Assembly: GCA_043228905.1 (NCBI GenBank)
Contig: JBHGNT010000498.1
Coordinates: forward strand, 1 to 22,714
Source of the DNA: Azolla caroliniana
Taxonomy: Eukaryota > Plantae > Polypodiophyta
Reading direction: 5' to 3'
Length of the DNA stretch: 22,714 bases
A program made the translations under genes and the position numbers. Below the pieces are notes generated by a model, which saw only the letters and a program-made list of their open reading frames with translations, ran no database searches and was not told the DNA's origin. Shown here in pieces: positions 1-22,714 of this stretch (position 1 is the stretch's first letter; the number at the start of each line of letters is the position of its first letter).

Positions 1-390
1 ACATGTATTCTAAACGTATTCAACCTTTTGGAACTGTCATTTTTTCTAAGCCTAAATTTGTAAATAATTTAAAATTTAATTTTCTAGGGTTTTTTTAATA
101 GAGAAAAAGAAAATAATTATGTAAATATTGAAACACCATTTATCCATGGGCAATAAAGATAATTGGTATTTACTATATAGTATTCAAATTCCAAGTATCT
201 TTGCATTCAACATCAATGGTGTTCAAGTATTCGATGTATTCAACAACGTATTCAATGTATTCAAAACGTACTCAACGTATTTTACCATTAAATACGTATT
301 CTAAGAACTTATAAATTTTTTTAGAATACTTATAAAATACATAGCATACGTATTGTACGCGTACGGTATGCTACGTATGTTACAACCATG
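1..390. mobile_element. Probable terminal end of a hAT-like DNA transposon/MITE (left part outside the window)
   Basis: Dense subterminal (C)GTATT/AATAC(G) motifs over 1-380 and a stem-loop tagcatac...gtacgcgtac...gtatgcta at 341-373. Motifs end abruptly at GTTACAACCATG (390), whose reverse complement CATGGTTGTAAC resembles hAT CA-termini. The partner TIR is not visible. Confidence 0.35.
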
Positions 391-1306
391 TTAACATATA
401 AATATGGCATTTTACTATACTAGATTCTCGGTCCTAAAATAACTTTGAGGAGCTAAAATATTAATGACTTTCGTATATTTTATAATAAAATTGACAATCT
501 TTACCAGTCTTTACTTTGTCTCCACAATTTATAATGTAGCATGCATAATGCTTAAGTGTGGCACTCTTAAAGCCATACACATCATGTGCATTCAAAGCAT
601 ATTTAAAAAATAATCTATAAATGGAACATTCATGAATAAAACCATGCTCCCCATTCTCTATTCAATATTTTAATAATTCTTTCTCAAATGTGGATATTCT
701 AGAGTCTAATGTCATTTGAACTCATATGAGATGTTATCTTCAATCATTCATATCTAAGCTATGTATAATTTAAAGAGAAAAGGGTGCTATGAGTCATTAT
801 GGAAGCATTTTGAACTATTTCTCAATGTGAAACCAAACTAATTCAGGAACATGGATTGAACTATGAACCCATCTTTTTCGAAAGGTGTAAAAGTATAAAA
901 TTATTGGACAATCCTCAACTACAACATCAACATAATGACTTTATAAAGAGGAGAGGGTGCTCTAATATTTTTCTTATCATTTTATACCCTCAATTTTTCT
1001 TTTGAATAAACTCTTAAACTTGCTTACATGTGTTCATATGATTAATCAAATTATAATGTAAAGATAAGATGAAGAGTAGAATAAATATTTTGAGGAATAC
1101 GATTCTCTCATTTTTTCTCTTATTTTCTTTGATAATGATTAGTCAAGGTGGATCATGCATGAAGCGCCAAAATATCTCTGGTCTAGTAACCAATCCGTCC
1201 TCTTTACTTGATCAAATTAATGATGCCCCTCAACAACATCCTAAGATGACCAAGAAGGTAATAATCAAAGTCAAATTAATACAATTGTGTGAGTATATAT
1301 ATTAAT

Positions 1307-1322
1307 ACACACACACACACAC
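1307..1322. repeat. (AC)8 microsatellite
   Basis: Direct reading: acacacacacacacac. Confidence 0.85.
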
Positions 1323-1699
1323 CCATACTAATAGTCATGTTAATTTAACTAATCAATTCATGATTATATGAAAACACTTTGATGCAGATTCGTGGGCTTG
1401 TTGATAATCAAAACTTTAGTAATGTTGACCATCCTGATTATGTATGCGCCGATTCTTGCTAATTCATAATTTTAACATTGTACAAAAAAAGAGATTCCAT
1501 GAGTTTCTAATTTCTTGGTGTTCTTGGAAACTCTTTACAACAATAAGTTCTTGAAGGAGCTAGGTCTACCTCATCATCAAGAGTTTTCGACACCCCACCC
1601 TAAACAACAAACACTCGACTCTATCCTCATTGGTTCTAATTAATCCTCTTTGATGATCACTTGATGTGCTTGTGGAGCACATTAAGTGTATTTAAGTCC

Positions 1700-2050
1700 A
1701 AATTTAGAACTATGGACACTATTATCAACTTGGCCAACAAAATCATATTTGAGATTGAAGCCGCCCTATAATCAAATAAGGAAAATTTATCAATGGACTT
1801 ATGATAAAGATAATAGGGTTGATAGGATCTTGTGAGTTCCATGAGCAACAAGACAAGTTTGACAGAAATGTTCTCAAAGTCAATATTTTGGGCTACCATG
1901 TAGTTTGTACGAATGTCTTCCCTTTTATAAATCCCACATCTTTCATAATAAAATTACTTTCATGGTGATAATACCAATTACAACAAATTTGGATGATGAA
2001 TCTCGTCTTTCCTTTATGGGCATGTCATTGGCCTCTCGACCTTCACAACA
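1700..2050 (-). pseudogene. Highly decayed Ty3/gypsy-like integrase fragment (HHCC zinc-binding region into core)
   Basis: Minus-strand pieces in shifting frames read HES..., IRTNY.W*P, HFCQTCLV, PINPII..P and MILLA, in the order expected for H..H/YxWP/CxxC/PLxPI/ILVA. Many stops and frameshifts. Confidence 0.35.
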
Positions 2051-2282
2051 AAGAGAGCTGATTCCCACTCTTTCTATGAGCATAAGAAATACATTATTGA
2101 TAGTCTGCCAAAAATATTTTTATGTTGCCAATCATTATGTAAACCCAATAAATTTCCCTTTTATCTCATTGTGGGCATGTGAAATCTCTCGCCCCTCATA
2201 TGAGAGCTCCCTGCTCATGAGCGTATGTTTATTAAGGGGTAACACATTTAACACAATTAAGGGTTACCTAGCTATTATCCTA

Positions 2283-2416
2283 CACCACATATCAATAATC
2301 AATGTTCTAACATCTACAAATATGTGACTTGCTTTTGTTCACTTTACATATAACAAGTTGTGTCATTCATATGCACCACATATCAATAATCAATGTTCTA
2401 CTATGTGCAAATATGT
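2283..2416. repeat. Short direct duplication (about 43 bp, 2 copies)
   Basis: caccacatatcaataatcaatgttcta...caaatatgt occurs at about 2284 and about 2374. Confidence 0.75.
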
Positions 2417-2724
2417 CCAATATTACCAAGCCTACACTTTTAATCATGTAGTTACATGATGATATAATACTTAAGTGTCGCGCATACACTCGCATAGGGT
2501 TCAATCCTCACCTACACAACTAAGCTGGAGATGCAAACTAGAGTTCCTTCGTGCAAGTGCAAATATCTTCGAGTGGTAACATGCAATTAAAGGGGAGGCC
2601 GATAATTTTTGGAAGAAAATCTTAGGAAGAGTGTTCTCCTATCTTTGATTTGAACCTTAGCATGAATCATTGTCTTAACTAAGATTTCATGAGTCATCTT
2701 TCAATCGTTCTCATAATAGCATGA

Positions 2725-2975
2725 CTGAAGCTTCTTCCATGAATCATTATTCTAACTTAGATTTGAAGCTTCTTCCAACACCAATCTTTTGCACTCAGAT
2801 TTGAAGCTTCTTCCGACACAAATCTTTTGCACTCAGATTTGAAGCTTCTTCTAACACGAACCTTCTACACTTACATTTGAAGCTTCTTCCAACACGAATA
2901 TTCTGCACTCACATTTGAAGCTTTGGCTAACATGAGTCCTCCTATCTCTGATTTGAAGATTCTTTCATGAACCAT
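2725..2975. repeat. 38-bp tandem repeat, about 6 copies
   Basis: Unit gatttgaagcttcttccaacacgaatcttttgcactca starts at about 2760, 2798, 2836, 2874, 2912 and 2950. Confidence 0.85.
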
Positions 2976-2979
2976 GTGT

Positions 2980-3600
2980 GGTTCATTGATTGGGAAACTT
3001 CTTCCTCATGTTCATATTTCTTCTCATATTCTCATGTAGATTTCTTTCATGTTCTTCTTTCTTCTCATATTCTCATGTCCAACATGAGTCTTCCTATCTT
3101 CAATTTGAAGTTTCTTCCATGAATAGTAAGTGAGTGGTTCATAGATAGAGGAGATTTTTCCTTATGTTTATCTTTATTCTAATCATCTCATGTTCATCTT
3201 TTTTTCATGTAGTTTTTTTTATGTTCATCTTTCTTCTCTATTCCTTATGTAAATCTTTTTTATGTTCATCTTTCTTCTCTATTCTCATGTAGATATTTTT
3301 CATGTTCATCTTTCTTTTCTTATTATCACGTTCTTCTTTCTCTTGTAGGTTTTTTTCATGTTCATCTTTCTTCTCTTATTCTCATGTCCAATATAAGTAT
3401 TCCAATCTTCGATTTTAAGGTTCGTCTATGAATCATAAGCGGTTCATACATAGAGGAGCTTCTTTCGCATTTTCCTCTTATTTTTCATATTCTTCTTTTC
3501 ATCTTTCTCTTGTGGATTCTTTTCTTGCTCATCTTTCTTCTCGTATTTTTGTGTTCATCCTTTTTTTTTTTTTCAAAAAAACATATTCTTCATTAGTAGA
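2980..3600. repeat. Degenerate CT-rich ~40-bp tandem repeats
   Basis: Recurrent (tt)catgttcatctttcttctc(t)attctcatgtagatttt. The same family recurs at about 7900-8160. Confidence 0.7.
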
Positions 3601-3759
3601 AATTCTACATCCATGACAAAATGATTAGACTGGCAACCTTATAAAGGCTGTAGCCGTGGTAGACCAATAAAAACTACAGAGACTCAGAGTATAAAACTAC
3701 AAAGACCGGTGAACACCTACAAGAATGTTCTTTCCATCACCTATGATCATTGGCTTAAA

Positions 3760-4473
3760 CACTGAACTGTAATGAGAACGTTTCAAGAGACTTTCTTTCG
3801 AAATGAAAGCATATCCAATAGTTCATGTACTTTCTTTAAGAGTCCACCCTTAGCATATGGCTGAAGCAATGCATTGCCAACAACCTGGTTTCTCTTCAGC
3901 TTGCCCATCTTCTACATATCCTGTAATGAGAACATTGCAGGAGACTAACTTTCGAATTGGACGCATATCAAACATTTCATGTACTTTCTCTAAGACTCCA
4001 CACTTAGCCTATAGATGAAACAATGCATTTCCAACAACCTGGTTTCCCTTCAACCTGCCCATCTCCTCAAACTTTATATGCATTTCTCTACCCTTTTCTA
4101 TACAAATGTGACATAAACTTGAACTTGGATTTGAATTGAAACCATATCCTGTAATGAGAACATTGCAGGAGACTATCTTTCCAACTTTCACTTGATCTAT
4201 CCTACCACCTTTTGAATCCATGTCCATTAAATAAAAACCATTGCTTGTGCATGTATTTGTTGGTCATTTTCCACAACATTCAGTTTAGCACAAGCTTTCG
4301 GAAGAATAGAAATAACATAATCGGTAGGTGTTGCATATGTACAAACCAAACTTTCCCTGCTACCTTACAACGTTTTCCTTCAACATGTGTGTACTTGCAT
4401 TCCATTGAAATTTTGAATCACAGACTTTTGGATATAATAATTTGAAATATACTTCATAGAATACAACAAACAC
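3760..4473 (-). pseudogene. Scrambled/decayed PLS-class pentatricopeptide repeat (PPR) gene fragments
   Basis: Minus-strand translation gives PTDYVISILPKACAKLNVVENDQQIHAQ and GREMH...GNQVVGNALFHL*AKCGVLEKVHEMFDMRPIRKLVSCNVLITGYVEDGQAEE. These match PLS PPR consensus motifs (GNALVDMYAKCG..A..VFD.LP.RDVVSWN.LI.GY). There is a ~154-bp internal duplication (ctgtaatgagaac at 3767, 3921, 4149) and a splice acceptor ttttgcag|gtg at 4474. Confidence 0.8.
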
Positions 4474-4499
4474 CTGCAAAAGAAAATGCTCTCTACTTT

Positions 4500-5570
4500 C
4501 ATCGTCACCTCATAAAAGTCTGCTCTAGCCCCCAACGACGTCATCACTCATCCTTATCAAACAAAGAAAACATGCTTCCTTTTCCCCATCCATCTCGCCA
4601 TAGCATAGCAAATCCTGTATCTACCAAACAAAAGCATAATGACACTACTCTCTTTAATCCCCTCATGAAATTCAACTTCTTCCCCAGACACCATCGTCAC
4701 TCATCCTTGACAATTTTCTTCGTTTTCCACATCAACCATTTGTTCGTTTGTCACTGAGGTCCTGTACAAACAAAAAATTGAATGAATGTGCTATCTTAAT
4801 CCCCTCACAAAAACATTGTTTCATCCCCCAACACCATCATGATTCACTCATCCTAAAAAACAGACAATTTGCTTCAATGACCACATCAACCATCTCGATT
4901 TATACCATTGAGAACCTATACCAAAAAAAGAAATGAGCTTACCGTCCTAATCCCCTCATGAAATTATGCTTCATCCCCACTACACCATCGTCACTCTTCC
5001 TATACCAAAATGTGCTATCCTCATCCCCTACAAGTTTCTTCGTTTTCCACATTAACCGTATGTTCATTTGGCACTACAGTCTTGTACAAACAAAAATAGA
5101 GTGAATGTGCCACGTCATCCCCTCATAAAAACATTGCTCCAAGCCCCAACACCACCATGATTCCCTCATCCTTAGAAAACAGACAATTTGCTTCAATGAC
5201 CCCGTCAACCATTTCGATTTATACCATTGAGAACCCGTACGAAAAACAGAATGAGATTACTCTCCTAATCCCCTCATGAAATTATGATTCATCCCCCTAC
5301 ACCATCGTCCATCATCCTATACAGAAATAGAAGAATGTGCTTCATTTTCCACATCAACCATCTGTTCGTTCACCACCAAAATCTTGTACAAACAAAAATA
5401 GAGTGATTGTGTTGTCCTCATCCCCTCATAAAAATCTGCTTCAACCCTCGACAACACCATCACTCATCCTTACCAAATAGAAATACTTCCATGACCATAT
5501 CACCATCTCATTGTGTACCACTAAAGTCATATATCTACAAAAAAGAAAACTTAATGAAACTACTGTCCTA
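4500..5570. repeat. Tandem repeat with ~320-bp period built from two related ~150-bp subunits
   Basis: cgttttccac at 4721 and 5041 (cattttccac at about 5343); recurrent atcccctca...catcccc...caccatcgtcactcatcct motifs. Confidence 0.8.
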
Positions 5571-5578
5571 ATGACAAA

Positions 5579-6893
5579 TTACTGTGGAGTATTCAGTATA
5601 AATGGTGCCGGTGGCGAAAACAACCAACGAGGTGGAACTCTTCTAATTCCACTTAACATCATCTCGTGTTGCATCCAAGAAAATAGGAATAGATGACCAA
5701 ACTCTTCTAATTCTCCTTATTTTCCAATTAGCTACATCTCCAAAACCCCTATAACTATCATATTCACCTTTAACCATATTTACCAATAATTCCCAGAAAG
5801 ACTTAACTTGATCCACAACATTAGTTTGTTCATCATTATATATTTTAGAACACCTCGCTTTCCAAATAATCCATAAGGCCAAAGAGGAGATAATGTTCCA
5901 AACATAACACCTAGAAAAAAACTTGACTCCCTACAAGGAGCTTGATGTATCGTACACCTGAAAACTTTTCACATGTAAAGTCAATGATGAATTATGATGA
6001 TGATAAAAAACTGTTTGTTGAGCCAACGTACCCCAAAAGATCGCACCCCACGTAAATATAACTGCCCTATACTTATGACCTAAAAGCCTAAGAATACGAG
6101 ACCAAAAACATTTGACCGTAACACATTCCCAAAAATCATGATGCAATGTCTCAGATGCAAAACCACACCTACCACATGATCGATCAAGTATTGTTCCCCT
6201 CAATAAAGCTCCTACTGGCAATGCATAATGAATTATTAACCATCGAAAATGCAATATCTTGTTCATACATTTAAGTGACCAAAACTGTTTCCAGAACTTC
6301 AACATATACGAAGATGACACATTACCTTCCTCCCAATATATTTTCCCCTTGGGTATCGACTCTATCTCATTTAACAAAAAATTTCTACCCAATGCCACAG
6401 AATATGTGAAAAATGGAAGAACTTTCGTTTGCGGAGTGTCAGACCTAGGCAACATCCAACCATAATCCGATGGATCCCACTACAGATTAGCAATTGGCCT
6501 AGAGTGTAAAACCCACATATGAGATGAGTACTTAACAATTAATGGATTAGGATCTATAAATATCTTTTTATCTAATCTAGCAATTACTCTCACTGACAAC
6601 TGCTTGGCAGAAGACATAATTGAAGACTCCTCCTCCACTAAAAACAACCTACCGTTATCTAGAACTGCACAAAAGTAGAGGCTACTATTTTGATGATATA
6701 AACGAGCTCCTATAAGTATATTCAATGTCGAAAACATACCATACCAATTCTGAAAATGACCAAATTGCAAAGTTGGCAGTGTTACCTGATACATCGTTTA
6801 CACTTGAGAGAGCATAGTGTTTGCCCCTCTAAAATTAGATACCCTAGTCTTTTGGTCTTGCAATGAAGTCTGCAGAAAATTTACCCAATCCGT
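5579..6893 (-). mobile_element. L1-clade LINE ORF2 C-terminal fragment (zf-RVT region), decayed, truncated by the LTR at 6894
   Basis: ORFs 5931..6455 (FWKQFWSLKCMNKILHFRWLIIHYALPVG...CGRCGFASETLHHDFWEC..VKCFW) and 5643..5882 (ALWIIWKARCSKIYND) match the plant L1 zinc-knuckle/C-terminal motifs. A frameshifted tail RVPPRWLFSPP...* ends at about 5579. Confidence 0.85.
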
Positions 6894-6955
6894 TGTCGTG
6901 AAGAATGTGCTTCACGATATAAAAATGAGCTTAAATATTGTATTTAATAATATTT

Positions 6956-7012
6956 GAGAGACTTGAACCCACATCCTTATATACGAAGTACAATGTACAT
7001 ACCACTAGGCTA
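6956..7012 (-). other. tRNA-like Pol III cassette (A-box/B-box) inside LTR, copy 1
   Basis: Minus strand TAGCCTAGTGG (A-box) ... GGTTCAAGTCT (B-box), 43 nt apart, with a partial anticodon arm ttgta-cttcgta-tataa. Confidence 0.7.
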
Positions 7013-7092
7013 GGCTATTTATTTGTAAAAGTTTGTAAAAAAATGTGCTTCATTATATAAGAATGAAGCTATATATTGTATTGAGTAAAATA

Positions 7093-7149
7093 GAGAGACT
7101 TGAACTCTCAACCTTGTATACCAAACACAAAGCATACACCACTAAGCTA
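7093..7149 (-). other. tRNA-like Pol III cassette inside LTR, copy 2 (137-bp tandem duplicate of copy 1)
   Basis: Minus strand TAGCTTAGTGG ... AGTTCAAGTCT. Anticodon arm ttgtg-tttggta-tacaa (TGG, Pro-like) and perfect T-arm gagag-ttcaagt-ctctc. No acceptor stem. Confidence 0.75.
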
Positions 7150-7400
7150 GGTTAGTTATTTTAGAATGCATTTTCATCATTATACTTATCACATATCTAT
7201 TTTCATACATAGCCATCATGCATCACATGCAATGCATGTGCGCCAAATGGCGATCATGCATTACGTGTAACTCATGCATTACATGCATGCCATGCTCCCA
7301 TACATTACCATATGCATGGCAACACTTATATAAAGAGGGGCAAGGAAACAAGAGGGGATCAAGAGAGAGGGAGAAAATAATACAATCAAGTAGAGAAGAC

Positions 7401-7456
7401 CAGCTCATTAGGTGAAGAACCTTGCGTTTCAAAGTTGAGGTCGTGGGTTCAAATCA
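7401..7456 (+). other. Additional degenerate tRNA-like A/B-box cassette downstream of the LTR TATA
   Basis: CAGCTCATTAGG ... gaggtcgtgGGTTCAAATC, offset 45 nt. Confidence 0.5.
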
Positions 7457-7899
7457 AGGGTCGGTAGAGAATGTGTTCAGTTTGCGATCAAGGATTGTAA
7501 AGTTGGTAAAATATTGTCTTTTTAATATACATCATGTTTATATCATATACTCTTGCTTCTTGAATCATGCTTTGTCTTAATCTTCCTTCTTAAATCATTC
7601 TTTGTCTCTATCTTCTATCTATTCTCATCTCTGTCTCTCTCTCTCACACATTACTTGTAACTCTTCTTCTTGCCATTCTTAACCTTTCTAACATCACAAT
7701 ACAAGCCTTATTAAAATTTAAGTTCCTTCAACTCCCCTTAACCTTAGTCCTTGCGACTTCGCCGCACGAACCACAACTACCCCGACACCGCAACCGTACG
7801 AGTTGGTCTATTATCCATTGCAACCCATAATAACCTAGTTCGTAAACCGAAAACACATGTCGCTTCATCACTAAATAAAGGATTCCATAACAACGGTTG

Positions 7900-8160
7900 A
7901 CGCTTTTTTTTTTGTGTGTTCATCTTTCTCATGTATATTATTTTCATGCTCATCATTTTTCTCTTATTCTCATGTTCATCTTTGTCATGTAGATTTTTTG
8001 CATGTTCACCATTCTTCATATATTTCATCATTTTAATATATAAAACCATGGTTTTCTTGTATATGAGTTTTTTATGTGATTCCTTGTCATATTCAAATTT
8101 TTTATGTTGCATGTTTATCTTTCTTCCTCCATTTCTTGTTTTTTTCATATTTGAAATCAT
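7900..8160. repeat. CT-rich degenerate repeat, same family as 2980-3600; probable intron upstream of the transposase exon
   Basis: Shared ttattctcatgttcatcttt / catgtagatttt motifs, followed by branch-like tactaat and acceptor ttgcag|g at 8217. Confidence 0.55.
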
Positions 8161-8217
8161 GTTATCATTGGTTATGAAATTACTAATACAACTCTTGTTG
8201 ATTTATTATGCTTGCAG

Positions 8218-8748
8218 GTCCCATTTGGTAATATTAGTATACAACTAATTGTAACCTTGATTGCTTTAATTACTTTCCTTGGTATTCTTTTTAAGTAATA
8301 CGTATAATTGAAAATGGTAATCGTCAATTGGATTGACATGTCTTGTTTACCAATAGACAATATATAGTATGTGATATGGTATCTATCATAATGTGAAATG
8401 GAAACAAATTTAGGGTATTAAGTAGAAAATATAGGGAATAGACAAGTTAGGAAAAATATTAATATGTTATTATGCTTGTCACAGAGTTTCAAAAGTAATT
8501 CTAGTAGTTCATTCCACGTAAATTTACGGGTTATGGGCAAAATTCACAGTTCAAGGAATGTTACATAACAAATTAATAATCTACATTTCAAATGACAAAA
8601 AGCATTATCCGATTTTTGTTTAACATTGGTTTGAGCTTGACCATGCGGATTTACTATTTCTTGGTCTTAATTTTAATCAACATTAAGTATGGTTCGATGG
8701 TGTAGCCTCACAATTTAAGGTGGCATGATACTTCTGTTTTATTTCAAG
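8218..8748 (+). pseudogene. DDD/E DNA transposase (Sola-like) exon, decayed
   Basis: Reads ...GQNSQFKEC... then ISNDKKHYPIFV*HWFELDHADLL..LNFNQH*VWFDGVASQFKVA*YFCFISR, matching the SDD..HD..FVQHCF and WSDG.ASQFK catalytic motifs. Ends at donor AG|GTAAAT (8748/8749). Confidence 0.7.
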
Positions 8749-10867
8749 GTAAATTGATTATTGTACGTTAAGTACATGATAGTTCTAAGTCTATTCAACT
8801 AATTCTTCATAAGCCTTCAACTATTACTTTAGTTTCCTATGCTTTCTAATCTTTAATGAAAACTTAGAACTAATTGTATTCAAACTTGTCTACATTACTA
8901 ATATTTGTTTAGTCTCCTACATTTAATGTTGTTCAATAAAAACTTTTTACTTTTCTTCCAATGTGCATTAGTACTAATAATGTTTTTACCCATGTTTAGT
9001 ATTTTTAAATAATAACTTAGTATTGTCCTCCACTGTGCATCAATGCTAATTATGTATTTACTGATATTTAGTACTTTTAAATAACAATGTAGTATTGTCC
9101 TCCCATGTGCATCAATACTAATTGTATATTTACCTATATTTAATATTTTTATATAACAACTTAGTATTGTTGTTCTATATGCACCATCACTAATTGTCTA
9201 TTCACCTATACTTAGTATTTTGAATAATAACTTAGTATTGCTATCAAATGTGCATCAGTACTAATTATGTGTTTACCCATGTTTAGTATTTTTAAATGAC
9301 AACTTAGTATTGTCCTCCCATATACATGTCAGTACTAATTTTCTACTCACTTATGTTTAGTATCTATAAATAATAACTTAGTACTGTCCTCCCACGTGCA
9401 TCGGTACTAATTGTGTATCTACCTAAGTTTAATATTTTTAAATAAAAACTTAATATTGTCCTCCCATGTGTGTCAGTACTAATTTTTTACTCACGTATGT
9501 TTAGTATCTAAAAATAATAACTTAGTACTATCCTCCCATGCACATCAGTACTAATTGTGTATTTACCTAAGTTTAATATTTTTAAAAACTTAGTACTATC
9601 CTCCCATGTGCATCAGTACTAATTTCATATTTATGCAAATGTAGTATTTTTAAATAAAAACTTAGTACTATCCTCCCATGTGTGTCAGTACTAATTTTTT
9701 CTACTCACTTATGTTTAGTATTTTTAAATAACAACTTAGTACTATCCTCCCATGTGAATCAGTATTAATTGTCTATTCACGTGTTTAGTATAGATATAAA
9801 TAAAAACTTACTAGTGTCCTCCCATGTGAATCACTACTAATTGTCTATTCACATATGTTTAGTATCTACAGGTAATGACTTAGTATTGTCCTCCCATGTG
9901 CATCAATACTAATTTACAACATAGTACTATCCTTAATTTACAACTTAGTATTGTCCTCCCACGTGCACAAGTACTGATTATGTTTTAAGTCATGTAAAAT
10001 ATTCTTAATTTACAACATAGTACTATCCTCCAATGTCTATCAGTACTAATTCTATTTTAAGCCATGTAAAGTATTCATAATTTACAACCTAGTACTGTCC
10101 TCTCACATGAATCAATACTAATTATGTTTTAAGCCATATAAAGTATTCTTAATTTACAACTTAGTATTGTCCTCCCACATGCATAAGTGTTGATTATGTC
10201 TTAAGCCATATAAAATATTCTTAATTTACAACATAGTACTGTCCTCCCACATCTATCAGTACTAATTCTATTTTAAGCCATGTTAAGTATTCTTAATTTA
10301 CAACTTAGTACTTTCTTCTCACATGAATCAATACTAATTATGTTTTAAGCCATGTAAAGTATTCTTAATTTACAACTTCATATTGTCCTCCCACGTGCAC
10401 AAGTACTAATTATGTTTTAAGCCATGTAAAATATTCTTAATTTAGAACATAATACTATCCTCCCACGTTTATCAGTACTAATTCTATTTGAAGCCATGTT
10501 AAGTATTCTTAATTTACAACTTAGTACTTTCCTCTCACATGAATCAATACTAATTATGTTTTAAGCCATGTACAATATTCTTAATTTACAACTTACTAAT
10601 GTCCTCCCACATGCACTAGTACTGATTATGGTTTAAGCCATGTAAAGTATTCTTAATTTACAACTTAGTACTATCCTCCCACAATCAACACTAATTCTAT
10701 TTTAAGACATGTTAAGTATTCTTAATTTACAACTTAGTAATGTCCTCCCACGTGAATAAATATTAATTAAGTTTTAACCCATGTTAAGTATTGTTTGGCT
10801 ACCTATGATGTACTAACTTAGTATTGTTACTAATGTTTGTTGGCTATCTGTGATGCAAAACGCCCAG
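8749..10867 (+). other. 2119-bp phase-2 GT-AG intron of the transposase
   Basis: Splicing tcaag|gtaaat...cccag|gtac joins FIS-R-YFSLTN in frame between two catalytic motifs. Confidence 0.75.
8960..10790. repeat. ~72-bp intronic minisatellite (~25 units, two subfamilies, 216-bp trimeric higher-order repeat in the distal part)
   Basis: Core aacttagta(c/t)tgtcctccca(c/t)(a/g)tgcatcagtactaatt. aatttacaac recurs at 10151, 10223, 10295, 10367, 10439, 10511, 10583 and 10655. Confidence 0.95.
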
Positions 10868-11520
10868 GTACTTCTCATTGACCAACATTAGGATGCAATG
10901 GAACTACTTCAGGTCTGGACATGGAAAGGGAGAGCATGATGGGGTGGAGGTTGTGATCAAGCATGCTCTTATAAGCAAGAAGGTGGATAATAAAGGTGTT
11001 AAGTTACAAAATGCACATGATGTTGTGGAGTGGCTGACATGGAAGATGTGAAATGATGGTAAGAATAGATTGTTTATTGAGATTCGTGCTAATGAGTTGG
11101 ATAGAAGTAAATCATATGGTTGTAAAACCATGAAAAGGACATGTAAGATCCATTGTTCTTTAGGGTTTTGTCGCAAGGACACAACACAATTGCTATTTCA
11201 TAGTTTATCATGCTTTTGTTCCATGTGTATTATAGGTGAATCTTGGGATGAATGCATCAATCTATTAGTCATGGAGCCATGGAAGTTGCAGAAGCTTGAG
11301 ATTCAACGACAAGATGATATTCAAAAAAACAAACACTCATACAATATTATATACTACAACCAATCTACACGTTTATTGGAGATCATTTTGCAGTGCTGAA
11401 ATCTCCTCAAAGTGAAGATTTTGAATGAAGACTATGACATTGTGGTGTGCAAGCAAGGGAGCACAATATTGAAAGAAATGACGAGGGATGGTTGGGGCAA
11501 CATGTCCAACGTTGGCACGT
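10868..11520 (+). pseudogene. Sola-like transposase exon, part 1 (interrupted by LTR element)
   Basis: YFSLTNIRMQWNYFRSGHGKGEHDGVEVVIKHAL...LQNAHDVVEWL (HGKG..DG catalytic Asp motif), then KTMKRTCKIH...LSCFCSMC (ORF 11070..11399) and DYDIVVCKQ...DGWGNMSNVGT. Stops and frameshifts present. Confidence 0.8.
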
Positions 11521-12390
11521 TGTCGTGCCTTTCGGCTCCGGATCGTTTGCGTGAGTCGGGTGGGAACCACCGAGGTTTTGGACTAGGAGGAGGAAGAATT
11601 TGAGGCTAATCTAGTTATGAATATGAATAGATTATAAGAAAGAGATATAGAAACTTGTGAATCCCACAAGTATAATTGTTTTAGTTTATCTAAATCGTAG
11701 TAATAAATTGAAATAATTTAGAATAGATTAGAGTAGATTGAGAAAAGAGATCAAACCTTGTGAATCCCACAAGTATTACATTAATCAATATTTATGTAAG
11801 AATATGAATTTAGATTGAAAGAGATAGATTATCTTAAACTTCGTGAATCCCACGAGTATATTTTATTGATTGTTGGTGTTTTAGGAAATATATCCAATTT
11901 CCCAAATATTTTTCACACACCTATTACATTGTGCTCCCCATCCTTATGTAGTGATGGGAGAGACTAAGCATAGCTACATGCTTTTTTTTCTAATATGTTC
12001 ATGCACACTAAATGTGCATGTGATGCTTTTCTAATCCTTGCTTTTATTTGCTAAATATAGTGCTCATGCACGCTAGATGTGCATGAGTCACTTTTTAGTC
12101 GCTTGCGTTTTTCTATAAAATATTCACGCACTCTAAAAATACATGATTTACCTTTTAATAAAGGTAGGCGCAAATAAAGCACTTATAGTTATTAAATCTA
12201 TTTATAGAACACTAAAGATAAGGTAGCATAATGGTAAAGTTGAGGTTTGGCTACGTGGAGGTATAGGGTTCAAATCCTGCCCTATGCACGTGATAAATAT
12301 CTTGATATATTATTTTATTTATTTATATGTAATTAAATCGGTTATATTATTTTTTACTTTTTCACGTAGTGTACGAAATACACTACGACA
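11521..12390 (-). repeat. 3' LTR (870 bp)
   Basis: TGTCGTGCC...CACTACGACA. Identical by eye to 13985-14854 except C11550 versus T14014. Confidence 0.95.
12224..12277 (+). other. tRNA-like A-box/B-box cassette in LTR U3, antisense to the element (second copy 14688-14741)
   Basis: TAGCATAATGG (fits TRGCNNARYGG) and GGTTCAAATCC (consensus B-box), 43 nt apart, with tttggct at the anticodon-loop position. Confidence 0.75.
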
Positions 12391-13110
12391 CTCGCCCCCT
12401 CCGAACCCGCACATCCTCCGGTATGTGCCGAAGTTGCCGATGCTCGTTGTCTCCCCTTCATCCTCCGTTTGTCCCGCTATGTCAACTTTGTCTCTCCATT
12501 TTGAGTAGACCCATTCTTTCCACCCGAACCATTGTCGCCATCCGATCCACCATATTCTTTGTTCATTCTTTGCATTGCCATGAGTGGTTGTCATGGTCCC
12601 TTGTGGTACTCTTGAGCATCTCGGTGTGTTGTCTCTCTCCACTCCGCGCTTGTCTTCCGTAGGTTCTACCCACGCGTCGATGTCGACCTCCGAATACGTG
12701 CTCGCTGTTAGGTCCTTGTGCGGCTTTAATGCATGCTTTATTTCTCGATGTTGCGCATGCGTCGTATTAGGCCGTAGCGCATGCTTCGTATTCCATCGTA
12801 GTGCATGCGCCGTATTACCCCGTAGTGCATACTTATTTTTGCACCGTAGCGCGTGCTTCTTTTTGCGCCGTAGCATGTGCTTCTCTTTACGCCGTAGCAC
12901 GTGCTTCTTTTTGTGTCGTAGTGCGTGCTCCATATTACATGCTTCTCCCATCGTAGACCCGACCTTCGCGTTGTCATGCTTTTGTTTACATCGGAATTTC
13001 AGACAGATCATCTTCCATCCGAACCGGCTTCCGACTTTACCTTCCTTCTTGCCACCTCCCGTCTCTCCGGTCTCACGTTGGTTCTCGGACACAACCGCCG
13101 AAGTACGGTA
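12319..13110 (-). CDS. Frameshifted continuation of the gag ORF: basic 8-aa repeat region and Trp-rich segment, function unknown
   Basis: ORF 12319..13092 overlaps the gag ORF end and repeats its TSAVV...QRETGET motif in a different frame. Contains the HALRxxxx repeats and WWIGWRQWFGWKEW, and runs into the 3' LTR. Confidence 0.5.
   Translation of the reverse strand, partial: YRTSAVVSENQRETGETGGGKKEGKVGSRFGWKMICLKFRCKQKHDNAKVGSTMGEACNMEHALRHKKKHVLRRKEKHMLRRKKKHALRCKNKYALRGNTAHALRWNTKHALRPNTTHAQHREIKHALKPHKDLTASTYSEVDIDAWVEPTEDKRGVERDNTPRCSRVPQGTMTTTHGNAKNEQRIWWIGWRQWFGWKEWVYSKWRDKVDIAGQTEDEGETTSIGNFGTYRRMCGFGGGECRSVFRTLREKVKNNITDLITYK
12391..12402 (-). promoter_or_regulatory. Polypurine tract
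   Basis: Minus strand GGAGGGGGCGAG immediately before the 3' LTR. Confidence 0.85.
12723..12938. repeat. 24-bp coding tandem repeat, ~9 units
   Basis: gccgtagcgcatgcttc-type units at 12771, 12795, 12819, 12843, 12867, 12891, 12915, plus two degenerate units at 12723 and 12747. Confidence 0.85.
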
Positions 13111-13946
13111 TTATCATCTTCCGTTGTTTCACCCATAGCCATGTTCTCCTTGGCTATCTCTCCTTCGTATGCATCGGCTTCGACCTTCGTTTCGTTGCCG
13201 CCACTTTCCTTATCTTCGGTGTTATGTCGACACCCGGGCTCTAGTACCGAAGTCTCCGAAACAATGGTGAAGGAATCCCTTCGTTCGTGCTCATTTACTT
13301 TGTCTTCCTCGTTGCCCTTCCGGTCCTCCACTTTTCCACCGACACATTCCGTCTCTCCGGTCTCACGTTGGTGCACGGGCACAACCGCCGAAGTCTCTGG
13401 AACCGGTGTGGGGATACCCTTTCGTCCTCGATCTTCCTCCTCCTCGTCCTTTGTTGGCCTCGACTTTGGTTCGGTTTTAAGCTCCCCTTCAATGTCGACT
13501 TGCGACTTTTCATGCATCTCCGAACCCTTCCGCATCAAGCTCTCCTTCGGTGGTAGTCGGTGGCCGCTTTTCACCCACTGTTGACCGCCGTTCGTGGACC
13601 ATGTCCTCGTCCGCTTCGGTCTTAGATAGTCATATGTGTCTCGTATAGCTTCTTCAAAGGACTCCCACATCGGGCTTTGTTGTCGTATCTCGTGGATTCT
13701 CTCTTGAAGCTCATCCGTAGCCACCCGGTTGAAAGATAACACTTGCAATCTTTCTGAGATACCATATCGCAACATCTCCATTTTGTAGTCACGTAGATAG
13801 CGTGACACGTCCTTTCCATCGAATTGCCCGTTCTGTTGCACGAGCCGTTGTACTACTGTCGTGATCTCCGACATCTCGCGTTGTTCTTGTAGCATTCTCT
13901 CGAACATCATCATCATCATGTTCATCGCCTCTTGTTGATTCTCCAT
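13008..13946 (-). CDS. gag: Gag-like protein (capsid-like N-terminus plus charged low-complexity tail)
   Basis: First ATG lies just downstream of the PBS. Sequence NGQFDGKDVSRYLRDYKMEM...WESFEEAIRDTY resembles the retrotransposon gag F.G.....FL..(Y/F) ... W..F...L motif pattern. Confidence 0.75.
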   Translation of the reverse strand: MENQQEAMNMMMMMFERMLQEQREMSEITTVVQRLVQQNGQFDGKDVSRYLRDYKMEMLRYGISERLQVLSFNRVATDELQERIHEIRQQSPMWESFEEAIRDTYDYLRPKRTRTWSTNGGQQWVKSGHRLPPKESLMRKGSEMHEKSQVDIEGELKTEPKSRPTKDEEEEDRGRKGIPTPVPETSAVVPVHQRETGETECVGGKVEDRKGNEEDKVNEHERRDSFTIVSETSVLEPGCRHNTEDKESGGNETKVEADAYEGEIAKENMAMGETTEDDNTVLRRLCPRTNVRPERREVARRKVKSEAGSDGR

Positions 13947-13962
13947 CTCCTTGCCACCCGCC

Positions 13963-13980
13963 TTCACGTCGGGTTCACCA
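13963..13980 (-). promoter_or_regulatory. Primer binding site complementary to tRNA-Trp 3' end
   Basis: Minus strand TGGTGAACCCGACGTGAA, 4 nt from the 5' LTR. The + strand TTCACGTCGGGTTCACCA equals the 3' 18 nt of plant cytosolic tRNA-Trp(CCA) as I recall it. Confidence 0.9.
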
Positions 13981-13984
13981 ACTG

Positions 13985-14854
13985 TGTCGTGCCTTTCGGC
14001 TCCGGATCGTTTGTGTGAGTCGGGTGGGAACCACCGAGGTTTTGGACTAGGAGGAGGAAGAATTTGAGGCTAATCTAGTTATGAATATGAATAGATTATA
14101 AGAAAGAGATATAGAAACTTGTGAATCCCACAAGTATAATTGTTTTAGTTTATCTAAATCGTAGTAATAAATTGAAATAATTTAGAATAGATTAGAGTAG
14201 ATTGAGAAAAGAGATCAAACCTTGTGAATCCCACAAGTATTACATTAATCAATATTTATGTAAGAATATGAATTTAGATTGAAAGAGATAGATTATCTTA
14301 AACTTCGTGAATCCCACGAGTATATTTTATTGATTGTTGGTGTTTTAGGAAATATATCCAATTTCCCAAATATTTTTCACACACCTATTACATTGTGCTC
14401 CCCATCCTTATGTAGTGATGGGAGAGACTAAGCATAGCTACATGCTTTTTTTTCTAATATGTTCATGCACACTAAATGTGCATGTGATGCTTTTCTAATC
14501 CTTGCTTTTATTTGCTAAATATAGTGCTCATGCACGCTAGATGTGCATGAGTCACTTTTTAGTCGCTTGCGTTTTTCTATAAAATATTCACGCACTCTAA
14601 AAATACATGATTTACCTTTTAATAAAGGTAGGCGCAAATAAAGCACTTATAGTTATTAAATCTATTTATAGAACACTAAAGATAAGGTAGCATAATGGTA
14701 AAGTTGAGGTTTGGCTACGTGGAGGTATAGGGTTCAAATCCTGCCCTATGCACGTGATAAATATCTTGATATATTATTTTATTTATTTATATGTAATTAA
14801 ATCGGTTATATTATTTTTTACTTTTTCACGTAGTGTACGAAATACACTACGACA
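13985..14854 (-). repeat. 5' LTR (870 bp)
   Basis: Direct repeat of 11521-12390, adjacent to the PBS. Confidence 0.95.
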
Positions 14855-14858
14855 ACGT

Positions 14859-15082
14859 CTATCATTTGTGGCAACTATTATGCAAAGTTGTCACAATGCA
14901 AGAACTCGTATGCATTATTGTAAGATGCACCCACTACCATAACCTATGATGATGCCGTTATCGCAATCAAGTTCACTATGACTCAGGCAAAGCACAAAAT
15001 TAAGGGATACAAAACTATCTACAAGGTCCCTCAAGATGTACATGAACACATATTGGGGGAGGTCTCCCTCTTTAATGCTTAG
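14859..15082 (+). pseudogene. Sola-like transposase C-terminus (continuation after LTR insertion)
   Basis: Removing the LTR element and one ACGT restores the frame ...NVGT-SIICGNYYAKL...L*DAPT...AIKFTMTQAKHKIKGYKTIYKVPQDVHEHILGEVSLFNA* (TAG 15080-15082). Confidence 0.75.
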
Positions 15083-15194
15083 AATTTTAACTGTTAGTAC
15101 ATTGTAGAAACCTTGTAGAATGGCAATTGATCTTCAATGTCAGATCTTCATATGTAACTTCACAAGTTATCCTAATTAGGGATGACAAATTCAT

Positions 15195-15735
15195 CAATAT
15201 ATATCCTCTTTGGTTTTCCTAAAGTTTTTGGCGCTCTTATAGTGTTAATTGTTTCTAGTAATGTATATATCCTCTTTGGTTTGCTTAAAGTGATTGGTGC
15301 TTATATAACATTAAATTTTTTTAGTAATATATTATCCTCTTTGGTTTGCATAAAGTGTTTGGTGCTCTTATAGTGTTAACTATTTCTAGTAATGTATTAT
15401 CCTCTTTGGTTTTCATAAAGTATTTGGTGCTCTTGTAGTGTTAATTGTTTCTAGTAATGTATATATCCTCTTTGGTGTTCGTTAACTGTTTGATGCTCTT
15501 ATAGTGGTAAATGTTTCTAGTAATGTAATATCCTCTTTGGTTTTCATAAAGTGCTCTTATAATGTTAACTGTTTCTAGTACAATATATATCCTCTTTGAT
15601 TTTCATAAATTATTTGGTGCTCTTATAGTGTTAGCTGTTTCTACTAATGTTGATATCCTCTTTGGTTTTTATAAAGTGTTTGGTGTTCTTATAGTGTTAA
15701 CTATTTCTACTCATGTATATATCCTCTTTTGTTCA
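15195..15735. repeat. ~66-bp tandem repeat, ~9 copies, downstream of the transposase stop
   Basis: tcctctttgg-type motif at 15204, 15270, 15335, 15400, 15466, 15531, 15590, 15656 and 15722. Confidence 0.9.
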
Positions 15736-15741
15736 CTATAA

Positions 15742-15914
15742 CAATTATTATGCAAAGTTGCAATGGTCCTCCCACATGTATGCTTTAGTAAAAGATGCAC
15801 CCACTGCCATAATCTATGTTGAGGCCATTATCGCAATAAAGTTCACTATGACTCAAAAAAAGCACAAGGGTAAGGGAAGTAAACTGTCTACAAGGTCCCT
15901 CAAGAGGTACATGA
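15742..15914 (+). pseudogene. Diverged duplicate of the transposase 3' end (14872-15045)
   Basis: NYYAKLQWSSHMYALVKDAPTAIIYVEAIIAIKFTMTQKKHKGKG versus NYYAKLSQCKNSYALL*DAPTTITYDDAVIAIKFTMTQAKHKIKG. Confidence 0.85.
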
Positions 15915-16150
15915 TGTCATAAACATCTTTGGAGTGTAATGGACTCAACATTCATCTTCTCATAAGATATCATATTCATACTTAGAGAGTGAACAAAAGC
16001 AATGTCAATCATATCAATTCGGCACACAATAAGTATAAAAAAGATATATCATTTCGATATGACAATAACAAGTACAGACCATGACCCATAAAATCTTTGG
16101 CACTAGTATTTTTTGGTACTTATAATGCATCGAGAACTGATAATCTCCTT

Positions 16151-18317
16151 CTACATACTATTGAGTGACACTTCATCATCGGAGGCCAATAGGACAACAT
16201 CAAATGGTTCCCCTCCTTGGACCGGTGGCACCCCCCTTGAGTTTCCTACTTCGTGGCTGGTAGTTGTGTTTTAATCTGACTCATCATCGATGGTGTTTTC
16301 CACATCTTTCTTAGTACCCATGTGCTCCTCCTCGTGGACAATGCTAGAAACCTCATTCTTTTTATAGTCGTTCTCCTCTTCTAAATTGAATGTGGCGTTT
16401 TCTTCACAATCCTCATGTCTGGTTATGGTGTTGTCAGAGTCATCTTTTGTTCAAGGCATAGTCACGATCATAGAGTCTTCATCTCTTCACCATATGGTGT
16501 CCGAATCATCTTCTTGTATTTGTTCATCTCTTAGTTCTTGTCCAACTAAATTTGAATGCACCCAACAATACCAATGTCAATACCAATCTCAATAAACATA
16601 CAAGGTAAAGGTTCACACTCCTGCCCACCTATGTATATAATAGATCCTCTAGTTCTGTAGACTATGCTAGTACTAGCCAACCTAAGTATATAATAGATTC
16701 TAGTACTAAACCTACAATACAACTAATTGTAGAATGAAGTGTGTACTATGTTAGTACTAGCTCACCGAAATATAGGATGAATTCTAGTACTACACCAACT
16801 ATACACCTAAAGGTCTCCTGAAGTGTGTACTATGCTAGTACTAGCCCACCTAAATATAGAATGGATACTAGTACTAAACAAACTGTACAACTAATTGCAG
16901 AATGAAGTGTGTACTATGTTAGTACTAGCTCACCTAAATATAGGATGGATTCTAGTACTACACCAACTGTATACCTAAAGGTCTCCTAAATTTGTACTAT
17001 GCTTGTCCTTGCCCACGTAAATATAGAATGGATTCTAGTACTAAACCAATTGTACAACTAATTGTAGAATGAAGTGTGTACTATGTTAGTACTAGCTCAC
17101 TTATATATAGGATGGATTCTAGTACTACACCAACTCTACACGTAGAGGTCTCATGAAGTGTATACTATGCAAGTACTAGCCCACCTAAACATAGAATGGA
17201 TTCTAGTACTAAATCAATTGTACAACTAATTCTAGAATGAAGTGTGTACTATGTTAGTACTAGGTCACTTAAATATAGGATGGATTCTAGTACTACACCA
17301 ACTGTACACCTAAAGGTCTTTTGCAGTATGTGATATGCTAGTACTAGCCCATCTAAATATAGACTAGATTCTAGTAATAAACTAACTGTACAACTAATTA
17401 TTGAATGAAGTGCATACTATGTTAGTACTAGCCCACCTAAATATAAGATGGATTTTAGTACTCCAATTGTACGCCTAAAGGTGTCCTGAAGTGTGTACTA
17501 TGCTAGTACTAGCCCACCAAAATATAGAATGGGATTTAGTTAGAGAAGCATGTTTAGTACTACAACAACTATACACCAACATGTAAAATTAGTTACGATG
17601 AATGCACAAGAACTAAAGGACATAAATATCGATGCAACATATAGTATATGGAGCGAAACCAGTACTAAACCATGAATTTTCTATTTTCTGGTATGAATTG
17701 TGACCTAAACCAATACTTAAGCAACTATAAAATGGAGTCAGAAAGTTCAGAAAAACATAATAGCAGTATCACATACCAGAGGAGTGAAATTTGAAACCCA
17801 TAGCTAAGTACTATTCAGCTCCAATAGTAATTTTACAGTCCATACATGTAATTACTTTCTCAAAGTGGTACTTAGCACATAGCGTATGATATGTGTGCAA
17901 ACACAGTGTAATCACAACATCCATAGCCTCGAGCTTGAATCCAAGGCCACAGATACAAACATGCACTTGGAGACACAAACTACAACATAATAGCTAAAGG
18001 AGAAAAATATAAACTGTAGAAGGTAAAAGCAGAGATATCCTCACATGCATCCTAAGACTTCAAGACAATGTTTGTACTGGAGGATTCTCTATAATGTGAT
18101 GACTGGAGACGAGTAAAGACTTCATAGTCAACTTGAATGTCACTTGAACGTCATATGCAAAAACACATGCGCTTCACCCTTTCTTTGGTGTGTGTCTATT
18201 TACTTTGTTTGATGGGGGGTCCACGTTCTTTCCTTTGTGGGTGTCATCACTTCATCTTTGACTAGTGCTTTCTTTGTGGGTGTCTTCTTTTTCAATTTTC
18301 TTGTTATCACTTTTCTT
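16151..18317 (-). pseudogene. Decayed multi-exon gene: Lys-rich segment + RING-H2 finger + acidic tail, convergent with the transposase
   Basis: Exon ~18317-17777 encodes AC(+1 nt)CICGLGFKLEAMDVVITLCLHTYHTLCAKYHFEKVITCMDC (C-x2-C...C-x-H-x2-H-x2-C...C-x2-C; 17961-17835). Donor g|gtatgt at 17776, acceptor near 16629, and an acidic last exon (EEENDYKKNEVSSIVHEEEH...SDDEVSLNSM*) ending at 16151. Not in the ORF track because of stops. Confidence 0.65.
16650..17580. repeat. 84-bp intronic minisatellite with alternating A/B monomers (168-bp higher-order unit), ~11 monomers
   Basis: gaagtgtgtactatg(t/c)tagtactag-type monomer starts at 16736, 16820, 16904, ~16988, 17071, 17155, 17239, 17323, 17407 and 17488. 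Monomer ends alternate aaggtctcct / aattgtagaat. Confidence 0.95.
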
Positions 18318-18419
18318 CTAAAAAAGCTTCCACAACATAGTATTAACTCCCTTACATAGCTATAAACTAGTACTTCACACATCAATATACATAGCAGAAT
18401 ACCATTCCTAGATCACGCA

Positions 18420-19470
18420 ACAGATTACCACACTATAAATATGTCTGGACAATAATACTAAATCAACAAGAACAAGAAGAATAACAACAAGAAAACAACT
18501 TTTCAACATAGCAGTACTAAGTCAAGCATCCCCCTTTCCAAGAAGAAGAAGAAGAAGCAAAGCAGATTCTAACATATACATGTACAAAATTCAAGCATAT
18601 CTCGACCCTCAAATGAACACTACACAAAAACAATAACATCACCACCAACAACAAGAACATGACATAATAGTCTGGTCCAAAAATAACAAAATCATATTCT
18701 TGTCATCACATAATTACTAAAACTCTACTCACAAATGAACACTGAGAAAAAAAAGAACAACAATTGCATCAACATCAACAAAAACAACAAGAACATGCCA
18801 TAGTAGTCAGATCAAGAACAACACACTTCTTGGACATGCCATCACAATAGTACTAAATGAGGCACCCTTTTCCAAGCCTCAACAAGTGCAAGATTCATAT
18901 CTCAGCTCTTGGATGAACACTGGAGAAAACAAGAAGAACAACAAGAAGAACAAGAGCAAGAAAATCACCAAACATACTCAACAAGAACATGTTGAGGAAC
19001 ATAACATATACATAGGACCATATCATCATAGCAGCCCTTTCCATATGTGAACATGTATAAGACTCAACCATATACATGTTACAAGACTCTCAAATGAACA
19101 CATTTCAAAAACAAGATGAAAAACATACTCAACAAGAACATGTTGAGGAAGATAACAAATAAATAACATCATATCATCATAACGCCCCCTTACCATATAT
19201 GAACATGTACAAGACTCAAGCATATTTTTGGACAAGGCTCTTAAATGAACACATTTGAAAAACAAGACAAATGAAGAGCAGGAACAACAACAAACATGCT
19301 CAACAAGAACATGTTGAGGAAGATAATATACAAATAACATCACATAATCATAACACCCTTACCATAATGAACATGTACAAGACTCAAGCATATTTCTATA
19401 CAAGACTCTCAAATGAGCACATTTTAAAAACCAGACATAAAAAGAACATTTACAAACAAAATCAACAAGA
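18420..19470. repeat. CAA-rich ~150-175-bp tandem repeats; probable intron (about 18318-19476) of the minus-strand gene
   Basis: caagaacatgttgagga at 18982, 19133 and 19304; atgaacac/atgagcac recurs six times. Minus-strand donor ag|gtatat at 19476 and acceptor ttttag|a at 18318. Confidence 0.8.
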
Positions 19471-20039
19471 ATATACCTCTTCTCGAATAGTTGAAGAGAC
19501 TTCTCAATGAATATGTGGTAGAGTCACAAGTTATTTGCCGACAAATTGTTGTAGATCATGCAACAAAACCTACAATAGGAGGAGACCTAGATGTTGTGTC
19601 GTTTGAAGAGGTCGTTGCATGTTTGTTGTAGAGGGGTCACCGCAAGGACATTGAGAAGAGATGGTATGAACACAACGAGCAAAGGGGAAAGAGTGACCAA
19701 AGAATGTCTGATACACCATAGAGCGGTCACAATAATAACAAAGAGCACAGAATGCATGCTCATTGCAGATAGGTCACAACAACAACAAAGCAAAGAATTC
19801 TTGTTCGCTCTGGATGATGTGACACAACAAGCACCAATGAGCAGACATGGTGGGGACATAGCGAGCAAAGGAGACAGAGTGAGAATAGAGCGCCTTGAGG
19901 TTGCAAGAGGGTCAAAGCAAACACAGAACGTGGTTGCCTCGAGGTGGAGACGGTCTGAAGCGTCGCCACAACTTGAACACCTATGAATGCAGGAGAAGCA
20001 AAGAGAGATCTGAGAGAGAGGGAGATCTGAGAAAGAGAG

Positions 20040-22168
20040 ATAAATAGATAGATAGATTGTATTATCGTCTTCACGTGAGACCAAAAATATTACATTTCAC
20101 GTGATACATGTGAAAGTGAGTAGTGACTCTCGATGTTCAAGAACTTTACCAATGAATGTTGCAATCGAGAGTGCACATTGTGGTTTTGAGAGGAATTCAT
20201 GCAAGGATTGGGCTCGGTCGAAGAGATGTGGAAAGCATGGTCGAATATGATCCAAGTCAGAGCATTGTATCAAAGTGTGATACTCAGACTCGCGAACTTG
20301 TTTAAGGCAAAGTGTGCATAGTCGACCACTCTCATCACTTGTGCCCCAACGCCCTATCTCACATCGCAATGCATGTGAGCTAAGTCGCATGGAAGCAATG
20401 GTTCGAATGGCAGATAAGGTAATGGGCTCTAACATTTATCGATGTGTACGATTTCCCCGTTCCGCAAGAAAATGGTTTTTTAGTTAGGTGCAACATGTGT
20501 AGTATAATGTGTGAAGTGTGAGTCTCCACATTTGTCCCATCTCATGATACATTGGCGTTGCAAAAAGGCCTTATTTACAGAGGAATCTAATGATGCATCA
20601 TGAAGCAAGTGTCTCGCATCCCATCTACCAAACCATTTTTCTATATCTTGCATCCAACCAGAACACAAAATTTTGCTTTTATGCATCTTTTGGATCTTTC
20701 TGCTTGCTTCCCATGCAATTCTAGGAAGTTGATGTGAGGGACATTTTTTAACCTTAGGCATGTATTGAACAACCCTTTCCATGGCCATGATCTCAATGGG
20801 AAGCGATCCCGTCTCAAGGAGGAGGAGGCTGTAGGGTGTTTGTTACTTAACTTCGAGAAACTTTGTAAGAAAATGTTTTTGGACATTTTCAAACTCTTTC
20901 CACATAGATTTAGGGATGTTACCACCCCATACTTCCAACCCATAGAGAAGAACAGGTGTCACCAAAGTGTCGGAAAGATATTTCTTGAGGACCCAACACT
21001 TAATATCTCCAAGATTGCATGTGTTCTCAAATGCATTGTATGCTCGCTTACCCGCCTCTAAGCGGTGTGTAGCACATTCATTCCATCTATGATTTGAAGG
21101 AACTTCAAGGCCAACATATTTGAAGCTTTCCACACATTCAAGTGGCTCATTGTTGTACATAATGCATGGTTTATCTCGTTTTTGGCTCTTCACAAGCATA
21201 ATCTTTGTTTTAGAGCTATTGACACTTAATTTAGTATGCATGCAATTTTTTTCCAATGCCTTCATAAGCTTTCCAAAAAGCACTACATCATCTGCATATA
21301 GCAAAAGCATAATCACAACATTCCCAATGGCAACTTCTTCAACACATTCTTCCTTTGCAAACTTGGTAACCATTTTTTCCAGTTCATCAATGCATAGACC
21401 AAATAGTGTTGGTGAGAGTGGGCATCCTTGCTTAACACCAATAGTGCTTTTGAAAAAATCGAAAAGTTTATCTGTTATGCGCACACAACATATAACCGTC
21501 TCATAAATTCGGGAAATTGCAAGCATATATTCACTTGGCACCTCAAGTTCTTCCATTCGCCTCCAAAGATGCTCACGAGGTACCATATCAAAAGCGTTAT
21601 TGAAGTCTAGAAAGCAACAATATAAACCTTTACCTCTAAGATGAATTTCCTCTATTAATACTCGAAGGGTGACAAGGTGATCAATGATGCTATGGTGTTT
21701 TCGAAAGCCAGCTTGTCCAAAAGCTCTCTTACCATATTTTTTGCCTATATACTTATCTTTGATTCCATTATACATCCAAACAGTTTTGCCATTAATGAGC
21801 CAACCATGATAGTTCGATAATTGTTTACATTATTTAAATCTCCACCTTTATGTAAAGGTTTGATCCAATTTGTAGTCCAATCGTACGACATACCATGTTG
21901 CAATGCATCATTAAACATATCATTTATCCATACATGTGCGTCCTTTTCTGTCCATTTGAGCATTTTAGCCTTTATACATTGAAGATCGCTTACTTTTCGA
22001 GAGGCCAATTTCTTAAGTCCTATGCATATATCTTCAATTGTAAAGAAGGGTGACATATGTGAAAGAGAACCATAACACATCATCTTTCCGGCAAGAGATA
22101 ACTCATATAAATTCTTACAATGCATAAACAAGTCATGAAGAGTTAAGTCAACATAACTCTCAACACGT
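20040..22168 (-). mobile_element. RTE/RTEX-type LINE (RT + C-terminal CCHC), frameshifted, 3' end intact with (ATCT)n tail, 5' part interrupted by an LTR
   Basis: RT motifs NNYRTI, QAGFR, FLDFNNAFD.V, GVKQGCPLSPTLF, LLYADD and FKYVG across ORFs 21745.., 20843..21775 and 20480..20788. C-terminus RLSSHALRCEIGRW...CTLC...ESEYHTLIQC (20097..20435). Short 3' UTR, then atctatctatct at about 20046-20057. Confidence 0.9.
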
Positions 22169-22714
22169 TGTCGTGAAGATCCGTCACTACGTGCGGATTG
22201 TGAGGCGGAACCGCCGGGGTTTTGGACTGGAAGGACTCGAAGTTTGCACAAGCTTTAGCGAGAAAGGAATTAAGATAGATTGATAGAGAGAGAGAGAGAT
22301 TGAGATAAGATAAAACGCTTGACTTTAGATTGAGAGAGAGGTTAAGATTGAACTCTTGATTTTAGATTTGAAGAACAAGATTAATACATCATTTGGATAA
22401 CGAATTTTCTTCTTAATATTAATTTTGATATAAAGTACAAAGCTCTTGATAAAAATTTTACATTAGTCCTTTCATCTTTTTCCTCCCCTCTTTTATAGAT
22501 GCCCTCATGCATTTGAGGGTACAAGACATGGATAAAATGCATGTTTGCCATTTGGCGCTCATGTATTACATGTGGTGCATGATAACCATGTCACTAATTT
22601 TAGCTCTCATGTATGAGAATTTACATGTAAAGTTACAATGATAAAAATATAATTCCAAGAAAATGTGTTGTCTTAGTGGGAAGCCTATTGACTCTCAACT
22701 TGGAGGTGCAAGGT
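22169..22714 (-). mobile_element. Third LTR (U5 end at 22169, truncated by the window edge)
   Basis: ACGT|TGTCGTGAAG start. Shares ggaacc(g/a)ccg(g/a)ggttttggact with the LTR at 11521. Minus-strand TATA ctataaaagagggg at about 22486-22499. A-box-like TGTCTTAGTGG at 22669 with ggt at 22712. Confidence 0.8.

Follow-up and report, generated by a model that had tools for sequence, protein, structure and literature searches.

The window, meaning the whole stretch of 22,714 nucleotides analysed here from Azolla caroliniana contig JBHGNT010000498.1, holds one dead member of a multi-copy family of Sola2-type cut-and-paste transposons, which likely carries two genes arranged tail to tail (Table 1). 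The spliced transposase gene ending at 15082 that was proposed in the initial annotation is borne out: the motifs WFDGVASQFK (8690-8719), HGKGEHDG (10920-10943) and LSCFCSMC (11205-11228) could be placed, the exons flanking intron 8749-10867 (GT-AG) join in frame, and, once an inserted LTR retrotransposon (11521-14854) is removed to restore the empty site, the frame runs on to the stop. This retrotransposon, whose 353-codon internal frame has no Pfam match, was not mentioned in the initial annotation.

Table 1. Features of the transposon copy and of the insertions nested in or adjoining it.
Feature	Position	Strand	Basis or content
Left boundary, approximate	2556..2650	.	depth jump; unique contig ending at 2555
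5′ non-coding part of element	2650..3549, resuming 7915-8217	+	38/76-bp and CATGTT-rich repeats
L1-type LINE remnant, nested	3550..7914	-	Pfam zf-RVT E 5e-8; poly(A) end
Solo LTR inside LINE remnant	6894-7787		flanks CCGT/CCGC
Transposase exon, decayed	8218..8748	+	splice acceptor 8217/8218 read from sequence
Transposase intron	8749..10867	+	72-bp minisatellite 8935-10792, AGTACT-rich
Transposase exon	10868..11520	+	third Asp (HGKGEHD), CxCxxC, 2 stops
Young LTR retrotransposon, nested	11521..14854	-	870-bp LTRs, 1 mismatch, TSD ACGT
Transposase C-terminal coding part and stop	14859..15082	+	profile match iE 4e-6; in frame across empty site
Minisatellite between the genes	15198..15733	.	66-bp unit, without AGTACT
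Second copy of transposase 3′ coding end	15742..15914	+	81% identical to 14872-15045
Last recognisable RING-gene exon	16151..16545	-	acidic, with stops; in-frame junction
RING-gene intron	16546..17776	-	84/168-bp minisatellite, AGTACT-rich
RING-H2 exon	17777..17979	-	first CxxC out of frame, one stop
First coding exon of RING gene	18045..18317	-	blastn and tblastn against L003/L004/L005 and P0158
5′ intron of RING gene	18318..19476	-	151/168-bp repeats, CATGTT-rich
Likely 5′ exon or leader of RING gene	19477..20050	-	splice donor; multi-copy
RTE-like LINE	20050..22167	-	nested; Pfam RVT_1 E 2e-24; depth 1e4-1e5
Further LTR	from about 22168		follows RTE-like LINE

The window transposase matches its homologue P0004 with E 1.2e-24 at 31% identity. 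The original Sola assignment is supported and narrows to Sola2 in a comparison, made by eye and on motifs only, with the published alignment (PMC3627910 Additional file 10): DFAENY, SDG..SQFK and HGK..D are present both there and in the homologues, and P0004 has the DDD residues D172, D256 and D297 in Sola2 contexts. In the window copy the second catalytic Asp, in WFDG at 8696-8698, and the third are kept and the first is lost. About 58 profile positions including that first Asp (DFAENY) are absent from the first exon; a weak alignment places profile positions 127-157 at 8472-8564, and the profile resumes at position 216 from 8558 onward, with DFxEN at position 170. Because the first catalytic Asp is lost, this copy cannot move by itself. 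A search for the transposase N-terminus in the 5′ region gave only low-complexity matches on the wrong strand.

The minus-strand gene with a RING-H2 finger, proposed to end at about 16151, also stands. Introns 19476-18318 and 17776-16546 are both GT-AG, the latter joins in frame to the acidic exon, and the ligand series C-x-H-x2-H-x2-C...CxxC is present, with Pfam zf-RING_2 at E 0.051, below the curated cut-off. The acidic exon matches the start of the last exon of the related locus L004 (63%, E 7e-4), and the relatives carry the preceding intron at the same position and with the same motif. The first coding exon has shrunk by two internal deletions, which took out roughly residues 42-131 and 175-340 of its intact counterpart, and variant rows at 19689-19907 (depth 100-400) show that the likely leader is still multi-copy. 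Two candidates were rejected: a 61-base ‘intron’ upstream of the RING exon, which is the deletion remnant of a roughly 90-base L004 intron, and a phosphatase-like domain after 16151, which has no Pfam match. Stops and internal deletions occur in both genes, in keeping with the similar decay first reported, and the window copy is unable to make the full accessory protein. One run, presumed to be RNA, had no cover on transposase or RING exons and is uninformative on expression.

Intact relatives of the RING gene encode a basic tail, a domain of about 105 amino acids without a fold match, a coiled coil, the RING-H2 finger and an acidic tail; the middle parts of this layout are missing from the window copy. 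All eight ligands of the C3H2C3 pattern are found in relatives L001, L002, L004 and L005, and Pfam RING reaches E 3e-4 to 4.4e-4 on the intact relatives, below its curated cut-off. Sequence matches show a weak resemblance to the RINGs of BRE1, PCGF5/6 and synoviolin (E 0.017-0.07), and a His appears to occupy the site where RING-H2 ligases usually have an E2-binding Trp; this residue and the sub-threshold Pfam scores count against the anti-silencing reading set out below. Searches of Pfam and of folds gave no family above cut-off and no fold match for the protein: the whole exon returned generic coiled coils only, and the N-terminal domain alone (pLDDT 85.8, from an 8-sequence alignment) had no match in the fold search (best Z 3.0), which is not proof of a new fold. 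Searches of viral and prokaryotic collections yielded no genuine relatives. Five short matches (L009-L013) were dropped, having no profile match and 64-72% GC.

The element extends past both sides of the 8218-18317 interval first assigned to it, which was too narrow. In three runs, read depth is about 20 or less across 601-2400, one run reaching 27, and climbs to 150-440 across 2701-3300; a unique contig ends at 2555, just left of the boundary. The element's length, from about 2600 to some point past 20050 and excluding nested insertions, is at least 9.7 kb, and ‘giant’ is not an apt label, since 2-9 kb, with some above 15 kb, is reported for Sola elements. The empty-site joint from 3549/3551 to 7915/7917 was seen in 4 of 4 runs, and joints skip 4365 and 908 bases at the LINE remnant and its solo LTR. 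The right end is hidden by the RTE-like LINE, which we take to be RTE from its microsatellite tail, and by the further LTR. No TIRs had been identified initially, and neither these nor the 4-bp AT-rich TSD of Sola2 elements was found here: the left boundary region has no inverted partner within the window, where the TIR search gave chance matches and one LTR-LTR match only, and the right end lies beyond it.

The introns of both genes had been described as filled with minisatellites sharing a motif. The motif is indeed common to both, but the arrays do not align (22.9 bits versus a control maximum of 25.6). The transposase intron contains 26 copies of the palindrome AGTACT and the RING-gene intron at 16546-17776 contains 21, compared with 1.8 and 2.4 expected and maxima of 6 and 6 in 100 shuffles, and the palindrome is also common to the non-alignable intron arrays of five relatives; the top shared 7-mer in 7 of 7 arrays is TAGTACT, absent from flank and nested elements. 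AGTACT itself is nearly lacking from the flank and the three nested insertions (0-1 occurrences), and stays constant across subfamilies that are 75-80% identical. CATGTT was also frequent in the window's two 5′ regions (11 and 13 versus 1.4 and 1.3 expected). It was given little weight because 4 of 4 tested relatives show no enrichment.

One possible explanation for this motif is offered by the VANC proteins of Arabidopsis VANDAL transposons, whose short binding motifs have been amplified into tandem arrays within VANDAL introns (PMC5735166). An accessory gene in a DNA transposon and a short motif amplified in tandem repeats in the element's non-coding parts are found here as well. VANDAL, however, belongs to the Mutator superfamily, no Pfam match ties the RING-gene protein to VANC, and the VANC motif YAGTATTAY is not enriched in the arrays here. 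According to that paper, VANC motifs differ between families, whereas AGTACT is constant across subfamilies, and binding and demethylation were demonstrated for VANC, whereas here they are putative. By this analogy, a putative self-targeted anti-silencing role is the best candidate mechanism. The accessory protein would bind AGTACT palindromes in the element's own introns, in both genes, and the RING would then alter chromatin or silencing proteins at those introns, so that the element evades host silencing. We hold this reading as a whole, a dead two-gene Sola2 copy whose accessory protein binds its own AGTACT and whose RING acts on silencing, with a confidence a little short of even. The DNA-binding step rests on analogy because the fold search linked the N-terminal domain to no known DNA-binding fold; dimerisation via the coiled coil, with the protein's basic tail and N-terminal domain recognising the palindrome, is nearly an even call, and a RING that works as an E3 ligase to counter silencing is a rather doubtful prediction. 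The broader proposal, in which Sola2 transposons of seed-free plants would carry a self-addressed ubiquitin ligase, with a new-fold DNA-binding domain reading AGTACT arrays and a RING ubiquitinating histones or silencing proteins as a ubiquitin-based anti-silencing route independent of VANC, seems to us quite improbable. If true, a transposon-borne, sequence-addressed E3 would be a new biochemical route of counter-defence, known plant transposon counter-defences being few and context-specific (PMC12973397), and would supply, beyond the flowering plants, a protein and motif that can be tested as a pair, together with a new domain of about 105 residues.

Alternatively, within the same two-gene element, the RING protein could assist transposition, or restrain the element's transposase (for instance through ubiquitin-driven turnover), with the AGTACT arrays as sites for the transposition complex. 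Linkage and selection evidence fits this equally well, and a constant AGTACT suits a conserved partner, but the arrays lie in internal introns and not at the mapped left end, the 5′ region containing 0 AGTACT. Many Sola2 elements, moreover, are described as encoding nothing but a transposase. In favour of this alternative, MuDR (PMC6446971) and EN/SPM (PMC13547354) each depend on a second gene for integration. Overall we regard a helper or brake as unlikely, and return to the anti-silencing role as the preferred reading.

All of this supposes that the two genes form one element, which we consider quite probable. The case that the RING homologues are single-copy host genes is contradicted, the RING-gene DNA being no less repetitive than the transposase introns: depth in runs X1, X3 and X8 is 176-554, 348-1770 and 223-1519 on the RING side (15296-19543) and 119-235, 474-677 and 237-542 in the transposase intron (8924-10516), with 27 or less in the unique flank, read depth here not being equal to copy number. 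Depth far above the flank and many variant contigs in three runs mark the interspersed multi-copy repeat typical of Sola2. Linkage in other copies, a check raised at the outset, has indirect support. Depth is similar on both sides, every bin between the genes stays above flank level, and most of the gap is covered by an X1 contig that derives from other copies (depth 56.7, with 17 differences in 278) and reaches from the duplicated transposase tail to within 30 bases of the RING stop; a second two-gene locus, however, was not seen. None of the eight related RING loci, three of them from one assembly at coverage 1.7, 13.9 and 52.6, has a transposase match, these loci being 1.2-4.4 kb long and ending inside or before the last exons. 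No transposase-RING fusion was seen, because 151 transposase homologues contain no RING-H2 pattern. The lack of a second two-gene locus, the lack of termini in the window, the non-homologous arrays and the nest of insertions would suit two separate adjoining repeats, a Sola2 copy and a RING gene of another transposon family, with the motif as a genome-wide habit of intron minisatellites; the duplicated transposase tail where the genes meet could mark their junction. That explanation is improbable given the similar depth without a unique spacer, the contig, and the absence of AGTACT from the flank, the 66-bp minisatellite and all three nested insertions.

With one element as the preferred reading, several Sola systems are comparable. 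Published Sola2 shares the DDD core with DF(A/S)ENY, QxEIQSxHW, SDD..HD, SDG..(S/G)Q(Y/F)K and HGK..DG (PMC3627910 Additional file 10), and an upstream Cys-rich region, seen here in homologues; the spliced gene, minisatellite intron, plant-type C-terminal extension and likely second gene distinguish the present element. Sola2-Fanzor1 of Dictyostelium and Polysphondylium (PMC3627910) is a Sola2 with a second protein gene and transposase-deleted copies, but its cargo is a TnpB-like nuclease, unlike the unclassified domain, coiled coil and RING-H2 here. Sola1-1_Ec32 of Ectocarpus (PMC12477816) is a large Sola element whose accessory gene, on the opposite strand, has been proposed to act by binding and modifying the DNA of the element; it is, however, a Sola1 of 21.5 kb with ParB-methyltransferase cargo, not RING. 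For moss, the reviews consulted name Sola1, not Sola2. A literature search, with Repbase and the founding Sola paper outside its scope, found no Sola element with a RING gene.

Even without the anti-silencing mechanism, a probable two-gene Sola2 design is documented, with intact relatives under selection and a dead copy in the window. That the RING gene is a captured host-gene fragment carried as a functionless passenger, as in Pack-MULEs, is very improbable: the window copy is a pseudogene with deletions and RING fingers are common among host domains, but none of 10 matches is a named host gene, and open exons of 340-350 codons occur in clusters of 12, 37 and 31 members. The dN/dS check suggested for the RING copies points the same way, with divergent relatives giving 0.21-0.32 for the RING in all 6 pairs and, when subfamilies are compared, 0.28-0.54 for the long exon, showing purifying selection in several subfamilies.

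The two-gene feature in the window, DNA probably of a seed-free plant, is real, and it is likely that its transposase and RING gene are linked in one element. The transposase motifs lie where the initial annotation had placed them, and with the exons on either side of the intron joined in frame, the reading frame runs on over the empty site of a nested LTR retrotransposon to its stop. This read-through exon matches P0004 (567 aa; E 1.2e-24). For that protein, 5,824 relatives reach E 0.001 or lower, 150 of them being listed, and one close relative comes from a Klebsormidium transcriptome. P0004 carries three Asp within DFAENY, WSDGAASQFK and HGKGEHDG, and the three Asp of the published Sola2 alignment have the same contexts (PMC3627910 Additional file 10). 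The Sola assignment proposed earlier agrees with the Asp contexts, and we place the family in Sola2 by comparison of motifs rather than by tree. Among 151 homologues, many of them partial, DF(A/S)EN(Y/F) is present in 87 and HGK..D in 94. The window copy is dead; about 58 profile positions are missing, the first catalytic Asp among them, a search of this copy for the N-terminus found none, and the core has 5 stops in 292 codons. An OTU-like domain was seen in three of 26 Sola2-like transposases scanned (P0088, P0122 and P0050; E 1.5e-6, 4e-5 and 0.007), a second tie of Sola2 elements to ubiquitin chemistry.

Coordinates of the two genes and of surrounding features
Feature	Position	Details
Unique flank	601-2400	single-copy
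Transposase intron	8749-10867	GT-AG; 72-bp array
Nested LTR retrotransposon	11521-14854	870-bp LTRs, one mismatch; TSD ACGT
Transposase stop	15082
Duplicated transposase 3′ end	14872-15045 and 15742-15914	81%, old, around 66-bp minisatellite
Acidic exon of RING gene (minus)	ends at 16151
RING-H2 exon (minus)	17979-17777	in-frame splice to acidic exon
RTE-like LINE and another LTR	from ~20050	right side, extending past window edge

The RING-H2 exon joins the acidic exon in frame. Over 15296-19543 the depth is similar in order of magnitude to that of the transposase intron and roughly ten- to ninety-fold over the flank in three runs, contig depth not being a measure of copy number, and a metagenome scan returned 8 RING loci among 266 pattern matches (best segment 71-87% identical). 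By depth and these loci, the RING gene is repetitive, has relatives that are intact, and is not a single-copy host gene, the case that the initial annotation had set against itself. Two loci, L004 and L005, have an open exon of ~340 codons upstream of the RING exon; it has 10 homologues, with identity down to 34% and none informatively named. An intact relative is predicted to have a basic tail that is disordered, a helical domain of compact shape (residues ~52-157; pLDDT 85.8 when modelled alone), for which structure searches gave no fold match, and a long coiled coil. The window gene has lost most of the compact domain and coiled coil by deletion. RING dN/dS is 0.21-0.32 in all six pairs of the window, L001, L002 and L004 (Nei-Gojobori, 56 codons). 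Five loci were left out of this comparison: L003 and L005 are near duplicates, L006 has a frameshift, L007 was not anchored, and L008 is truncated. Over the long exon, comparisons between subfamilies give 0.28-0.54, and the almost identical L004 and L005 give 0.65. The RING finger scores below Pfam cut-offs and has only weak PDB sequence matches; it lacks the Trp that is usual in RING-H2 ligases.

An unbiased k-mer ranking over seven intron arrays (two in the window, five from related loci) put TAGTACT/AGTACTA first among shared 7-mers, with counts of 33, 39, 28, 18, 8, 13 and 17. It occurs four times in the 5′ RING intron and is absent from the flank, the 66-bp array between the genes and the three nested elements. 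The arrays of both genes had been said to share motifs, which holds for this palindrome but not for the repeat units; because the 72-bp array and the 84-bp array of the RING-gene intron align no better than chance, they appear to reflect separate amplification of the same palindrome. Linkage is further favored by matching repeat depth on the transposase and RING sides, by the absence of a unique spacer between the genes at 531-base resolution, and by one contig from other copies that covers 15844-16121, the shared 7-mer counting on the same side. Against it, no transposase was found at the 8 RING loci, none long enough to reach one, the duplicated transposase tail could mark a junction, and the element termini were not found in the window.

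Our best guess, by analogy, is that the accessory protein may act on chromatin or silencing at its own element through the palindrome arrays. We infer each functional step: the protein would dimerise, bind the arrays, and there direct the RING at proteins of chromatin or silencing. VANC, the anti-silencing protein of VANDAL transposons, is a precedent; it binds short motifs that have been amplified into tandem repeats within the introns of VANDAL elements (PMC5735166). A role as transposition helper fits nearly as well. Sola2 is known with a different second gene, Fanzor1 (PMC3627910), Ectocarpus Sola1 with a ParB-methyltransferase (PMC12477816), and a RING finger is recorded in one oomycete MULE (PMC6446971). 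A literature search outside the founding Sola papers and Repbase, where an entry may exist, found no Sola with a RING gene.

In contigs of public runs, depth is 27 or less over the unique flank and repeat depth starts at ~2600. Since other copies join 3549/3551 straight to 7915/7917 in all four runs, 3550-7914 is a nested LINE that holds a solo LTR. The element measures at least 9.7 kb net, which is near the 2-9 kb (sometimes over 15 kb) given for Sola (PMC10741241), so that 'giant' is not supported. Neither TIRs nor a TSD could be defined within the window, where insertions running off its edge hide the right side. The LTR retrotransposon within the transposase is very young and high-copy, and likely non-autonomous; its internal sequence is only 1.6 kb, with a 353-codon frame without Pfam match. 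The LTRs at 6894-7787, 11521 and 22168 all start TGTCGTG after a CGT-ending site, two of the three end CGACA, and they are probably related families. PPR-like fragments, which score under the Pfam cut-off (E 0.002-0.004), lie at 3767-4110 in a tandem repeat of 154 bp within the 3′ region of the nested LINE. The unique flank contains two exon-like stretches (~1137-1258; from 1388) without Pfam match, and to its left, at 1-600, lies another multi-copy repeat, in which positions 227-281 form a 21-bp tandem repeat.

Follow-up and report, generated by a model that had tools for sequence, protein, structure and literature searches.

Small-RNA promoter modules in long terminal repeats (LTRs) are known from short TRIMs, where they presumably take the place of the Pol II promoter. 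The kinds described so far are Helenus and Cassandra (PMC10886601; 10.1101/2023.07.14.548913; PMC13570524). The closest described system is Helenus (TRIMp3), a group of non-coding TRIMs of 311-1263 bp with LTRs of up to 323 bp that contain tRNA-derived A and B boxes, do not form a working tRNA and for which an origin from a SINE was proposed (Kojima 2024, PMC10886601). In the copies included in the accessible part of the supplement, the boxes lie in sense orientation and presumably drive transcription; among plants, Helenus is known only from Selaginella, with a 5-bp target duplication and a primer site that begins differently from the one described below (PMC10886601). According to the accessible text of the same paper, 'not a few' Repbase LTRs resemble part of a tRNA and, since only TRIMs were analysed there, longer cases may sit undescribed in Repbase. 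The available sections on Cassandra TRIMs describe 5S-derived A, IE and C boxes in the LTR's middle part, present in every member and with demonstrated transcription (10.1101/2023.07.14.548913; PMC10886601).

Two further systems bear on the locus described here. The Phygy lineage of Ty3/Gypsy non-chromovirus elements was described from Physcomitrella (Neumann 2019, PMC6317226; PMC6911290), and its reference elements show an NCGN 4-bp target duplication in 100% of 186 elements and a tRNA-Trp primer in 81%; the accessible part of that description mentions no tRNA-like LTR module (PMC6317226). In the full-text literature, with subscription papers mostly outside the search, we found no report of such a module in Phygy or moss LTRs. 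As far as the available sources go, tRNA-derived LTR sequence is already known from Helenus (PMC10886601), but not in the configuration reported below. Regarding chromatin, the tDNA barrier at cen1 of S. pombe is described as orientation-independent and as requiring TFIIIC and Pol III (PMC2040200), and B2 SINE boundaries as involving CTCF and blocking the spread of open chromatin (PMC8136502), in the parts of these papers at hand. In both cases, tRNA-type promoters or tRNA-derived repeats bound chromatin domains, as we propose here by analogy, but they are host loci or free SINEs and do not lie in an LTR.

The window, i.e. the whole stretch of 22,714 nucleotides of DNA that was analysed, contains an element with two LTRs (element A), a solo LTR and a third LTR (LTR C), all of which carry pairs of A and B boxes, hereafter termed cassettes (Table 1). 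Element A consists of two 870-nt LTRs, which differ at 1 of 870 positions, and a 1.6-kb internal part without pol, and is flanked by the target duplication ACGT/ACGT. The first ~146 residues of its gag-like ORF are 70% identical to the ORF of locus L077, and no Pfam match to the ORF was obtained. Its primer-binding site, which we take to be of the tRNA-Trp type in agreement with the Phygy reference, is common to at least 122 loci on metagenome contigs; the same site follows the relatives of the solo LTR (L042, L045 and L064) and is seen in members of the LTR C family in loose ends of reads. The target duplications are of the 4-bp NCGN type (ACGT/ACGT, CCGT/CCGC and the flank ACGT, with ACGT also in loose ends), and the relative L009 has the order RT-RNase H-integrase. 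The three window LTRs are thus probably Phygy-type Ty3/Gypsy LTRs, the duplication being observed and the Trp label our own assignment. This lineage makes a moss the probable host; the name Phygy also appears in a liverwort paper (PMC12885004). Compared with the pol-coding Phygy reference elements of 7.7-10 kb in the accessible part of PMC6317226, element A is a 3.3-kb derivative without pol.

Table 1 Position of the retrotransposon features and cassettes in the window.
Feature	Position	Strand	Remarks
Element A	11521..14854	-	non-autonomous Phygy-type Ty3/Gypsy element, 3334 bp
5' LTR of element A	13985..14854	-	TGTCG...CGACA ends, terminal hairpin
3' LTR of element A	11521..12390	-	
TATA-like box, element A 3' LTR	11942..11951	-	degenerate; position assigned by analogy with other LTRs
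Primer-binding site, element A	13964..13980	-	
Polypurine tract, element A	12391..12410	-	
Gag-like ORF, element A	13008..14069	-	truncated; stop to stop
Cassette, 3' LTR of element A	12224..12280	+	tRNA-derived; tRNA positions about 8-65
Cassette, 5' LTR of element A	14688..14744	+	identical to the 12224..12280 copy
Solo LTR (family S)	6894..7787	+	target duplication CCGT/CCGC
TATA box, solo LTR	7325..7338	+	consensus match only
Proximal antisense cassette, solo LTR	7093..7149	-	anticodon arm TGG and T-arm intact, no acceptor stem
Distal antisense cassette, solo LTR	6956..7012	-	within 137-nt tandem duplication 6904-7161
Sense A/B-type cassette, solo LTR	7402..7455	+	offset 44; B-box 119 nt downstream of TATA
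LTR C (third LTR)	22169..22714	-	3' part, cut by window end; flank ACGT
Antisense cassette, LTR C	22669..22714	+	B-box cut
Sense-cassette candidate, LTR C	22326..22399	-	degenerate; 17.6 bits; place matches solo-family sense copy

Several repeats were seen in these LTRs in addition. R/U5 of element A contains three short palindromic repeats (11653-11671, 11757-11773 and 11840-11856), CATG-rich hairpin repeats lie between the cassette and the TATA of its 3' LTR (11999-12123), with CATG-rich tracts at the matching place in families A, S, C and D, and 10-bp terminal hairpins of family-specific sequence occur at the LTR 5' ends (6894-6919, 14828-14851). The internal part of element A has a 24-nt tandem repeat (12753-12929) inside a minus-strand open frame.

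Six A/B pairs with at most one mismatch per box were found in the window, four of which have an offset of 43 nt between the box starts (12224/12267 and 14688/14731 on the plus strand, 7012/6969 and 7149/7106 on the minus strand), as stated by a first-pass annotation of this DNA; in 100 Markov simulations, the mean was 0.32 pairs (0.02 with offset 43) and the highest number 1. The four pairs represent two distinct units and their duplicates, from the twin LTR of element A and the 137-nt tandem duplication of the solo LTR, respectively. In the 3' LTR of element A, the A-box (12224-12234) and the B-box (12267-12276) lie antisense in U3, 114 nt from the LTR 5' end and about 270 nt upstream of the TATA-like box, with T runs 36 and 73 nt past the B-box. 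The pair annotated at 22669/22712 in LTR C is likewise present, with one mismatch in the A-box and a B-box of which GGT (22712-22714) precedes the window end. Since nearly all of the depth at 22671 and 22680 in three runs has letters fitting the A-box consensus and the other copies, the window copy in LTR C has private changes. Its B-box is probably completed beyond 22714, judging from the D-type relatives of this cassette, of which 5 of 6 have GTTCAA. The proximal copy of the solo LTR has a TGG anticodon arm with 5/5 pairs, a perfect T-arm and no acceptor stem, exactly as annotated. Resemblance to a tRNA was picked up there by Rfam, as one weak match to model positions 8-63 whose 22.6 bits fall short of the gathering score of 29, but not by ARAGORN, which called no tRNA and gave mostly noise at low stringency.

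All five U3 copies in the window are antisense and lie upstream of the TATA-like box. The annotation had taken this arrangement to be general, which does not hold because of the sense copies in L074 and in the four solo-family LTRs, including the one at 7402-7455, downstream of the TATA, which the annotation had overlooked. In family S, a sense copy stands 118-142 nt after the TATA in 4/4 LTRs (solo LTR, L042, L045 and L064), with the B-box core kept in all four and a spacer that differs strongly between members; in addition, the antisense cassette of this family is tandemly duplicated and both copies are kept. L074 combines a primer site, an internal part of ~190 nt and a polypurine tract, and the LTR behind them carries a sense copy in its U3.

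Like Helenus, as far as it is covered by the available material, the Phygy-type LTRs have conserved, tRNA-derived A and B boxes, and in Helenus-1_SMo the 43-nt offset and the place of the AGGT agree with those of the Phygy cassette (supplement, PMC10886601). The identical spacing, to which the annotation had attached weight, is thus the ordinary geometry of an intron-less tRNA and unremarkable. Unlike in the accessible Helenus copies, the LTRs here are 600-920 nt long, keep a TATA, belong to ORF-bearing elements and carry the cassette mostly antisense in U3, sometimes in 2-3 copies per LTR. Element A with its 3334 bp and gag-like ORF, and the window LTRs of 870-894 nt, lie outside the range of Helenus, and the sense copies are additional to the five antisense U3 copies; the closest and most Helenus-like case is L074 with its 190-nt internal part and sense copy. 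Cassandra, as described in the sections at hand, resembles the Phygy-type LTRs in that the LTR of a plant element contains a Pol III module whose boxes are conserved and whose spacers vary, but the module of the Phygy-type LTRs is tRNA-derived, optional and mostly antisense, and an Rfam scan of the window gave no 5S match.

Relatives were collected by scanning metagenome contigs for the LTR end plus the primer site, a pattern that is blind to the cassette. This yielded at least 122 loci, 80 of which have long flanks; almost all of these 80 were drawn from a single series of short-read assemblies, in which LTRs may be chimeric. U3 was covered in 45 LTRs, namely two window LTRs, 39 5' LTRs and 4 3' LTRs, some of them partial. 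The short loci L081-L122, 42 in number, did not enter the U3 counts. Among the matches listed, the cassette is present in 14/45 LTRs and 5/17 U3 clusters, including 8 of the 39 5' LTRs, and absent from 31 LTRs and 12 clusters; every member of the five cassette-bearing clusters has it. Of the 37 antisense pairs upstream of the LTR 3' end, 11 had offset 43, one of them (L031) outside its LTR, compared to 0/42 sense pairs and 1/38 pairs in internal regions. A matrix trained without a family still recovered the copies of that family, and neither the fixed-spacing matrix nor an indel-tolerant covariance model, applied to the window and L001-L080, gave further convincing copies in the cassette-free LTR families. 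No matches were obtained in viral contigs.

The cassette was found in 0/7 LTRs directly following integrase versus 6/9 without pol upstream (P=0.011), a contrast that is only a hint, the families being related. A rule that the cassette occurs only in pol-less elements was rejected: besides this relatedness, a remnant of integrase survives in one of the six, and the gag-protease ORF of L077 is intact as far as its contig extends. Being absent from 31/45 LTRs, including all seven directly after integrase, the cassette is dispensable. In a gag tree of 24 rows (L047, L068 and L061, with less than 70 residues, were dropped), the cassette label changes four times; this tree, in which branches are long and two ORF types without relation to each other are combined, shows patchiness only.

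Some relatives showed additional features. L002 has an A-family U5 joined to a U3 of short repeats that resemble partial antisense B-boxes and do not pass the B-box pattern. At L078:274-350 (+), the A-box half alone was matched in antisense, weakly (17.9 bits), inside the apparent LTR of a nested Copia-type element. In U5 of L012, L013, L016, L017, L024, L061 and L062, a conserved motif ~60 nt from the LTR 3' end looks like a sense B-box in some of the cassette-free families; this is probably chance variation of a shared U5 motif. In L001, L067, L048 and L046, the primer site is directly followed by a long non-gag ORF of unknown family, with no Pfam match for those of L001, L067 and L048, and in L009:35-2542 the RT starts only ~180 residues past the primer site, apparently without a full gag; L009 and the elements with non-gag ORFs are possibly complementary partial elements.

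The statement of the first-pass annotation that the U3 sequences around the cassettes do not align had to be given up: on the TATA side of the cassette, U3 aligns between the solo LTR and LTR C with z 19-31 over 150 nt. In LTR C, this S-type U3 adjoins a D-type cassette, with a spacer 63-77% identical to those of D-type cassettes, and D-type U3 is in turn joined to different U5 and internal regions. From these mixed combinations of cassette, U3 and U5 in the sequences, we infer an exchange between families by LTR recombination.

Within the families sampled by primer site, the 12 tRNA-invariant box positions are variable in 5/48 columns versus 317/971 in the flanking U3 (P=7e-4), while the spacer (24/88 columns, P=0.34) and the other, non-box core positions (20/76) vary at the flank rate; the samples are small and related. 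The annotated expectation of a slower decay than in flanking U3 is thus borne out for the boxes and not for the spacer. Between families, identity is 0.88 for the A-box core, 0.85 for the AGGT motif, 0.78 for the B-box, 0.32 for the spacer and about 0.3 for the flanks, the box values being partly circular because boxes guided the discovery; AGGT motif and spacing were not used as selection criteria. One indel event was seen between the boxes or in the cores versus 6.6 expected (P=0.01), and none between the boxes in reads among the rows listed. Offset 43 shows that the cassette resisted indels.

In run X1, read depth, which was determined from contigs and is a rough measure, was even from the cassette into its flanks. 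Run X13 comes from another, related organism; there it amounted at 80% identity to 1600-4300 over 12240-12289 and to 320-610 and 46-212 in the flanks, i.e. several-fold to more than tenfold below the cassette; a free SINE in that organism could also yield this excess. The invariant B-box cytosine 12271 is changed by C>T in 26%, 27% and 36% of the depth in three runs, compared to 6% in X1 and 9% and 17% in the other two runs for C>T at 12254, and to 28% in X1 for the tolerated A state at 12272, which is about equal to 12271. Either subfamilies with a broken box were amplified or 12271 is a hypermutable site. Family D has lost the first A-box base. Overall, the promoter boxes show what looks like selection-like conservation, with the 12271 variant counting against strict selection. 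The proposal that the lineage keeps the module under selection thus stands as regards the slower change of the boxes, but not as a general rule in view of the many LTRs without a cassette. The cassette is a real feature at the level of the lineage, with a putative function.

Our preferred reading, which we hold tentatively and would put slightly below an even chance, is that the cassette is an optional, swappable docking module for TFIIIC/Pol III in U3 with a barrier or open-chromatin role. It builds on where the cassette is observed to lie, on its constant spacing, on boxes that change more slowly, on its scattered occurrence and on the varied cassette types beside homologous U3. The tRNA-derived pair of Pol III boxes, which only some Phygy-type LTR families have in their U3, would be bound by TFIIIC, and the bound module would hold the nearby LTR promoter open as an optional barrier instead of making element RNA. 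Conserved boxes with a free spacer, a pattern known from Cassandra and Helenus as well, are the expected signature of a TFIIIC site and not of a tRNA; the antisense orientation, the T runs and the retained TATA make the cassette an unlikely source of element RNA; and, by analogy with the orientation-independent barrier of fission yeast, the occurrence of both orientations would fit a barrier. A more specific version, possible but rather unlikely, is that Phygy LTRs use a captured, swappable tRNA-gene promoter module as a self-insulator against the spread of methylation. TFIIIC/Pol III in U3 would then shield the LTR Pol II promoter from methylation spreading from neighbouring repeats, which would help mainly the AT-rich, pol-less families amplify.

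The box pair might instead be an active antisense Pol III gene, whose short product, an RNA of about 100-200 nt with complementarity to the U3 end of the element RNA, would regulate the element or decoy silencing. We regard this as unlikely; it would be compatible with the barrier reading. A run of at least four T follows within 118 nt in 15/16 copies, the exception being L055, and a run of at least five A is found in the first 130 LTR nt of 7/13 cassette LTRs versus 3/31 others, but runs of four A are equally common in cassette-free LTRs (25/31), and the cassette LTRs are AT-rich (GC 0.38 vs 0.49). A T-arm-like hairpin is common to families A, D and E; it is shifted by one base against the tRNA register, and 3/5 of its pairs have changed on both sides (2/500 shuffles). 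Its register was chosen by eye and related sequences inflate the shuffle test, and we treat it as a lead. Family S keeps the anticodon and T arms, the anticodon stem being 97% paired with G-U pairs on the antisense strand, but its covariation is not significant (55-123 of 500).

Similarly unlikely, in our estimation, is a neutral passenger, i.e. an old tRNA or SINE fragment that became fixed in some U3 lineages and was carried along by amplification and recombination. Such a passenger agrees with the absence of the cassette from most families, with a spacer and non-box core that vary like the flanks, with the common broken B-box variant, and with a 43-nt spacing and AGGT motif that are inherited tRNA geometry. 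On the other hand, spacing and boxes persist between families whose spacers are at chance identity, the boxes vary about three times less than the flanks within families, the cassette outlasts its flanks in the related organism of X13, and family S duplicated the cassette and kept both copies. Concerning its origin, we infer that the cassette was captured from a tRNA gene or a tRNA-derived SINE. An acceptor stem, a poly-A tail and a credible target duplication proper to the cassette were all missing from the 16 copies; a poly-A run of at least six is absent from all 16, and an 8-nt AT-rich direct repeat occurs in only 2/16. A free tRNA-derived SINE, which the annotation had also set apart from the cassette, was rejected on the lack of tail and own target duplication and on the even depth in X1, and a functional tRNA gene on the lack of a complete cloverleaf with acceptor stem. 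Upstream homology among families A, D, E and S is not significant save for one borderline pair, so a single origin is not supported by alignment.

Ty3 integrates at tRNA genes via the Pol III machinery, and the boxes could similarly recruit this machinery and target integration of the same or another retrotransposon next to the LTR, which we consider very unlikely. Degenerate tRNA genes do adjoin two Phygy LTRs, and many loci are nested in other elements, but both of these LTRs are without a cassette, Phygy targets NCGN, and no well-supported loose ends just upstream of the A-box were seen among the rows listed. The two cases are a degenerate Arg(CCG) tRNA gene about 200 nt from the LTR start (L027:1146-1233 (+)) and a ~370-nt tandem array of tRNA-Met-like units beside the LTR (L016:2233-2320, 2603-2690 (-)); a Phygy insertion bias near tRNA genes is possible. 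Least likely of all is a tRNA mimic, as considered in the annotation, with a folded RNA acting in priming, packaging or stability: the inter-box length is fixed, family S keeps two arms and the conserved box bases are also tRNA elbow bases, but there is no acceptor stem, families A, D and E have lost the anticodon arm, most of the D-arm does not pair, the anticodon varies, the cloverleaf, not significant over 16 copies (138/500), is not kept across families, and the element's own RNA would carry the reverse complement.

In the Phygy-type LTRs, Pol III-type boxes adjoin an intact TATA, mostly antisense, in long LTRs of a high-copy bryophyte lineage. If the barrier reading in its self-insulator version were true, this would be a use of a tDNA barrier by a selfish element in a plant. 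Sister families with and without a cassette offer a natural comparison for asking whether tRNA-type boxes serve as plant chromatin barriers and whether transposons exploit them, and gene targeting in laboratory moss makes this question testable. In these genomes, the cassettes also give rise to false calls of tRNA pseudogenes.

Outside the LTRs, the window contains fragments of non-LTR retrotransposons with RVT_1 and zf-RVT domains (20843-21829 and 5931-6479, both on the minus strand), with LTR C and the solo LTR each placed within or next to one of them. Satellite arrays with units of 72 nt (8935-10792), 66 nt (15198-15733) and 84 nt (16661-17540) are present as well, with higher-order periods of 216 nt in the 72-nt array and 168 nt in the 84-nt array. 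An isolated B-box-like hairpin at 2446-2519 (+), recognised in low-stringency calls only, is possibly a decayed tRNA or SINE relic.
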